A stretch of 64,000 nt of DNA, taken from a virus. This document shows, in pieces, positions 1 to 64,000 of this stretch (positions are counted from its first letter, which is position 1; every line of letters starts with the position of its first letter). The notes below the pieces were generated by a model. It was not told the DNA's origin. It was given only the letters and a program-made list of their open reading frames with translations, and did not search any database. The translations under genes and the position numbers were made by a program. The stretch lies in IMG/VR virus record IMGVR_UViG_3300020048_000017, positions 96,001 through 160,000 of that record. The stretch is one strand, 5' to 3'.

Positions 1-297
1 CCTATGAATCTGATCTAAGAACTTGCCCCGATCATTGTTATGGAAGAATGGGTTGAACTTACCGTGTTGACTACCATGTATCTCTACGGCTAAATGCTCG
101 CTTGCGTTAAACATGTCTAAGCGTAAACGAGTCCCTGCTAAGGGCATCTCCTCATAGCATACGTCGTAATACCAGAACTGTTTGAAAAACTCTTTAACTT
201 TTCTCTGAAATTTACTCAGAGACTTGTCATCCCACTTGATCCGATTTTTCTGGATATTTTTGTAAGTGAGTTGACCATTCAGTTTTTTAAACTTCAT
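1..297 (-). CDS. PD-(D/E)XK / DUF559-like nuclease, 3' end runs off the window
   Basis: Not in the ORF track. ATG at 297 overlaps the RecA TGA (ATGA). Hand translation MKFKKLNGQLTYKN...RLRLDMFNASEHLAVEIHGSQHGKFNPFFH has a D...E-x-x-G-x-x-H pattern like Vsr/DUF559 nucleases. Confidence 0.55.
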   Translation of the reverse strand, partial: MKFKKLNGQLTYKNIQKNRIKWDDKSLSKFQRKVKEFFKQFWYYDVCYEEMPLAGTRLRLDMFNASEHLAVEIHGSQHGKFNPFFHNNDRGKFLDQIHR

Positions 298-1430
298 TTA
301 ATAAGTTCTAGAATATATCTATAAATCAATTGCGCCAAATCTGGATTTTCCTCTAGAAAACCTACGAATCCAAAGTGACCTTGGACTTTCTTACTAAGTA
401 GGTCTGTATTGATACCAGCTTTCTCTGCGGAGTCTTTAAACAACTCTCCTTGAATATTGAACCAAGATCCTCCTTTTAATACTAGCCCCCACTCTAGGGC
501 CATATCTACGATTTCGTTAGCTTTCCAAACTCCTCCTACGTGGTTATATTTTACTGGGATCGCAAGCTTACTTCCGGTTACTTCGTTGTAACTCTTTCTG
601 AAATCAATCTCTGTATAGCGACCAATAATAGTTTCTCCATCTTTGATTAGCTTAGGAGCGTTTTTCTCCCAAGCTTGACCCATGTGGGCAATGAGGTCTC
701 CGTAGAACTCTGGGGCCTTACCTCCTCCCGCTTTATTACCAGCTCCACCAAAACCCGTCATGTTACCTGCTCGAATCTGCGAGCAGATATATAGATGGTG
801 ACCCTTTACGTGAATTGGTAAGGAGAGTTTTTTGAATGACATAGAAGTTACCCTAGCCACCCCAGCCCTAGCTTCCGCTTCGTCTAGAGTCTTTCCTCGC
901 TCGTCGCCAGTGGTCAAAGCGTTAATACTATCTACAATGAAGAAATACTTAAACCCATTCGGGTTGGCATTAATTTGATTCTGGATGTTTTGTAAAACAA
1001 ATTCTGCGGCATTAGATTTAACTACGATAAGTCTATCCTTATCGATGCCCGACATACGAATTTTCTTTTCAGTAAGCCTGCCTTCGGCATCATAAAAAAC
1101 GACCCATCCTTTTTCTTCAAAATGATCTTGCCAGTTTTTACCCCAGAGTAATCCTTGAGCGGTCTTTCCACTCTCGCGGTCCCCTACGAACATTGACATA
1201 GACCCAGCATTATAACCGCCGTCTAAGTGCATATCTAATTTATAAGATCCTGTCGGAATCTTAATGTCCGTCTCGAAACCATTATCTACATGTTCATAAA
1301 CCGAACCGTAATATCCCTCGGTATCTTTAAAGAAACTTTCGATCTGTCCAATCGGGGAGATTTTGCCATCCAAGATTGGAGTTTCTTCATTACTCTCCTT
1401 CGCTTTCTTTTCTCTCTTCGTAGTGTTCAC
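294..1430 (-). CDS. recA: RecA/UvsX-like recombinase
   Basis: IPTGSYKLDMHLDGG, Walker A GDRESGKT, YDAEG, Walker B FIVDSINAL, SQIR, AGGGKAPEFY, C-terminal GSWFN. Confidence 0.92.
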   Translation of the reverse strand: MNTTKREKKAKESNEETPILDGKISPIGQIESFFKDTEGYYGSVYEHVDNGFETDIKIPTGSYKLDMHLDGGYNAGSMSMFVGDRESGKTAQGLLWGKNWQDHFEEKGWVVFYDAEGRLTEKKIRMSGIDKDRLIVVKSNAAEFVLQNIQNQINANPNGFKYFFIVDSINALTTGDERGKTLDEAEARAGVARVTSMSFKKLSLPIHVKGHHLYICSQIRAGNMTGFGGAGNKAGGGKAPEFYGDLIAHMGQAWEKNAPKLIKDGETIIGRYTEIDFRKSYNEVTGSKLAIPVKYNHVGGVWKANEIVDMALEWGLVLKGGSWFNIQGELFKDSAEKAGINTDLLSKKVQGHFGFVGFLEENPDLAQLIYRYILELIK

Positions 1431-1578
1431 AATATTTACAAATGTCTGGTGTTAATCCTTCAATGTTTAACCTATAGCATGAATAACCTTCTCTAACTGT
1501 AGATCCGCAACATGGCGAAGATTCATATACTACAGATTCTTTAGACCTATTCTTGCAGGTTTCAAATTTATTTTCCAT
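1390..1578 (-). CDS. small Cys-rich hypothetical protein
   Basis: 62-aa ORF tiling between neighbours; SPCCG...C...CKYC. Confidence 0.5.
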   Translation of the reverse strand: MENKFETCKNRSKESVVYESSPCCGSTVREGYSCYRLNIEGLTPDICKYCEHYEERKESEGE

Positions 1579-2758
1579 AACTTATAGCTCTTTTTAGAAT
1601 TGTCAACCCGTTGTTGATGAGAATTTTTTCACATATAGACCAATGGGGGTTTTCATCTAAAAATTCATCTATAGCAAGAACTAAACCCTGAGGTTGTTTT
1701 TTAAAATCAGTTTCCCCTTCGTCCTTATACCCGAAACTTTCAGTATCGTGAAGAGCTATATATTTTCTAGCCTTATTACCATGTCTAGCAAGTTCTTCTT
1801 TGAGTTGGTCGTATCGATGCAATGTGTCTATAAACAAAAAGTCAGTCTCTTCAATCTCGAAACCTTCCTCTATAACGTTTTGTTGAACGAAAGAATATTC
1901 TATACCTGCTTTTTTCGCTAATACTAAAGCGGTCAAAATATTAGGACTTGTAAACAAGTCGTAAGAAATCATTTTATCGGGACTAGCTGCTAAAAAGGCC
2001 CATGAGGAAACTACGTCTCTGACGCCCATTTCGGTAATATAGGCACACTCCCTTGCATAGCCGTTTAACGTCGGCAGGAGAGCGTTTATATCGCTAGGAC
2101 GGTTACAATGAACCGAGTATGCTGCCAAGATATCCATTTTCGGACGTTCCGACTGATACTTATTCATGAATGATAAATTCTCTTCCAAGTCATGTTTCAT
2201 AGTCCATGCAAGACTTGAACACTCTTCCCTATTATTGGGATGAACAGGTTCTCGTTCGTTGATTAAATAAAACCTTCCTCCAATTTTTTCCAGAGCGTTG
2301 AACATAGTTTTCTCCATCCCTAATTGATCGAAGTCTAATTGTTCAAAGAGATTTCCATACGCAATATTACAAAAGAAAATATCAGAAGATAAATAAGCTG
2401 GATCATGCCAATAGTTTCCAGCATAAGGAACTTTGTAATGAGTTAGGTATGCAAAAATTTTATTAATAACGTCTTCGTTACATAGCCACGAATCTATTGC
2501 TAATTTTACAAAAAGGTCGGAAGGTGTGTCCCTTTCGATTAGGTTTTCATAGCCGCCTTTGATTAAATTAAACTCTCCTTTCTGAAGTCCTTCACTGGGA
2601 ATCCTAACGTCACAAACAAAATCTTTATCAACTCCACTGTAGGCTAGACAATAAATCGGCTCGATAGTCGTGTATGAATCGATCAAGCTTTTCAGGTGTG
2701 GCCAGTAATCTTCCTTGTCGTAACAAGTAATAATAAAGTTGATTTTAACTTTTTTCAT
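1568..2758 (-). CDS. two-domain protein: glycosyltransferase-like N-terminus + class I SAM methyltransferase (Methyltransf_24-like)
   Basis: C-half ITEMGVRDVVSSWAF...DFLFIDTLHRYDQLKEEL...KYIALHDT is typical of Methyltransf_24. N-half FIITCYDK...KLAIDSWL resembles GT-A folds (weaker). Confidence 0.62.
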   Translation of the reverse strand: MKKVKINFIITCYDKEDYWPHLKSLIDSYTTIEPIYCLAYSGVDKDFVCDVRIPSEGLQKGEFNLIKGGYENLIERDTPSDLFVKLAIDSWLCNEDVINKIFAYLTHYKVPYAGNYWHDPAYLSSDIFFCNIAYGNLFEQLDFDQLGMEKTMFNALEKIGGRFYLINEREPVHPNNREECSSLAWTMKHDLEENLSFMNKYQSERPKMDILAAYSVHCNRPSDINALLPTLNGYARECAYITEMGVRDVVSSWAFLAASPDKMISYDLFTSPNILTALVLAKKAGIEYSFVQQNVIEEGFEIEETDFLFIDTLHRYDQLKEELARHGNKARKYIALHDTESFGYKDEGETDFKKQPQGLVLAIDEFLDENPHWSICEKILINNGLTILKRAISYGK

Positions 2759-2759
2759 T

Positions 2760-3050
2760 TTATTTGAAATTGATTCTATCTAGATTTGCTTTATTAGCAA
2801 TGCGACAATTTCCGCTTTCGTCTTCCATCACTGAAGAATCTTCGGTTTCGAGGGTCGTTCCGAATGTCCCAATAAGAGCCTCGCACGCTTTCCAAGAGAT
2901 TCTTTCTGTCGATTGGCTGTCTATGATAGTCGGGATAAAAATTCTACAGTCATTAGCTTCGGGTTTAGATTTATTGTAAATCTTATCGTAATTACTACGA
3001 TACTTTTCCCCATCTACTGGTCTCGGCTTGTCTCCTTTTCCTGCGCTCAT
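2760..3050 (-). CDS. hypothetical phage protein
   Basis: Tiles the operon; N-terminal GKGDKPRPVD...NYDKIY motif recalled from small phage proteins. Confidence 0.6.
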   Translation of the reverse strand: MSAGKGDKPRPVDGEKYRSNYDKIYNKSKPEANDCRIFIPTIIDSQSTERISWKACEALIGTFGTTLETEDSSVMEDESGNCRIANKANLDRINFK

Positions 3051-3586
3051 CTATACTCTTCTTTAAAAAGTCTCCACCTATTACTATCTATCTTTACCTC
3101 TCCTGCGTCGATCTTTCGAAGCATCTCAAGTAGATCATCGAAGTTGTTGTAAAAGAATCTCACCGGAAGTAACCCTAGTAACCAAAGAGGGGTTTTTTCT
3201 ACACCTCCTTCAATACAAACAAAAATAGGTTTCTTTTGCTGATTAGCCGCCACAATTTCGTGCATAGAACCAAACGTAGGAACTTCTGGATTAATATACG
3301 CTATAAGGAAATCCGCCCTGTCTACCATCGCTAAATCGGCTGCGATGATTTCCTTCATGTGTTCGTGGACCTTCCAGAGATGACCTGATTCCCGCCACTC
3401 TTTCATTAATTTTTGAGATTCTTTGTCTTCCTTAACAGCAGACTCGAAAGGCCTTTTGTAAGGATTAAAGCAAGTTACTCCAAGACTACCTAAAAACTTG
3501 TCGCAGCGATCCCGCCATGTCTCTCCGTCAGAGACATATTCCATTGCGCCAATGTTATACGACTTTGTTTTCTTTAAAATATTCAT
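3047..3586 (-). CDS. nucleoside 2-deoxyribosyltransferase-like protein
   Basis: YNIGAM...FNPY...DLAMVDRADFLIAY...TFGSMHEI...KKPI follows the NDT/Rcl family layout. Confidence 0.75.
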   Translation of the reverse strand: MNILKKTKSYNIGAMEYVSDGETWRDRCDKFLGSLGVTCFNPYKRPFESAVKEDKESQKLMKEWRESGHLWKVHEHMKEIIAADLAMVDRADFLIAYINPEVPTFGSMHEIVAANQQKKPIFVCIEGGVEKTPLWLLGLLPVRFFYNNFDDLLEMLRKIDAGEVKIDSNRWRLFKEEYR

Positions 3587-3742
3587 TTAGTCCATTAGTT
3601 TTAATCTCTCATCAAGAGTCGCGTTGATCTTTTTAAGGATCTCAGTTTCCTTTTTACCGCTCGCAGATTCTAAATCAAGGGCTAGTTTAGAAAGGATCTT
3701 ATCAAGTTGAGCTATAAGCTCTTCGCTACTTTGATTACTCAC
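3587..3742 (-). CDS. 51-aa helical hypothetical protein
   Basis: Below the track cutoff. GTG start overlapping the upstream gene end; MSNQSSEELIAQLDKILSKLALDLESASGKKETEILKKINATLDERLKLMD fills the gap exactly. Confidence 0.5.
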   Translation of the reverse strand: MSNQSSEELIAQLDKILSKLALDLESASGKKETEILKKINATLDERLKLMD

Positions 3743-3977
3743 TTACTTCCATCCTTCCTTCTAATTCCCCTTCTCGAAACTCTTGAGCCACTAGATTTGA
3801 GAGTTTTGCCATGAATTGCTCTTGATCTCTAGGTTCTACGGAAGTCTGAAAAACGTATGCCACTGTAGCTATAATTCCAGCAACCAGTTCCTCGTCGAAT
3901 GCAAAGTCTGATTCTACGAATCTCGCTTCGCAAGAGTCTTCTTCTTCGTCGTAATAAATTTCAAATATCTTTTTCAT
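3735..3977 (-). CDS. acidic hypothetical protein
   Basis: ORF overlaps neighbours by a few nt. Confidence 0.6.
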   Translation of the reverse strand: MKKIFEIYYDEEEDSCEARFVESDFAFDEELVAGIIATVAYVFQTSVEPRDQEQFMAKLSNLVAQEFREGELEGRMEVSE

Positions 3978-4420
3978 GATTGTTTATGTAATTCTTCGTT
4001 GATAAGTTTATCAGGAGTTTCCCAATTTGCTGGTTTCATCCATTTTCCATCGGTGCGTTTGTAAGACCCTTCTCCGAACTTGGCCATATTAGCGTCTTGA
4101 ACGATTTGCTCGATGGGTTCCATATCGATCCCATAACAAAGCGCCGCTCCGTAATTTACATAGCTGATATCAGCGATAGAATCGGCAACTAACACCATGT
4201 CTACGTCCCCATTAAGGACATATTGAATTTGAGTTTCATCGATAGCCGCTCCATTTAAAGAGACCTTAACCCCACTCGCTTCTGCGAGTTCTAAAGTCTC
4301 CTCTAGCAAAAGCTTTACTCTTAAAACCCTTTCGTCGAAAGGGGCTACCGTAGGTTTGCTTCTGACTGTTTGACCAGCCGCCAGCATGAAGTCTTTTACT
4401 CCTTTTTGAATTTTGTCCAT
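3974..4420 (-). CDS. MazG-like / PRA-PH family all-alpha NTP pyrophosphohydrolase
   Basis: LRVKLLLEETLEL...ADSIADISYVNYG...VQDANMAK...DGKWMKP. Confidence 0.8.
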   Translation of the reverse strand: MDKIQKGVKDFMLAAGQTVRSKPTVAPFDERVLRVKLLLEETLELAEASGVKVSLNGAAIDETQIQYVLNGDVDMVLVADSIADISYVNYGAALCYGIDMEPIEQIVQDANMAKFGEGSYKRTDGKWMKPANWETPDKLINEELHKQS

Positions 4421-4430
4421 AATTATGGAT

Positions 4431-4458
4431 ATTATAACCTCTTATGACGATTTGTCAA
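4431..4458 (-). promoter_or_regulatory. sigma70-type promoter
   Basis: Perfect TTGACA (4458-4453), 16 nt, TATAAT (4436-4431), 10 nt before the ATG at 4420. Confidence 0.8.
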
Positions 4459-4461
4459 GTG

Positions 4462-6105
4462 TTATCCTTCACAACTTGAACATTCGTTCAGCTTTCGGTA
4501 GAAAGCCTGTGCGGCATTAATACTTTTTTGATAGTAGAGAGTTTTAATCCCGTTCTCCCACGCAAAAATAAGAAGATCATTAATGTCTTTAGTCTTAGTG
4601 TCTGGCGGGATCATTAAGTTCAAACTTTGACCTTGATCTATAAACTTTTGTCTTTGAGCTGCTTGAATAACGGTTTCTCTAGGACTAATTTCAGTGAATG
4701 TTCTAAACACATCTTTCTCGTCTTGAGATAGGAAGTCCAAATGTTGAACTGATCCGTTTTTCAAAAGGATCGAATCCCAGACTTCGTCTGTATTTTTTTC
4801 CTTATTACATAATAGATTTTCTAAATAAGGATTTTTAATCGTTGCGTTAAATTTCGCAAGATCCTTTACATAGTAATTAGAATGATAAGGTTCAATGGAT
4901 TGACTTACCTGACCTAAGATAAATGCTGAAGAAGTATTCGGAGCGATAGCGTGTCTAGTCACCCATCGTTCGCCGTAGCCTTTTAACATCGGTGGTTCGC
5001 CAAGTTCTTTAGCGGCCTTTCTAGAAGCCTCTAGAGACTTCCTGTTCATGTTCTCGAAAATTTCCGAGTTCCACATCTTAGCTTCTAAGGACTCAAATGC
5101 AACCATCTTGCTTTGAAGGAATGAATGCCAACCCGTAGCTCCGATACCAATAGCCCTTTGGTTCTCGGCGAATTTAACGGCCCTATCCATAAAATCGATC
5201 TTCGAAGCTTTTTGGATGAATTCAGTCAAAACGGCATCTAAGAAATACGCCATGATCTCTACTGCGTCAGTATCTTTCCACTCTTCGTAATGAAGAAGGT
5301 TCATCGAAGAAAGACAGCATACGAATGACTCTTCTTCGTTAGAAGAAAGCATTATTTCTGAGCAGACATTTGAGCCATGAATTTTTCGACCTTTATCTTT
5401 GTAAACTTTCGGGGCTCCGTTATTTACATTGTCGCTGAAAAAGATATAAGGAATTCCTACTTCAGATCTACTCTTTAAGACTTTTGCCCAGATTTCTCTT
5501 TTAGGCCTGTCCCCATCGATCATTTCCCTCATCCACTGATCTTCCACACAGACTCCTGTGAAAAGCTCTTGAATTGGACTACCCTCTTGCTTGACTTTAA
5601 GGAACTCGTCTAAGTCTCCATGGCCGATGGGCAGGTAACATCCCATAACACCCCTTCTAACAGCCGCTTGCTTGCACGTAAGCATCGTTGTGTCAAAGAG
5701 CCTCATAAAGTTCACAACCCCCTCTGACTTACCTCCTGCGGAAATTGCCGAGCCTCTAGGTCTGAGATTGCCGAAGAATCCCGAACAACCCCCTCCCATT
5801 TTGGTCATCATTCCAACCTCTGCCACATTGTAAAGAATGGAGTCCATCCTGTCCTCGATATAGCTATTGAAACAAGAAATCGGCAAGCCGCGATCTCTCC
5901 CGAAGTTTGCCCAAACCGGAGTTGAGAGAAGAAACCAACCCTTCTCCATACACTCCAAAAATCTCTCGGCAAAATCTTTTCTGTTTAGAATTTTTTGAGC
6001 CGCGTGAGCGATATCCTCGATTCTCGATTCAGGGGTTTCCCCCTCTGTCAAGTATCCGTTTTTTAAGAAAATCTTGGACGGTTTAGTAAGCCATTTATAT
6101 TTCAT
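4462..6105 (-). CDS. nrdA: ribonucleotide reductase class I alpha subunit (short, no ATP cone)
   Basis: GLPISCFN, GGGCSG, active-site GSNVCSEI, AIAPNTSSAFI, DQGQSLN, KTLYY, C-terminal CSSCEG. Confidence 0.95.
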   Translation of the reverse strand: MKYKWLTKPSKIFLKNGYLTEGETPESRIEDIAHAAQKILNRKDFAERFLECMEKGWFLLSTPVWANFGRDRGLPISCFNSYIEDRMDSILYNVAEVGMMTKMGGGCSGFFGNLRPRGSAISAGGKSEGVVNFMRLFDTTMLTCKQAAVRRGVMGCYLPIGHGDLDEFLKVKQEGSPIQELFTGVCVEDQWMREMIDGDRPKREIWAKVLKSRSEVGIPYIFFSDNVNNGAPKVYKDKGRKIHGSNVCSEIMLSSNEEESFVCCLSSMNLLHYEEWKDTDAVEIMAYFLDAVLTEFIQKASKIDFMDRAVKFAENQRAIGIGATGWHSFLQSKMVAFESLEAKMWNSEIFENMNRKSLEASRKAAKELGEPPMLKGYGERWVTRHAIAPNTSSAFILGQVSQSIEPYHSNYYVKDLAKFNATIKNPYLENLLCNKEKNTDEVWDSILLKNGSVQHLDFLSQDEKDVFRTFTEISPRETVIQAAQRQKFIDQGQSLNLMIPPDTKTKDINDLLIFAWENGIKTLYYQKSINAAQAFYRKLNECSSCEG

Positions 6106-7085
6106 TAAAATAAGTCGTCTGCGGTAATTGATTTGTTTTTTCTTGAGTAACTAACAGGTCTTTGATCAAAGAAATCAAAATGCGCGTCACTAATAAGACC
6201 TTCGTTAAACCATTTGGTTTTCTTTAGGATCGCCGGATCAACTTCAAATTGTGGTTGATACAAAATGCCAGAAAGAGATTGGTTAAGTCTTTCTTTGGTG
6301 AACTGTTTAATTTGTTCGACGCTGATGAAATCTAAATCTCCTTCATCAAAAATCCAATCAATTACTTTTTCTTCAGCCGCGTAAGCTCTGGTGCTGTAAT
6401 TAATAACCATTGTCTCTAACTCTGGTGTAAAAAACTCTGGGTTACTTTTACGAATATCATTGATCACGAATGTTCCGAAGGCCGCGTGAATACTTTCTTC
6501 TTTGGAAGTGGCCGCTACAGCATTGTTGATATCTTTTAATTTCTTTCTATGTTTATTGAAAGACATAAGAATAAAAAACTGACTAAATAAAGAAACGTTT
6601 TCGATAAAAAGTGAAAACAAAATAATTGATTTCAAAAACTTCTCCTCAAGACGAGCATTCGAAAAATCTTTATACTTCTTCAAATAATTGTGCCTGTCTA
6701 TAATAACTGGCTCATCATACATCTTAGCGAACTCTTCGTTCAGACCCAAGATTTCCAAAAGGTGGGAGTAAGCTCTACTGTGTCTAACCTCTGATTCCGC
6801 GAATGTTGCGCCCACCATAAACACCTCAGGCTTGGGAAGGTGGTCTCCGATTTTTAGAAAAAACGCCTTTACAGATACTTCAATTTGTGAAATAAGTAAG
6901 AGGCATTTTGTAACAATTTTTCTTTCGTAGTCGGAAAGTTCGTGATGGAATTCCTGAACATCTTGGGTGAAAGACCACTCCTTATGGGTCCAGTAAGACT
7001 CTCCGATGGCGTCACAAAATTGTTCTAGTTCAGGGTAGCAAAATGGTTTAAAATGTTCGCGGGGTTCAAAAAGACTTCGTTGCAT
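6105..7085 (-). CDS. nrdB: ribonucleotide reductase class I beta subunit
   Basis: W...D, EVRHSRAYS, IENVSLFSQF, EESIH di-metal ligands; FDFF near the C-terminus. Confidence 0.95.
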   Translation of the reverse strand: MQRSLFEPREHFKPFCYPELEQFCDAIGESYWTHKEWSFTQDVQEFHHELSDYERKIVTKCLLLISQIEVSVKAFFLKIGDHLPKPEVFMVGATFAESEVRHSRAYSHLLEILGLNEEFAKMYDEPVIIDRHNYLKKYKDFSNARLEEKFLKSIILFSLFIENVSLFSQFFILMSFNKHRKKLKDINNAVAATSKEESIHAAFGTFVINDIRKSNPEFFTPELETMVINYSTRAYAAEEKVIDWIFDEGDLDFISVEQIKQFTKERLNQSLSGILYQPQFEVDPAILKKTKWFNEGLISDAHFDFFDQRPVSYSRKNKSITADDLF

Positions 7086-7096
7086 AGGAATATAAA

Positions 7097-7102
7097 TTAC
7101 AC
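7097..7102 (-). promoter_or_regulatory. GTGTAA motif (candidate phage late promoter)
   Basis: 11 nt before the nrdB ATG, directly after a terminator. Confidence 0.55.
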
Positions 7103-7105
7103 TTC

Positions 7106-7139
7106 AAAAAAGGGCATCAAACATTTAATTTGAATGCCC
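7106..7139 (-). terminator. intrinsic terminator
   Basis: GGGCATTCAAA/TTTGATGCCC stem followed by T6 on the minus strand, 40 nt after the stop at 7180. Confidence 0.75.
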
Positions 7140-7179
7140 CGATTTTTCTCGAAAATACGAGATAAGTTGTGTATTGCGG

Positions 7180-7395
7180 TTAGCAAAATTTACCCAATTC
7201 AGTAAAGTTAATTGGGTCGAGTTTGATTTGATTACTACCTACCGACCTTGTCTCACCAGTTACCTTATGTAGGACTAAAGCCAAGTGTTCTTGGATAACT
7301 TGAATCTGATCTTCATCGAGACTTTCTAGTTGTTCTCCGGATTCGGCGATTTCAAAATAACCAGAAAGCCAGTAGCAAAAATTTTCTGGGCTCAT
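7180..7395 (-). CDS. hypothetical phage protein
   Basis: MSPENFCYWLSGYFEI...QIQVIQEHLALV, a pattern recalled from small phage proteins. Confidence 0.7.
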   Translation of the reverse strand: MSPENFCYWLSGYFEIAESGEQLESLDEDQIQVIQEHLALVLHKVTGETRSVGSNQIKLDPINFTELGKFC

Positions 7396-7730
7396 TTATC
7401 TAATTCGTGTTTTTTACCTTTTCTCTTTTCAGAGTAGTTTTTAAATTCTTTTTTCAAGACGGGATCTTTGTCTCCAATTTTATCTGCCCTTTTTTCGGAC
7501 CACTCTTTTGATCTATCCCAGAGGTCACCGATGGTCCCCCCGTTAGAAGTCTTCTTCAAGAAATCTCTCTCTGAGAAAACGTCAACGTTAGAATCTATAG
7601 AAGCTTGTGGCACTGTCCATACGCGAATCCAAGAAACTCCGTCTTCTTCATACGAATGTTGATCCTTCATCTTTTGGAAGATTTCTTTAATCTCTTCCGT
7701 GTCTGGGTGCTTGTATAGATACGCAGGCAT
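7392..7730 (-). CDS. FmdB-like regulatory protein lacking Cys
   Basis: Likely start MPAYLYKHPDTEEIKEIFQKM (TAATG overlap at 7730); MPxYxY opening like FmdB ribbons. Confidence 0.6.
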   Translation of the reverse strand: MPAYLYKHPDTEEIKEIFQKMKDQHSYEEDGVSWIRVWTVPQASIDSNVDVFSERDFLKKTSNGGTIGDLWDRSKEWSEKRADKIGDKDPVLKKEFKNYSEKRKGKKHELDK

Positions 7731-8803
7731 TATAGGTGTTCTAAAATTGTGTCTACGGTTCTGTCCCAAGTAAATTCTTTGGCTAGAGCTTCACCCTTAG
7801 GGTTCGGTGTTTTCGCCAGTTCTGCCGCTTTATCAAGAGCTATGTCAAGATCTTCATCTGAAAAATCTGCCCACTCACCTTGATTAACGAAATAACCTTG
7901 TCTAAAAAAGACTCCGTCTTCTGCCTGTCTAGTTCCACTAGGTTCAACCAAGATGGCATTCGACTCGTTGGCAAAATCTTTATGAACGTGTGCGTTTAAA
8001 CACACCGACCACTTCCCGAGGCATAACGATTGAAACGTAGGTAAGTTAAAACCTTCGCAAGAAGACATTCCCGTCAAGTCTACGTCCGCAGCATTAAGCA
8101 CATCATTATACTCTTCAAGCGTTTTTCTAAAGTCAACAAAGTTTACATTGAAGGGCTGCTCTCCGTTAGGAAACGTAGAAGCAATTAGAGACTTCATTTG
8201 CTGTTCAGGTAAGAACGCATTTGAAATTGCGCAGTTCAACGCAAAGTTATCTTTATTGCCAAATTTTTTGATCCACGCGGACAGAATCCTGATAGTGTTT
8301 TTTCTAGATTCCAGCTTGCCATATAAGCCGAAGGTTTTGACATTTTTTCCTAAATACCTTTTGCCGGTTTTATGAAAATGATAGCCATCAAAACCTAAGG
8401 GACAATATGCCACATTCGTAAGTCCGTGATTTTCAAAAACTTTCTTTGTGTAATTTGAAGTAACGAAGACAGTTTTTTGCTGCTTCAAAATATTAGTCTC
8501 TACACTTGTTAGGCGATCCGTTTCGTGGAACGTTAAACTACAAGGTTGTTCTTGAAAAGACTCTGATAGCCCTTGGATATGCCAGAGTTTTAAGCCTTTA
8601 TCTTTTCTGGAATGATCCGTAATCCCCCTCTCAATAGAACTTGTCAGCCAAGCCATGAACTCCTCAGAGACGTTGAAGGCTGACAGATCAGTGCCCCCAA
8701 TTGGGAGGACTGAGACTTCTTCGCCTCTTTCAAATAGTGTCCGAAGAATATTGAAAGAGACGTTCCCAAAGCTTAGGGAATTGAGAGGTAAATTAAAGGT
8801 CAT
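7730..8803 (-). CDS. GT-B fold glycosyltransferase (family 4-like)
   Basis: TFHETD, VFVTSNYTK, PLGFD, GKLESRKN, SSCEGFNLPTFQSLCLGK, FTWDRTV. Confidence 0.85.
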   Translation of the reverse strand: MTFNLPLNSLSFGNVSFNILRTLFERGEEVSVLPIGGTDLSAFNVSEEFMAWLTSSIERGITDHSRKDKGLKLWHIQGLSESFQEQPCSLTFHETDRLTSVETNILKQQKTVFVTSNYTKKVFENHGLTNVAYCPLGFDGYHFHKTGKRYLGKNVKTFGLYGKLESRKNTIRILSAWIKKFGNKDNFALNCAISNAFLPEQQMKSLIASTFPNGEQPFNVNFVDFRKTLEEYNDVLNAADVDLTGMSSCEGFNLPTFQSLCLGKWSVCLNAHVHKDFANESNAILVEPSGTRQAEDGVFFRQGYFVNQGEWADFSDEDLDIALDKAAELAKTPNPKGEALAKEFTWDRTVDTILEHL

Positions 8804-8804
8804 C

Positions 8805-9218
8805 TTAGAAAGGAACGTCGTCGTCGTCAGCGACCTCTACAACAGCGGGTTTAGAAGGTGTTGATGATGCTGAAGCTTGTTCTGCGTCGTCTTTTTTACC
8901 ACCAACGAAAGTGAAGTTCTCACCGATAACCTTAAGTTTCGATCTCTTCTCTCCTTCGTTACCTTCCCAAGTGTCTAGTGACAGACGGCCTTCGATAAGA
9001 AGTTGGCGACCTTTCTTAGTATGTTCCGCGAGTATCTCGGCCTGTTTACCCCAGAAGGTAACATCTACAAAAGTTGTTTCCTCTTTCTTCTCTCCGTTAG
9101 AAGTAAACTGTCGATTCAGAGCGATACCGAGATCTACTACGGAGTTGCCTGATGAACCGATGGTTCTTAGTTCTGGATCTCTAGTGAGATTCCCCATGAT
9201 GATGACTTTATTTAGCAT
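8805..9218 (-). CDS. ssb: single-stranded DNA-binding protein
   Basis: MLNKVIIMGNLTRDPELR...FWGKQAE...KKGRQLLIEGRL, acidic tail DDDDVPF. Confidence 0.97.
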   Translation of the reverse strand: MLNKVIIMGNLTRDPELRTIGSSGNSVVDLGIALNRQFTSNGEKKEETTFVDVTFWGKQAEILAEHTKKGRQLLIEGRLSLDTWEGNEGEKRSKLKVIGENFTFVGGKKDDAEQASASSTPSKPAVVEVADDDDVPF

Positions 9219-9504
9219 AATTCAGTTTTTTTATTGTGAGTTCTATAACTAGTGAAAATATAGCACCTGCTAGAGCGATTGTCAAGGACTTACTTAGTAA
9301 AAGATTTACCCAGAAGGCAAAGCAGTATGCGCAGAATAATGGGTATAGTAAATTATATACTACTTTTTCAAAGATTTTTGATGGCTGAGATTTTGCAATA
9401 TTGAACCTTTCTTTTGTGGGGTCGCTAACAATTTTCCCTAAATCTGTATAATTATAAAGATAGAATAACGAGTATGCGAATAGGAATTGTATCAAGATTT
9501 CCAT
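9208..9504 (-). CDS. small membrane protein with CxxC
   Basis: Hydrophobic segments; LFCAYCFAFWV. Confidence 0.6.
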   Translation of the reverse strand: MEILIQFLFAYSLFYLYNYTDLGKIVSDPTKERFNIAKSQPSKIFEKVVYNLLYPLFCAYCFAFWVNLLLSKSLTIALAGAIFSLVIELTIKKLNYAK

Positions 9505-10076
9505 AATTTTTCAATTGCGTCGGTTAAAGATTTAACGCTGTTGGTGAGCTTTTCTAAGTCGGTTTCGAGTCTTAGCACGATATCCGCTTTTTCAAAAAGG
9601 ATTGGATCGTTCTTCTCCTCGTCTTGGTTAGGCGGCTGTAAAAGAGATCCGTCAAGTAAGAACCTAGATAAATGAATCAGCGTTCCATCGTGAGAATGAA
9701 GCCAATCTACTTCATCAAAATCATATTCGGCATATCTAATATCTGTAACAATAGCTATGTCAAACGGTTGCTCTTGCTGAGCCTTTAACATTTTCTCGTA
9801 AAGAAGTGAAGTCCAATAAGTTCCGTTACTTTGAATTCTTTTAGCTCTGCCAAATTCAACCAATAATGGCCGGATCAATTCCTTGTCTTCGGGAGAGCAA
9901 TTTAAAATATCAATATTGAAATTATCGAACAGAAAGATACGCATCGCGTCTTTCAATTCATCAGCTAATGCAAACCTTTTAGCTACCAAACCTTCATTTT
10001 TATAAGCTTTGATTAAATTTGCGCAAAGAGTATCTTTTCCAACCCTTGCCACTCCTGTTATTCCGATTACTCTCAT
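9492..10076 (-). CDS. deoxynucleoside monophosphate kinase
   Basis: IGITGVARVGKDT, FALADELK, RPLLVEFG, VTDIRY...E. Confidence 0.88.
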   Translation of the reverse strand: MRVIGITGVARVGKDTLCANLIKAYKNEGLVAKRFALADELKDAMRIFLFDNFNIDILNCSPEDKELIRPLLVEFGRAKRIQSNGTYWTSLLYEKMLKAQQEQPFDIAIVTDIRYAEYDFDEVDWLHSHDGTLIHLSRFLLDGSLLQPPNQDEEKNDPILFEKADIVLRLETDLEKLTNSVKSLTDAIEKLWKS

Positions 10077-10573
10077 GTGAGTGAAAAAGTGTTATCGTCG
10101 CCACCTTCCTCATCAGAAGGTTCAGTGATGTGTAAGGGAACGTCTGTAGAGAACGTTAGGTTGAGAACTGATATTAAAGCCTCTAAAACGGGCGCATCGA
10201 TATCTAAAGGATTTAATGGTCTAAATAAACCAACATCTTTTATCAAGGAGGGCATCACAGTATTATAAAGATAAGCGGCACTGGATAAGCTGTCCAATGA
10301 TAGCGTGAAAGTCTTTTTGTAATTCCAAATTTCGTCCCTTAAGAAGTAAGTGAGAGTTCCCGTTTGTCCAGAATACTCAACGAGAACACCTTCTTTTTCT
10401 AGCTCCTTCAGAGCTAAATGCTGAAGTTTATCCTTAGGTCTTACTAATTTCGTGGGATCTACCTCGATGCCCATGGTCTGGTCGTTTATAAAAAGGTCAA
10501 GACACTCATTTCTGAAGAAGTTGAGAGATCGGCTCTCGCCATCATTATCGCACATAATTAGTTGAATATCCAT
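10073..10573 (-). CDS. hypothetical protein
   Basis: ATGA overlap with the kinase gene. Confidence 0.6.
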   Translation of the reverse strand: MDIQLIMCDNDGESRSLNFFRNECLDLFINDQTMGIEVDPTKLVRPKDKLQHLALKELEKEGVLVEYSGQTGTLTYFLRDEIWNYKKTFTLSLDSLSSAAYLYNTVMPSLIKDVGLFRPLNPLDIDAPVLEALISVLNLTFSTDVPLHITEPSDEEGGDDNTFSLT

Positions 10574-10594
10574 AATATCAATAATTATAGCCCA

Positions 10595-10849
10595 TTACTC
10601 TAAATTGTCAAGGAAAATTTTAGAGAAACCATAACTTTTCACAATTTCTATAACGGGCTTGGCCGCAATCTGATTATAATCTGGGGGAAAGTCCACCCCT
10701 AGAAAGTCACACATATCCATATTCCACGGGGACATTTTGGACATTATGTTTTTAGAAAAAGGAATCTGTCCTCGTTCAATCTTGGAAAGAGTTTTTAGAC
10801 AAGACTTTAATCTTGAGTGTTTGATCTTACGGATTCTCTTAGATATCAT
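10595..10849 (-). CDS. hypothetical basic protein
   Basis: 84-aa ORF starting immediately after the candidate ncRNA. Confidence 0.5.
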   Translation of the reverse strand: MISKRIRKIKHSRLKSCLKTLSKIERGQIPFSKNIMSKMSPWNMDMCDFLGVDFPPDYNQIAAKPVIEIVKSYGFSKIFLDNLE

Positions 10850-10850
10850 A

Positions 10851-11198
10851 GGTTCCCGCTCTCTAATTCTTATTAATTCCCTTTAATTCTCTTAGCCACC
10901 TCTATTTCTTTTAGGAAATAGAGATTAAGCAATACTGGTCCATAGCGAAGGCAAGGCTTCGCCTGAACCAATACGCCTAATCCCGAATACTTCTTTTGAG
11001 GTCTTCAGTAGATTACAACTATTGTTGCAGCAATATTGGTGTTAAACAAACGAAATCCTGTAACATCAATCCTTAGACCCTCCAATATAAACTTGTAGGA
11101 TTTCGTCTGGTCCGGCTTGTTTTTCAGGTATGGTCTCCCTAGCGACAAGATGGTCCGAAGTCTTTTTAACCCAGCTCTTGGACTCGGAGCGGGAGGAT
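10851..11198 (-). ncRNA. candidate large structured non-coding RNA (~345 nt), class not recognised
   Basis: Only large ORF-free gap in the block. Terminal 8-bp pairing 11187-11194/10854-10861, internal stems (10900-10908/10915-10923; 10929-10950/10957-10976; 10998-11004/11075-11082; 11035-11044/11061-11070), 10-bp loop pairing 11050-11059/11097-11106. G-U pairs favour the minus strand; promoter just upstream. Confidence 0.6.
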
Positions 11199-11205
11199 TA
11201 TGATC

Positions 11206-11233
11206 ATTTTACACCTTAATTTTGAAAAGTCAA
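11206..11233 (-). promoter_or_regulatory. sigma70-type promoter overlapping a GTGTAA motif
   Basis: TTGACT (11233-11228), 16 nt, TAAAAT (11211-11206); GTGTAA at 11214-11209; predicted start ~11199, just before the terminal stem. Confidence 0.6.
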
Positions 11234-11242
11234 GAAGAAAAA

Positions 11243-13642
11243 TCAAAATCGAGCAGTGTGGAGGCCTCTCCCGACTTCATAAACTGGAAGCTGATTACAA
11301 ACTAAGGCCTCTCCGTTAGCAAAGATACTCTGGGAGTAAGACAGGGATGTATTAAAAAACTCCAACGTTTGAGAACTTCCAGAGGCATATTTAGTAGCAA
11401 AAAGATGACCTTTGTAAAATAACGTCCAGCTTTGAGAAGACTCTGGTAAATAACCCCCTAAAAATGAATTGTCTCTTCGAAAATTACTTAAGTTAGAACA
11501 ACTATTAAGTAATAATACATTTAAAGTATTTTTTTGTTCGATTCTCGATTCTCCATCCTTCTTATACACGGTGTAATATATTTTTAAATTCTTATCATTG
11601 ATTATTGAAGATTCGGTAGTGAACTCAGGTAAATAAGATATTAAAATGGTTGTAGAGATTGTTTTTGTAGACAAAGCATCCAAAAAATAAGAACTTGTAT
11701 AAGAACCAATAGGTGTTTCCCCGTCAGTTTCGTAATTAGAGTCGTAACCAGTCGATGCAAAACTTATAGGATTATTTGTAGACCCAATTTTAGTAATAGA
11801 TGCGGTTTCGTAATCAACAAAAGGTAAACATGCGAGGCCTAAGACTTTAGTTTGATTTTTATTTCTATAAAGATAAGAAGAAGTTTTAGGTGTTAAAACA
11901 TCTTGTTCATTGTAAGATATTTCGACGTACTCATATAATTTTTCAGAATTAAACCCAATAACACCCGCTTTAAATTCAGGAACGATTGCGTAATACCCAC
12001 CAAAGTAGTTTTCAAAAAAGACATTTGATAATTGACCAAGTGAGTTGGTTCCGAACTCCTGAAATGTCTTTGCTTCCGATACACTAAACGAGTATCCCTC
12101 TTGCCCAAGTATTTGATAAGACTTTCCTATATAATTATCACCATCTCTAGACTCCCACTCTCCAGCCGTTGAATAATCGGTGGAAAAAGCAGAAGAGCTA
12201 TCTTCAGGATTAAAATAACTTGTGATATTATTAATATAATTACTAGCAAAAGTAGTGTCAAACTTTTTAATAACATCTATCTCGGTTGTTGTGAAATTTT
12301 TAGGATCGCTTTTTAATAAAATAACTTCTTTTACAATACTGTACGATGATCTTATTCCCGACCTAGTTCCAACTCCATACTCTTTATTAACATTATTTAA
12401 AACCCCCCCAGAAGACCCTCGTTCGATTAGAGAAAACGAACGTATTTCTTGAATACGAAAGGTCGAATCGTCCGACCTAGTAAGATTAATAGTGTCTTCG
12501 TAATTAATAGTGGTTGGAGCAATTATTTCGAAACTAACCACAGAATCGTTCCCAGATCCCACTTGCGCCGAAATCGAGAAACTGCCCATGTTTATAGAGG
12601 TGCCTTTATCCGTCCACTTATATTGACCAGCAGTTGTTTTAAGGCATTGAGAGAATTTAAAAAATGGAGAAATACGGCTATAAGCGCCAGCGTAATTAAA
12701 AACTTGAAATCTTTCTAATTCATTATGATAATCTTCAACAAAAGTATTGATAGTATACCTGCCTACTTGGCGACCACCACTAGGAAGTTCGTATTCTTCA
12801 GTTTGAGTCCCGAAACTTTCCCCAAAGAATTCATAAGTATACGTAAAAACAGATGGAATAAAAGTTTTAGTTTTGCAAGGAACAAAATTTATAACAGTGG
12901 TTGTTCCAGTTGTTGTGTAAGAGCCATTTGAAATCGAAAATGTATTTTTATCTGGGTATGTCGCGATATAATTAATAGTAGTGGGTAGGTTATTAATTGA
13001 AAATTCTTTTGTATAAGTGCTATTATAATTTTCTCGAACAGCAACCTTAAAAGTATTGTTCGAAGTATTTTCAAAAACTGTTGAAAAACTGGAGCTGGAA
13101 ACTTCTCCATTTACGACATTACTTACAGTAGACTTGTAAGATGCTCCACTTTCATTCCTAACATTATAATATTTAGTAACCGCAGACCCTATAACTGTGG
13201 TTTCGTTATTAATTTCATATCCGTTGTCAAAATCGTCGCCCGTCTCAACTCTTGAAGTTTGAGTTTCCCCATTAACGGTGGTGGTGACTATATTAGTTTG
13301 ACCCCATTCCCCAGTATGGACAACTGAAGAATTATTCTTATACTCATAAGTCCTAGCCACAGTGATCCCGCCTTGTTGCGTCTGATTTACACCATCTACC
13401 TGCTCTTCGGCCTGAGTGGTTCTACGAACTTCTTCGTTTAAAAATTGAGTATTTTTAACTTCTTTAGAGTTATTATGAGAAGTTGTTAAAGTCTCATTAT
13501 CGACAGCGTTTGAATCCACGGTTTTGCCGACCTCGACCCTGCTAAAAGAAGTTATATAAGAGCGAGTTGTAAGATAGTTTTCCGACTTACCATAACTAAC
13601 AGGGAAGGATTCCGCCGTAGTATATTTAGATTCATAACGCAT
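11243..13642 (-). CDS. Ser/Thr/Asn-rich putative virion (tail tip/fibre) protein
   Basis: 799 aa, strongly S/T/N/Y-rich beta-like composition, last gene of the tail operon; no family recognised. Confidence 0.55.
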   Translation of the reverse strand: MRYESKYTTAESFPVSYGKSENYLTTRSYITSFSRVEVGKTVDSNAVDNETLTTSHNNSKEVKNTQFLNEEVRRTTQAEEQVDGVNQTQQGGITVARTYEYKNNSSVVHTGEWGQTNIVTTTVNGETQTSRVETGDDFDNGYEINNETTVIGSAVTKYYNVRNESGASYKSTVSNVVNGEVSSSSFSTVFENTSNNTFKVAVRENYNSTYTKEFSINNLPTTINYIATYPDKNTFSISNGSYTTTGTTTVINFVPCKTKTFIPSVFTYTYEFFGESFGTQTEEYELPSGGRQVGRYTINTFVEDYHNELERFQVFNYAGAYSRISPFFKFSQCLKTTAGQYKWTDKGTSINMGSFSISAQVGSGNDSVVSFEIIAPTTINYEDTINLTRSDDSTFRIQEIRSFSLIERGSSGGVLNNVNKEYGVGTRSGIRSSYSIVKEVILLKSDPKNFTTTEIDVIKKFDTTFASNYINNITSYFNPEDSSSAFSTDYSTAGEWESRDGDNYIGKSYQILGQEGYSFSVSEAKTFQEFGTNSLGQLSNVFFENYFGGYYAIVPEFKAGVIGFNSEKLYEYVEISYNEQDVLTPKTSSYLYRNKNQTKVLGLACLPFVDYETASITKIGSTNNPISFASTGYDSNYETDGETPIGSYTSSYFLDALSTKTISTTILISYLPEFTTESSIINDKNLKIYYTVYKKDGESRIEQKNTLNVLLLNSCSNLSNFRRDNSFLGGYLPESSQSWTLFYKGHLFATKYASGSSQTLEFFNTSLSYSQSIFANGEALVCNQLPVYEVGRGLHTARF

Positions 13643-14093
13643 TTATTTTCCAAGTATAAAAATTTTTAAAGTTCCTTTGACCCGCTTGAGTGGGAATAAC
13701 GCCATCGACCCTAGATACTATAGGAATTACAGAAAGGGGCTCTTTAAATCTAGCCAATGCCTGACCATTTGAAATTCTGGCAAAAAATATATCAAATTCC
13801 GCTGGTGGTATATTTTCAGCATCATCAATAGGTTCCGGCATGGTGGTGGAAAATTGTAATTCAAAACTAGATATAGATCCACCCGAACAACTTACGGATA
13901 ATATTAAAAATCCGTTAGATTGAACTTCTACCCATTCGTTTATATTAGAAGCCGTTATATTATTAATAATACCATCCAAAAGACGATAGTAAACCGTATC
14001 GTCCTCTCGCTTAGTCTCTAAATTCCAGATTTGACAAGACTGATTAGAGCCCCCTTCGAAATATGCTTTTTTAGGTCTCCAAGGTTTTGCCAT
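13632..14093 (-). CDS. putative tail-tip protein
   Basis: Coupled to flanking structural genes. Confidence 0.5.
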   Translation of the reverse strand: MAKPWRPKKAYFEGGSNQSCQIWNLETKREDDTVYYRLLDGIINNITASNINEWVEVQSNGFLILSVSCSGGSISSFELQFSTTMPEPIDDAENIPPAEFDIFFARISNGQALARFKEPLSVIPIVSRVDGVIPTQAGQRNFKNFYTWKINAL

Positions 14094-16549
14094 TATCTTC
14101 CAGATATAAAAATCTCCTCCAAGTTGTAGCCGTCATATACACTTAACCTTGCTATTGATGGGGCTAAATTTAAACTCCTATCATAATACACTTCAATGAA
14201 AGGAGAGTTAAATATATTTTGTTTAGTAATCATCCCCCCAGAATTTGAAAATTTGCCAGAAACACCTCCTTCGAACCAGCCGCTTTCTTTGTAGTCATAA
14301 AAAGTATTTCCAATTCCCGTTTTAAGATTCCACATATCCACAAATGGGATTGGAACCTCCGGACCCAACATTCTCCCAGAACCGATGCCCGTCCCTTCTA
14401 ACAAGGTAAAGACCCCAGAAACAGCACCTTCAACAAGTCCCGTTCCAGTAACGCAAGTCGTTCCCGTAAGGCATCTAGATATTCCGTAATCCCCAGTAAT
14501 AGGAGCTTGTCCTGAAGTTATGCCTGAGGAATAAGGAACGAGAAACAATCTCATAAAGTTCGTATCGTAAGCAGGATCATCAGAAGTTTCTGGAAGTATT
14601 ATCCTTCCCGAAATGTTAATCTCCCCTGTGAAATCGAACCCTGTTAGATTTGTAAAGTTCTTTTTATAAACTGTAAAATTTCTAAAAGCATATTCATCTA
14701 ACTCCACAGTCTCTTCCCTTTCGAATTCGTTAATATAACCCGTTTGCAAAATGGCTCCATTTTGCCGATCACTTACAGTAATAGCTATAGAAGATACATC
14801 TAAAGCCACTCCAAATGGATCTAGTTCATAAATCCATCCAGACAGCCAGACGGAACAAGGTTTACCAGATCCTATTAAATAATCTTGGAATTGGGAGAAC
14901 TTAAATTCGTATAAATTCCCTGATTGAACACCATAATAGTCTGTTAGTCTTGTTACCGTAGGGGCCACATCTCCAACATATACTCCAGACCGTTTTACAC
15001 ATTCAATATATTCATAGTTATGCAAACCTGTTAAAGACCCTATTAAAAAATCACACCCAGAAGAAGTGTTTATCGATCCTGTCGCAGTCCCCCGAATAAC
15101 TCCTGAAAAATAATTGTCAGAATTTGGTATTAAACCAGAACCTGTAATATTTATTGGCTCTGAATAATAACCAGTTGGAACATAATAAGCAGTAAAAAAA
15201 GTAGGTATAAAACCACTCCATCCATCTTCCTTGTAAAAATAATTCTTATTTTCTAAAATAGAAGTTGCCCCGCTATATTCCCCGCATATAGTGGTAGTTA
15301 TTTCCTCTGAGATTAATTGGCTTCCGATTCCAGCGATCCTCCCTTCGGAACTATATAAATAACCCGTTTGTAAAAGATTCCCAGTAACGTCAATATTAAC
15401 TCCCCCCGAAGTAACAACCCCCGTGTAAGTATTTTGGAAAACGTAGTATCCACTACCTTCTAAAACCGTGCCGGTTAAATTGACATTTACATAATCATTA
15501 TAAATTTGACCAGAGGACGGACCAGAATAAACTAATCCTGTTCTTAAGACGTTACCCGTCCAAACGGACAGCCCCGTGTGACAATAAGTTTTACTAACTG
15601 CCCCAGTAGCGCTTCCCGAGAAAACATAACCAGATAGGCCAGTTACGTCTGTCAAGTAGTTTACAACGGGTTTACTCATAGTCCCACAACCCTTTAACAT
15701 GCCTGATATATTACCGGAAACTATACCAGTCTCTAAGGATCTTATTTGAGAAGATAGTCCTCCAGAAACGAAACTTAATTCAACTTGCAAATTCCTATCA
15801 GGGCCTTGAAAAAACGAAGTTACGTTGAAAAGCTTACTACCCGCAGATTTAAAAAAAGTATCTTGGTTAGGAGATACAGAGAAGAATTCAGACCCATCGA
15901 CAAATGATGATGGGATATTTGCATTGACCGAAAATGGACCGAAATTAGAGATAAAGTCAATCTTCACACCTGATGTCGGAGTTGGGGTATTTTCCAAACT
16001 AACCAACCTAACTAAACATCCGTTATCACAGATCCCAGAGTCCCACCCAGTTACGGCAAACTTAGAGGAAGAGTTAACGTCTATAGATGCGTCAAAAATC
16101 AGGAATCTCCTATCGGGAAATCCATTAGTAAGCAATCCCGAAACAATCGTGTTGCCAGAATTAGAACTATTTAATATAGCAAAATCTAAAACCGGCTCTT
16201 TACCACTAACAATTACATCACAATCTATAACAGAATTTGTAGATATAGAAAGGTTCTCAAAAACCCCCGTAGGCTTAGTCCCGCCGTTTATCAATAGATT
16301 AGAGCCGTCATAAAGATTATAAAGGTTGTTTGAATAAAATACTTTTAAATTCTTAGAACCGTTGTTGATCGATCCGAATTGTTCATCACAGATAGAAAGT
16401 AGACCTTCTCTGCACGAAACACCAAAAAAAGAATCCCCACTCAACCCTATGTCGAAATCCCCAATATTATTTTGAAAATTAACACGAATATCCATAACTC
16501 CACCCGATTGAGTGGATATGCTACGGTTATTATTTCCTGAAATTATCAT
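14093..16549 (-). CDS. SG/TG-rich putative tail structural protein
   Basis: 818 aa, repeated SG/TG dipeptides, beta-rich; position in the tail operon. Confidence 0.55.
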   Translation of the reverse strand: MIISGNNNRSISTQSGGVMDIRVNFQNNIGDFDIGLSGDSFFGVSCREGLLSICDEQFGSINNGSKNLKVFYSNNLYNLYDGSNLLINGGTKPTGVFENLSISTNSVIDCDVIVSGKEPVLDFAILNSSNSGNTIVSGLLTNGFPDRRFLIFDASIDVNSSSKFAVTGWDSGICDNGCLVRLVSLENTPTPTSGVKIDFISNFGPFSVNANIPSSFVDGSEFFSVSPNQDTFFKSAGSKLFNVTSFFQGPDRNLQVELSFVSGGLSSQIRSLETGIVSGNISGMLKGCGTMSKPVVNYLTDVTGLSGYVFSGSATGAVSKTYCHTGLSVWTGNVLRTGLVYSGPSSGQIYNDYVNVNLTGTVLEGSGYYVFQNTYTGVVTSGGVNIDVTGNLLQTGYLYSSEGRIAGIGSQLISEEITTTICGEYSGATSILENKNYFYKEDGWSGFIPTFFTAYYVPTGYYSEPINITGSGLIPNSDNYFSGVIRGTATGSINTSSGCDFLIGSLTGLHNYEYIECVKRSGVYVGDVAPTVTRLTDYYGVQSGNLYEFKFSQFQDYLIGSGKPCSVWLSGWIYELDPFGVALDVSSIAITVSDRQNGAILQTGYINEFEREETVELDEYAFRNFTVYKKNFTNLTGFDFTGEINISGRIILPETSDDPAYDTNFMRLFLVPYSSGITSGQAPITGDYGISRCLTGTTCVTGTGLVEGAVSGVFTLLEGTGIGSGRMLGPEVPIPFVDMWNLKTGIGNTFYDYKESGWFEGGVSGKFSNSGGMITKQNIFNSPFIEVYYDRSLNLAPSIARLSVYDGYNLEEIFISGR

Positions 16550-19275
16550 ATAGTTGGATAGCCCCCTTCGCTAGGGTAGTCTTTGTCAGGTTGACCCCAC
16601 CTTCTTTGCAATTGCTCGTTACCAAAAATCGGCCCATTGTTTCTCATCTCTAAACGGATTCTTGGGTCAGGAGGTATCGGAATTGAGTTTTTAAAGGAGA
16701 TAGTGGAAACGGGGGAGTCCCCATATAGTCTTACACTAATACTCCTAAAACCATCCTCAATATCGAAGTCCGAAGTAGGAATCCCGTTCATTTCAATTTG
16801 TAATTCGATTGTTTCTTGAGTTTGATTAACTTTTAATGGACTTATATAATCTTCGATAGACTCTTTAATTTTGCCTAACTCTGGAATACATCCTAATTCA
16901 ACCTCATCGTAATAATATTCCTCAATATCAGACTCAGATATTGATACAGGAACCATGTTTGATTGTAACGTATTACCCGCCGATAAGTGGGTGTAAGTTT
17001 GAAGGACTTCAATTTTTGGCAAAATCATGTGAGTTGTTACCGAAGCGTTGTTATTTATAAATACGTAATACCCTCCTGCGTAAGGTATATGTTCCGAAGT
17101 TCCAGAACCCTCTTGCTCTCTAACTGTTGATTGTGGAGGCATCCAAAATACAATATTTTCAATTTGGATTTTTTTAGCTTGAGTAGAACGCAATCCTATT
17201 TTAACTGGTGTTTGATAACCTTCAATTTCAACTTGTTTGGTTTTGTCTTTTGGGTGCCAATCGTAAGTTTGAAGATTACTTATAGTGAGAGCCCCAGAAT
17301 TTTTACTATCTTTGTATTTCTTTACTAAAAAAATTTTATCCTTATCGGTCCAACCTCCATTTAATTTAGCTCTTTCGCTATATTTACCCTCCAGTTGGGG
17401 GTGATCATTTTTAAAGTCTTGGGAACCCAAACTCTCACCCTCTCCTAGCGATACCGATACAATACTTGTAACTTCAATGGGGACTAAGTTATCACAGATC
17501 TCGATCAGCTTCTCTAAATCATCACCTTCTTGAACTGGCGGAATCCAAATTGGAGATCTTTCTACTAAAATTAAAGAATCTTTATTCTCTCCTTCCTCGT
17601 TAGTCAATTCGGATACGTAACTTTCAGGATTAGACGTAGTAAAGAATTTTGTAAAATCTAAACCAATTTCCGCTTGTTCGTAATAATTAGCAGAGTCTCC
17701 CCCAGCAGGGGTGACGGAAGGAGCATTCCCTTGAATAGAGTCATACTTTCTAATGAAAAATTTACCCAAGAATTCCGAACCGATAGCAGCTTCCCATTCA
17801 TATCGGGTAGAGAACTTCTCATCATTTCGGTTACCTATAAATAAAAAGAAATCTTCCGCACCCTCTTCTTCTAGATTTTCATAAAGGGCCTGCACATCAC
17901 CGCCCAAGGCTGTCGCCAACTTTTTAAAACCTTCAGGATTAATCTCTTTAGAAAATACTTTTTTTACAGTTAAGTCTAACAAAGGTAAAGAACATTTTCC
18001 TAAAACTAGATCATCTGCGTAATCCATATCGAAATATGAAGTGTAGCCAATAGACACTCCATTGATCCCTTCTACGTTTTTACTAGTTTCCACTCTTTCA
18101 TTAGCAGACTCGTCTCCAACGATTCCATATACATTTAAAAATGCTACAGCCTCTCTTAGTCTAGGGGAATACATTCCAGCCATACACAATAGCTCCATCA
18201 AATCATACTCAGGCAATCCCCAAGATCCGTTAGTTCCTATGTAAGCGTTCGTCACCTGTGACATAGGTTCTGTTGGAGATATTAAATCCTTTAAATTTAA
18301 AGCCCTACAAACAATTCTTTTTCCAAATTGATACTGACATTGGTAGTCTCTTTCTTGACCCTCTCTGCCGAAATAACCAAGAACGTTATTAGAATAAGTC
18401 CCCTCTAAACTCCTAGAGCGGGAAATATTAGTAATGTTGCAATCATTCTCTAAACCTTTAGTGTTAATAGAAATACCTGCTTCAAGTGATAAGATTTTAA
18501 TAACCCCAGCTTCCCAATAATAAGACCAGCCAAAATCTCTACACCAGTTGTTTAGCACCTCTCTTAAAGTTCCCGTATAGTTAGTTTTATAGTTCTCAAC
18601 CCCTTGCAAAGATGAGAATTGCTGAATTCTAATTGGGGGCCACCCATTATTAATAGCAGTAACAAGATCTAAAAAAGAATACTCGACCTCCAAGATTCGA
18701 GTTTCTCGGAGTTTTTCGCAATCGATTCTACGCATTTTTTTCTCATACTCTTTAACCAGTTCTATAGGAGAGTCTTTACAAGGGTCGCAAGGATCGACCT
18801 TAAAATCTAATTCGTCATCACCACAAGGGTCTATAAAATCCCCAACAATAACAAAAGGGTCGGAGCCGTAGAAATTTCCTCGCCTCCAACTTTTAAAGTC
18901 TTTGTCCCCAATTTTAATTTTTTTAACAGTAGACTGGTGGTGTTTACCCCATAATCCAACGAGAATCTTATCCAAGATAAAGCTTCCATCAACCAAATTT
19001 ATTTTAATAACATTATCCCCAGAAGGAGAGCAGTTTCTCTCTTCAGAGATGGGGAACCCCACAAAATTCATAGAACCTACAGAGATTTCCATCGGAGATT
19101 GAACTGACAAGGGGATCATTTCAAGAACCGAATCTTTGTCGATTAATGACACAGACATTCTAGAAGATTGTTTAAGATTTCCAACTTGGTAGTCTACACC
19201 TACGACCTTTATTTTATCGGACAAGCCATTGATTTTGATTTGGCCAATATTTTGAATAGAACAACTTTCACTCAT
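16546..19275 (-). CDS. putative tail hub / baseplate protein
   Basis: 909 aa; GTLREVLNNWCRDFGWSYYWE resembles hub-protein segments; position downstream of TMP. Confidence 0.5.
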   Translation of the reverse strand: MSESCSIQNIGQIKINGLSDKIKVVGVDYQVGNLKQSSRMSVSLIDKDSVLEMIPLSVQSPMEISVGSMNFVGFPISEERNCSPSGDNVIKINLVDGSFILDKILVGLWGKHHQSTVKKIKIGDKDFKSWRRGNFYGSDPFVIVGDFIDPCGDDELDFKVDPCDPCKDSPIELVKEYEKKMRRIDCEKLRETRILEVEYSFLDLVTAINNGWPPIRIQQFSSLQGVENYKTNYTGTLREVLNNWCRDFGWSYYWEAGVIKILSLEAGISINTKGLENDCNITNISRSRSLEGTYSNNVLGYFGREGQERDYQCQYQFGKRIVCRALNLKDLISPTEPMSQVTNAYIGTNGSWGLPEYDLMELLCMAGMYSPRLREAVAFLNVYGIVGDESANERVETSKNVEGINGVSIGYTSYFDMDYADDLVLGKCSLPLLDLTVKKVFSKEINPEGFKKLATALGGDVQALYENLEEEGAEDFFLFIGNRNDEKFSTRYEWEAAIGSEFLGKFFIRKYDSIQGNAPSVTPAGGDSANYYEQAEIGLDFTKFFTTSNPESYVSELTNEEGENKDSLILVERSPIWIPPVQEGDDLEKLIEICDNLVPIEVTSIVSVSLGEGESLGSQDFKNDHPQLEGKYSERAKLNGGWTDKDKIFLVKKYKDSKNSGALTISNLQTYDWHPKDKTKQVEIEGYQTPVKIGLRSTQAKKIQIENIVFWMPPQSTVREQEGSGTSEHIPYAGGYYVFINNNASVTTHMILPKIEVLQTYTHLSAGNTLQSNMVPVSISESDIEEYYYDEVELGCIPELGKIKESIEDYISPLKVNQTQETIELQIEMNGIPTSDFDIEDGFRSISVRLYGDSPVSTISFKNSIPIPPDPRIRLEMRNNGPIFGNEQLQRRWGQPDKDYPSEGGYPTI

Positions 19276-19340
19276 TTAAAAATACATAAACAATAATTCG
19301 ACACTGTGGATAGATAATAATAGATTTCTATTAATAGCAA

Positions 19341-20882
19341 TTAGGTTAGAGGGGGCACGAAACCAGAAACGTTAAAATAGTCACCTTCGTTTCCATAGAT
19401 TAAATCTCCAGAAAAACAACCCAAAGAATTTTGCCCAAAACCCTCTTGAATAGAACTAAGTTTAGAGAATTTGGAAAGAGGAGTTCTCAATCTGTTCACG
19501 AAACACATTAAGTAATCATCATAAAAACCAGTTTGTAAAAATTTTTGAGAGGTGTGGAAAACTTCAATTTCATCATCAAAATGTATCTCTACAAGTTTAC
19601 CAGAAGAATTAGAGAAATTATCAGTTTGCATTACAAAATCTCCTAATTTCACAGAATAATCTATACCACTAATTAATATCGATCCATTTAAAAATAAAAT
19701 AGAGTTGCCATTGCTAGGAATCGGAATAGAACCCGATACGAGATCCCCAGACGCAATTTCTTGAATACTATACGAATGAGACAAGGAATCTAAAACTCCT
19801 ACAGCAGATAAGTTTGAACCACTTTTTATAAACAGGTTAGAAGAATAAAGGTAGTCACTTACTTTATTTTGAAGAAAACCATCATAAAAGAAAAGAGTGT
19901 CACTAAAATTTAAAGTTTCCTGACTTCTAAAGTAACCATTTACAGCGTCAAAAAATATATTTGAATTTGGCTTTATAATTGGGTTAGCTTTAAAACCTAC
20001 GCAATACAAAGACTCTACACCGGAACACGAATCATATTTAATTCCAGATTTCATGAAACCCTTCATAAAGCCAAAATCGATAACAGAGGGAGTTTCGACT
20101 AAGGTATAAGATGATGAAGGACTCCAACCCGAAACGTAGCCACTTTCATTGCAATGAGCAGAACCAAAAGCAAACCCAGAGTTTTCAACGAGGGTGATCG
20201 AGTAAGGATCTCTAAAAAAACCGCTCGATAAAACTTCTAGCTGCCTAGCGTTAAGAGCTGTTCTTAATAAAACAGCCTCATCAATATATCCACTAAAGGG
20301 TTCTAGCCCCGACACCAGAGAATTTCCTATGTTTAAATTTTCGAAATTGTTTAAATTACATGAAAAAGGGAAGGACTTACTAGAACTTTTGAGAGATAGG
20401 GATGACGGATCGTAAGAATGACAAGTAATTACATTACCTGCTTTTGTAAATCCTAATAAATTTTTATCAGAAAGTGGGAGATCGAAAGCCTCGGAATAAA
20501 GATACCCATTAGAATCTTTAGTAGTAATTAAAACATCATTTATAGAGTTAATAGAGACTACGATACCGGAACTCTTTGAAGAGTCCATTGTCGAAAAGAG
20601 AGTTTGGGGGCTATTAGAAAGTTTCTGGGACAAAAGAAACATCGACCAGTTGTTATCCCTTAGAGAGTTATAACCAGACACGGAAATACCGCCATCTTGA
20701 AAATACCCAGAACCACTATAGTCCCAAAAGTCGGGTAGATTATTAATTCCCCCTGATAGTGAAGAATTTCCAGAGTAAACCGGAACAAAATGCCCCGTTT
20801 CGGCAAAATTATAATGAAAGGCTAAGTCTCCAATACTTAGCCCCAACCTTTCATAAAAGAAGCCGAATCCATCCCTTGCCAT
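19341..20882 (-). CDS. virion protein with LamG/ConA-like domain
   Basis: WSMFLL...QTLFS...LNIGNS...FSGYIDEAVLLRTALN LamG signature; likely start MARDGF at 20882. Confidence 0.6.
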   Translation of the reverse strand: MARDGFGFFYERLGLSIGDLAFHYNFAETGHFVPVYSGNSSLSGGINNLPDFWDYSGSGYFQDGGISVSGYNSLRDNNWSMFLLSQKLSNSPQTLFSTMDSSKSSGIVVSINSINDVLITTKDSNGYLYSEAFDLPLSDKNLLGFTKAGNVITCHSYDPSSLSLKSSSKSFPFSCNLNNFENLNIGNSLVSGLEPFSGYIDEAVLLRTALNARQLEVLSSGFFRDPYSITLVENSGFAFGSAHCNESGYVSGWSPSSSYTLVETPSVIDFGFMKGFMKSGIKYDSCSGVESLYCVGFKANPIIKPNSNIFFDAVNGYFRSQETLNFSDTLFFYDGFLQNKVSDYLYSSNLFIKSGSNLSAVGVLDSLSHSYSIQEIASGDLVSGSIPIPSNGNSILFLNGSILISGIDYSVKLGDFVMQTDNFSNSSGKLVEIHFDDEIEVFHTSQKFLQTGFYDDYLMCFVNRLRTPLSKFSKLSSIQEGFGQNSLGCFSGDLIYGNEGDYFNVSGFVPPLT

Positions 20883-20903
20883 TTCCTTAAACCTTAAAAT
20901 AAG

Positions 20904-20909
20904 ATACAC
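20904..20909 (-). promoter_or_regulatory. GTGTAT motif (candidate late promoter)
   Basis: 21 nt before the ATG at 20882. Confidence 0.5.
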
Positions 20910-20935
20910 GGAAAAGCCAGTCAAACGAACTCTGA

Positions 20936-22558
20936 TTAGACGTAAAGCACCCCGCTAGGAAAAACTGAATTTATTTTAGAAGTCCAAGAGTATGAGAACG
21001 AAAAGCCCCTACCCTCATCTCCTATATTCTTTTCAAAAGACTGGCTGGTTAAAACAATGTCCTGTCCAGATACAAACCTAGAAGCCACTTGCTCAACCAT
21101 ACATTTTGTTACCACCTCTCCGGAAGCTAGAGATTCACATTTTTTGACCAAAGAGTTTCCGTTAATGGTAAATGTCGCCCTATTTAGATAATTTAAATCA
21201 TAAATAGAATAATGACCCTTGCAGATAGTCGGCCTTGCTGAATATTGAGGGATCGCCGGTTTTACGTCTATAGAATACCCAAAAGACTGTAAAGGATGAG
21301 GAGGAATTAAAGATAAGTCTAAATTCTCAAATTCCACAGATACGGTAAGTTGGCAAGAATCCTTGTTTTGAGAAACGCCGCTAGAGATAGGAGAGATTTT
21401 TAGAAACGTTCCAGAATTGTAATATTCGTTCCTTTCAGCAGCAAGTTGGTAATAGTTAAAAGAATTTGCGGCAGCTTGAAGAGCTTCCCAGCCAGCCTCG
21501 TTATTACACTTGCAATTTCCTCTCCATCCAAAATCGACTTCTATACTCGCGGTTTTAGAGGCATTTAGTTCGTCAAGATTCATCGAAAAAGAATCTTTGA
21601 AAAAGGGATTTGGTCTAGGGTCGTCATCAAAAGAATAAGTAAAATTTATAGAATTCTCCAGAGGGTCCTCTTCAATATTTACAGAAAGTTCTTTTGTGTT
21701 AAGTTCTCCGTCGAAAAGTTGAGAGTAGTGACCAGAGGTAATTTCATAAAAATCTAAAGTAGACATTCTAGACCTCAGAGCCCCGAGTTCAACATTATGA
21801 CCCCCAATTAAAGAACCTGCCAAACTTGCTTTAACGACACCTTCTTCTGAACCAGAGTCAAAACTAGAAGAGTATCTGAGAAGGCCCTCTCCGCTAAGAA
21901 CCGGATCGTAATCCCAAGTTTCAGATATAGAACACGAAGCATTAAGCCTGTCTACCGTTTGAGAAACCGTTTTTAAAACAGAATTGGAGACTCCCCCAGA
22001 AGAGATAAAATTCGGAGCAACTAAACCCTGAAGCCCAGAATGGGCCTGACAAAAATTGATAGCATTCTGAAGCGCATCCGTTTGGCTCGCGGAAGTGTTG
22101 AAACCTTTTGCAGAGACGTCATGCGAAATAGACACTATGTCATCACCTTGTTGACTAAAGGAAAAAACATTCTGAGGATCTAAGACTCCGTAGAAACCAC
22201 TGAAGAATCCACTAGGATAAGCTTCCAACTCTATAGAGAACGGAAGGAGGTAGGAGTAGTTAGACTCTTGAAAAGAGATACCTTTTATAAAGGTGACTGG
22301 TTGAGAATAAATAGTCTGCCCCTCTTCCTCAATTCGTAGTTCTTGGAAATTTTTTGAAAAACCAGATAGCAACAGGGCTTGTCTATTAAGCATTTCTCCA
22401 AAATTTGGACAGCCAGTTAAGATACCTTCTAAAGAGATACTTTCAGCGGTAGCCCATCTCTTTCCATACCTGACGAAACTCTCCTTTCTGGAAAGAAGAG
22501 GAGTGGGACATAATCCAGAAAAAATCGGAATATCTCCGTAATAAATTTCAGTTCTCAT
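20936..22558 (-). CDS. putative distal tail protein (paralogue A)
   Basis: 540 aa, repeated SHDVSAKG / SISETWDY-type strands; second gene after TMP. Confidence 0.5.
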   Translation of the reverse strand: MRTEIYYGDIPIFSGLCPTPLLSRKESFVRYGKRWATAESISLEGILTGCPNFGEMLNRQALLLSGFSKNFQELRIEEEGQTIYSQPVTFIKGISFQESNYSYLLPFSIELEAYPSGFFSGFYGVLDPQNVFSFSQQGDDIVSISHDVSAKGFNTSASQTDALQNAINFCQAHSGLQGLVAPNFISSGGVSNSVLKTVSQTVDRLNASCSISETWDYDPVLSGEGLLRYSSSFDSGSEEGVVKASLAGSLIGGHNVELGALRSRMSTLDFYEITSGHYSQLFDGELNTKELSVNIEEDPLENSINFTYSFDDDPRPNPFFKDSFSMNLDELNASKTASIEVDFGWRGNCKCNNEAGWEALQAAANSFNYYQLAAERNEYYNSGTFLKISPISSGVSQNKDSCQLTVSVEFENLDLSLIPPHPLQSFGYSIDVKPAIPQYSARPTICKGHYSIYDLNYLNRATFTINGNSLVKKCESLASGEVVTKCMVEQVASRFVSGQDIVLTSQSFEKNIGDEGRGFSFSYSWTSKINSVFPSGVLYV

Positions 22559-24180
22559 CCGATGGTTTTATCAAATAACTCTTTATGTTTAACGTAATTA
22601 TAAGACACTTTTAAATTAAACCTTTTATCGACAGATGAGAAACTATAAGACGCATCATTTATAAATCCACAACGACCAGATTCAGGTTTTTCGAGATAGT
22701 CATACCCAAGATCTAAAAAATCATTAAGCGATGGAGTCCCCGTGGAAAGTATATTTACACTTGTGGAAATCTCTGATAGAGACGAATTCCCACTTCTACA
22801 ACCCCCCACGATCTCTTCTCCAAACCCAAGAATTTTAAACGTCTGATGAAGGGCAACCCCCTCGTTAACAGATATAGAGTGTCTCACCTCGGTAAAAGGG
22901 TCGGGCACTTTGTAAGCATTATCGCAAGAATAGTCGCGAGAGTAAGAAATTTGGCCTTCTGATTCAGAATCGTTGATAGAGAATTTAATTGGAACAAATC
23001 CCGAACAACATAATTGTCCCGCACCAGAAACGATATTCGCTATTCTAGCACCAGAGTTAGTGAGCATTGACTGGTAACAGTTCTTTGCGTTAGTATACTT
23101 TTGGTTATCAGGATACGTTCTTTTACCAAGACCTTTAATCTCAACTTTTTCAGAAATAACAGCCGCGCTAGTTGAGGAATTAGAGACGTTGTGAGTAATT
23201 CTGGTAATACAACCTGTGGAAATTGAATTGTCGTTACTGTAAGTAACATCGTAATCGATCATCCCAACAAACTCGTTAAATGAAACGCTTTGATTTACTG
23301 GCGAATTTATTAGCGGGCACCCGATATCATCGACAAAATTATAGTTAGATAAGACCCCACTGCACCTTGAGAATGTCCCTACTATAGAGCCGTCATAGCC
23401 GATCAAGGCGGATGTTATTTTCGGGCGAGTCGCCGCAAGTATACTACCTTTTTCAGTAACTACGGTTGAGTTATTCTCTTTAGTAAGTGAGTGTGCATAT
23501 TTCCAGATGAAAGGATCTCCAGATTGAAAGGCGAACTTTTCAGAAAAGGTATATGCGAAATTTATCGTATCATAAGACTCTGAGTAAATTCTGTTTCCAG
23601 AGCTGTAATAGGAAGGGTAGAAAACCTCCAGATCAGAGATGTTCATTCCGTTACCGAAAATAATGTCCGCTATATTTTTTGCAGTCTGGGTAGGATTAGT
23701 CTCAACACCGCTTTCCAAGGACAAGTTAAGGCTTCGAGAGTATTCGAAAGTTTGATCGGCACCTTTGTTAAAATCCCAAGATTCGGAAAAGTTTTGAAGA
23801 AAATGAATATCTTCCGCTTGGATACCGCTTACACCAGAATAATATTCACCATATACGTTGAACAAGTCCAGCTTTTCACATACTATAAAAGAGATGGAGT
23901 ATTTCTTGTCCCTTACATCCACGCCTTGATCGTAATCTATATTAGTTATATAGCCCGACCCAAAAAGTTGACCATTAAGAAATATAGGCTCGTAGTCTTT
24001 TAAATACGAAACTTGAGAGTTTATTTGGTTAGTGATTCCCGAAACCCCAGAGAAATTTTGATAATCAGTAAGTCGCCCTTTAACTGAGTAATTTTTCTCT
24101 TTTCTATATGACAGAACGTCACCAAGACTTACTAAGTTTTGGTCAAAGGATAGAAGTTCTGCACATTCTATGGAGATCAT
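22555..24180 (-). CDS. putative distal tail protein (paralogue B)
   Basis: 541 aa, FSESWDF / TFSEKFAF-type strands; directly follows TMP (ATGA). Confidence 0.5.
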   Translation of the reverse strand: MISIECAELLSFDQNLVSLGDVLSYRKEKNYSVKGRLTDYQNFSGVSGITNQINSQVSYLKDYEPIFLNGQLFGSGYITNIDYDQGVDVRDKKYSISFIVCEKLDLFNVYGEYYSGVSGIQAEDIHFLQNFSESWDFNKGADQTFEYSRSLNLSLESGVETNPTQTAKNIADIIFGNGMNISDLEVFYPSYYSSGNRIYSESYDTINFAYTFSEKFAFQSGDPFIWKYAHSLTKENNSTVVTEKGSILAATRPKITSALIGYDGSIVGTFSRCSGVLSNYNFVDDIGCPLINSPVNQSVSFNEFVGMIDYDVTYSNDNSISTGCITRITHNVSNSSTSAAVISEKVEIKGLGKRTYPDNQKYTNAKNCYQSMLTNSGARIANIVSGAGQLCCSGFVPIKFSINDSESEGQISYSRDYSCDNAYKVPDPFTEVRHSISVNEGVALHQTFKILGFGEEIVGGCRSGNSSLSEISTSVNILSTGTPSLNDFLDLGYDYLEKPESGRCGFINDASYSFSSVDKRFNLKVSYNYVKHKELFDKTIG

Positions 24181-27100
24181 GCCGTATTAACAACCGAAGG
24201 AGCAAGTTTGTTGTTTCTGGCGAAGTTGTCGAGACCTCTTTGAAGTTGTTCTTGAAATTTAGCAAACTCAACATTAACAAGTTTTTCAACCTCTTGATTT
24301 TGACCACCATTGAAGGAAACATTAACCTCTAAAGGTCTTCCGCCATCAAGTCTTAAAGAAGTTTGAGAAGAACCTGAGGAAGACCCTTGTTTTAGTTTTT
24401 CTATTTCTTCTTTTAGTCTGTTTAATTCAGCAGGTGTCCCGTCCTTGTTTTCGATACGATTTTGTTTTAGGTAAATAGAATCCATTACCTCTCTAGGTAG
24501 AGCTGGTTTAACAGGACTATTAGAAGGCATAGGAATTAAACTCTGCCCTTCAGACATTCTAGAAAGGTTTTCGTCAATTAATTTAAGATCAGCCTCTAGC
24601 TCTTTTATTCTATTTTGAGCTTGAGGCTTTCTTAAAACCTTTCTGTCAATACTAATATACGGATTTATATCCTGCTTACCTTCACTTCTATAAAGTGCCG
24701 ATTCCTCCGGATACGTTTCAGGCATATTACGCGCCCATTCATCTATCTTCTCATTGATCTCATTTTGTCTTTCAGGAATCACAGAAGTTCTATCAACTGC
24801 CACTAAGTTCCGCTTTAGATTTTTTATTTTTGTAGACAATTTCCACGCATATTCAATGAGGGCGTTATGTTGCTCTTCAGAATACTCTATTTTTTCAGGA
24901 GCACTATTAGGGTCACTTTTAGGGTCACTTTTTTCGACCGAGGCTTTTTCGCGAGCACTTTTTTGAGCGTTAATTTCCCCCAACTGCCCATCCAGATCAT
25001 TAATTCTATTTAAAGTATTGGCGACTTTATCACCCTCCATTCCAAAGTTTTCTTTAACAACTCCAGCTCCAGAAAATGTATCAAAAGCAACAGGGTTTTT
25101 AACCGGATCGTTAAGCAAAGCATTTCTTTTCATAACTTGTTGGGCCGCCGCTTTTCCCAATTGAGTATCAGATGTTCCTCCAGCTCTTTTTTGAGCAGCT
25201 TCGTCGGCAGTATCTTGAATAATTCTACTCTTGCGTTCTCGCTCTTCTTTGGTGGCGTTTGCGTTAGCTATAATTTTATTATAAGCTTCCTTACGTTTAT
25301 CCTCTGGGGTCTTATATTGATCAAGAGGATTTGGAACAGCAGGAGTAGGAATTGTAGGAGCAGGAACCGCAGGAGCAGGAACCGCAGGAGTAGGAGCAGG
25401 AGCAGGAACCGCAGGAGCAGGAGTAGGAGCAGGAACCGCAGGAGTAGGAGCAGGAATTGTAGGGGCAGGAGCGGGAATTGTAGGGGCAGGAGTAGGAATT
25501 GTAGGAGTGGGAATTGTAGGGGCAGGAGTAGTTTTGTTACCACACTCGCACGCTTGTATTTCTTTTATTAAATCAGTTAAACGCTTATTAGAAATCTCTT
25601 TTAAGATTTTAATTATTTCTTTATTTTCATTAGAATTGTCATTACTAAATTTTTGAGTGATATTTATCAATCTCGATTCTTCAGAATGACCACCGACAGG
25701 AACGACCCCTCCAGCGGCAACTTTTGAAACTTTACCTAAGCTTTTTAAATTTTGAAGACCGCCGATTCTCTTCAACATATCTCGGTTAAAGATAGAATCC
25801 TGACCAGATCCTTGGAAATTCTCAACTAAGAATTCGTCCGTATTTGCAGTGACTCCATTTTTTAACAACACCGGAGAAGCTGAGGGCCTAGCTCCTCCTA
25901 CACCACTATTTATAAAGGATTTTTCTAATACTTTCGGCAACATTCCTCCAGCCGAAACTTTCGAGACGCTACCCATATTTTGAAGGTTTTTAAATCCGCC
26001 AATATTACGAACCATTTCTCTATTAAAGATGGCGTCTTTTTTCGACCCTCTAAAATTCCTAACCAGATATTCGTCAGTGTTAGCAACGATGCTTTCTTTT
26101 CCGCTTCCGGTGTTAACTCCATTCAGTAAAACTGGTTTGGCGGAAGACCTAGCCCCACCAACTCCTTTAGAGATTAAAGAGCTTTCCAAATCCATTGGAA
26201 GAAATCCAGATGCAAGAGACGGCGTGGCGGGGACTTGTAGTTGGGTCCGTAATGTTCTTGTTTTTTCTATTTCCCTTTCTAAAACTTTTTCAAGTGATTC
26301 AATTTCTTTCTCTAATTCTTTAATTCTTTCTGGAGAGGCTTTAGGAGCCTTTTCAATCTTCGTATTAACACCGTAACCAGTTGCTATAGATGTAGTTTCG
26401 TCACGTTCTGCTTTCGCAGCTTCGATTCTGGAAGTTAAGTTTCTTTGACTTATAATAGAATTCGACACTTTTTCTTGAACATTTTTTATCTTGACTTCTT
26501 CAAGAGCTTTTCTTCTTCCGCTGACCGAATTTTCAGACTCAATAAACTCATTTTGCAGGGCTCCGAATTTGTCATCGATTGCTTGTAAGAAATCTGCGGC
26601 ATCTTCTGTGTTTTGTCTTATTTGATCTTGAACATCTTTTTGCCCAGCTAGAGCAATCATTGCGTCAGCAGCTTCGCTTAAAGCGTTCTTTCCAGATTCT
26701 TTATCGATAACAGCTTCTCCGAAATCAGAAATTCCGCTTTCATCATTATCAGCCCTTACTCTAGAGATATTTTTCTCAGCTTCAGACTTTGATCCTTTTA
26801 AAAGATTGAAATCTAATACAGATTGTTTATCTTTTGATTTGGAAATTATGTCTCCTAGAGGATCTAGACTTATACTTTCGAGAGGGACTCCAGATTTTAA
26901 AGCATTTTCGATTTCCTGTGTGATTTTTTTGAAATCTTCCCTCTTAGAAACATCGCTTGGGGTTCCGCTTTTGAATTTTGAAAAATCATTTTGGAAAGAG
27001 GACCTAGCTTGTGTTGAAACTAAATTAGCTAAATCTTTAGCAGCAGTTTTTCCTTCAGGGAAAAGTTTAGATATTTGATCTTTTGCGTCTTTACCCAGAG

Positions 27101-30100
27101 CTTCTTTATCTCCGCCTTTTGCAAGACCCTCTTCTAATTTTGACAAAATGGTAGTCCCCGCAGAGTCTACATCTTCTCTAACAAGTCCATTAGAAATCCT
27201 TTCGAGCAAATCATTAAGCCTCGCCGAGATAAGTTTTTTAGATATCTCAAAGCCCTTTTCGTTAAAAGATTGGGTAGCCTCTTTGTCTTTAGGTTTGTCA
27301 CCTGATATAAATTCGTTAGCACTTAATCTGGCTTCGAAAAGCTTATTACCAGCCTCAAAAGGGTTACCCTTCGATACCGCGCCCAGCCCACCAAATAAGT
27401 TGGCAGTATTGGATTTTCTTATTCTTTCAAGGCTCGCAAATAGCTTCTCCCTTACTTTAGTAAGACTGTCTTCTAAATCTAAACCCGTCGAAGAAACTTG
27501 TTCTATAACTTCTGCTGTGCCAATTTGTTCTTCGTTAGAGGCATCTTCAACAACGGTCATTAAACCCTTTAAGCCTATATCCCCATTTTTAAAATCGGAA
27601 AAAAGATCGTTAATTCCCTTAACTCTTTCTTGCAATTCCTTTTGAGAAATTCTAGCTTCGCTTCCTGACTGACCAGCCTGACTTACTAGGCTTTCTTTTA
27701 AATTAAATGTTTTAGACCTAGCTTCGTTGATAGCTTCCGCTTTAGCAACAGCAGCCTCAACAAAACTATCAGCAACAGAGTTTGCTCCAGATTCGAAATT
27801 ATTGGTAGCTCTGAAAGATTTTAAAGAAAATTCTCGGTCAGCATTATTATTTAAAATTTTTGCAGAAAGGCTAACTCCTTTAGAAAAGTCTTGCAGTTTT
27901 TCTTTAGCTACAACTACAGCTTTAGCAACATCGTTTTCAGCTTCTACCCTTCTTTGGTTTATCGCTAAAGTTTTAAGATCGAGAGCTAAAGTTTCAGCAA
28001 GAATACCTTTGCTTTGACCTAACTTTTCAGACCATTCTGCAACAGTAGTCGCGGCATTATCCAGACCAAGGCCTTTCAATAGATCTTCAAAAGAACCCCC
28101 TTCTTGTAAGAATTTGTCTACGACAGGTTCAGCAGATATTGCGTTACTTGGACCAACCCCCCTGATTAGTTCGGAAATGATTTCAGAAGATGCGGAGTCG
28201 TAGCCGATACCTTTTAAATTTTCGTCCTTGCCACTAAATAATCTAGAGATTTTTGTAACTCCGTCTATCCTTTGGTCGTCCAAAGTTCTGAGCAAGGCTC
28301 CGAACTCCTTTTGAGAAACTGTTTTTCTAGAAGGATCGGAAATTTCTTCGAGAGCCTTTTGGAACTCGCTAAATTGATCTATTCCTTTGTCAGTCTCCTC
28401 TTTTGTAAACTGTCTTTCACTAATTCCAATTACTTTATTGCGAAGACCATCGTCTTTTATTTCAAATAAAGATTCTAGGGATTTAGAGGTTAACTCTTGT
28501 ATAGAAGAGGAGCTGGCCCCAGATTTAATAGCATCGTTAAGTTGATTTAAAGAAGTGATATATCCACGAACAGAATTAACCACTTCGTTAGTTGAATTTG
28601 CTTCCTCTTGAGCTTCTCTTTTTAAAGTTTCTGCCGACTTACCTACAGTAGAGTTATAGTCAACCACTCCTTTTAGGGCAATTCCCAGACCGGCAGCAGC
28701 AGCAGCGATTAAGCCGATTTGGTTAGGGAATGTAGCAAAAATTGCAGTAGCGGTAGACAGGGAGTTTGTCCAAGTTTCTATTTTTTGTTGCCCACCTTCG
28801 TCCGCCTCTTTTTTTAAAGCCTCTCCAGCTAAGGGGATTAAGAAGGACGCTCCGAAAGCTCCCATTTGACCCCTTTGTAAAGCGGCTCCGTATTTTGCAG
28901 ATCTTTGAGCTTTTAGTTCTTGGGCCTTTATTTTTTCCGATCTAAGGTCATTTCTACGATTTCTTTCTGCAATTCTGGAAGAAAGCGTGTCGTTATAACC
29001 CTGAGTGCCAAAAACTGGTCTATTAGGATCTATGTTACGAGTCTGCCTTGCAGCTTGTCTTTGTAAATCCTGATTAGTTTTAAAATCCTTACGAGCTTTT
29101 TCTAACTCCTCGGCATCGAGCTTAGCATTAATAGCATCAAGTTGTGCTTTTTTAGCTCTCTTCTTTCTCAAAACATCCTCTGGGTCATCGGGGGGTTTCG
29201 GAGGAACAGGCCCTTGCATACGACCTTCGTTAATAAGATCTTGCTCGACTTGTTTTTTAATAGCTTCGTTTTGAAGTTTTAATTCAGCCTTCTTTCTAGT
29301 CTCGTCATAAGTAAGAAGTCCCGTATTTGTAGGCGCGGCGGTTCCAGCGGCAATTTTAGCCTTAGCTCTTAAAGATTCGTTTCTCTTCTTGTCCGTTTCC
29401 TCTTGGGTAAACTTCTTAAGAAGAGCAGCTTCTTCTAGTCTAGAAGACCTTTTAGCCGTAACGGCTTTCAACCTAGCTTCGTATTCAGGTGTGCCCTTAG
29501 AGGTTAACGGTAATACCCCTCCAGACCTTTTAGATCTAGCAGCTTCGAAAGCTTTCTTAGCGGCTAATATGGGTTTTTTCTCTTCTCTGGTTCGTCTGCC
29601 AAGTTCAGTAGAAACAATTTTAGACTCTTTTGAAATTCTTTCTAAAGTTTTTGCGTTAGCTTTTTCTTTTCTAGCAAGGGTTTTAACGGTAGCGTCAAAA
29701 GTTTCTTTCTGCGCTAAGAGTTTTTCTTTTTTGGCTGGCTTAAGAGCATCTGTTTTAGTAAGATTACTTAACTCCATAAAAGAGTCTTGTTCTAATTGAT
29801 TAGAAATAATAGACGCTTTTTTTCTAGCAGAAGCCAAAATCTTTTGGTTTCGCTTTAACTCTTTCGCCATTAATTTATTAGCTTCAGAGTATTCTTTTAA
29901 ATTTTTAGCAAGCCCAATAGTTTCCTTTTCTACTTTAATAATACCTTTAGGGCCTCTTAATGGAACGTTTCCACCAGCTAAATTAGGGGTAAATCCACCA
30001 GCAGAAACTCTAGATACATCACCAAGGAATTTTAAATTTTTAAGCCCCCCAACGCTTCTTAACATGTCTTTATTAAAGACTGCGTCAGCACCAGATCCGT

Positions 30101-31883
30101 TATAATTTTTAATTATGTATTCATCGGTATTCGCTACAATAGTTTCTTTCCCCGCACCAGTGTTAAAACCTTTCACGACCACTGGCTTAGCGGAACTAGA
30201 AGCTCCCCCAACACCCTTTTTGATCATCTGGGACTCCTGATCAAAAGCTTGTGGTAAAAATCCTCCTGCGGCTCTTCTCACGGGCCTAGTGGGAATAGGT
30301 CTTCCCGTCGCAGCTCTGTTGACGTTAGTCGTCGTAGCCGCGAAGTAAGCCGCCTGTGCTCGCGTTTCCTGAGTAATCATTTTCATGACCCTCAAAATAG
30401 CTTGAGCTTGTTGCTCTTCAGTTTTAGCGGCAGAAATAATCGCTATATGAGATTCGTTCTGACTGTTTAAAACAGCTTCAATTTGAGCTTGGGTAATTGC
30501 ATATTTATTAGTGAATCCTCCAATAGCAGCAAGATCTTTAAGCGCTCCGCTAAAACCTACCGAGAAAGACTTGCCTATTTTGAACAAGGCCCCACCTAAA
30601 AGAACAAGGGCTGGTCCAGAAATAAACTCTCCGATACCCTTCAGGAGGATTTCCCCAATACCGCCATCTTTAAACTTTTCAAATTCTGCAAAAACTGTAT
30701 TTAATCCTCCTAAAATATTTCTAACTAAAGGCTCAATAGTTAAAGACCCCATCCCCGAATTAAATTGTTGGAGATTATTCTGGGTTCTAATGAAAAGTGC
30801 GTCAAGCGTTTCGTTAAGAATAGCAGTTCTTGTAGCAGCTTGGTTAGTAGAATTATTAGCAATATTTAAAGCCCCAGCGTAAACAGAATACTCAGAACTT
30901 AAATCCGCTAAAAGAGCTTGAAGAGTGTTAACTTGATAAATACCAGCAGTAGCTTCGGTGACCGAAGATTTTTGTGAAGAGCTTAAAGTTTGGAACTTTT
31001 TAGATAAGTCTGTTAAGATATCCAGAACGGGAAGGGTATCACCCTCCAAGTTTCTCACCGCAACTCCTAGACCCTCTAAAAGATCCAAGGTCTCCGAAGA
31101 CTTAGTTCTAGTAAAAATAGATTTAAGACCGTTACCAATAACCGCACCACCACGCGCAGTTCTTTCCTGAAGTGCGGTAATTATTGAAATAAGTTGGTTG
31201 AACTCAACGCCAGATTCAGCAGCGGCAGCGCCAGTTCTCTGAAGAGCATTTGCTAAGTCGTTTTCTGCAACAGCGTATGCGGCAGAAACACTCGCAAGTC
31301 TTTCGACAGCATCTGTAGAATTTAAAGCCTCGTTTCTGAAAGTGTTAACAATAGCAGTTAAAGAAGACACTGCGTCGGCAGTGCTAATTCCAGAAAGCCT
31401 AACGAGAGTTAAAGCGTCTTTAGTTCTTACTAAAGTATCATTTAAGTTTAGACCCTGTCTGGCAAATTCGTTAGCTACATCTGCCGCTGCCGAGAAAGCC
31501 GTGCCAGTTTGGTTAGCTACTTGGAAAACATCTTTTTGAAACTGTTTAAAGTTTCCAGAACTAGCTTGCAAAATAGATTGGATTTGAGCAAATGCAAGTT
31601 CAGTTTCTCTTACAGATTGAACCAGCGCTACGAAAGCTCTTTGAGTCCCGTAGATAGCAGATGAAACAGAAGCGATAGAAACAAATACTTCAGCAGACCT
31701 AGAGAGAGATTTTGATAATCTTTCACTTTGAACAGTAAGGCTAGATAGGGATCTACTTGCTTTTGAAGAACTTATAGAAAGTCCGTTGGAATTTATTTCA
31801 TTTTGGAGACGCGCATACGCAGCTCTGACGTCCCTCACCATAGGGGACACATCCGCACCAATGCTTAGAATTCCGTCTGCCAT
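24177..31883 (-). CDS. tail tape measure protein
   Basis: 2568 aa; TP901-type core (LVRLSGISTADAVSSLT...LANALQRTGAAA...TARGGAVIGNGLKSIFTR), long coiled coils, hydrophobic segments; position after tube and chaperones. Confidence 0.9.
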   Translation of the reverse strand: MADGILSIGADVSPMVRDVRAAYARLQNEINSNGLSISSSKASRSLSSLTVQSERLSKSLSRSAEVFVSIASVSSAIYGTQRAFVALVQSVRETELAFAQIQSILQASSGNFKQFQKDVFQVANQTGTAFSAAADVANEFARQGLNLNDTLVRTKDALTLVRLSGISTADAVSSLTAIVNTFRNEALNSTDAVERLASVSAAYAVAENDLANALQRTGAAAAESGVEFNQLISIITALQERTARGGAVIGNGLKSIFTRTKSSETLDLLEGLGVAVRNLEGDTLPVLDILTDLSKKFQTLSSSQKSSVTEATAGIYQVNTLQALLADLSSEYSVYAGALNIANNSTNQAATRTAILNETLDALFIRTQNNLQQFNSGMGSLTIEPLVRNILGGLNTVFAEFEKFKDGGIGEILLKGIGEFISGPALVLLGGALFKIGKSFSVGFSGALKDLAAIGGFTNKYAITQAQIEAVLNSQNESHIAIISAAKTEEQQAQAILRVMKMITQETRAQAAYFAATTTNVNRAATGRPIPTRPVRRAAGGFLPQAFDQESQMIKKGVGGASSSAKPVVVKGFNTGAGKETIVANTDEYIIKNYNGSGADAVFNKDMLRSVGGLKNLKFLGDVSRVSAGGFTPNLAGGNVPLRGPKGIIKVEKETIGLAKNLKEYSEANKLMAKELKRNQKILASARKKASIISNQLEQDSFMELSNLTKTDALKPAKKEKLLAQKETFDATVKTLARKEKANAKTLERISKESKIVSTELGRRTREEKKPILAAKKAFEAARSKRSGGVLPLTSKGTPEYEARLKAVTAKRSSRLEEAALLKKFTQEETDKKRNESLRAKAKIAAGTAAPTNTGLLTYDETRKKAELKLQNEAIKKQVEQDLINEGRMQGPVPPKPPDDPEDVLRKKRAKKAQLDAINAKLDAEELEKARKDFKTNQDLQRQAARQTRNIDPNRPVFGTQGYNDTLSSRIAERNRRNDLRSEKIKAQELKAQRSAKYGAALQRGQMGAFGASFLIPLAGEALKKEADEGGQQKIETWTNSLSTATAIFATFPNQIGLIAAAAAGLGIALKGVVDYNSTVGKSAETLKREAQEEANSTNEVVNSVRGYITSLNQLNDAIKSGASSSSIQELTSKSLESLFEIKDDGLRNKVIGISERQFTKEETDKGIDQFSEFQKALEEISDPSRKTVSQKEFGALLRTLDDQRIDGVTKISRLFSGKDENLKGIGYDSASSEIISELIRGVGPSNAISAEPVVDKFLQEGGSFEDLLKGLGLDNAATTVAEWSEKLGQSKGILAETLALDLKTLAINQRRVEAENDVAKAVVVAKEKLQDFSKGVSLSAKILNNNADREFSLKSFRATNNFESGANSVADSFVEAAVAKAEAINEARSKTFNLKESLVSQAGQSGSEARISQKELQERVKGINDLFSDFKNGDIGLKGLMTVVEDASNEEQIGTAEVIEQVSSTGLDLEDSLTKVREKLFASLERIRKSNTANLFGGLGAVSKGNPFEAGNKLFEARLSANEFISGDKPKDKEATQSFNEKGFEISKKLISARLNDLLERISNGLVREDVDSAGTTILSKLEEGLAKGGDKEALGKDAKDQISKLFPEGKTAAKDLANLVSTQARSSFQNDFSKFKSGTPSDVSKREDFKKITQEIENALKSGVPLESISLDPLGDIISKSKDKQSVLDFNLLKGSKSEAEKNISRVRADNDESGISDFGEAVIDKESGKNALSEAADAMIALAGQKDVQDQIRQNTEDAADFLQAIDDKFGALQNEFIESENSVSGRRKALEEVKIKNVQEKVSNSIISQRNLTSRIEAAKAERDETTSIATGYGVNTKIEKAPKASPERIKELEKEIESLEKVLEREIEKTRTLRTQLQVPATPSLASGFLPMDLESSLISKGVGGARSSAKPVLLNGVNTGSGKESIVANTDEYLVRNFRGSKKDAIFNREMVRNIGGFKNLQNMGSVSKVSAGGMLPKVLEKSFINSGVGGARPSASPVLLKNGVTANTDEFLVENFQGSGQDSIFNRDMLKRIGGLQNLKSLGKVSKVAAGGVVPVGGHSEESRLINITQKFSNDNSNENKEIIKILKEISNKRLTDLIKEIQACECGNKTTPAPTIPTPTIPTPAPTIPAPAPTIPAPTPAVPAPTPAPAVPAPAPTPAVPAPAVPAPTIPTPAVPNPLDQYKTPEDKRKEAYNKIIANANATKEERERKSRIIQDTADEAAQKRAGGTSDTQLGKAAAQQVMKRNALLNDPVKNPVAFDTFSGAGVVKENFGMEGDKVANTLNRINDLDGQLGEINAQKSAREKASVEKSDPKSDPNSAPEKIEYSEEQHNALIEYAWKLSTKIKNLKRNLVAVDRTSVIPERQNEINEKIDEWARNMPETYPEESALYRSEGKQDINPYISIDRKVLRKPQAQNRIKELEADLKLIDENLSRMSEGQSLIPMPSNSPVKPALPREVMDSIYLKQNRIENKDGTPAELNRLKEEIEKLKQGSSSGSSQTSLRLDGGRPLEVNVSFNGGQNQEVEKLVNVEFAKFQEQLQRGLDNFARNNKLAPSVVNTA
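25331..25531 (-). repeat. imperfect coding tandem repeat encoding a Pro/Ala/Thr linker
   Basis: Plus-strand units such as AGGAGCAGGAACCGC and AGGAATTGTAGG encode PAPTIP/PAPAVP runs within TMP. Confidence 0.9.
25698..26216 (-). repeat. two tandem copies of a ~80-90-aa TMP module
   Basis: GVGGARSSAKPV...ANTDEYLV.N..GS..DAIFNREM...GG..NL...G.VSKVSAGG, repeated twice. Confidence 0.85.
29986..30272 (-). repeat. third copy of the TMP module
   Basis: AAGGFLP...GVGGASSSAKPV...ANTDEYIIKNYNGSGADAVFNKDML...GDVSRVSAGGFTP. Confidence 0.85.
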
Positions 31884-31902
31884 ACCTTATACCTTATAGT
31901 AA

Positions 31903-31908
31903 TTACAC
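31903..31908 (-). promoter_or_regulatory. GTGTAA motif (candidate late promoter)
   Basis: 19 nt before the TMP ATG. Confidence 0.6.
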
Positions 31909-31912
31909 TTTT

Positions 31913-32884
31913 TTAACTGTGTAATCTCATTAAAGTCTCCATATCTACTATTCCATTATTATTTAGCGCCGCTTTTTTAATTTCTGAGTCCATGTCTTTA
32001 ACTTCTTGACCCCCAGTTATCTGTTTGATATCATCCGCAGTTGCCCCAACTAGAGATACGTTTTGACCAGCGTCACCTACAAACTTTTTAGAGTTTACTA
32101 CTGTGTTAAACCAGTCCTCAAGCCTGTCAGGGTCCGAAGCAATATCACTAGAAGGTGATAGTTCATGACTTAACATCTGCGCGTAGTTTTTAGCATAGAT
32201 ATAAAGTTCTGTTTGAAAAAAAGTAAGAGTAGCCACAGGCCTTCCATAAAATTCATAAGCATTCTCGGAAAGAGAAACTAACGTCTGGCATTCTTGGCTT
32301 AAAGCGACTTTTTTGACACCTCCACCCATAATAGGAGAAATGGTTTCATTGTAAGCGTGTATCAGTTCTGATACATCTTCTTGGTCGATATCATCATGAA
32401 GGTCTTTGTTAATATATAGATTTTTTAAATCAGAGTCTTTATAAAGGGTGTTTAAAATAAAGAAAACCTCGGACTCCTGCTTAGCGAAGAATTCCTGAGT
32501 TTTACCTATTAATTCGGCACGCTCAGATAAAAGGCTATATAATTTAGCCTTCATTTCTTTAATGTTTTGATTTATTATTTCTTTATAAGATGGTAATAAG
32601 ACATTTTTTTTAGACTCAGAAGTCCTGTTTATAGAATTTCTCAAATTTTCAATCTCATTTTCTTGAGCCTCGGACCATACGCTCTCTCTATACAAAAATA
32701 GTAATCGATCCGACTCTGAGTCGATACCTAACTCTTTGGCTTTTTCGAGTTCTAAATTATAAACAAAGTCGGTCTCCATGCCATCATAGAAACCGTAATG
32801 CTTTGCGTAAATAACACAACCCTTAAATAAAAAGGGGGTCTTACCTAAGATTATAGAACTAAAGTGCTCTCGCGAGCCGCTCAT
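31913..32884 (-). CDS. putative tail assembly chaperone-like protein
   Basis: Helical protein directly before TMP; positional call only. Confidence 0.45.
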   Translation of the reverse strand: MSGSREHFSSIILGKTPFLFKGCVIYAKHYGFYDGMETDFVYNLELEKAKELGIDSESDRLLFLYRESVWSEAQENEIENLRNSINRTSESKKNVLLPSYKEIINQNIKEMKAKLYSLLSERAELIGKTQEFFAKQESEVFFILNTLYKDSDLKNLYINKDLHDDIDQEDVSELIHAYNETISPIMGGGVKKVALSQECQTLVSLSENAYEFYGRPVATLTFFQTELYIYAKNYAQMLSHELSPSSDIASDPDRLEDWFNTVVNSKKFVGDAGQNVSLVGATADDIKQITGGQEVKDMDSEIKKAALNNNGIVDMETLMRLHS

Positions 32885-33621
32885 TGCTTATAAAGGATCT
32901 CAAAGATCTCATCAAAATCCTCTTTGGCAGAAGCCCTTCCAACATACCACATGGATAGAACTGTAGAAGCTTTTTCAAGGATTTCCGAGTAAAAATCTTT
33001 ATCCTCATCTAGAAGACTTTCGTAATAGTCATTTTTTTCTTCTACAGATTCCCCAATGAAAGGGTTTTTTTCTACACCATCTTCTTCGATGAAGATCAGG
33101 TTGCAAATTAACCATTCAATAGTTTTATCCCTAGCTAGGTTTTCGGCAGAATTCACATAGATTTCCTCTTCTTCCGCTCTGAACTTCTCAAGAGCTTGGT
33201 GAACCTCTACAAATCTTTTGAAAGTTTCTTGGGCTTTTTCTTCGTGTTCAGCTTTCAACTTTTTAGTTTTGGCTTCTTTGGCGGAAAGTTCTTCGAATTG
33301 AACATTGCCTTGAAGGGCCGCATATTCATTAAGAAGTTTTTGACGCTCTTTTTCTTGAGCTTCCGAAAATACCCCGCCATTTTCGTTATAAGCTTTTTTG
33401 ATCATTGCGCGAGTAACGATTCCTTTTTTCATAGCATCTGAGTAAACAGAGTGATGAAAGGTTTCAATTTGCTTGCGCTCTACCCTAGATGGGTTTTTCA
33501 AAACAATCTTAACAGGAACGAGTTCCTCGACAGTTTGAACAATTTTTTTACCATCTCCTTGATCCTCGGTTTTTTCTACCGATTTTTTTTGATTTACGTT
33601 AAACGAGTATAACTCTTTCAT
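32881..33621 (-). CDS. putative tail assembly chaperone
   Basis: Charged coiled-coil protein between tube and TMP; positional call. Confidence 0.5.
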   Translation of the reverse strand: MKELYSFNVNQKKSVEKTEDQGDGKKIVQTVEELVPVKIVLKNPSRVERKQIETFHHSVYSDAMKKGIVTRAMIKKAYNENGGVFSEAQEKERQKLLNEYAALQGNVQFEELSAKEAKTKKLKAEHEEKAQETFKRFVEVHQALEKFRAEEEEIYVNSAENLARDKTIEWLICNLIFIEEDGVEKNPFIGESVEEKNDYYESLLDEDKDFYSEILEKASTVLSMWYVGRASAKEDFDEIFEILYKQ

Positions 33622-33626
33622 ATCCT

Positions 33627-33908
33627 TTATCCTTTATTAAATTCACTTTCAAATTCCCTAGACAATTCGTTTGCTTTGTCTAATACCCTTTTCCTACTCC
33701 TTGACAAAAAATCTTCATTGATAGGATCATACAACTCTATGATCTTATTGACTATGTCCGCACTCTCAGGAAATTCCTCAAGAACGCTTTTTAGTTTAGA
33801 CTTTCTCTCATAATTATCTTCGTCTAGATCCTCTAAGATATCTAAACAAAATTTTGCCAAGAGAATAATCTTCCTGTGCGCTGTAAAAACCCGCCAATCC
33901 TTTTCCAT
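33627..33908 (-). CDS. hypothetical protein
   Basis: 93-aa ORF; upstream GGTATAAGGT also seen before TMP. Confidence 0.6.
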   Translation of the reverse strand: MEKDWRVFTAHRKIILLAKFCLDILEDLDEDNYERKSKLKSVLEEFPESADIVNKIIELYDPINEDFLSRSRKRVLDKANELSREFESEFNKG

Positions 33909-33958
33909 AATACCTTATACCTGTAATAAGATACAAGAAATTAATCGTTTTGTGAACG

Positions 33959-33982
33959 AAAAAATCCGCCATAAGACGGATT
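33959..33982 (-). terminator. intrinsic terminator after the tail tube gene
   Basis: AATCCGTC-TTAT-GGCGGATT followed by a T-run on the minus strand, 24 nt after the stop at 34006. Confidence 0.75.
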
Positions 33983-34005
33983 CTTCGAGAAAGCTATGTA
34001 AAAGC

Positions 34006-35088
34006 TTATTGGTAATCTGCGGCGGTTTTACCAGAGATAAACAGTCCGTTAAGAAGGTCTTCTGGACCACCGATTTGTGCAGTCCAGTTCATTGTGACTG
34101 TTTGAGCAGGTCCAACACTCGAAGACCAGCTTTGAGAATCTAGCTTAGCATTCTTGATAGAGTAAACAACGGCGACGTCTCCATTACCAGCACAGCTAGG
34201 CTCTTTAAGACTTACAGACATATCGTAGCCAACATCATTACAAACAAGATTGTTCAATTTCCCAGTAGAAAGGTCACCCATTAAGGCTTCGACCTGAAGA
34301 GAGACGTTGATAGGGAAGTTAATCTCTTTAGACTTAGCGTATTTAGAGCCAAGGCACTCGATATCTTCACGCGCCAAATCAAACGACAGAGAATAAGATT
34401 GAATACAAAGATCAGTAGCGTCTACAAGAAGCGCAGAGTTCCCGAGGGAAAGTGTGATATCACCAGCTTGAAGGGCTGTCGATTGACCAACGTTTCCAGA
34501 AACGGCAGTAGGGATAGTAAATTGCACACCTACGATAGATTGACCATTAACAGGGTTGACGGCAGGGATTGGTTGGGATACTCCGCTTGCATAACCTTGA
34601 ATATGAAGAGCTTCAATATTAACAGAAGCAGTTGGGAAAGAACCTACAGAACCTTCAGTAGAATAAGAAGCGACAAAACCATTTCCGATACCAATAACAG
34701 AACCATTAGCAGGGCCAGAAGCGTTGCCATTAGCGTCAGAGCCAATAGGAGTCGTCAGAATAAAGTAATTTTTATCATCTGAAGCTTTGCTTAAGAGCCC
34801 CGAAATACAAGAGACGGCTCCGTCAACATTAAACCCAAGCTTTTCTTCGTTAGCAGCATTAGTAACTAAATAAGAAAAATCCAGAGTAACCTGAGGAGCC
34901 GAGATTTGAACTCGGTCAATAGCTGCTAGGCTCCCGAATTGATTAACGTCCTCACGATTTAAAGTGAAGTCATAGTTGATAGATTGGACCCTGTGAAGCT
35001 GTTCAACAGCTCCTGAGTGAGAACCTGTGCTAGGAGTAGGTCCTACGAAAAGGGCTTGGGAAGGAGAGATGACGCGAATTCTGCTCAT
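34006..35088 (-). CDS. major tail tube protein
   Basis: MSRIRVISPSQALFVG...LHRVQSINYDF...VTLDFSY; second half IQSYSLSFDLARE...LGSK; own promoter and terminator fit an abundant structural protein. Confidence 0.75.
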   Translation of the reverse strand: MSRIRVISPSQALFVGPTPSTGSHSGAVEQLHRVQSINYDFTLNREDVNQFGSLAAIDRVQISAPQVTLDFSYLVTNAANEEKLGFNVDGAVSCISGLLSKASDDKNYFILTTPIGSDANGNASGPANGSVIGIGNGFVASYSTEGSVGSFPTASVNIEALHIQGYASGVSQPIPAVNPVNGQSIVGVQFTIPTAVSGNVGQSTALQAGDITLSLGNSALLVDATDLCIQSYSLSFDLAREDIECLGSKYAKSKEINFPINVSLQVEALMGDLSTGKLNNLVCNDVGYDMSVSLKEPSCAGNGDVAVVYSIKNAKLDSQSWSSSVGPAQTVTMNWTAQIGGPEDLLNGLFISGKTAADYQ

Positions 35089-35111
35089 AATTTAAAGATT
35101 TCTAAAGTTAA

Positions 35112-35117
35112 TTACAC
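35112..35117 (-). promoter_or_regulatory. GTGTAA motif (candidate late promoter)
   Basis: 23 nt before the tube ATG. Confidence 0.6.
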
Positions 35118-35137
35118 CAACAAATTACTGAAGAGAA

Positions 35138-35935
35138 TTACTTTTTATCGTGATGTAGTTCAAAAAACAATCTACCTATAAAGAAGTCTGGGTGCATTTT
35201 TGAAATAGAGTCGTTTTCCACTGGGTAGTAGTTAATAGCGTTAATTCTCAACAAATCGTTACTACCAGAATAAGCCTGTAATTGGTGTTCATAATTATAG
35301 CCGCCCGTTTTATAACCCCCAGAAAAATTCAGAGCGGTTTCGTTAATTACGGGAATATAACTAAACAACTTATCCATAAAGATAGAGACTACAGCGTGAA
35401 GTTTGAATTCGTCGTTAGAGTATATTAGGGCATTAAAAAAATACTTTCTAGTAATAGAGCCACCGAAAGCAAGGGGCGAAACCTGTTGCATTTCGGGCCG
35501 GATAAATATACAAGGGGCTACAATACTATTAGGAGCAAGACCCGTCATCGGAATGTTGATAGGATGAGGTCTTAATTGAGGTCTGTCTTCGAAAATAAGC
35601 TTAGCTAACGGAGAGGTAGTCATATAGATGTTAAACTCTTTAATAGCATAATTAACATTTCCAGAAGGTTTGCTTCCAAAAGTCCGACCATTTCTATAAT
35701 CGATAGCTTGAACCTCAATTCCTGAAGCTGTTGGGATATTAGCCCCTGTGATACTTTGATCGTGAACCATTTGATAAAAAGGCGCTGAATAAGCCGGAAC
35801 CCCGTTTAAAGATCCGCTAGGCATATTATAAAAGGGAGTAGATATGTTTATATACGCATCCCCATCTTTCAGAAGGGTGTGGTCGAACCACTCTACGAAA
35901 CTATCTACAACTTTATGATCGTGTTGAGTCTTCAT
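35138..35935 (-). CDS. putative tail terminator / completion protein
   Basis: Directly before the tube; APCIFIR...FGG...YFFNALIYS. Confidence 0.5.
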   Translation of the reverse strand: MKTQHDHKVVDSFVEWFDHTLLKDGDAYINISTPFYNMPSGSLNGVPAYSAPFYQMVHDQSITGANIPTASGIEVQAIDYRNGRTFGSKPSGNVNYAIKEFNIYMTTSPLAKLIFEDRPQLRPHPINIPMTGLAPNSIVAPCIFIRPEMQQVSPLAFGGSITRKYFFNALIYSNDEFKLHAVVSIFMDKLFSYIPVINETALNFSGGYKTGGYNYEHQLQAYSGSNDLLRINAINYYPVENDSISKMHPDFFIGRLFFELHHDKK

Positions 35936-36690
35936 TAATTAAACCTAGCAGCAAGCCCAAAACTATTTAAATTCTTCTTAAAGTTATTTAAAATTTGAGT
36001 TATGTAAGGAGTAGGGGAAAACTCTCCTTCCCGAATTTCATTTTTCATTTGTAAACCTCGTTTAGAAACAGATTTCACCATATCGTCTTTAAAGGGTAGA
36101 TAATTAGAATACCCAGCAATGCCTTTTTCAACAGCAAATGGCCAAGGATTTGTCTTTTCCCAGAATAAACACAGGTTCTCCTTAGAGGCAAAGTCGGACT
36201 CGTCAGGAATTGAAACATTGAATTCAAAAATAATTAAATCGCCACTCGTTTTAAAACCTTTGTATCCCTCGAAGGTTATATAATTATTCAAAAAATCTTC
36301 AAGATCAGAGATTGGTTTCGACCCAGCAGGGAATCCAATAAAAGAAAACAAATCTCCACCTGAGCTTAAAAACGTAGATTTTCCAGTTGGTCCTGCTTGG
36401 ATCTCTCTAGTTATGGGGTGATTTTTAAGTTCTTCGATAAGGATTTTTTTGCACTTTTCAAAAATAATTACAGGATCTTGGGAGATTTTACGACCTAGCC
36501 TGATAGCCTGTGGAGAGGTAGAAACTGTAGAAGACTTGTAACCAACTACGCCACCTCCTTGAGAAGTAGCCTTGACAGACTTTACTTTAACAGCTTTTGG
36601 ACTTACTACGGATTTAACTACATTATAGGTCGCCACAACAGGACTTATTATACTTGCCGCTATTCCTAATAATCGATCTTTTAAGCTCAT
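35935..36690 (-). CDS. putative neck / tail completion protein
   Basis: Position in the head-tail region; basic C-terminal PYITQILNNF. Confidence 0.45.
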   Translation of the reverse strand: MSLKDRLLGIAASIISPVVATYNVVKSVVSPKAVKVKSVKATSQGGGVVGYKSSTVSTSPQAIRLGRKISQDPVIIFEKCKKILIEELKNHPITREIQAGPTGKSTFLSSGGDLFSFIGFPAGSKPISDLEDFLNNYITFEGYKGFKTSGDLIIFEFNVSIPDESDFASKENLCLFWEKTNPWPFAVEKGIAGYSNYLPFKDDMVKSVSKRGLQMKNEIREGEFSPTPYITQILNNFKKNLNSFGLAARFN

Positions 36691-37154
36691 TAATTTTGTT
36701 TCATTAAAGTGAATGTAAATAACTCCATATCTAAAATGCCAACTCTTCTTATGTCAGAATTGAGCCTATAAATTTCGTTAAAGAAAACAATCTTGTCGGT
36801 TTGTAATAGAAATTCATAACAGTCTTGAAGACATTGAATTTTAACAGTCCCTACACCTTGAGCCATTTTAACGCGAATATCAACGTCATCGGGCTGGTAA
36901 GTTAAATACTGTTGAGGAAATGTGGGGAACCAGATTCTTACTTCAAAAGATTCTTTTACTTCTTGGTAAGTAATCTGATTAGCCCCATAAGCGGTAGAGC
37001 CCCAGTTTGAGCTATACTCGTTACCAATACTGATGATAGTTTCAGTAGGTGCTTTATACAGAGTGAATTCATGGGGTCTCTTCCAAGTGTCGAAGATATC
37101 CATCATCCTAGCCTTATAGACTTCTTTTGCAGCACTACTGATTAAATCACTCAT
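36690..37154 (-). CDS. putative head closure protein
   Basis: Position; likely start MSDL at 37154. Confidence 0.45.
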   Translation of the reverse strand: MSDLISSAAKEVYKARMMDIFDTWKRPHEFTLYKAPTETIISIGNEYSSNWGSTAYGANQITYQEVKESFEVRIWFPTFPQQYLTYQPDDVDIRVKMAQGVGTVKIQCLQDCYEFLLQTDKIVFFNEIYRLNSDIRRVGILDMELFTFTLMKQN

Positions 37155-37668
37155 ACATTGACGCAATAACGTTCCTAGCTAAAAATGTAGGAGGTAAAAA
37201 CCCGTCCAGACCATCCCAAAAGACAGGGTATGTTAGAACTTGTCTTGGAAGACACTGACCTTGGTTAAAACTGTGAATCAAATCGTTCAGACAGGACTCG
37301 CAGTCAGAAGCTAGGCCTCTATATACCTTGGCCACTTCCGATGGCGAAGACCTCGAAATAAAGCCTTGTTCGTCTCCCTGAATTCTATTCCAAGCAGAGT
37401 CTGTTAAGGAATAAGCGGAAGCGTGACGAGCGGCCCTTTTTAAGAAATAGCAATCATACATTTGAGTATAAATCGCCATGTCGTTAGTAGCCATCTCAGG
37501 AGAGACAGCCCCGCTTACCAAATCGTATTCGGAACCTAATTTAATATTTAGAATCCCCAAGTTGTTCTCAAGCCAACAGACTACAGAACTTTGAGAGATT
37601 CCAGAGTAACCCCCACAATCAATCATTCCACTGGCCCAGCCAGTCAAGTCTGAACTAGAGAATTGCAT
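37147..37668 (-). CDS. putative head-tail adaptor
   Basis: Helical protein after MCP; positional call. Confidence 0.45.
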   Translation of the reverse strand: MQFSSSDLTGWASGMIDCGGYSGISQSSVVCWLENNLGILNIKLGSEYDLVSGAVSPEMATNDMAIYTQMYDCYFLKRAARHASAYSLTDSAWNRIQGDEQGFISRSSPSEVAKVYRGLASDCESCLNDLIHSFNQGQCLPRQVLTYPVFWDGLDGFLPPTFLARNVIASMYE

Positions 37669-37946
37669 TATTTAGAAGTCTTTTGAAGATTCTTTCTTTT
37701 TTCAGACAGAAGTTGCTTGTGATCGTCAACACGAACTCCTTTAGCTTGATCTCTATTAAAACATTTCTCCAAAGCTCTAATCATCATACGCCTTTCATGA
37801 GAGGGTATTAAACCTTTCTCCATGCACAGATCTTGAAGTCTAGCTTTATTTAAAGTTAATAGATAAGCAGAGAATTCGGCTTTATTATTGAAGGTCGTAG
37901 TTTTATCGGGAGCCCCCATTATCGATCTTAATGATCCAGTTTTCAT
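37668..37946 (-). CDS. small basic protein with HeH/SAP-like helix pair
   Basis: LTLNKARLQDLCMEKGL; likely start MKTG at 37946. Confidence 0.5.
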   Translation of the reverse strand: MKTGSLRSIMGAPDKTTTFNNKAEFSAYLLTLNKARLQDLCMEKGLIPSHERRMMIRALEKCFNRDQAKGVRVDDHKQLLSEKRKNLQKTSK

Positions 37947-37956
37947 ATACTTGAGC

Positions 37957-37962
37957 TTACAC
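37957..37962 (-). promoter_or_regulatory. GTGTAA motif (candidate late promoter)
   Basis: 10 nt before the ATG at 37946, just after the MCP terminator. Confidence 0.6.
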
Positions 37963-37984
37963 ACAAATTAAGTGTTTTGGGAAT

Positions 37985-38015
37985 AAAAAAAAACTCCAGT
38001 TATTAGCTGAAGTTT
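37985..38015 (-). terminator. intrinsic terminator after the major capsid gene
   Basis: AAACTTCAG-CTAATAA-CTGGAGTTT followed by T6 on the minus strand. Confidence 0.75.
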
Positions 38016-38041
38016 CTTTAAAGATTTTCTGTCAGTTCTTA

Positions 38042-39175
38042 TTAGACAATAACACCAACAAGGGCTTTATTATCAAGAACAACACGTCCTTCTTCGAGTC
38101 TGGTATACCAGCCGACTTGTTCCTGTCTTGCAAGGAATTGGTCATCGACCTGAGTAATAACAGTTCCGTATTCGGAAGGAGAAGCCACGTCGAAGTCTCC
38201 AGTTGGTTCCGAAGCGACAACTCTGATGAAGGCATCTTGACTAAGGTCAACACCGATCACAATTTGTTGTGAGGCACCGTTAAAGGCTGGTTGAGAGCCA
38301 GAAGCAGTGTAGTAAGTGTCAAACACAGAGTTATAAGATCTTGCAACACCAAGCTCTTGAAGCATGTGAAGTCCGACACCGAAGATCGAAGGGACTCCAG
38401 CTTGGCTGAAGAATTGCTTACGCACATCGTCAGGAAGTCCAAGGGCAGTCGATTCATCAGAGTTAGGAACCCCAATAGTGTTCATTGGTTGGTAAGCGAA
38501 CGCACGGATATCTTCAAGGATCTCAGGGGAGATAAGAAGATCTGTAAGACCTTTTCTGCCTCTAAGCGAAACCGGAGTTCCGCCAGTCCAAGACGTATGA
38601 AGGCGAGTAACTTTCGTGAAGAGCTTATTAAGGTCATGAAGTTGGAATCTACCAGCAGTCGTCGCTGCGATAAGGTGGTTTAGACCATCAGCAGTTTCAG
38701 ATTCAGCAAGAGCTGCAAGGATTGGAGCCCAAGCATTGTCTTCCATGTCAAGAAGAATTTCTTGAGCCATTCTTTCCATTGCCTTTGCGACAACGTCGAG
38801 ACGACCATCTTTCATGTATCTCTTAAGGAAGGACACAGCAGAGTCGAGACGATAAGTCTGGAATCTGTATTCGTCTGCCCCGTGGATAACGCTAGTAGGA
38901 AGACCCCCAGCGATAGATTGAGACCAAACACGAATGTAGTTTTCTTCAGTGTTTTCGAACATATCCAAAGGAATACTCGGAACAGTGTCAAAAGCGTATT
39001 CGCGAGTGTCATAAATCAACTCGGAAGTTGCGGCTTGTTGAAGAACTTGTTCGACAATACCACCGACTAGAGCCGCAAGGATTTCTTGAGCAGCTAAAGA
39101 CTCGGCTTTTTTGCGAGAGCCAACTTTGGCCAAAAGCTCTAAATTCTCAGGGTTTTTTTCTAGTTTTACTTTCAT
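38042..39175 (-). CDS. major capsid protein (HK97 fold inferred)
   Basis: 377 aa, follows protease and decoration genes; strongly biased codons; LDVVAKAMERMAQEILLDMED helix; TDLLISPE; terminator downstream. Confidence 0.8.
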   Translation of the reverse strand: MKVKLEKNPENLELLAKVGSRKKAESLAAQEILAALVGGIVEQVLQQAATSELIYDTREYAFDTVPSIPLDMFENTEENYIRVWSQSIAGGLPTSVIHGADEYRFQTYRLDSAVSFLKRYMKDGRLDVVAKAMERMAQEILLDMEDNAWAPILAALAESETADGLNHLIAATTAGRFQLHDLNKLFTKVTRLHTSWTGGTPVSLRGRKGLTDLLISPEILEDIRAFAYQPMNTIGVPNSDESTALGLPDDVRKQFFSQAGVPSIFGVGLHMLQELGVARSYNSVFDTYYTASGSQPAFNGASQQIVIGVDLSQDAFIRVVASEPTGDFDVASPSEYGTVITQVDDQFLARQEQVGWYTRLEEGRVVLDNKALVGVIV

Positions 39176-39194
39176 AAAATGTTACTTAATAGGA

Positions 39195-39761
39195 TTAAAG
39201 TTCAAGTTGGAACAGCGCGTAGCCATCAGCCCCACTTTGGGAAAGGAATGTTCCTACGACCTTGTCAAAAGAGACAGACGCTTTATTAACAACAAGAAGT
39301 TGTCCTTCAACAGTTGGGTGCATAACTGCACCAGAACCTGCGTCTGGAGTTCCACTAAATCCGTTAATTTCGAAGATACCTCTTGTAACAAGGGGAACGG
39401 TTTCTCCAGAAACAACGATTTGTTGTTCAGAACGGTCAAAACGAGGGCGGTAAATGTATTTTTCACCGAACTTGTTAACTTCACGAACATCGTAAAGAAG
39501 CATACCAAAAGGCCTGTCACCACTAGCAGCAGTTTCAACCTTGTTTGGGTTAACAGCCCTCATAGATGTAGCTCTACTAGGAACTCCCTCAAGGTCTTGA
39601 AGGAATTGCATAGGGGTTGCGTCAGGATTGACGCCACCTTTCAGCTTAACGAAAGTCCCTTTGTTAACAGAAGCATCTTCGTGAGCGAAGAAGTTGATAA
39701 CGTCGTGAGGAGCCACATTACGGAAAGGTTTGAGATTTGGTTTTTCAGATGTATTATACAT
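39195..39761 (-). CDS. putative capsid decoration / cement protein
   Basis: 188 aa between protease and MCP; VVSGETVPLVTRGIFEI. Confidence 0.6.
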   Translation of the reverse strand: MYNTSEKPNLKPFRNVAPHDVINFFAHEDASVNKGTFVKLKGGVNPDATPMQFLQDLEGVPSRATSMRAVNPNKVETAASGDRPFGMLLYDVREVNKFGEKYIYRPRFDRSEQQIVVSGETVPLVTRGIFEINGFSGTPDAGSGAVMHPTVEGQLLVVNKASVSFDKVVGTFLSQSGADGYALFQLEL

Positions 39762-39784
39762 GAGTTAATTCCTTGTTTAATTGA

Positions 39785-39790
39785 TTACAC
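39785..39790 (-). promoter_or_regulatory. GTGTAA motif overlapping the protease Val-stop
   Basis: 23 nt before the ATG at 39761. Confidence 0.5.
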
Positions 39791-41287
39791 GGAAACTGTT
39801 CTTTTTGCGAAAGAATTTTTATATTTCGCAAAATCATTTTCTGAACTTTCTTGTTCTTGAGAGTTCGGAACGTCTTCTTGAGAAGATGCTTTGGCGAGGG
39901 CTTTAGAAGTGTTAGGAACTTCTTTTTCAGAAGCTTTAGCAGCAACTAGTTTTCCGAAGTCACCAAGCCAAGCTTGAAAGTCTTCGTCAGATAGATCGCG
40001 AATTTGCTTAGCGACAATCTGCCTTTGTTCATCACTGATTTCAAACTTCTCGTCGAGAGTTTCCATTCTTTCGTTGAAAGAAGCTTGCTTCTCCATCGAT
40101 TCTTTAGCAGCAGATACTTCCTGAAGAGTTTTTTCAATTTCAGTTACTTTACTTTCCAGTTCAGTAACTTTTTTGGTCTTTTCTTCAAGATCAGCTTCCT
40201 TAGCTTTAATTTCTTGTTCCTTAGAAGAGATCTCAAGGGCCTTCGCGTCTTCAAACGCTTTAAGCTCACCAGATTTAACAGTAAGCTGTTCCTTGATAAA
40301 ATCACGGACTTCGCTCGCAGTTACCTCTTTAAGAGCATCTTCTGTGATATCAGTAATGTCTTTAATTTTCATACGTCTTTTTGTAGTTACAGTGATATTT
40401 TCTTTTTGTGAAATCTCTTTAATAATTTCTTCTTTAAGTTGAGCTTTTATTTCTTCTCTTTCGTCAGAAGATATATAAACTACATTATTCTCAGTAAGAT
40501 CTTGTTCTTCAGAGCTATAGCTTCTGGTCTTTTTACTAGAGTCGGATAGATCTTCAACTTCCAAACCTTTAACATCTGCTGCTGGGGTAAATGTAAAACC
40601 AACACCAGCAGGTAGTAGACTCCCAGTTACAATTTGATAGACAGGAGTCCCGTCTTTCATAAACCCAGATCCTTGTTCATCTTTAAGATAAGCAGAAAGT
40701 TCTTTAACTTGTTTGTCATCCCTAATGATTTCCGCATCTGCGAGCCTTTTAGAACCTAAGGCTATGACGTATTCGTCAAACAGAATTTCCCAAGAAGCGC
40801 TAATAGAATTATACCAATAATCACCCTTGTTAGATGATCTCTTTATAAGATCTGCGTAATAAGCATCAGCTCTTTTATAGACAACTCCTCCGAGAGCCAT
40901 ATTAAACGGCATTAGATCCCTTGAATATTTTGGGGTAATTTTGGAAATAATTTTATTCTCACCAAATGTTGAAAACCCTGCATTAGTAGCATGACCAATA
41001 ATATAGGAAGATTGATGCTCAATATTAAAAGGCTTGTGAAGGAAGTTGCCCATACAAGCATCTGCATCACTGCCTAGAATCCCATGTCCGTTAGAATTAA
41101 CTAGATTTGCAACAGCTACGTTAAAAGAAACTTTGAGAAGGTCGTCATTACCCTGCTTAATGTCAGGGAACAAGGTTTTTAAAGATTCAAGAGACGAAGC
41201 TTTGATTAGCTTATCTTCTTCTTCTTCATTTAGTGGCTCAAAATTTACGGAAGCTGTCAGCTTAAGAGGTCTTTGCTCGATCTTCAT
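39785..41287 (-). CDS. prohead protease fused to coiled-coil scaffold
   Basis: VNSNGHGI, KPFNIEH, SASWE protease-like motifs; C-terminal Glu/Lys coiled coil. Confidence 0.8.
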   Translation of the reverse strand: MKIEQRPLKLTASVNFEPLNEEEEDKLIKASSLESLKTLFPDIKQGNDDLLKVSFNVAVANLVNSNGHGILGSDADACMGNFLHKPFNIEHQSSYIIGHATNAGFSTFGENKIISKITPKYSRDLMPFNMALGGVVYKRADAYYADLIKRSSNKGDYWYNSISASWEILFDEYVIALGSKRLADAEIIRDDKQVKELSAYLKDEQGSGFMKDGTPVYQIVTGSLLPAGVGFTFTPAADVKGLEVEDLSDSSKKTRSYSSEEQDLTENNVVYISSDEREEIKAQLKEEIIKEISQKENITVTTKRRMKIKDITDITEDALKEVTASEVRDFIKEQLTVKSGELKAFEDAKALEISSKEQEIKAKEADLEEKTKKVTELESKVTEIEKTLQEVSAAKESMEKQASFNERMETLDEKFEISDEQRQIVAKQIRDLSDEDFQAWLGDFGKLVAAKASEKEVPNTSKALAKASSQEDVPNSQEQESSENDFAKYKNSFAKRTVSV

Positions 41288-41298
41288 ATTTAATAGTT

Positions 41299-41304
41299 AT
41301 ACAC
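41299..41304 (-). promoter_or_regulatory. GTGTAT motif (candidate late promoter)
   Basis: 11 nt before the protease ATG. Confidence 0.55.
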
Positions 41305-42224
41305 TAAATTAAGTAAGCAAAGAGAACATTTTCTATTTTTTCTTTCCATTTTTTATCGTCGTATTTAATTTCGAGAATGGTTAGTCCATTATTTTTACAA
41401 TAATCTCTCTTTATTTGGTCTCGTTTTTGAATACCTTTGAAGTTTTTGAGACCGCCCCACTTTTTGACGGGTTTGTAGTGTTGGGCTCCCTGAAACTCTA
41501 TTAAAAAGGGGCCTAAGTAAAAATCGAATTTTAAAGGTTTTTGATCCCTACAATTTGCGAACCAGTGTTGTTCTACAAAGGGTGCATCGACACTTTTTAA
41601 AAAATTTCGAACTTTATTTTCACCAAATGAAGAACTACATTGTGGGCAACCACAACGACCAGTCAGGTGACTATCTGGGGTTATTTTGAAATCTCCATGT
41701 TTTTCGCAAGTTATGATGACCTTTTTTCTTGCGGTTTTGTAATCAACCTTTTCATAAGAATATAAATCTCCATGCAAAATTTTACATTTAGCAAGGAAGT
41801 CTTGTTGAGACCTCCTCTGGGAATCATGAACAACTTTCATGCTACACTTTCGACATCCGTAACCGTTTAAAAAATGAGACTTGGGGATTTGCCAAAAGGA
41901 CCCATGAATGGGGCAAATTATCTCAATCTTTGTTTTGGCGTTTATATAATTACTTTTACTGTAATCGAATCGGTCCCCATGTTTTTCTTTAGATTTTTCC
42001 ACAAAGGTTTCTTTTGAATAAAGAGTCCACCTTGGGGAGCATGAAGGGCAACCTTGCCCGCCTAGATGTTTTTGGGCAGTTTGTCTAAACTCTCCATGAA
42101 CCGGACAAATTATGGACACCTTTCCCGAAGCCGTTCTATAACTAGAATCTACATAGGAAAACTTCCCTCCGTGAACTTTGTTAGATCGTTTTAAAAAATC
42201 TTCAAAAGGTAACGGTAATGTCAT
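41304..42224 (-). mobile_element. free-standing homing-endonuclease-like gene (Zn-binding DUF723-like repeats + Vsr/DUF559-like nuclease)
   Basis: Three repeats of F..KS...HG..Y.Y....Y.....K..I.CP.HG.F.....HL.G.GC..C; C-terminal LKFDFYL...IEFQGAQHY; start 42224 overlaps the lysin TGA. Confidence 0.75.
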
Positions 42225-43006
42225 ATAACAATTGTGCCGTTTGCCAAGACCGGCTGAGTTAGATCCCAATTGTTTTTTTTCATAGCATCTATCAAACAGT
42301 CCATTCTGTAAACAGTAGAACGAAGCACCTTCGTATTATGACTTGCTAACCAAGCTTTACGGACCCTTACGTATTCGGAAACCCACTTCTTTTCGTCACC
42401 GCCCCTTAGTGGAGTCATTTCTTTAAATCTAGATCTTAGAAAAGCAAGAATGCTACCCGAATGGAGGTGGCTATCCACTGAGCAAAGCATAGAAAGAGGG
42501 TGAGTAAACTTGTTGTCGTTGAAAAATTTCAGGGCAGGAATCCAATACTTATCCTCAAAAACTTTGTCCTGAACTTTTTTCATGACGGAATCGCCGCAAG
42601 CTCTTTTTAGTAGGTCTGTGAAAGCCTTATTCCCATATAGCGAAGGAGTTTTACCCACCCTGCCAACGTATTGTTGAAAGTCTTTGGAGAAAGACCCTCT
42701 AGCATTAGCGTAAGCTTCCACAACTTTAACAAGGTTTCCGAACTCTGTAAAACCTCTACCGAGAGTAATTTGTTTAATTCCATTTGGACCATCGTAATAG
42801 AAAAACAACGAATCGTAATTAGTAACGATAGATCCCGTCTCAAAAATATTAATAACTTTTAAGATCTTTTCTTTTTGGAGGGCGTCTTGAAGAAGGGTTT
42901 CTGGAAAAATAATTGGAGAGTCCATAATATGGGTCTCTTCTATAAAGATTTTAGGTTCCTCTTTTTTAAAGAAGTTAAAGATTTTGGAAAAGTCAATCAT
43001 CGCCAC
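42221..43006 (-). CDS. endolysin, GH46 chitosanase / lysozyme-like fold
   Basis: INIFETG...YYDGPNGIKQITLGRGFTE, Q..VFEDKYWIPA, DSHLHSG; lies in the lysis cassette. Confidence 0.75.
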   Translation of the reverse strand: MAMIDFSKIFNFFKKEEPKIFIEETHIMDSPIIFPETLLQDALQKEKILKVINIFETGSIVTNYDSLFFYYDGPNGIKQITLGRGFTEFGNLVKVVEAYANARGSFSKDFQQYVGRVGKTPSLYGNKAFTDLLKRACGDSVMKKVQDKVFEDKYWIPALKFFNDNKFTHPLSMLCSVDSHLHSGSILAFLRSRFKEMTPLRGGDEKKWVSEYVRVRKAWLASHNTKVLRSTVYRMDCLIDAMKKNNWDLTQPVLANGTIVI

Positions 43007-43338
43007 CCCTCCTTGTTTCTTTGATTTAACGTTGCGAATTTAACCATATACTGTTGAGGTAGATAATAATTAGGAGGATCAATGATTAGGCCTTCCCCTT
43101 TTTCCAACACGGGAACTAAAGAGTAACCATACTTATTGCTGAGAGACACATATCTCTTGGCGGCGCTTTCAGAAATATGCCAGCCTTTAGGAGTGAAGTC
43201 GTAAACTCCGGCATTTTGTTCGTTTCCATCGAAACTAACTTCTGTATTCGTAATACGATCTGGAACAACTTGCAAAGTGCTACAGGAGAACAGAGAACTA
43301 CTCAGAAATAAGATCGCGCATTTTGTCAATACCTTCAT
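42997..43338 (-). CDS. lipoprotein, putative o-spanin
   Basis: Signal peptide with lipobox LFSC; overlaps the i-spanin-like gene. Confidence 0.65.
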   Translation of the reverse strand: MKVLTKCAILFLSSSLFSCSTLQVVPDRITNTEVSFDGNEQNAGVYDFTPKGWHISESAAKRYVSLSNKYGYSLVPVLEKGEGLIIDPPNYYLPQQYMVKFATLNQRNKEGWR

Positions 43339-43510
43339 TTTTCGTTTCTGGGTTAGCAGCCATTCTAGCAGCAGCTTCGGCTTCGTCTTGAATATCGGAT
43401 TCTCTTTTAGATGTCTCTCTCAAAACGTTTTCTTTGGAATAGCGTTTAGTAATCAGCTTCTCAAAGACACCGAAGAATTGAAGGACGACAGTTAATATTC
43501 CAGACCACAT
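43298..43510 (-). CDS. putative i-spanin
   Basis: N-terminal hydrophobic helix then charged coiled coil. Confidence 0.55.
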   Translation of the reverse strand: MWSGILTVVLQFFGVFEKLITKRYSKENVLRETSKRESDIQDEAEAAARMAANPETKNEGIDKMRDLISE

Positions 43511-43797
43511 TACATTCCAACACGTTTCTTAGCTTCTAAAGTAGCAGCCTCTTGACCACCAGTAACCCTCTTATCCTTGGCTAAAACAGCAAAAGAACCA
43601 CCTGCTATAACCATTGAGATCTTTGCAAACAGTTCAAGGTAGAGTTCCAAAGTATCAGGGAGAAAATCGATAGCCTCTGGAGTAGTTAAAATAAAACCAG
43701 CGAGCACGGCGATAATACCAGAAGTGGTAGTCCTCCAGTTAACGCCGACGAATTTGACCATAAAGTCATGGAACAGAATATATAATTTTTCTAGCAT
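43510..43797 (-). CDS. putative holin
   Basis: NWRTTTSGIIAVLAGFIL and ISMVIAGGSFAVLAKD transmembrane segments, charged C-tail. Confidence 0.7.
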   Translation of the reverse strand: MLEKLYILFHDFMVKFVGVNWRTTTSGIIAVLAGFILTTPEAIDFLPDTLELYLELFAKISMVIAGGSFAVLAKDKRVTGGQEAATLEAKKRVGM

Positions 43798-43819
43798 GGA
43801 AAATCTCCTATATTAAGGA

Positions 43820-43825
43820 TTACAC
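43820..43825 (-). promoter_or_regulatory. GTGTAA motif overlapping the portal Val-stop
   Basis: 22 nt before the holin ATG. Confidence 0.5.
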
Positions 43826-45730
43826 CTTATTAGACTGACCATGAAATAAAATAGCTGCCTGAAATATGGGAATGTTATGTTCTCCAGAAATCTCTAGGAT
43901 CTCATCAGAAACATTTATATTCTTCTTGGCTGAGATGTAGTTTTTAGCGCTCTTTTCCCAATTCTTTATTTTTTCCGAAACAACGATTGACTCTACGAAT
44001 TGAAAAGCCTGATCTTTCTTAGATTGGCTTAAACGCTTAACTCCGAAGTATTCTTTGAACTCAGCCTCGACTACAGGGATAAGTTCGTTGATCTTATCGT
44101 AAACGGACTTCAGGTCAGAGAAGTTGTAAGAAGCGCTAGATTTCTTTTTGCTATCTTTTATAGAAACGTTGGAACTAGGCTTATTAGTTTTATTGGGAGC
44201 TTTTGGAGCTTTGGTTCCCGAAGGTCTACCTGCTACACCAGCGGCAGGTTCTTTAGATCCTCCAATCAAAGGCTCATACAAACCTTTATCTCTAAGTTTT
44301 TTAAAATTCCGTTGAGAAGTTTCGGACTTTTCTGGCTCAGGCAGTAATCCTGATTCAGAGATTTTAAAGAATTCTTCGGCAGTAAGGAATCCGATTTCAG
44401 CAAGTCTGGTATAGACTCTAAGAAGTTGAGATTTGTCTTCTAGATCGATTTTTTCGAACACAGGAGTGGGGACTTTTTCAAATCCTAGTGTTTCCGCAAT
44501 TCTTTCCATTTCAGGAATTAGGAATTTATCTTTGAAGATTCTGCGGGCTTCATTAAGCCTTTCTAGGAAAACTTTAATTTTAATAATAGTGTTGGAAAAC
44601 TTTTGATCAGTGTCGAAGAAGATGTTCATCATCCCTTGCGCAATATCCTGATTGACCGCAGCATACTTTTCTTTACCTAGAATCTTGTTTAAATCAGGAA
44701 CGATAAAGTCACCTTTGGTAGTATAATCCGCGATAATAACGCGACCGACGCTCTCACTCGCGAATAATTCTTGCATAGCAGCTAGGGAGTTCTTATCGGT
44801 CCCACCATCCTCTTTTTTAGCACCCATCGTCATCAGAAGAATAATATAGTCAGTAGTCTTTGAGATGGCAAGATCGGCTTTTTTAAACTCTAATTTCAAA
44901 TTAATGTCAGCCAATACAGGGTAGAAAAAAGGCACAGTAAGAGCCTCGTAGTCTTGCTTCTTCGCAAAAACGGGCACCAATTTATCTTCAGGAATTTGGA
45001 CAGAGATATCTCCCCCTCCCTTTTTAATCATTTCCTGATCCCTTGGGGAAAAGCTTTTTAAAAGTTGCCTATCCTGAGCGGTCTTAGGATTCTTAAGGCG
45101 AGCAATTTCGTAGTTATTCAAAATTTTTGAATAAGAAGGATTCAGAAACGAAGAAGCTCCGTTACATTTCATGGAACACGGATCTAGAAGAGCGTATCTT
45201 ACAGGGATCTCTTTACCTAATAAATAACTAGCCCCAGAATCCAACACATCTTCTGTGCCAAACCTGTGAGTCATTCTATAGAAAAAGACGTTAGTAGACC
45301 TATTGTGCTCCCTGAAGAACTGATCGGCAATATCGTATTTGTTGATCTTCTTATACCAACTCGTAAAAAACTCGACAGCCTTCTCATCAGCCCCTTGAAA
45401 ATGAATAGGAGAGTTCGAAAACTCTGTCATTATCTCAATAGTGTTTTTAAAAATAGGAACATTATGATAAGCTTTTTGACACAGCTCAATACAGTCCTTT
45501 GCAGAAACTCCTGATTCGGAAACCTTTAAAGGATTTTTTAAAGACCTAATATTAGAAAGGGAATTAAACCCATGGTCCTTACCCTCCGTTGCTACCATTC
45601 TTTCCCCAGTTCTAGAAGCGACTACGGTTTTTCTTTTTTCCCCCATGGGGACGGATAGAGGCTCTGCAAAAAGGTTAATCTCATCATGAGGTTCTTCTTT
45701 AGCAACTATTTCTTTCTTAGGTCTACCCAT
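43820..45730 (-). CDS. portal protein
   Basis: 636 aa directly after TerL; AYHNVPIFKNTIEIMTEF, helical stem, basic unstructured tail. Confidence 0.8.
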   Translation of the reverse strand: MGRPKKEIVAKEEPHDEINLFAEPLSVPMGEKRKTVVASRTGERMVATEGKDHGFNSLSNIRSLKNPLKVSESGVSAKDCIELCQKAYHNVPIFKNTIEIMTEFSNSPIHFQGADEKAVEFFTSWYKKINKYDIADQFFREHNRSTNVFFYRMTHRFGTEDVLDSGASYLLGKEIPVRYALLDPCSMKCNGASSFLNPSYSKILNNYEIARLKNPKTAQDRQLLKSFSPRDQEMIKKGGGDISVQIPEDKLVPVFAKKQDYEALTVPFFYPVLADINLKLEFKKADLAISKTTDYIILLMTMGAKKEDGGTDKNSLAAMQELFASESVGRVIIADYTTKGDFIVPDLNKILGKEKYAAVNQDIAQGMMNIFFDTDQKFSNTIIKIKVFLERLNEARRIFKDKFLIPEMERIAETLGFEKVPTPVFEKIDLEDKSQLLRVYTRLAEIGFLTAEEFFKISESGLLPEPEKSETSQRNFKKLRDKGLYEPLIGGSKEPAAGVAGRPSGTKAPKAPNKTNKPSSNVSIKDSKKKSSASYNFSDLKSVYDKINELIPVVEAEFKEYFGVKRLSQSKKDQAFQFVESIVVSEKIKNWEKSAKNYISAKKNINVSDEILEISGEHNIPIFQAAILFHGQSNKV

Positions 45731-45747
45731 AATAAAGATATATACCC

Positions 45748-47622
45748 TTAACCGTAGCTTCTGGGAAGAAAAAATGTGTTATTTTCTTCTGCGGGAGCAT
45801 CGTTCATATCGAAATAACATTTTAAGGCCCAGTTAGCTAATAATAAAACAGAGTAAGAGTCCTTTCTCGCTTTATCTGGAGAGGTAGATTTTCTGAGGTT
45901 ATTAGGTAAATCGAAGGTCTGACCACCTGTAGGATTGGTAGAAACAACGATCATAGAACACTGAGTCTTAGTAAGGTCTACAATATATTCTTGGTTATCG
46001 ATGAACTCCGCTTGTTTTTGAGCCGGATTTTGGGGCATATTGCCTTCTAGGTCATAATCGATATCTTCAATAGGCACATTTTGCTTTAACTGCTTGGAGT
46101 GCTCGTCTTCGATACCATGAACTGAAGAGGCGAACATGATACGCTTTTTCTCGATGCAATTCTGTAAAGATTCATTAGCTGCCCTGATCCATTTGGTTGC
46201 AAATTTCTGAGCGTGGCAAATTTTACCAGAACCTAAGTCATATTCAGCTTTAGAGTTTCTAACACCAGCTTGATAGTCTTCGTTTTCAAAATCATGCTCG
46301 AAGAACTCTAATTTGAAATTCTTAAACTCTGGAAATTCCTGAGCATCTTGAAGAAACTTGGGTCCACCAGCATTATCCACAATTACGTAAACGATATTGA
46401 AATTATCAAAAAGATATTTTAAATACCTTGTCCTCGCACGCAGGTTACTTTTAGCAACGGCATACCCATGAACCAGAACACCTTTTCGAGTATCTTCATA
46501 GATCTCAACTACGGACATTGCAAAGTGGTCAGAAGAGTCAGCATCACTATAGTTGGGATCAATTGCTAAGATATACTTCTTCTCTTTATCTCCGACAATT
46601 TTAGTTGTAGGTCTTATCCCAGTAGGAATAGTAGCTTCTTGCATCTTCCTAGAAGAGAAGAATCCTCCGGAGTCATCGGTAAACTGAGCACCAAGCTCTC
46701 TTTGAAGTTGCTGCTCGGACATCGAGCCTTCAAGTTCTTTTACTAGTTGCGGGTCATAAAGTCCTTCTGGAGCAACCTGATAAGCCAATTGCATAACGCA
46801 GTGAGAAACCCCTGAAAACTTCTCGCCCTTTTTATCTGTAGTGTTGATTATCTTGAATATGTATTCGGAATACATCTCATAGAGGTAATCAAAAGTATAA
46901 CTTGCAGAAGTTAGCCCGATAATCTTTGGAGGGTCTGGCAAAAGCATTCTATACTCTTCTTCAGTAACCAATCCCTCTCTTAGAAGCTTCATTGCTCGCC
47001 CAGTTGCGTGAGGGTCGATACTAACGATAAGGAACGGCTTCAAGACCTCATTAATAACCTTGTCATCTAAAAGCAAAAGCTCATCAATGACCATGACGTT
47101 AAAACGATATCCACGAATTTTATCTCCAGCACCAAGGGGAAGGGCCATAATAACTGACGCCCCAATATTCATTTCCCAAGCGTCAGCGTTGTGTTTAATG
47201 TTCTTTCGGTTGTCTCCAATGCACTGTCTCAAAAACTCACCTTCTTTAGAGTTGGCAAAGTCTTCGATTTTCTTAAACATCATCCGAGCTTGACGGAAAG
47301 TCTTCGAAACAATAGCTATCTTAACACCTTGGTTAAAAATAGCATACAACATACAAAACAAAGAGCCGATGTAAGATTTGCCGAGACCACGGGAGCAGAT
47401 AGCCAAAAAGTTGTTCCTTTGGAACATGGCTTTAATCATCATCTGTTGGAACGGGAATAACTTCACGCCTACAAGCAACCTAACCGCAAAGGTTGGGTTG
47501 TTTCTTAGAAACTCGATAAGTGTAATTTTAGCTTCCCTGTCTTTCAAAGTCCCTTCTAACGTAAGCAGTCTATCGTTTACGTTTTCGGTTCCTTTACGGT
47601 AGTGTAGTCCCTTTTCCCACAT
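45748..47622 (-). CDS. terL: terminase large subunit
   Basis: LFPFQ, Walker A ICSRGLGKS, Walker B VMVIDE, nuclease LAIDP...DHF, KDSYS. Confidence 0.93.
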   Translation of the reverse strand: MWEKGLHYRKGTENVNDRLLTLEGTLKDREAKITLIEFLRNNPTFAVRLLVGVKLFPFQQMMIKAMFQRNNFLAICSRGLGKSYIGSLFCMLYAIFNQGVKIAIVSKTFRQARMMFKKIEDFANSKEGEFLRQCIGDNRKNIKHNADAWEMNIGASVIMALPLGAGDKIRGYRFNVMVIDELLLLDDKVINEVLKPFLIVSIDPHATGRAMKLLREGLVTEEEYRMLLPDPPKIIGLTSASYTFDYLYEMYSEYIFKIINTTDKKGEKFSGVSHCVMQLAYQVAPEGLYDPQLVKELEGSMSEQQLQRELGAQFTDDSGGFFSSRKMQEATIPTGIRPTTKIVGDKEKKYILAIDPNYSDADSSDHFAMSVVEIYEDTRKGVLVHGYAVAKSNLRARTRYLKYLFDNFNIVYVIVDNAGGPKFLQDAQEFPEFKNFKLEFFEHDFENEDYQAGVRNSKAEYDLGSGKICHAQKFATKWIRAANESLQNCIEKKRIMFASSVHGIEDEHSKQLKQNVPIEDIDYDLEGNMPQNPAQKQAEFIDNQEYIVDLTKTQCSMIVVSTNPTGGQTFDLPNNLRKSTSPDKARKDSYSVLLLANWALKCYFDMNDAPAEENNTFFLPRSYG

Positions 47623-48515
47623 TAGAATTGATTGGTATCGTGTAGATATTGAAGGTCGGTAGTTTTAGCCAACTCCCCAATGCCTAATATTTTTTTAAGG
47701 ATTTCTCCAAAGTCGCGGCCCTTTTTAATAAAAAGAAACTGACAGTTATCAAATTGCTGCATAAAGTCACACATTTTGCTTAAGGCTGAAAAACCACAGC
47801 TTCTACCGCCCGCGTGAGGATTCTTCCAAGAAGCCACTGCTTCAAAATCAGAGTCACAAACTATTACAAGAAATAGCCCCAATTCCTCTGCTCTCTTAAG
47901 TTCTCTTTCAAATCTATCAAAATTATCTTTTCTAGAGAATGTTCCTATGAAGTCATCTAAAGACTTCCGTTCTACGAAAACGCCATTAAAGTCACAGTAA
48001 GTAGTATAGTCTCCAACCTCAAGTTTTTCGACCCTATCAGTGAATACAGGTAATTGTTCGCGAGTGTCTGTGACAATATCTACATCTTTTATATACGATA
48101 TATCCCTGTTAGTGAGTCTCGGGCTTAAACCTATTCCATCACAGAATTGATAGTAACTACCAAAGATTTTATCTAAACCAATAATAGAGGGGATTTTTTT
48201 GCATCGCAGCTCGGCCTGAGTAGGGGCCTTTTGAAATAATTTGTTTGAAAAGTAGGCTCTTGCCACCTGTCGAGCTTCTTCGTTACCGCTTGATGCTTTA
48301 TCTTTATACCAGCACAAAGTATTTTCTTTAGAATTAAATTGCGCCGCAAAATATTGATTGAAATCTTTATACTCTATGACCGAGTGATCCCAAAGATCAA
48401 ATCTAGGGAAAAAGGTTTCATAATATTGCTTTTGAGTCTTGTCGCAACATTTCTTAAAGTGCCTATGAAACTTATTTCTAGTATCAAAGGATTTCTGACA
48501 AACTTTACATTCCAT
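47622..48515 (-). CDS. C2H2-like Zn finger + ERCC4 (XPF/Mus81-type) nuclease
   Basis: CKVCQKSF...FHRHFKKC; IVTDTREQ, LEVGDY, FVERKSLDDFIGT. Confidence 0.82.
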   Translation of the reverse strand: MECKVCQKSFDTRNKFHRHFKKCCDKTQKQYYETFFPRFDLWDHSVIEYKDFNQYFAAQFNSKENTLCWYKDKASSGNEEARQVARAYFSNKLFQKAPTQAELRCKKIPSIIGLDKIFGSYYQFCDGIGLSPRLTNRDISYIKDVDIVTDTREQLPVFTDRVEKLEVGDYTTYCDFNGVFVERKSLDDFIGTFSRKDNFDRFERELKRAEELGLFLVIVCDSDFEAVASWKNPHAGGRSCGFSALSKMCDFMQQFDNCQFLFIKKGRDFGEILKKILGIGELAKTTDLQYLHDTNQF

Positions 48516-49599
48516 CCGTTATTTCTTCTTGGCTAATTCCGTAAATAGACGCAATAACAGACTCTTCGTCCTCAAGTCTATTCATTTCGTTTTTAACGGC
48601 GGTTTCCGTAACTTTAGCAACTAGTATAGCTTTTCTTCTAGTCTCTTCTTCTTTCCAGATATCAACTAGGGAAAGGATGGATTTATTCGCGTCCGTTTGA
48701 GCCCTTAGTCTTTCAGACCTGTTACTACTTAAAGATTTCTGCAAAGACTGGATACGTTTAACGCACTGATCAAGCTCTGTAGATTTTTTTCCATAAGCTT
48801 CCGTTAGGGTCATCTTAAGACTGGCGTCCTCGTCTTGAACGCTATTCATAATTTCATTATCTAAAATAACGAGATGCTTTTGAATTCTTTTTTCAAGAAC
48901 ATAGTGATACGCTAGAGAGACGCAAGATTGCAAGTCTTCAGCATTCATATCAAGCTTGTTGTAAGCGGAGGCTATAAATTCGTTTTCGAACAAAGCCCTC
49001 TCGTCTTCAGAGGTGATCGAATTTATAAGGCTTAAAAACCGCGAATTAGAGAGGAAGGACTTTAAGTTTGCCACTTTCCTCATTTGAGATGTAGCCAAAT
49101 TATCTTCCCTGAAATCAGCACTGGGATCGGAAGCATTTATCTTCGCTACTATAGAGGAGTCTTTTTTAGGAGGAACATAGTCCTTAATCCCCGTGTCGTT
49201 GTCCATTGAAAAGGACCCAAGACCTAGTATTCTGACAAACTTTTCTACAGTTTTAACTTCCCTACTCAAGGGCGCTAGGGTGGAATCATTAAAGACTGCG
49301 CGAGCCATATCAATAGGCCTCATTAAAGATGCGTTTTTTCGAATATACTTTTGAGCGTCTTCGACAAGATCCACCGTGGGAGAATCCCGCTTCAGTTTGT
49401 CTACAAACTTTCGAACAGTATTATACTTTTCACTTCTAGCTACGATAGAAGGATCATCGTAAATTTCAATAGAGATCTGAACCAAACTAACTCCCTCCTC
49501 AAGTCTCTTTTTTATCAAAAGCTGCTGGTCTTCACTAAGCCCATAGTCGTGCTGATTGAAAAATTCTTCCAAGGACTTGATAATGGGAAACTCGCTCAT
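48505..49599 (-). CDS. helical coiled-coil protein, terminase small subunit candidate
   Basis: HTH-like segments plus a long coiled coil, two genes before TerL; positional call. Confidence 0.35.
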   Translation of the reverse strand: MSEFPIIKSLEEFFNQHDYGLSEDQQLLIKKRLEEGVSLVQISIEIYDDPSIVARSEKYNTVRKFVDKLKRDSPTVDLVEDAQKYIRKNASLMRPIDMARAVFNDSTLAPLSREVKTVEKFVRILGLGSFSMDNDTGIKDYVPPKKDSSIVAKINASDPSADFREDNLATSQMRKVANLKSFLSNSRFLSLINSITSEDERALFENEFIASAYNKLDMNAEDLQSCVSLAYHYVLEKRIQKHLVILDNEIMNSVQDEDASLKMTLTEAYGKKSTELDQCVKRIQSLQKSLSSNRSERLRAQTDANKSILSLVDIWKEEETRRKAILVAKVTETAVKNEMNRLEDEESVIASIYGISQEEITDGM

Positions 49600-50285
49600 T
49601 CGAAAAATATTTCTTTATCTTCAAGGATTTTTTTGGCGGTATCTATAATCTTTTTCTTGATGTTATAGATTTGTTTATACCCAGCTTTTCTTCCAGACTC
49701 AGATGTGGTAAAGCCTAGATGGTTAGCGACCTCTTCTTCGGAAGAACCCTCTAAGAACAGAAGCTTAAACACTAGGTAGTTACTTTTCGATAAGGTTTTT
49801 TTTAGTTCTACGTCAAACCTTGCAATAGACTCTTCAAAATTATAATTCTCGAAGTCTCCAGACAGAGAAAAGCTAACGGCTTCATCTGGATTATCTATAG
49901 AAGATGGCAGTCTTAATTCATAACCATTTTTCTTGCTTCTTTCCCAAGCTGCGTAAGTTGGGCATTCAGAGGATTTCTCGCCAGAAGGAGTCCAAGAACA
50001 TAACCCAACTCCTTGATTCATTGGACACCTATTACACGGAGGTGCTAAGTTGCCATAGTTGTTTCTAACTATATTTCGGATCTGATTAGTTATAACCGTA
50101 TTTAGCCAGTTCTTAAAAGGTCGACTTTGATCCCAGAGATGCCACTTATCATTTAGGTGGATCTTAAGAATTTGACTTACGTCGTCAAAATCGATATGCG
50201 TAATGGAATTAATTTGCCATTTATTACGCCTTTTAGCGATCTCCTCTTCGATGGTCGGAAGACATTCTTCAAAAGTTTTGCTCAT
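49596..50285 (-). CDS. phage sigma70-family factor with Cys4 insertion
   Basis: Region 2 DFDDVSQILKIHL...W...RPFKNWLNTVITNQIRN; region 4 LSKSNYLVFKLLFLEGSSEEEVANHLG; insert CNRC...C...C. Confidence 0.8.
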   Translation of the reverse strand: MSKTFEECLPTIEEEIAKRRNKWQINSITHIDFDDVSQILKIHLNDKWHLWDQSRPFKNWLNTVITNQIRNIVRNNYGNLAPPCNRCPMNQGVGLCSWTPSGEKSSECPTYAAWERSKKNGYELRLPSSIDNPDEAVSFSLSGDFENYNFEESIARFDVELKKTLSKSNYLVFKLLFLEGSSEEEVANHLGFTTSESGRKAGYKQIYNIKKKIIDTAKKILEDKEIFFE

Positions 50286-50737
50286 AGATCTTTAAAAGAT
50301 TCTGGGTTTTCAGACTTAAGAAGAGACCCAATAGAACCTACGGAACCATTGTTGGCTTCGATCTGAACTTTTAATTTTCGAGGCTTATGTATATCAAAGA
50401 ACTCTTCGTCGTCTTCATCATAGTCTTCGTCCTCGTCTGGTTCGGATATAGGGAGTTTAACGCCTCTTCTTTCAGCAAGAAGAGCTAATCTTCTTTCTTG
50501 GCGAGGGTCTACTGGTTTGGGAGTAGGTTTAAGAGCTGGTTTAGAAACTACAAGTGGAGGTTTTACAGAAACTCCCGAAGCTTGGGTAAAAGCTGAAAAA
50601 GGTGTCTTACATTTTGAGCAAGAATCTGGCTTTTTACCCGAGTAGGTATTTTTGGCCGCACAAGTTTGACAATAGATTACTGGCATAGCTAAGTTGTTGT
50701 TACACATCTTAGTATGTTTCGTGAAACTAATGTTCAA
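50282..50737 (-). CDS. double Zn-ribbon protein with acidic patch
   Basis: YCQTCAAKN...CSKCKTPF; DEDEDYDEDDEE. Confidence 0.65.
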   Translation of the reverse strand: MNISFTKHTKMCNNNLAMPVIYCQTCAAKNTYSGKKPDSCSKCKTPFSAFTQASGVSVKPPLVVSKPALKPTPKPVDPRQERRLALLAERRGVKLPISEPDEDEDYDEDDEEFFDIHKPRKLKVQIEANNGSVGSIGSLLKSENPESFKDL

Positions 50738-50741
50738 ATAT

Positions 50742-51449
50742 TTATCGTAAACTTTCCAGTTTTTCTACAATAAATTTAACTAGATCCGAACGTAGAATGT
50801 CTTCTATACCGAATTCAAAAGATCTAATTCCGAAGTTTTGAGACTCTTCACAGGAAAATAAGTCTAGCATAGGTCTGAATCCAGATTTATTTTTACCTAT
50901 ATCAACCTGTCTTTCATCACCACAGATAAAAACCTTATTGAAGTCACCAAGTCTAGTTAGCAACGTTTGCATTTCAGCAAAGTTAGCATTCTGACTCTCA
51001 TCCACGATAATTCCTTTATTAGTAAAATGAGCGCCACGCAAGAAGTTAAAAGGCATAGCTTTAACTAACTCATTTTTCTTCAAGTATTCTATCGAGTTCT
51101 TGTTCAAGAACTCTGACAACTTATCTTCTAAAGGCATCATGTAAGGTGCGAACTTTTCTTCTTTATCACCTTTTAGGAAACCCATTGAGTTAGAGGAACT
51201 TTCCACAATAGACCGAACATAAATAATAGAATCGATCTTGCCAGCCTTAAGCATGTTTAAGCAATGATAAACAGCTAAGAAGCTTTTGGAAACCCCAGCG
51301 GGTCCGTTGACAAACATAATTTTTGTATCTTTGTCTTCAGCAATCTCGTTGAACTCCAATTGCCTTTCAGTCCAAGGAAAGTCGCTTTTAATATTGATGT
51401 TGTCCGCCTTTGGGATGGACCTGTCTTTGAAAACGTATTTCTTTCCCAT
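50742..51449 (-). CDS. phoH: PhoH-like ATPase
   Basis: GPAGVSKSFLA, YMMPLED, FLRGAHF, IVDESQN, LTRLG, CGDERQVD, DILRS. Confidence 0.93.
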   Translation of the reverse strand: MGKKYVFKDRSIPKADNINIKSDFPWTERQLEFNEIAEDKDTKIMFVNGPAGVSKSFLAVYHCLNMLKAGKIDSIIYVRSIVESSSNSMGFLKGDKEEKFAPYMMPLEDKLSEFLNKNSIEYLKKNELVKAMPFNFLRGAHFTNKGIIVDESQNANFAEMQTLLTRLGDFNKVFICGDERQVDIGKNKSGFRPMLDLFSCEESQNFGIRSFEFGIEDILRSDLVKFIVEKLESLR

Positions 51450-51450
51450 G

Positions 51451-51588
51451 TTATCCTAAAGATAATTTTTCTCTAAGTTTAGCTTTAGCAACTTTTTTTG
51501 CCTTTGCTTTTAGCTCTTTTAGCCTTTTTAGATTTTCCTTAGGATCAGTCGAGCCCTGAAGCTCTTTCTTGTCTTTTTCTTTTTGCAT
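51451..51588 (-). CDS. 45-aa Lys-rich protein
   Basis: Below cutoff; MQKEKDKKELQGSTDPKENLKRLKELKAKAKKVAKAKLREKLSLG fills the gap to phoH. Confidence 0.4.
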   Translation of the reverse strand: MQKEKDKKELQGSTDPKENLKRLKELKAKAKKVAKAKLREKLSLG

Positions 51589-51811
51589 AAGCTCTTTTGT
51601 ATTCTTTAACTTTTTCAGCGTTTTCTTTTTGCCAATTCAAAACTTGTTCAGTTTTCTGTTTAGATTTAGAAGCGTAATTAGCACTATTCAACTCCGAGAT
51701 ACATCGTTTACAAAATCTTTTCTTGCCGTCTGGCGATTTAGTGTCCGTTCCGAACTTATCTAAAGAAAAGAACTCGAAACATTTACCACACTCTTTTAAA
51801 TTCTTTTCCAT
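51545..51811 (-). CDS. Zn-finger + basic helix protein (HNH/EndoVII N-terminal type, no nuclease domain)
   Basis: KECGKC...F...DG....CKRC. Confidence 0.6.
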   Translation of the reverse strand: MEKNLKECGKCFEFFSLDKFGTDTKSPDGKKRFCKRCISELNSANYASKSKQKTEQVLNWQKENAEKVKEYKRAYAKRKRQERASGLD

Positions 51812-52335
51812 AACGACTTTTTGTAAGAAGCATCTATATTAATATACACCTTATTATGTTTGGAATCTATCCATAAAACTCCTTCAGTAATTACTCCATT
51901 ACCCGAAGTATCATTTTCATCATCAAGCTTAGTGGGAGCAAAGGAGTATTCGAAAATATCTTCCTCACCAGAGTTAATAAGTTCCCAAGCTTCTTCTTTT
52001 TTAAAGACTGTTCCTTCTACTTCATTGACCCAAAATAAACCCTCTTCATTAATTCTTGGGTCTTTATTTGAAAATATAATTGGCAAGTTTCTCTTAGAAC
52101 AAACTTCTTCCCACTTATGAGTAAAAATAAAACATTTATTAAAAGGGTCTAATAGGACGACTTTTCCGCAAGGAGCTTTTTCGGGAAGGGTTATACAGAC
52201 TTCGTCAGCTTTGAGCCAATCGGAGACCTCAGAAGGGTGAGCGTCCGTTTTAAAGGCTAGACAAAAATAAAGAAAAGACTTTAAAGAAATAATATCTCCA
52301 AATTCATAAAACGAATCGGCTCGCCAATCTTGCAT
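51796..52335 (-). CDS. hypothetical virion-type protein with possible carbohydrate-binding module
   Basis: W.ADSFYEFGDII...YFC...H...W resembles ChtBD3/CBM5-12; EGLFWVN / EGVLWID repeats; likely ATG at 52335. Confidence 0.4.
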   Translation of the reverse strand: MQDWRADSFYEFGDIISLKSFLYFCLAFKTDAHPSEVSDWLKADEVCITLPEKAPCGKVVLLDPFNKCFIFTHKWEEVCSKRNLPIIFSNKDPRINEEGLFWVNEVEGTVFKKEEAWELINSGEEDIFEYSFAPTKLDDENDTSGNGVITEGVLWIDSKHNKVYINIDASYKKSLWKRI

Positions 52336-52344
52336 ATCATAGAT

Positions 52345-52350
52345 ATACAC
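52345..52350 (-). promoter_or_regulatory. GTGTAT motif at the head of the leftward block
   Basis: 9 nt before the in-frame ATG at 52335. Confidence 0.55.
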
Positions 52351-52406
52351 GGAATCTACAAAGTGTGATCAGGAAAGACAATCTTGCAGAATTTTACAAA
52401 AAACAT

Positions 52407-52435
52407 TTGACAAAAGAGTGTAGGGGGTCTAGGAT
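52407..52435 (+). promoter_or_regulatory. sigma70-type early promoter (divergent)
   Basis: TTGACA (52407-52412), 17 nt, TAGGAT (52430-52435), 18 nt before the ATG at 52454. Confidence 0.75.
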
Positions 52436-52453
52436 ACAGAAATTATAGAAATT

Positions 52454-52690
52454 ATGGACAAGCGAAGAAAAGTGGAATTTCCATTTAGAACGGACGAGGG
52501 GGACGATTTGAGAATCTCTGGATATCTTGTAGACTCAGCCTATGAGACTTATTTTGACTTTAAGGAAGCGTTTTCAGAAGACGATCCTACGACATTTTTT
52601 AATGAAGACGACCTTTCAGAAAATGATTTAGAGAAATTGGTAGACGCAGCAGAAGACTTTTTAGAAAATGATGACCTCTACAGAGATTAA
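52454..52690 (+). CDS. highly acidic hypothetical protein
   Basis: D/E-rich 78 aa, first gene after the early promoter. Confidence 0.6.
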   Translation: MDKRRKVEFPFRTDEGDDLRISGYLVDSAYETYFDFKEAFSEDDPTTFFNEDDLSENDLEKLVDAAEDFLENDDLYRD

Positions 52691-52910
52691 ACAACCCTTA
52701 AGCGAATTTTGCCTCTACTTAAGAGGAGATATTCCCAGTTTGGACCAAAAGGTCCAATCGTCTTTAAATTATTGCACGGCAATTCTCGAAGAAGCTGTTG
52801 CAATTCTAGAATTAGTGGAGACTTTCGAGGTCAATGGTAGTGAAGTCTTTTTAGAAGCGTTTATCAAACACTGGGAAAACCAAATGAAAGAGATGATCGA
52901 TGCGCTTTAA
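52668..52910 (+). CDS. hypothetical protein
   Basis: Overlapping ORF in the operon. Confidence 0.55.
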   Translation: MMTSTEIKQPLSEFCLYLRGDIPSLDQKVQSSLNYCTAILEEAVAILELVETFEVNGSEVFLEAFIKHWENQMKEMIDAL

Positions 52911-53286
52911 TTTTTATGGAGGAGCCGGAAGCGGAAAGTCTACAGCGGCAGCTTGGACGTTTTCGCACATGAAAACAGAGGGTTATAATGTTGAACTCGT
53001 TTTAGAGTATATTAAAACTTGGGCCTATTTAAATAGAAACGTTCAAAGCTTTGATCAAGTATATATCTTGTCTAAACAACTTCACTCTGAAGATCGATTA
53101 ATTTACAGCGGTGTTAAGAATCTAGTGACGGACTGCCCGATAGACCTTTCTCATATTTATTCCACTTATTATAAGAATCCTCACGAAATATCAGAGCCAT
53201 TAAAAACTTTAGCCGATTATTTCGATACGAGGTTCCCTTTAATCAACATTTTTTTAAAAAGAGAAGATAAAGAATATAAAAAATAG
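52900..53286 (+). CDS. AAA_28/NadR-like P-loop kinase, probably C-terminally truncated
   Basis: GGAGSGKST, EYIKTWAY, LVTDCPI, IFLKR then an abrupt stop. Confidence 0.7.
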   Translation: MRFNFYGGAGSGKSTAAAWTFSHMKTEGYNVELVLEYIKTWAYLNRNVQSFDQVYILSKQLHSEDRLIYSGVKNLVTDCPIDLSHIYSTYYKNPHEISEPLKTLADYFDTRFPLINIFLKREDKEYKK

Positions 53287-53504
53287 CGCCGCACAAATCA
53301 AATTCAGGAATAAATCTTAAAAACGGTAATTATTCAGGTCAAAATGCTATCCCCGCCAAACTTACTAATCTTCAAACGGGTGAAACATTCGAAGGAAAAA
53401 GCTTTAATGAGTTAACAAGTAAAGCGGGGCTATATAAAGGGGCTATAAACAGGATTAAAAACATTAAAAACCACAAAAAATGGAAACTAGAAATTTTAAA
53501 ATAA
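53280..53504 (+). pseudogene. homing endonuclease C-terminal DNA-binding (NUMOD/IENR1-like) remnant
   Basis: Start-less frame ...AKLTNLQTGETFEGKSFNELTSKAGLYKGAINRIKNIKNHKKWKLEILK overlapping the kinase stop. Confidence 0.5.
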
Positions 53505-53577
53505 CATTCTGCTCGACAAGGGTGGCAATCAGAACAATTAATTTAAACGAAAACAAAAGAGACGCGAGGGTAAAGAA

Positions 53578-54045
53578 ATGACAACACTTTTAATAATTTT
53601 AGCTTCGGGACCGCTCTCTTTCATTATAGGATACTGTCTAGGATCTTTAAAGAAGGTTAAAGTTGAAACAATCTCAGAATCAGAAACCATTTTAGAAGAC
53701 TTTGATCCATTGTCCCTAGTCAGAGAAAATAAAACTCTAAAAAGAGATTGTGAGGTTTTTGAGAAAGGTTTTAAAGAGTTGCGGACTTCTCATAAATTCC
53801 TCTCTTCGAAGTTCGAATTATTGCAAAAGGCCGCAAGAGAAAATAATCAAAGCTTTATAATTTACGAACTACAAAGAATGAATTACGAAGAAGATAAAAA
53901 ACCCACCATAATTGCAGTGTCTGGGTTTCACACCCCAATTTCTTCTTTTGCTTACCACGCTAAAGAAATAAACAACGGATACTCAACAGCAATTATATAT
54001 GAAAAGCCCCAACTGTCTCCTAATAGGGAAGAGATTTATTATTAA
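53578..54045 (+). CDS. membrane-anchored coiled-coil hypothetical protein
   Basis: N-terminal TM segment LLIILASGPLSFIIGYCLG. Confidence 0.6.
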   Translation: MTTLLIILASGPLSFIIGYCLGSLKKVKVETISESETILEDFDPLSLVRENKTLKRDCEVFEKGFKELRTSHKFLSSKFELLQKAARENNQSFIIYELQRMNYEEDKKPTIIAVSGFHTPISSFAYHAKEINNGYSTAIIYEKPQLSPNREEIYY

Positions 54046-54049
54046 ATTA

Positions 54050-54620
54050 TTAAATTACCAATTTGGATAGTCTAAAAGTGGCCGATCCCGAAGACATAAA
54101 AAGTCCATGACCATAAAAAGAGCCACCACCAAAAACGACGCACACATTTAGCGGTTTAACTAAAAATTCTCTAAATCTTTTTGTGACCGCAGCGTTATAG
54201 TTTCCCTTTTTGCCAAAAACAGAGAGTCATTGATCCGGCTTAAAAGGAATTTTAATAGTATGCGCCCCTCTGACCATTTCGATACCCTGTATTCCAAACC
54301 ATCGATTAAATTCCCCCTCCATTGAATTATGGAGCATCACTCGGGGTGTTGCCCAAATTTCTAGACTCAGTCTTATACTCAAAGTGAGCGTTCGGTGTCG
54401 CGGAAATAGTCGCGGTCATAATGACACTGGAATTACTCGGGGTCTTAGACCCTTTAAAAAGGTCATATTTATCCTCGGTCATCGCATAGCTAACGACAGA
54501 ACCCTTTTTTGGCATATTAAAAAACCATCCAGTCCCATTATGTTTTGGGGTGTCTGGTATTTTTAAACCATACTGGAATTCCCAGTTTTCTTTTGCGTAA
54601 TCTATTAAGAATCTATTTTT
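54050..54620 (-). pseudogene. decayed gene (frameshift plus internal TGA)
   Basis: Frame 54620-54327 (WEFQYG...FEYKTESRN), continuing after a +1 shift as MLHNSMEGEFNRWFG...PDQ*LSVFGKKGN...FGGGSFYGHG...KLVI* (TGA 54229-54227, stop 54052-54050). Confidence 0.55.
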
Positions 54621-54772
54621 TTAGGGACAAGCTTTAAGAGTTCCTCGATGTGGCCATTAATTTCTAACCAGCCTTCCCTACTGCCGTTTTGAACAATTTG
54701 GACAAGGAAAGAGGGGTGCAAAATTTGATTTAAAAATAAAATGGCAGCGATTTGTTCTTTCGTTATTTCCAT
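54605..54772 (-). CDS. 55-aa hypothetical protein
   Basis: Below cutoff; ATG 1 nt after the upstream stop; MEITKEQIAAILFLNQIL... Confidence 0.5.
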   Translation of the reverse strand: MEITKEQIAAILFLNQILHPSFLVQIVQNGSREGWLEINGHIEELLKLVPKKIDS

Positions 54773-54773
54773 A

Positions 54774-55055
54774 TTAAAATAGTTTAGATTCTACTTCTGC
54801 GATTAAAGCAATTCTAGCTTCGTAAGGTAGGTTTTTTGAAGCGTCAACAAGCCTTTGGGCAGAATTCTTAAAAAGAAGCTCAACCTTATCATTAATAATA
54901 TTATTTACAATAGTCTCAAAATATTGAGATTCTGAGAGTTTTTGCTCTTCAAACTCCTCTTTAGTAAGTTTTGATTTAAGAAGATTATTATACTCTTCTA
55001 AAAGAGTATCCGCCGCCGCCTGTTGTTCTGTATTTAAGTTTATTGATATATTCAT
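54774..55055 (-). CDS. tail-fibre-associated helical protein
   Basis: Follows the fibre gene; likely start MNISINL at 55055. Confidence 0.5.
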   Translation of the reverse strand: MNISINLNTEQQAAADTLLEEYNNLLKSKLTKEEFEEQKLSESQYFETIVNNIINDKVELLFKNSAQRLVDASKNLPYEARIALIAEVESKLF

Positions 55056-55060
55056 TATAG

Positions 55061-56590
55061 TTAAGTCGTTGGGAAGGTTGTAACTGTTTGCGATAAACTC
55101 CACTCAGAGCGGTTCTCATAACAATAACTCGCATGAGACCTCCATCTGATCCAATAGGTAGTTTCTGGACTTAAGCTTAAAATAGTAATTGAAAAATCTG
55201 GAGTAGAATTATCAACAGTGCTGGAACCCCATGTATGCCAAGTAGAATCGTCCAAAGAGAATTGGACCTCGACAGAATAATTAGCTCGGATACTGTTAGA
55301 ACTTAACAAAATCAAAGTAGTTGAGTAAGCATCTGTGTAACCGAAGCTAGAAAAACTATTAGACGGTGGAGTTATTAAATTCAAGTCAAAAGCCGCCGTC
55401 CATAAAGGTCCATTATTCGATGGATCAAAGACTGCGGAACTTAATTTATTACCAGATAAATGGGTATACCCATTTACAGAAAGCCCGCTCTTTACTTCCG
55501 AAAGGGCTCCCTCATTCCCTATCTCCACAGCCCCGTCACCATTAGAGCCAGACCCACCTTTAAGTATCAATTTCGCCCCAGTTCCAGTAGAAACATCGTG
55601 AGCCTTGATTGTTTGGGTTGTTGGAGTAGTGGCGTGGTTAGCCCCAAATTGAAATATACCAACACCAACAGGACTAAACGTGTTATTAATAGTTCCTACA
55701 GATCTATTCGTAGAAAAATCTCCCCAAGTAATTTTTCCACCATAAGTATCTAAAATATGAAATCCGTCCACATGACGAAACAAAATCTGTGCAGTATTTG
55801 TATATTTAAATATTAAATTATTATCATAATGAAATAATCCGTTACCCTCTCCACAAGAAACGGAAGGGTTAGAGAAATCCCCCGATGAAGACGCTGAAAT
55901 ATTTGAAACTATTAATGGTGAGTTTGCGTTATTAGCAGCATTTCTCAAAGACCACAAGCCATTAGAGTCTACGGTAATTCTTCCTCGCAAATACATAATC
56001 AAAGCACTTGCGGCTTCGGCTTGATAACCTTGAAATTCAAATTCGTTAGCACTTCCAGACCTGAATTGCATTTTACCGTCCCCTGCATAAATCACTCCAG
56101 TAAGAAGATTTGTAAAAACCAGCTCGTCAACAGTGGTCTGTCCAGCTTTTGTGACCTTAAATTTACTAGTTCCATCAACCTGCAAATCTAATAATAAACT
56201 TGCCGCATTACTAGCAGTATCAGTTACATTTAATTTAAATGCAGTTGGAGTTCCTGACGTACTCCAAGTTCCCGCTAAATCTACAAGACTTTGAGCGTTA
56301 GAACCTGTTAACGAGAACCCAGAAAACGCTAAGAGAGCAGTGTTCGCATTAGGAGCAGAAATGGTTAATTTTTTTAATAAAGCTTCGGAGCTAACTTCTA
56401 CAGCCCCAATATCACTTGGACTCAAAACGTCGCTGCCACCTACGGCATGGTTAGTTTTATGCGCGTTTACAGGTAGGGTTTCGATTTCAACCCTTATCTC
56501 TTTCGAGCCATCTTCTGCATAGCCCACTACGAAGTCCCCCCCAGAAGGAGTTGCTTCTAAATCGAATTCTGTAAAATTTTTCTTAGCCAT
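55061..56590 (-). CDS. tail fibre / receptor-binding protein with C-terminal FN3-like domain
   Basis: H..NH..GGSD.L.PSDIGA fibre motif, beta-rich middle, C-terminal ILSLSPETTYWIRWRS...SEWS..TVTT. Confidence 0.7.
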   Translation of the reverse strand: MAKKNFTEFDLEATPSGGDFVVGYAEDGSKEIRVEIETLPVNAHKTNHAVGGSDVLSPSDIGAVEVSSEALLKKLTISAPNANTALLAFSGFSLTGSNAQSLVDLAGTWSTSGTPTAFKLNVTDTASNAASLLLDLQVDGTSKFKVTKAGQTTVDELVFTNLLTGVIYAGDGKMQFRSGSANEFEFQGYQAEAASALIMYLRGRITVDSNGLWSLRNAANNANSPLIVSNISASSSGDFSNPSVSCGEGNGLFHYDNNLIFKYTNTAQILFRHVDGFHILDTYGGKITWGDFSTNRSVGTINNTFSPVGVGIFQFGANHATTPTTQTIKAHDVSTGTGAKLILKGGSGSNGDGAVEIGNEGALSEVKSGLSVNGYTHLSGNKLSSAVFDPSNNGPLWTAAFDLNLITPPSNSFSSFGYTDAYSTTLILLSSNSIRANYSVEVQFSLDDSTWHTWGSSTVDNSTPDFSITILSLSPETTYWIRWRSHASYCYENRSEWSLSQTVTTFPTT

Positions 56591-56904
56591 TAGATTAATA
56601 TTAGGTCAGAGCCGTCGATAGTTTCAATGTGACCCCCATTGATTCCTTTAATATGGAAATTAGCATGGTTAGGAATCTCAGAAATAAAAGGCCTGAGACC
56701 AGCATCGTAAGGAGAAAACATTAATTCTGACCTGTTAAATAACATACACTTTTTATTAAACTCTCGCCCAATATGATTGTGAAACATTGAAAACTCCCAA
56801 GGATCAGAAGTTGTATTCCATCCGAAATCCTCGATTTGCTCTTTCCAACCTTCTAAATCCTCAGAAGAGACAATTTGGTGAAGCCTGTTATTAAAAGTGT
56901 GCAT
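56590..56904 (-). CDS. hypothetical protein
   Basis: TAATG-coupled to the fibre gene. Confidence 0.55.
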   Translation of the reverse strand: MHTFNNRLHQIVSSEDLEGWKEQIEDFGWNTTSDPWEFSMFHNHIGREFNKKCMLFNRSELMFSPYDAGLRPFISEIPNHANFHIKGINGGHIETIDGSDLILI

Positions 56905-56914
56905 CCTAATCTGA

Positions 56915-56920
56915 TTACAC
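56915..56920 (-). promoter_or_regulatory. GTGTAA motif driving the fibre island
   Basis: 10 nt before the ATG at 56904. Confidence 0.6.
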
Positions 56921-56990
56921 TAAAAGAGGTCTAAGGCCGAAAATCCAAAAAAATAATTTGACTTCCTTGAAAAATGTGAGAAAGTGCGGT

Positions 56991-57665
56991 ATGATTACAG
57001 TTTACGGAGGGGCTCTTTACGCTCCAAATGTCGCGGATAGCGAAAAATTAGAAGAGGAATGTCTCAAACTTGACTGGTTGACAAAAAGAACTGCCAGACA
57101 CGAATACTTCATGTCCCAAACTCCAACCGAGTATTCTTACGGAAACAAATCTCTCGGGGATGAGTCTTACATTTCCATGCCTTTTACTACAGAGGTTAAA
57201 AATCTGATGTTCTGGTTGAACCAAGATTTGGGCGCGAATTTTAATGGGTGCTTTTTAAATAAATACGACACTGAAAAACAACACCTTGGCTGGCACGCTG
57301 ATGATTTTGAGGGAATGGACCCTAGCCAACCTATCGCAGTTGTTTCATTAGGAGCTGAGAGAGAAATTTGGCTAAAGAGAAAATACGAACCTTGCCAAAC
57401 GTGCGGGGGATCTAAAAAGATTGACGCAGGAATTCTATTTGGGGGAGAATATATTAGCAAAGTAACCTGTCCTCGTTGCGAAGGTAACGGAGACTCAGAG
57501 AACTTTGTCAAAGGATTGTTACCTCAAGAAAATCGAATTCTCTTGGAAAGAGGCTCTCTATTTGTAATGCCTAAAGGTTTCCAAGATACTTATTTCCACA
57601 GAATCCCAAAACACGACAGACCGTGCGGCTGGAGAATTAGTTTAACCTTTAGATCTTTTTTATGA
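56991..57665 (+). CDS. alkB: AlkB-family 2OG-Fe(II) dioxygenase with DnaJ-type Zn-finger insertion
   Basis: FNGCFLNKY, WHADD (HxD), SLGAER, GSLFVM, FHRIPK, RISLTFR; insert CQTCGG...CPRCEGNG. Confidence 0.85.
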   Translation: MITVYGGALYAPNVADSEKLEEECLKLDWLTKRTARHEYFMSQTPTEYSYGNKSLGDESYISMPFTTEVKNLMFWLNQDLGANFNGCFLNKYDTEKQHLGWHADDFEGMDPSQPIAVVSLGAEREIWLKRKYEPCQTCGGSKKIDAGILFGGEYISKVTCPRCEGNGDSENFVKGLLPQENRILLERGSLFVMPKGFQDTYFHRIPKHDRPCGWRISLTFRSFL

Positions 57666-58234
57666 AATATACAAAAGCTCAATACGAAGACTTTTTAGAA
57701 TACGCAAACCAATGCTCTAAGGCTTATAGGTATCGGGAGATTTGCGAGCCCATTTTAAATAACCCTTTGATTTGGAAAACTTCGGGGTCAGGAAGTCCCG
57801 AGAAACACCACTATGGAGATTATGGTCTAGCGGTCCATACTAAAGAAGTTATTGGATTAAGCTTGCTCGCTGCTAAAATTTACCCAGCAGTAGATAAGGG
57901 AGAGTTGTTTCTTTCCGCGTTGTTTCATGATGTTGGAAAACAATGGGACTACGAAAGGCGAGAAGACGGTTCTTGGACCCATTCCGCGCACGCAAGGAAC
58001 ATTCATCACATTTCTCGAAGCTGTTGGATCTGGAGAGACTGTGCTAAAAATTACGTATCTGAAGAAGTTCGCGATAGGGTTTCCCATAATATTTTAGCCC
58101 ATCACGGTTGTCGCCAATGGGGGTCTCCGATTAGCCCTAATACTAAAGAAGCATTTATCTTACACCACTCAGATTCTATTTCAGCTAGGGTCGCTGATAA
58201 CCATAACGGAAAAGATCACATTCCACCTACATGA
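57662..58234 (+). CDS. HD-domain phosphohydrolase (YhaM/Cbf1-like)
   Basis: HHYGDYGLAVHT, LFHDVGK, ILAHHG...WGSP...P.TKEAFILHHSD. Confidence 0.85.
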   Translation: MKYTKAQYEDFLEYANQCSKAYRYREICEPILNNPLIWKTSGSGSPEKHHYGDYGLAVHTKEVIGLSLLAAKIYPAVDKGELFLSALFHDVGKQWDYERREDGSWTHSAHARNIHHISRSCWIWRDCAKNYVSEEVRDRVSHNILAHHGCRQWGSPISPNTKEAFILHHSDSISARVADNHNGKDHIPPT

Positions 58235-58262
58235 AAGATAATGTTAAATGTTATAAATATAA

Positions 58263-59378
58263 ATGAAATCAAGAATGAATTCAAGAAGAGCTGTAGTTAC
58301 GGGCGCGAACGGGCAAGATGGAAACCTCATGATAAAATACCTTTTGCAGAATACCAAACTGGAAATTGTTGGGACAGTCAGGAGAACCAGCCAACCTTTC
58401 GAGAATCCATTTAAAGGCGAGTCGAGAGTTAAAATTGCTTACTGCGACCTATTAGATAGCCACTCAGTTACCGAATTGATCAAAAACAAAAAGCCGGATT
58501 ATTTCATTAACTTTGCCGGTCTATCCTTTGTTCCTGATTCGTTCAACGTTCCTGAGCAAACTATTGAGGTAAACTCTATTGGGGTTATTCATATCTTAGA
58601 GGCTATTCGCCAATTCGCAAAAGACTGTCACTTCTTCAACGCCTCTAGTAGCGAAATCTACGGGAATTCAAAAGAAGACATCCAAACAATCGACACAACT
58701 TCTAGCCCAAGCTCTATTTATGGAGTTTCTAAAAACGCAGCAAAAGAATTAACCAAAGTTTACAGAGATACCTATGGGCTATATTCTGTGACTGGAGTTT
58801 TGTTTAATCACGAAAGCCCCTTTCGGACTAAAAATTATGTTTCCAGAAAAATCACAAGCGAAGTCGCTAGAATAAAAAAGGAAGTAGATAGGGGATCGAA
58901 AATCTCATACATGGAGATTGGTAATGTCAATGCTCAAAAAGACTGGAGTCATTCTAAGGATTTTATGGACGGGATTTGGCGCATGTTGAATCAAAAGAAA
59001 TTTGCAGCAGAAACTTTTCGAGAAAAATACCATGGCTTCTGCGACATGAGGTTTTCCGACTCTTGGAAACCTTCTGATTATATCTTAGCAAGTGGAGAAA
59101 CTCATTCGGTAAGAGAATTCATTTCCGAGGCTTTTGAAGTCGCCGATTTAGAATTAAACTATTGGACAGGAAGTGATCTTACAGAGACTCTATCTCTTTA
59201 CCATATTAGAAGAGCCATTCCCGTCGTTAAAATCAGCCAAAAATTTTACAGACCTTATCAAAACCCTCTTAAAGGAGATAGCACCCCTATCAGAGAACAG
59301 CTTGGCTGGAAACCTAAAGTTTCCTTTAGCGACCTTGTAAGAGAAATGGTTGAGAATGATATTCGGCTCTTAAATTAA
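58263..59378 (+). CDS. gmd: GDP-mannose 4,6-dehydratase
   Basis: VTGANGQDG, NASSSEIYG, YGVSK, LFNHESPFR, VSRKIT, DWSHSKD, LGWKPKVSFSDLVREM. Confidence 0.92.
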   Translation: MKSRMNSRRAVVTGANGQDGNLMIKYLLQNTKLEIVGTVRRTSQPFENPFKGESRVKIAYCDLLDSHSVTELIKNKKPDYFINFAGLSFVPDSFNVPEQTIEVNSIGVIHILEAIRQFAKDCHFFNASSSEIYGNSKEDIQTIDTTSSPSSIYGVSKNAAKELTKVYRDTYGLYSVTGVLFNHESPFRTKNYVSRKITSEVARIKKEVDRGSKISYMEIGNVNAQKDWSHSKDFMDGIWRMLNQKKFAAETFREKYHGFCDMRFSDSWKPSDYILASGETHSVREFISEAFEVADLELNYWTGSDLTETLSLYHIRRAIPVVKISQKFYRPYQNPLKGDSTPIREQLGWKPKVSFSDLVREMVENDIRLLN

Positions 59379-59389
59379 TAAAAATTCAA

Positions 59390-60493
59390 ATGAAAATCGC
59401 ACACTTATATAAAAAGAACTCGAAAGGCGCGGCTCAGGAATGGTCCATGCACGTAGATGGAAATACTTTCTGGGCTGAGTATGGTCTGGTAGGAGGTAAG
59501 GTTCAAGCCGACACTCCAACGATCTGTGAGGGTAAAAATATTGGGAAAAAGAACGAAACAGCTCCGGAAGCACAGGCTCTCGCAGAAGCCGAAAGCAAGG
59601 TTAAAAAGCAGAGAGATAAGGGTTATGACGAGACTCTTTCTGACAGAACCTTTACAGCTATGCTCTCTCACGAATTTGGAAAGCACGGTCACAAACTCCC
59701 CGAGGGAGTTTTGGTATCTCCAAAGCTGGATGGGGTAAGATCCATTTTTACTAAAGACGGAGCCTTCTCAAGAAATCATAAGGAATTTATTTCCGCAAAA
59801 TTCATTAATGAGGATCTTAAAAAATTGTTTGAGAAATATCCAGACATGGTTATAGATGGAGAAATTTATAACCACGCTTTTAAGGATGACTTCAATAAGA
59901 TCATTTCTCTTGTTAAAAAGTCTGTAAAAATTACGGAAGAAGACTGGAAAGATATCTCCGAACATCTCCAATTACATGTGTTCGATTTTTATTTCCCCGA
60001 CTCCCCTAATTCGGGATTCATAGCAAGAAATGCTATTGGGAAGACCTTTTTAAAGGAAGAACTTGGTGATAAATCCCGCATTAAGATAGTGGCTCAGGAG
60101 TATATTAGCAAACTCGCAGTAGATACAAAGCACGAAGAATATCTTCAGCTTGGTTACGAAGGGATTATGTTAAGAGATCCGCATTCTCCTTATGAATTTA
60201 AAAGATCTTACTATCTTCAAAAATACAAAAACTTTGTTGACGAAGAATTTAAAATCGTAGGTCTCGAAGAGGGTAAGGGTAATTGGGCTGGAAAGTGCAT
60301 GGCGATTATCTTTCATAACGAAGAAGGCAAGGAGTTCAAAGCGACCCCAAAAGGGACCGAAGAATATCGTGAAAAACTTCTGCTTGACAAAGATAAGATC
60401 TGTGGTAAAGTGGCGACAGTTAAATATCAAAACAGAACACCAGATAACGCTCCAAGATTTGGAGTAGTAACAGCAGTAAGAGATTATGAATAA
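59390..60493 (+). CDS. lig: ATP-dependent DNA ligase with WGR-like N-terminal domain
   Basis: Motif I SPKLDGVR, IDGEIY, FDFY, YEGIMLR, LQKYK, OB-fold PRFG. Confidence 0.93.
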   Translation: MKIAHLYKKNSKGAAQEWSMHVDGNTFWAEYGLVGGKVQADTPTICEGKNIGKKNETAPEAQALAEAESKVKKQRDKGYDETLSDRTFTAMLSHEFGKHGHKLPEGVLVSPKLDGVRSIFTKDGAFSRNHKEFISAKFINEDLKKLFEKYPDMVIDGEIYNHAFKDDFNKIISLVKKSVKITEEDWKDISEHLQLHVFDFYFPDSPNSGFIARNAIGKTFLKEELGDKSRIKIVAQEYISKLAVDTKHEEYLQLGYEGIMLRDPHSPYEFKRSYYLQKYKNFVDEEFKIVGLEEGKGNWAGKCMAIIFHNEEGKEFKATPKGTEEYREKLLLDKDKICGKVATVKYQNRTPDNAPRFGVVTAVRDYE

Positions 60494-60764
60494 AATTAAA
60501 CAGTTCATCAAAAGTAAAATAGATGCAGTTTCTCTTCGCGGAGAATACGAATGGCTTGTAGCGAGAGCTAAAGAAGAAGGTCGGGACCCCAAATGGGGAA
60601 CGTTTGAAGAATTTCTTTACGAACCCCTTCCTAAAGGTTCCGGAGAGCCAAGTGCTGAACAAGTTCAGGAAAAGGCAGATCGGATGAAAGCTCATTATGC
60701 AGAATCTCCGCTTCCTTGGTATTCGGCAACAACTTACAAGGGGCTTGTCCAAAAGTTTAAATGA
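60486..60764 (+). CDS. hypothetical protein
   Basis: Overlapping ORF in the operon. Confidence 0.55.
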   Translation: MNKIKQFIKSKIDAVSLRGEYEWLVARAKEEGRDPKWGTFEEFLYEPLPKGSGEPSAEQVQEKADRMKAHYAESPLPWYSATTYKGLVQKFK

Positions 60765-61009
60765 TTCAAAAAGTCGAATCTAAAGTAGACACTCTTTTAA
60801 TAGAAAACTTTAAGAAATATAAAAGGGAGAAACTTCTTCGAGAAGCTAAAGTTTATCAAACCAGAAAAAGACTCCGAAAGATTTATTGCCACACAATATA
60901 TTTGGTGGGAGCGTTTTTATTTTTCGGAATGATACTTTCGGGAGTTTTCATTTTAGTTGTAGGTGCTTCCAAAGAGGTAAGAGTAAAAATTACAAATTTA
61001 GAAAAATGA
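60761..61009 (+). CDS. small membrane protein
   Basis: One TM segment IYLVGAFLFFGMILSGVFILVVG. Confidence 0.55.
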   Translation: MIQKVESKVDTLLIENFKKYKREKLLREAKVYQTRKRLRKIYCHTIYLVGAFLFFGMILSGVFILVVGASKEVRVKITNLEK

Positions 61010-62259
61010 GCAAAATTACTGAATCAGTCACTCTTATTTTCGTAGAAGCTGACGCAAATTCAAACAAAGTTTGGAACGCAGACCTTTACGAAGATGGAAA
61101 AGTCTATTGTTCTTGGGGCAGGGTTGGCAACTCTAATCTTCAGAGTAAGACCTTCTCTGGTGGCAAATCGTATCTTAACAAAAAAGTCGCGGAGAAAAAG
61201 AAAAAGGGCTACGTAGAAGCAAAAACGATTAAAGAGAATACTGTTAAGGTGGTTTCTGACGTTCATAACATCGCCAAGACCCAAATTGAAGTCGAATGCG
61301 CCCTTGCTCAAAAATTGGTAGACAGGCTAGTGAAAGCTAATATCCATCAGATTACGGCTAACTCCCAAATTACCTTTAATCAATCCAGCGGGATTTTACA
61401 AACCCCTCTGGGGGTGGTTACCCAAGAAGGCATTTCGGAAGCGAATTTAATTCTTGCTGATATTAATAGAATCGTTGGTCAGGCGGGGAGCCCCAAGTTC
61501 TACAACAGGGTTAATGAATTCCTTCGGATTGTCCCTCAAAACGTGGGAAAAACAGTGAAAAGTTTTATTGATGTAAACTTCTCAACTCCCGAGGGCATTA
61601 AAAAGCAACTAGATCTTTTGGAGTCTCTGGAAGTTAGTTATCAAACGATGCAAACTCAGACACAACCAAAAACTGGGGACACTAAGATTGAAAAAGTTTT
61701 CGACGTAGAGGTAAAACTTCTAGAAAACGATCAAGAATTCAAACGACTGAAGGATAGGTTCTACGACTCAAAAAAGTCGATGCACAATTACAACAACGTC
61801 CACGTAGCAAACATCTACGAGGTAGACATTCGCGAAATGACCAAAAATTTCGACAAAGGAAATATAGGAAATCATCGTGAGTATTACCATGGAACAGGTA
61901 TTGCTAATTGCCTTAGCATTTTTAAGTCTGGACTTAAAGTATCCCCGCCTTCCACTGCCGCGATTGCGGGCAAGCTTTTCGGTTCGGGTGCGTATGGCGC
62001 AGATTGCTCTAGCAAGAGCCTCGGTTATTCGCTAGGACGTTGGGGACAAGGAGCTTCTAACGATGGAGCTTGGCTGTTTGTTTGCGACTTTGCGATGGGG
62101 AAATCCTATGAGCCTAACACTTATGGAATTCGAGGGGTTCCTGCGGGTTATGACAGTTGCACTGCGTGGGCCAAGAAAACAGGACTTCATAACAATGAGT
62201 TTATTGTTTACAAAAATCATCAAATTAAAATTAAGTATCTAATTGAGTGTTCGGCATGA
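61006..62259 (+). CDS. WGR-domain poly(ADP-ribose) polymerase-like ADP-ribosyltransferase
   Basis: Start 61006 (ATGA). WGR: CSWGRVG...KKKKGY; helical domain; catalytic YYHGT (H), KLFGSGAYGAD (Y), NEFIVY (E). Confidence 0.9.
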   Translation: MSKITESVTLIFVEADANSNKVWNADLYEDGKVYCSWGRVGNSNLQSKTFSGGKSYLNKKVAEKKKKGYVEAKTIKENTVKVVSDVHNIAKTQIEVECALAQKLVDRLVKANIHQITANSQITFNQSSGILQTPLGVVTQEGISEANLILADINRIVGQAGSPKFYNRVNEFLRIVPQNVGKTVKSFIDVNFSTPEGIKKQLDLLESLEVSYQTMQTQTQPKTGDTKIEKVFDVEVKLLENDQEFKRLKDRFYDSKKSMHNYNNVHVANIYEVDIREMTKNFDKGNIGNHREYYHGTGIANCLSIFKSGLKVSPPSTAAIAGKLFGSGAYGADCSSKSLGYSLGRWGQGASNDGAWLFVCDFAMGKSYEPNTYGIRGVPAGYDSCTAWAKKTGLHNNEFIVYKNHQIKIKYLIECSA

Positions 62260-62441
62260 GCAAAGAAGAAAACGAAGAATTTTGGTCTGGCTGCTCGGAA
62301 GTTCTAGCTAAGCACCTAATGAAAATTGCCGAGGAAGATGGTGATTCAGAGTTTCGAAAAAAGTTTGACAAAGCTTGGGACGAGATTATAGTGAAGGGCC
62401 GAAAGATGAAAACTAGGCAAAAATCCGTAGAGGAAGTATAA
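62256..62441 (+). CDS. hypothetical protein
   Basis: ATGA overlap with the PARP stop. Confidence 0.55.
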   Translation: MSKEENEEFWSGCSEVLAKHLMKIAEEDGDSEFRKKFDKAWDEIIVKGRKMKTRQKSVEEV

Positions 62442-62776
62442 TGAAATTCGAACTAGTTGAAATTTTGAAATGGTATGACGGGGCTCCAGAACTTTTCCTT
62501 TTAGAAGACTGCTTCGGGGGGTTTTATCTGGGATATTACTATGAAACCAATACAGACGTTGCGGTTCCTTATGAATCTTTTCTGGTTGTAAATGTTGATA
62601 TCTCTGAATTTGTAGATATAAAATATAAAAACCTTCCTGTTTTAAATTGTTTCGAGAAGTCTTATGATCGATTTTTTTATAAAATGACGACCACCTCGAA
62701 CACGGTATCTTTTAAAGATTTATTCCTTTGTGAGATTACTCCAAATATGTTTCCTCCGATATCTTATACTTTATGA
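62441..62776 (+). CDS. hypothetical protein
   Basis: TAATG coupling; EILKWYDGAPELFLLED. Confidence 0.55.
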   Translation: MKFELVEILKWYDGAPELFLLEDCFGGFYLGYYYETNTDVAVPYESFLVVNVDISEFVDIKYKNLPVLNCFEKSYDRFFYKMTTTSNTVSFKDLFLCEITPNMFPPISYTL

Positions 62777-63531
62777 GTCGAATGTCTCGCTTTATTGAGC
62801 AGAGTAGGTGCCCATACTGTATGTCTGCAATTAGCCCTACTAATTATAGTGATTATCACAAAGGCGGAAAATGCACCCGAAGAACGACATATTATCAACA
62901 AATTCCCTTGACAATACAACAAATTATGCTAACATACTTTATGCAACCAACACAACAAACGCTAGAAGATGCCATTAAAGGTATCACAGAGGTCTTTCTT
63001 TCCGAGGAAGAAACATTTTCCATTTATGGAATCACACTCTCTTTGAGGGATTTGATCAACCAAGGGTGGATTCGAATTGACGGTCTAACAGCCGCAAGAA
63101 AACCTATCGACGCTGAAGATGATTCTTCGATGCTAGTGGATAGTCAGGAACTGCCTCATAGCTTGGTCCGCGAAACTTTTAACAGGCTTTATCAAAATGG
63201 AGATCTTGATTGCGCAGTCAATAGCAGAGGTAAGTTTACAACTTATGGAGATCCTTTCAAGGTCTATCCAGTTACGAATGTTTCCCCTCCGACCACTCCC
63301 TACCCACAAGTAACCTCTCCGTTCGTTACCAAACCTTCCGTTGATGAACTGACCGACAAGATTGTTTCCTATCTTCAGAATAAGGGTGAAGCAACTCTTA
63401 AGCAAATTCAATCCCGCCTTAAAACTAAAGGCATCACCTGTAAGGATATCGGAGACGCTCTTAATAAAGTTTCTGAAGTTGTCCTTGAGGCAAAAAGCGA
63501 TCTTTCTAAATTCGTAGCCAAAATTAAGTAA
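62773..63531 (+). CDS. hypothetical protein with N-terminal Cys/His cluster, Pro-rich linker and C-terminal winged-helix-like segment
   Basis: CPYC...H...C; PPTTPYPQVTSP; GEATLKQIQSRLK. Confidence 0.5.
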   Translation: MSRMSRFIEQSRCPYCMSAISPTNYSDYHKGGKCTRRTTYYQQIPLTIQQIMLTYFMQPTQQTLEDAIKGITEVFLSEEETFSIYGITLSLRDLINQGWIRIDGLTAARKPIDAEDDSSMLVDSQELPHSLVRETFNRLYQNGDLDCAVNSRGKFTTYGDPFKVYPVTNVSPPTTPYPQVTSPFVTKPSVDELTDKIVSYLQNKGEATLKQIQSRLKTKGITCKDIGDALNKVSEVVLEAKSDLSKFVAKIK

Positions 63532-64000
63532 TGTTTAAAAGAATCGCAAATCTATTCAGGGGTTTTCTAGGTCTGTTTATTTCAGGTCTTGAAAGCAAAA
63601 ATTCCGAAGCTCTTCTTGAGAACGAAAAGGAAAATCTTCGGACCCAGATAGCTCAATACAACCAAGGTTTGGCGGCTCACGCGGGCATCTGCGAGAAGCT
63701 TAAAAGTCAAGTTGATAAGCAAGAGTCCGAAGTTAAAAATCTAACGGCTAAAGCGGGCGCTCACCTTAAGGCGGGTAACCGAAAGCTCGCGGGCGAGTAT
63801 GCCCTAAGACTTCAGAAGCTCAAAGAAGATCTGGAAGATAACAAGACTCAACTTTCGGAATCAGAAGCTTCTTACGAAGAGCTAAAGCGTGCTAGAGACC
63901 TCGCAGTTACTACAGCAAAGGACAAAATCGAACAACTCGGAAGGGGTATCAACGAAACCAAAATCGCCAAAGCTACCGCCGAAATGAACGAAATGGCGGC
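63531..64000 (+). CDS. pspA: PspA/IM30 family protein, partial (runs off the window)
   Basis: Not in the track. MFKRIANLFRGFLGLFISGLESKNSEALLENEKENLR...AHLKAGNRKLAGEYALRLQ..., amphipathic helix 0 plus coiled-coil hairpin. Confidence 0.8.
   Translation, partial: MFKRIANLFRGFLGLFISGLESKNSEALLENEKENLRTQIAQYNQGLAAHAGICEKLKSQVDKQESEVKNLTAKAGAHLKAGNRKLAGEYALRLQKLKEDLEDNKTQLSESEASYEELKRARDLAVTTAKDKIEQLGRGINETKIAKATAEMNEMA

Follow-up and report, generated by a model that had tools for sequence, protein, structure and literature searches.

Comparison of homologous loci shows that a gap without open reading frames in the genome of a large uncultured phage encodes what, judged from its sequence, is a genuine structured RNA under evolutionary constraint that belongs to an as yet undescribed family. 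The window analyzed here covers 64,000 nt (bases 96001-160000) of an IMG/VR virus record that is 179,178 bp long and has direct terminal repeats, and all coordinates below are window positions. The RNA is predicted on the minus strand, with a core of about 300 nt (11200 down to 10898) that comprises about nine helices, including a long-range pseudoknot between P1 and P4, and that is followed by an unstructured A-rich tail. We tentatively read it as the 5′ leader of the small gene directly behind it and probably as the binding partner of that gene's product, the two making up a regulatory cassette where the replication module begins.

The gap measures 393 nt (10850-11242) and is bounded on its 5′ side by the end of a 799-aa gene (11243-13642, minus strand), with its stop codon, and on its 3′ side by the start of an 84-aa gene. 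When ORFs of at least 70 aa were counted as genes, it was the sole ORF-free gap of at least 150 nt between window positions of about -18,000 and 53,287, which confirms a first-pass annotation of the window that had singled it out as the only large one in the leftward block. Upstream on the same strand are virion genes, among them those for a terminase and, probably, the tape measure (a 2568-aa ORF); genes for a dNMP kinase, SSB, a glycosyltransferase, ribonucleotide reductase and a UvsX-like recombinase lie downstream. This gene content agrees with the earlier placement of the RNA at the junction of the virion and replication modules and supports its position at the head of the latter. The GC content of the gap region (0.40) equals the genome value, and the 13 tRNAs of the genome all lie away from the gap.

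A word-indexed protein search returned near-identical copies of the locus (L003-L005) and a contig of 517 nt, L006, with a small protein of 69% identity. An exhaustive HMMER search with the two small proteins yielded four distant relatives among 1.84 billion representatives. The contigs of all four have the same gene order and, in the equivalent place, an ORF-free gap of 358-391 nt: a gene of about 780 aa, the gap, a small basic gene, a gene of 162-193 aa, the dNMP kinase and SSB. A profile of the kinase recovered 80 related IMG/VR loci, of which L018 alone contained the element by nhmmer (E = 3.6e-52); nhmmer recovered every lineage of the RNA. The relatives come from rare uncultured phage lineages on metagenomic contigs. 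There are five full-length lineages, namely the window, L008, L009 (identical to L010 and L011), L013 and L018. Partial copies are L006, a half-length sixth lineage, and L012, a short fragment of the L018 lineage. The family thus rests on five to six lineages, and its alignment from P5 to P8 is only partly resolved.

Searches at the nucleotide level added little to this set. BLASTN of the gap against INPHARED phages gave no match. Exact and degenerate DNA patterns of the conserved blocks retrieved from IMG/VR the L018 contig and one 19-mer (L007), which we rejected as a chance match, and conserved-block patterns had no match in JGI metagenomes. Among GTDB genomes, a first such pattern matched nothing; a second matched twice, both times by chance, inside a PLP-enzyme gene and a chorismate synthase gene encoding a similar peptide. 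The 799-aa and 166-aa proteins had no relatives in IMG/VR, no shorter proteins matching the C-terminal part of the former (residues 520-799) were found, and a protein cluster look-up gave singletons throughout. As far as these tools can tell, the RNA family occurs only in a rare clade of large uncultured phages.

The core of the RNA is 57-74% identical in nucleotides between lineages, compared with 36-50% for the small gene (29-39% aa), 38-41% for the 799-aa gene (20-27% aa) and 53-58% for the kinase, so that the noncoding stretch is the most conserved sequence of its neighborhood. Flanking proteins are 20-40% identical between lineages. The same holds over the short distance between the window and its closest relative, L006, where 169 of 179 noncoding positions are identical (94.4%) and 173 of 252 coding positions (68.7%); the shift falls exactly at the ATG, and 51% of third codon positions differ.

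Compensatory change at homologous loci had been set beforehand as the decisive test of the annotation, and it came out in favor of an RNA. RNAalifold predicted 43 pairs from four sequences, with 94.5% of cells paired. Twelve of these pairs had changed on both sides across the four lineages, against 5.3 ± 1.6 in shuffles, none of 500 of which reached 12; when partners were slid by 1-3 columns, only 1-3 pairs were changed on both sides. With five sequences, both sides had changed in 16 of 61 predicted pairs. Because MAFFT misplaces single-base indels in some stems, we added an alignment-free strand-permutation test in which segments were set by invariant anchor motifs and each 5′ strand was paired with every lineage's 3′ strand. 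For P4 the cognate strands ranked first of 120, beating the 119 other arrangements; they ranked 2/120 for P2, P9 and the outer part of P8, and 12/120 for P1, the minimum possible for that helix. P7, a candidate helix closing the 3′ domain, was weak (15/120) and was set aside. Finally, all four L006 substitutions in the P8 stem keep pairing by way of wobble pairs (G.U to A-U, A-U to G.U, U.G to C-G and C-G to U.G), and the other L006 substitutions fall in loops or joints, except for one in a terminal stem specific to the window. The element thus shows compensatory changes above both shuffle and slide controls, together with conservation above that of its flanks, as is generally expected of a structured RNA.

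Fold stability is less telling by itself. The interval of the first-pass annotation has fold z-scores of -3.1 (minus strand) and -1.5 (plus strand), and scores of -3 to -4.5 were common among the first 20 gaps of the genome that we scanned; stability alone is therefore nothing special here and insufficient as evidence. Across the five lineages, z-scores were -2.2 to -6.3 for the sense strand and -1.3 to -2.7 for the antisense strand, the sense strand being lower in every case, and several helices contain invariant U.G pairs. RNAalifold energy failed to discriminate between strands (-25.1 sense, -28.1 antisense). For this reason the strand was assigned from the z-scores, the G.U pairs and the promoter, which, with the wobble-mediated changes of L006, indicate that the RNA strand is the minus strand of the window, as had been proposed.

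The fold would open with P1, whose 5′ strand UAAUCCU (11194-11200, minus strand, as are all elements below) lies at the predicted 5′ end of the transcript and pairs with 11067-11073. It has 7 bp in all five lineages, with a U-A pair in two lineages that is C-G in the other three, and a U.G pair that has become C-G in one. P2 is a hairpin at 11170-11193 (11193-11187 with 11177-11170) with an invariant GUCC loop (11183-11180); four of its seven pairs have changed on both sides. The joining block between P2 and P3, GGUUAAAAAG (11162-11171), is identical in the window, L008, L009 and L013 and has one additional U in L018.

The P3 domain (11111-11159) is formed by P3 (11159-11155 with 11115-11111), P3a (11149-11145 with 11120-11116) and P3b (11141-11138 with 11128-11125, coordinates taken from the MFE fold), and one U.G pair in it is invariant in all five lineages. 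L009 has lost both P3a and P3b and carries two double changes in P3 itself (C-G to U-A and G-C to A-U). Pairs in P3a have changed from G-C to A-U and from U-A to A-U, and in P3b, where 83% of cells are paired, one pair has changed on both sides.

P4 joins a 5′ strand, CAGACGAAAUCCU (11097-11109), to a 3′ strand, AGGAUUUCGUUUG (11047-11059), with 13 bp in the window and five columns changed on both sides across the five lineages. Its loop contains the most highly conserved block of the RNA, AAGUU..UUGRAG....UARGGRUUGAUG (11064-11094), within which L018 has a deletion of 2 nt. Since the 3′ strand of P1 (11073-11067) also lies inside this loop, P1 and P4 cross and would form a pseudoknot. After the 3′ strand of P4 comes a short variable hairpin, P4a, read by hand from the sequences, of 4-6 bp in L008, L009, L013 and L018 and 3 bp in the window. 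The P5 hairpin (11014-11029; 11029-11024 with 11019-11014) has a stem that differs in sequence in every lineage with its pairing kept, and a loop that reads AAUA in the window, GAAA, a GNRA tetraloop, in L006 and GCAA in L008. A single-stranded block, ACCUCAAA (10995-11002), is invariant in the five full-length lineages and L006.

The 3′ part of the core consists of two hairpins that the first-pass annotation had already recognized, and both are present in the sequence and its MFE fold. The long bulged stem, at about 10922-10982, corresponds to P8, an irregular hairpin whose 3′ strand carries the invariant motifs UAUGGAC and UUGCYURAU. The perfect 9-bp hairpin at 10900-10923 corresponds to P9, the helix with a CCUAAA loop that did well in the permutation test; in L008, A-U and U-A pairs of the window are replaced by G-C and C-G.

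Two other helices of that annotation did not survive comparison, so its architecture stands as a structured RNA and falls in its terminal and multi-branch closing helices. The 8-nt complementary ends that it paired (10854-10861 with 11187-11194) do exist in the window and in its MFE fold, but they are not a feature of the family. The stem occurs in the window lineage and, with one pair broken, in L006, and it reaches -17 kcal/mol in the window lineage against -5.7 to -6.7 kcal/mol in the others, where it is no better than mismatched partners. In all lineages its 5′ strand forms P2 instead. Its 3′ strand, GAGCGGGA at 10854-10861 in the tail, is found only in the window lineage. The helix thought to close a multi-branch loop (10998-11004 with 11075-11082) is good in only two of the five lineages and ranked 32/120.

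A promoter had also been proposed for the RNA, and the sequence TTGACT-N16-TAAAAT is indeed present at 11233-11206 on the minus strand (-35 at 11233-11228, -10 at 11211-11206, with GTG just before the -10). In the window the pattern alone is not significant, being present in 35 of 100 shuffled sequences. Its conservation is another matter: all five full-length lineages keep TTGAC-N16/17-(GTG/GTT)TAnnnT, while the spacer and the sequence upstream of the promoter vary, and conserved hexamers around a variable spacer match the footprint expected for a promoter. These phages use consensus sigma70-type promoters, and the one ahead of the RNA in the window, with its 16-nt spacer, falls in the early-promoter class of its phage. 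The distance from the -10 to the first nucleotide of P1 is a constant 5 nt in all five lineages, which matches the -10 geometry at the ATG of the phage's early mRNAs; these appear to be mostly leaderless and to start at the ATG, and Shine-Dalgarno sequences are lacking in these phages. Given this fixed, leaderless-type spacing, the conserved fold would begin at the first nucleotides predicted to be transcribed. We infer that transcription starts from a dedicated early sigma70-type promoter, with the predicted start coinciding with the first helix. A second promoter-like site, TTGACA-N16-TATAAT at 10584-10611 (minus strand) in the window, lies across the 3′ end of the small gene and recurs at the corresponding position in all five lineages, so that the content specific to the transcription unit would be the RNA and the small gene.

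Between the core and that gene lies the tail (10850-10899), A-rich and mostly unpaired, with two GAAUUAA repeats at about 10867-10891. This block is kept in the window, L006, L013, L012 and L018, and the final 25 nt have a mean unpaired probability of 0.50-0.69. We found no terminator-like site in 10500-11300, which covers the distance between RNA and small gene, and in 7000-15000 there were four against 5.1 expected from shuffles. Without a terminator ahead of the 84-aa gene, the RNA may be a 5′ leader rather than a free-standing gene. Neither a conserved start-sequestering helix nor a terminator/antiterminator pair was found in the region, and no classical expression platform is visible.

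The gene itself (10595-10849, minus strand) follows the RNA in every lineage and encodes a basic, all-helical orphan protein of 84 aa. Its family has only six lineages among 1.84 billion representative proteins. AlphaFold2 modeled it with a mean pLDDT of 92.3, including a K/R-rich N-terminal helix at residues 4-25. It had no Pfam or PDB match, Foldseek returned nothing from the PDB at E ≤ 0.001, and nothing above chance was found in the ESM Atlas; the best VIA-align Z of 5.7 is uninformative for a helical protein. No recognizable RNA-binding fold was seen. Since most homologs of the RNA were found by way of the small protein, their co-occurrence is partly a matter of ascertainment. In the 80 loci gathered through the kinase, 79 had neither RNA nor protein and one had both. 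This kinase-based set corrects for the ascertainment only partly.

The claim that the RNA belongs to no known class held up in Rfam, tRNA and tmRNA searches. No Rfam 15 model (4227 in all) matched anywhere in the window at its gathering threshold; these include RNase P, 6S, SRP, tmRNA, group I and II introns, GOLLD, ROOL, OLE and HEARO as well as riboswitches and self-cleaving ribozymes. With a permissive filter and E up to 10, the region 10700-11400 gave only a chance miRNA match to the P9 hairpin, and none of the matches at the loci of the four other lineages fell inside the RNA region. ARAGORN found no tRNA or tmRNA in the window. So far as these searches reach, the family is new.

Nor is the conserved feature a small protein gene, the alternative that the annotation itself had named in the form of a 47-codon frame starting with TTG (11148-11005). 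Frames through the conserved block are open in four lineages, with starts and lengths that differ (25-47 codons) and never with an ATG. The region has 1-nt and 2-nt indels that break the frame and one 44-nt deletion, and the 2-nt deletion of L018 introduces a UGA into the frame that the lineages share. Third codon positions in the block are not enriched for substitutions, and one position in it covaries with the 5′ end of the RNA. We therefore rejected this frame as a gene. The same data bear on the broader suggestion that the gap is an ordinary spacer, or a TTG-frame gene, that owes its similarity to recent recombination. The promoter-like site alone is not significant, comparable fold z-scores are common in other gaps and the frame is open in four lineages, all of which would fit. 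Against this stand the compensatory changes, the frame-breaking indels and the lack of an ATG. Moreover, five lineages keep the element between flanks that are only 20-40% identical, which recent exchange does not explain. The comparative data refute this suggestion, and we give it almost no credence.

What the RNA does is a matter of weighing several readings. The lack of a terminator and the strict co-occurrence with the 84-aa gene make a structured leader or RNA partner the likeliest one, although we hold it with reservation. On this reading the RNA would act in cis as the structured 5′ leader of the gene and may bind its product, either as an operator or as the scaffold of an RNP, and RNA and protein would be gained and lost together as a control cassette placed where the replication and nucleotide-metabolism module begins. 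The cassette could work by autoregulating translation or by modifying the transcribing polymerase, as nut/N and put do. The protein has no recognizable RNA-binding fold and the RNA no expression platform, which both count against a leader. A core of about 300 nt is also far larger than known phage leader operators, and a free-standing RNA would fit it at least equally well.

The main rival is such a free-standing noncoding RNA acting in trans, which could be a ribozyme, serve as the scaffold of an RNP or titrate a host factor as a decoy or sponge; it would be transcribed from its own promoter and trimmed close to the end of P9, with the small gene merely co-transcribed. To our knowledge, new RNAs of at least about 300 nt with pseudoknots and large numbers of invariant unpaired nucleotides are seldom found in bacteria or phages, and such large RNAs have often turned out to be ribozymes, RNP scaffolds or self-assembling RNAs. 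The large pseudoknotted core with its many invariant single-stranded blocks resembles catalytic and scaffold RNAs in this respect. Further, the structure begins exactly at the predicted 5′ end, a leader of 350 nt is anomalous among mostly leaderless early mRNAs, and a conserved expression platform was not found. However, neither a terminator nor any other defined 3′ end follows P9, the tail from P9 to the start codon is itself conserved, the small gene strictly co-occurs and no known ribozyme or noncoding RNA model is matched. We regard this reading as possible and rather doubtful. The bolder form of it, in which a new class of large phage RNA has an activity of its own, as a ribozyme or as the subunit of an RNP with the 84-aa protein, and acts in trans on phage or host machinery as the first early product of the replication module, not as a leader alone, seems to us similarly doubtful.

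A riboswitch-like sensor, that is, a ligand-binding leader gating the small gene and the nucleotide-metabolism genes beyond it, is unlikely. Its appeal lies in a promoter-proximal, pseudoknotted conserved core upstream of the dNMP kinase, SSB and ribonucleotide reductase genes. No Rfam riboswitch model matched this core at E values up to 10, though, and it is two to three times the size of a typical aptamer. Since a promoter of its own precedes the next gene in every lineage, a riboswitch would gate the small gene only. The conserved core also comes without a terminator-like site or a conserved helix that would sequester the start, the one start-proximal helix being confined to the window lineage, and we rejected a generic riboswitch on these grounds. 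Less probable still is a role in replication, whether by a transcript that primes DNA synthesis at an origin, as do ColE1 RNA II and the origin transcripts of phage T4, or by the DNA itself as an origin or protein-binding site. The element does sit exactly at the start of the replication module with its own promoter, and its tail has AATTAA direct repeats. But covariation that depends on G.U pairs, together with the asymmetry between strands, points to a constraint on RNA folding and not on DNA, and the gap showed no iterons, no AT-rich unwinding region and no turning point in the cumulative GC-skew profile.

Known phage systems offer partial parallels to a leader with a protein partner. The putRNA of HK022 is a nascent-RNA antiterminator that heads early phage operons and acts in cis on the transcribing polymerase (PMC9378689). 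Our RNA is likewise predicted from its sequence to be a promoter-proximal, structured nascent RNA at the start of an early transcription unit, analogous in position and timing. It differs from put, which is about 70 nt long with two stem-loops, in its core of about 300 nt, its roughly nine helices and its pseudoknot, and it has no similarity to put in sequence or model; terminators that would need suppression were not found downstream, their number not exceeding that in shuffles, and the next gene has its own promoter. We therefore rejected it as a put-type RNA. In the lambda N and HK022 Nun systems, a small protein with an arginine-rich N-terminus binds the nascent leader RNA (PMC4124055), and here too the putative leader is immediately followed by the gene for a small basic protein whose N-terminal helix is rich in K and R. 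In contrast to nut/N, in which the boxB hairpin has about 15 nt, the RNA is large, and no homology to N or Nun was detected in the 84-aa protein. By its predicted position and logic the cassette thus resembles lambda nut/N and HK022 put, while size and fold exclude membership in the put system and probably in nut/N as well.

The large ornate RNAs GOLLD and ROOL are often found in prophages (PMC12286853). Our RNA shares with them a large size, an association with phages, support from covariation and discovery by comparative genomics only. Unlike them, it is about 300 nt long and tied to a small protein gene, and it does not match their Rfam models; GOLLD and ROOL measure about 600-800 nt and are usually located close to tRNA genes. 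The CI RNA of P4 and the c4 RNA of P1 and P7 are regulatory RNAs of about 70-80 nt that arise by processing of the leader of the operon under their control and pair with repeated target sites downstream, and C4 is represented in Rfam. The RNA described here, also putatively derived from a leader heading a replication or early operon, differs in that no conserved downstream repeats were seen and no Rfam model matched.

That a clade whose early mRNAs appear mostly leaderless keeps exactly one long structured 5′ region suggests that this cassette is functionally special. With a predicted promoter and 5′ end, a fold backed by compensatory changes and an obligate small protein neighbor, it is a tractable test case and could help to learn how large uncultured phages govern the onset of their replication program. 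The crossing of P1 and P4 possibly reflects two alternative states rather than a pseudoknot. In addition, the GUCC loop of P2 could form a kissing interaction with the UAUGGAC of P8 in all lineages, and both sides of this pairing are invariant.

The 84-aa protein encoded immediately downstream of the structured RNA (window 10595-10849, minus strand) belongs to a very small family, with just six lineages represented among 1.84 billion representative proteins. AlphaFold2 produced a confident, all-helical model (pLDDT 92.3), and searches of PDB, Pfam and Atlas yielded no convincing relative. Relatives of the neighboring dNMP kinase, 32-50% identical to that of the window, were found on 80 phage contigs in IMG/VR (loci L014-L093). 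In 79 of them, the upstream gene arrangement is different, and neither the RNA nor the small protein is present. On the other side of the RNA, the 799-aa protein (11243-13642, minus strand) has a homolog in locus L002, from another metagenome, that is 87% identical and stops after 482 aa (L002:9065-10513). This reading frame ends approximately 105 nt short of the contig end. Its shortness reflects C-terminal truncation or mosaicism, or else a break in the assembly.

The 5' strand of P2, a hairpin near the 5' end of the RNA (11193-11170), has a second perfect 8-nt partner that is confined to the window lineage. The strand at 11187-11194 can pair with 10854-10861, which lies 4 nt upstream of the small gene's start codon. 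This start-proximal helix has one mismatch in L006, the closest relative. Because it and P2 are mutually exclusive, the two pairings could constitute a lineage-specific translational switch. The mostly unpaired A-rich tail between the RNA core and the 84-aa gene also contains two copies of GAAUUAA in direct orientation, separated by 3 nt (10867-10891). The copies are kept in most lineages and could be a protein-binding site, at the level of either RNA or DNA.

Across the phage genome as a whole (G000), approximately 12 near-perfect TTGACA(A)-N15/16-TATAAT promoters were found, each just 6-11 nt upstream of an ATG; two are on the minus strand of the window, at 10584-10611 and at 4458. No Shine-Dalgarno signal was seen upstream of the genome's ORFs (n = 272). 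Judging by these sequence features, most early mRNAs of this phage appear to be leaderless, and Shine-Dalgarno-dependent initiation is probably not used by its host.

Several further ORF-poor gaps in the early region of G000, all outside the window (8797-9212, 11485-11714, 12033-12188 and 22191-22726), have fold z-scores of -3.6 to -4.5, and one of them holds a tRNA gene. ARAGORN identified 13 tRNA genes in the genome, one of which (G000 62666-62737, also outside the window) has a CUA anticodon and was labeled Pyl, resembling an amber suppressor.
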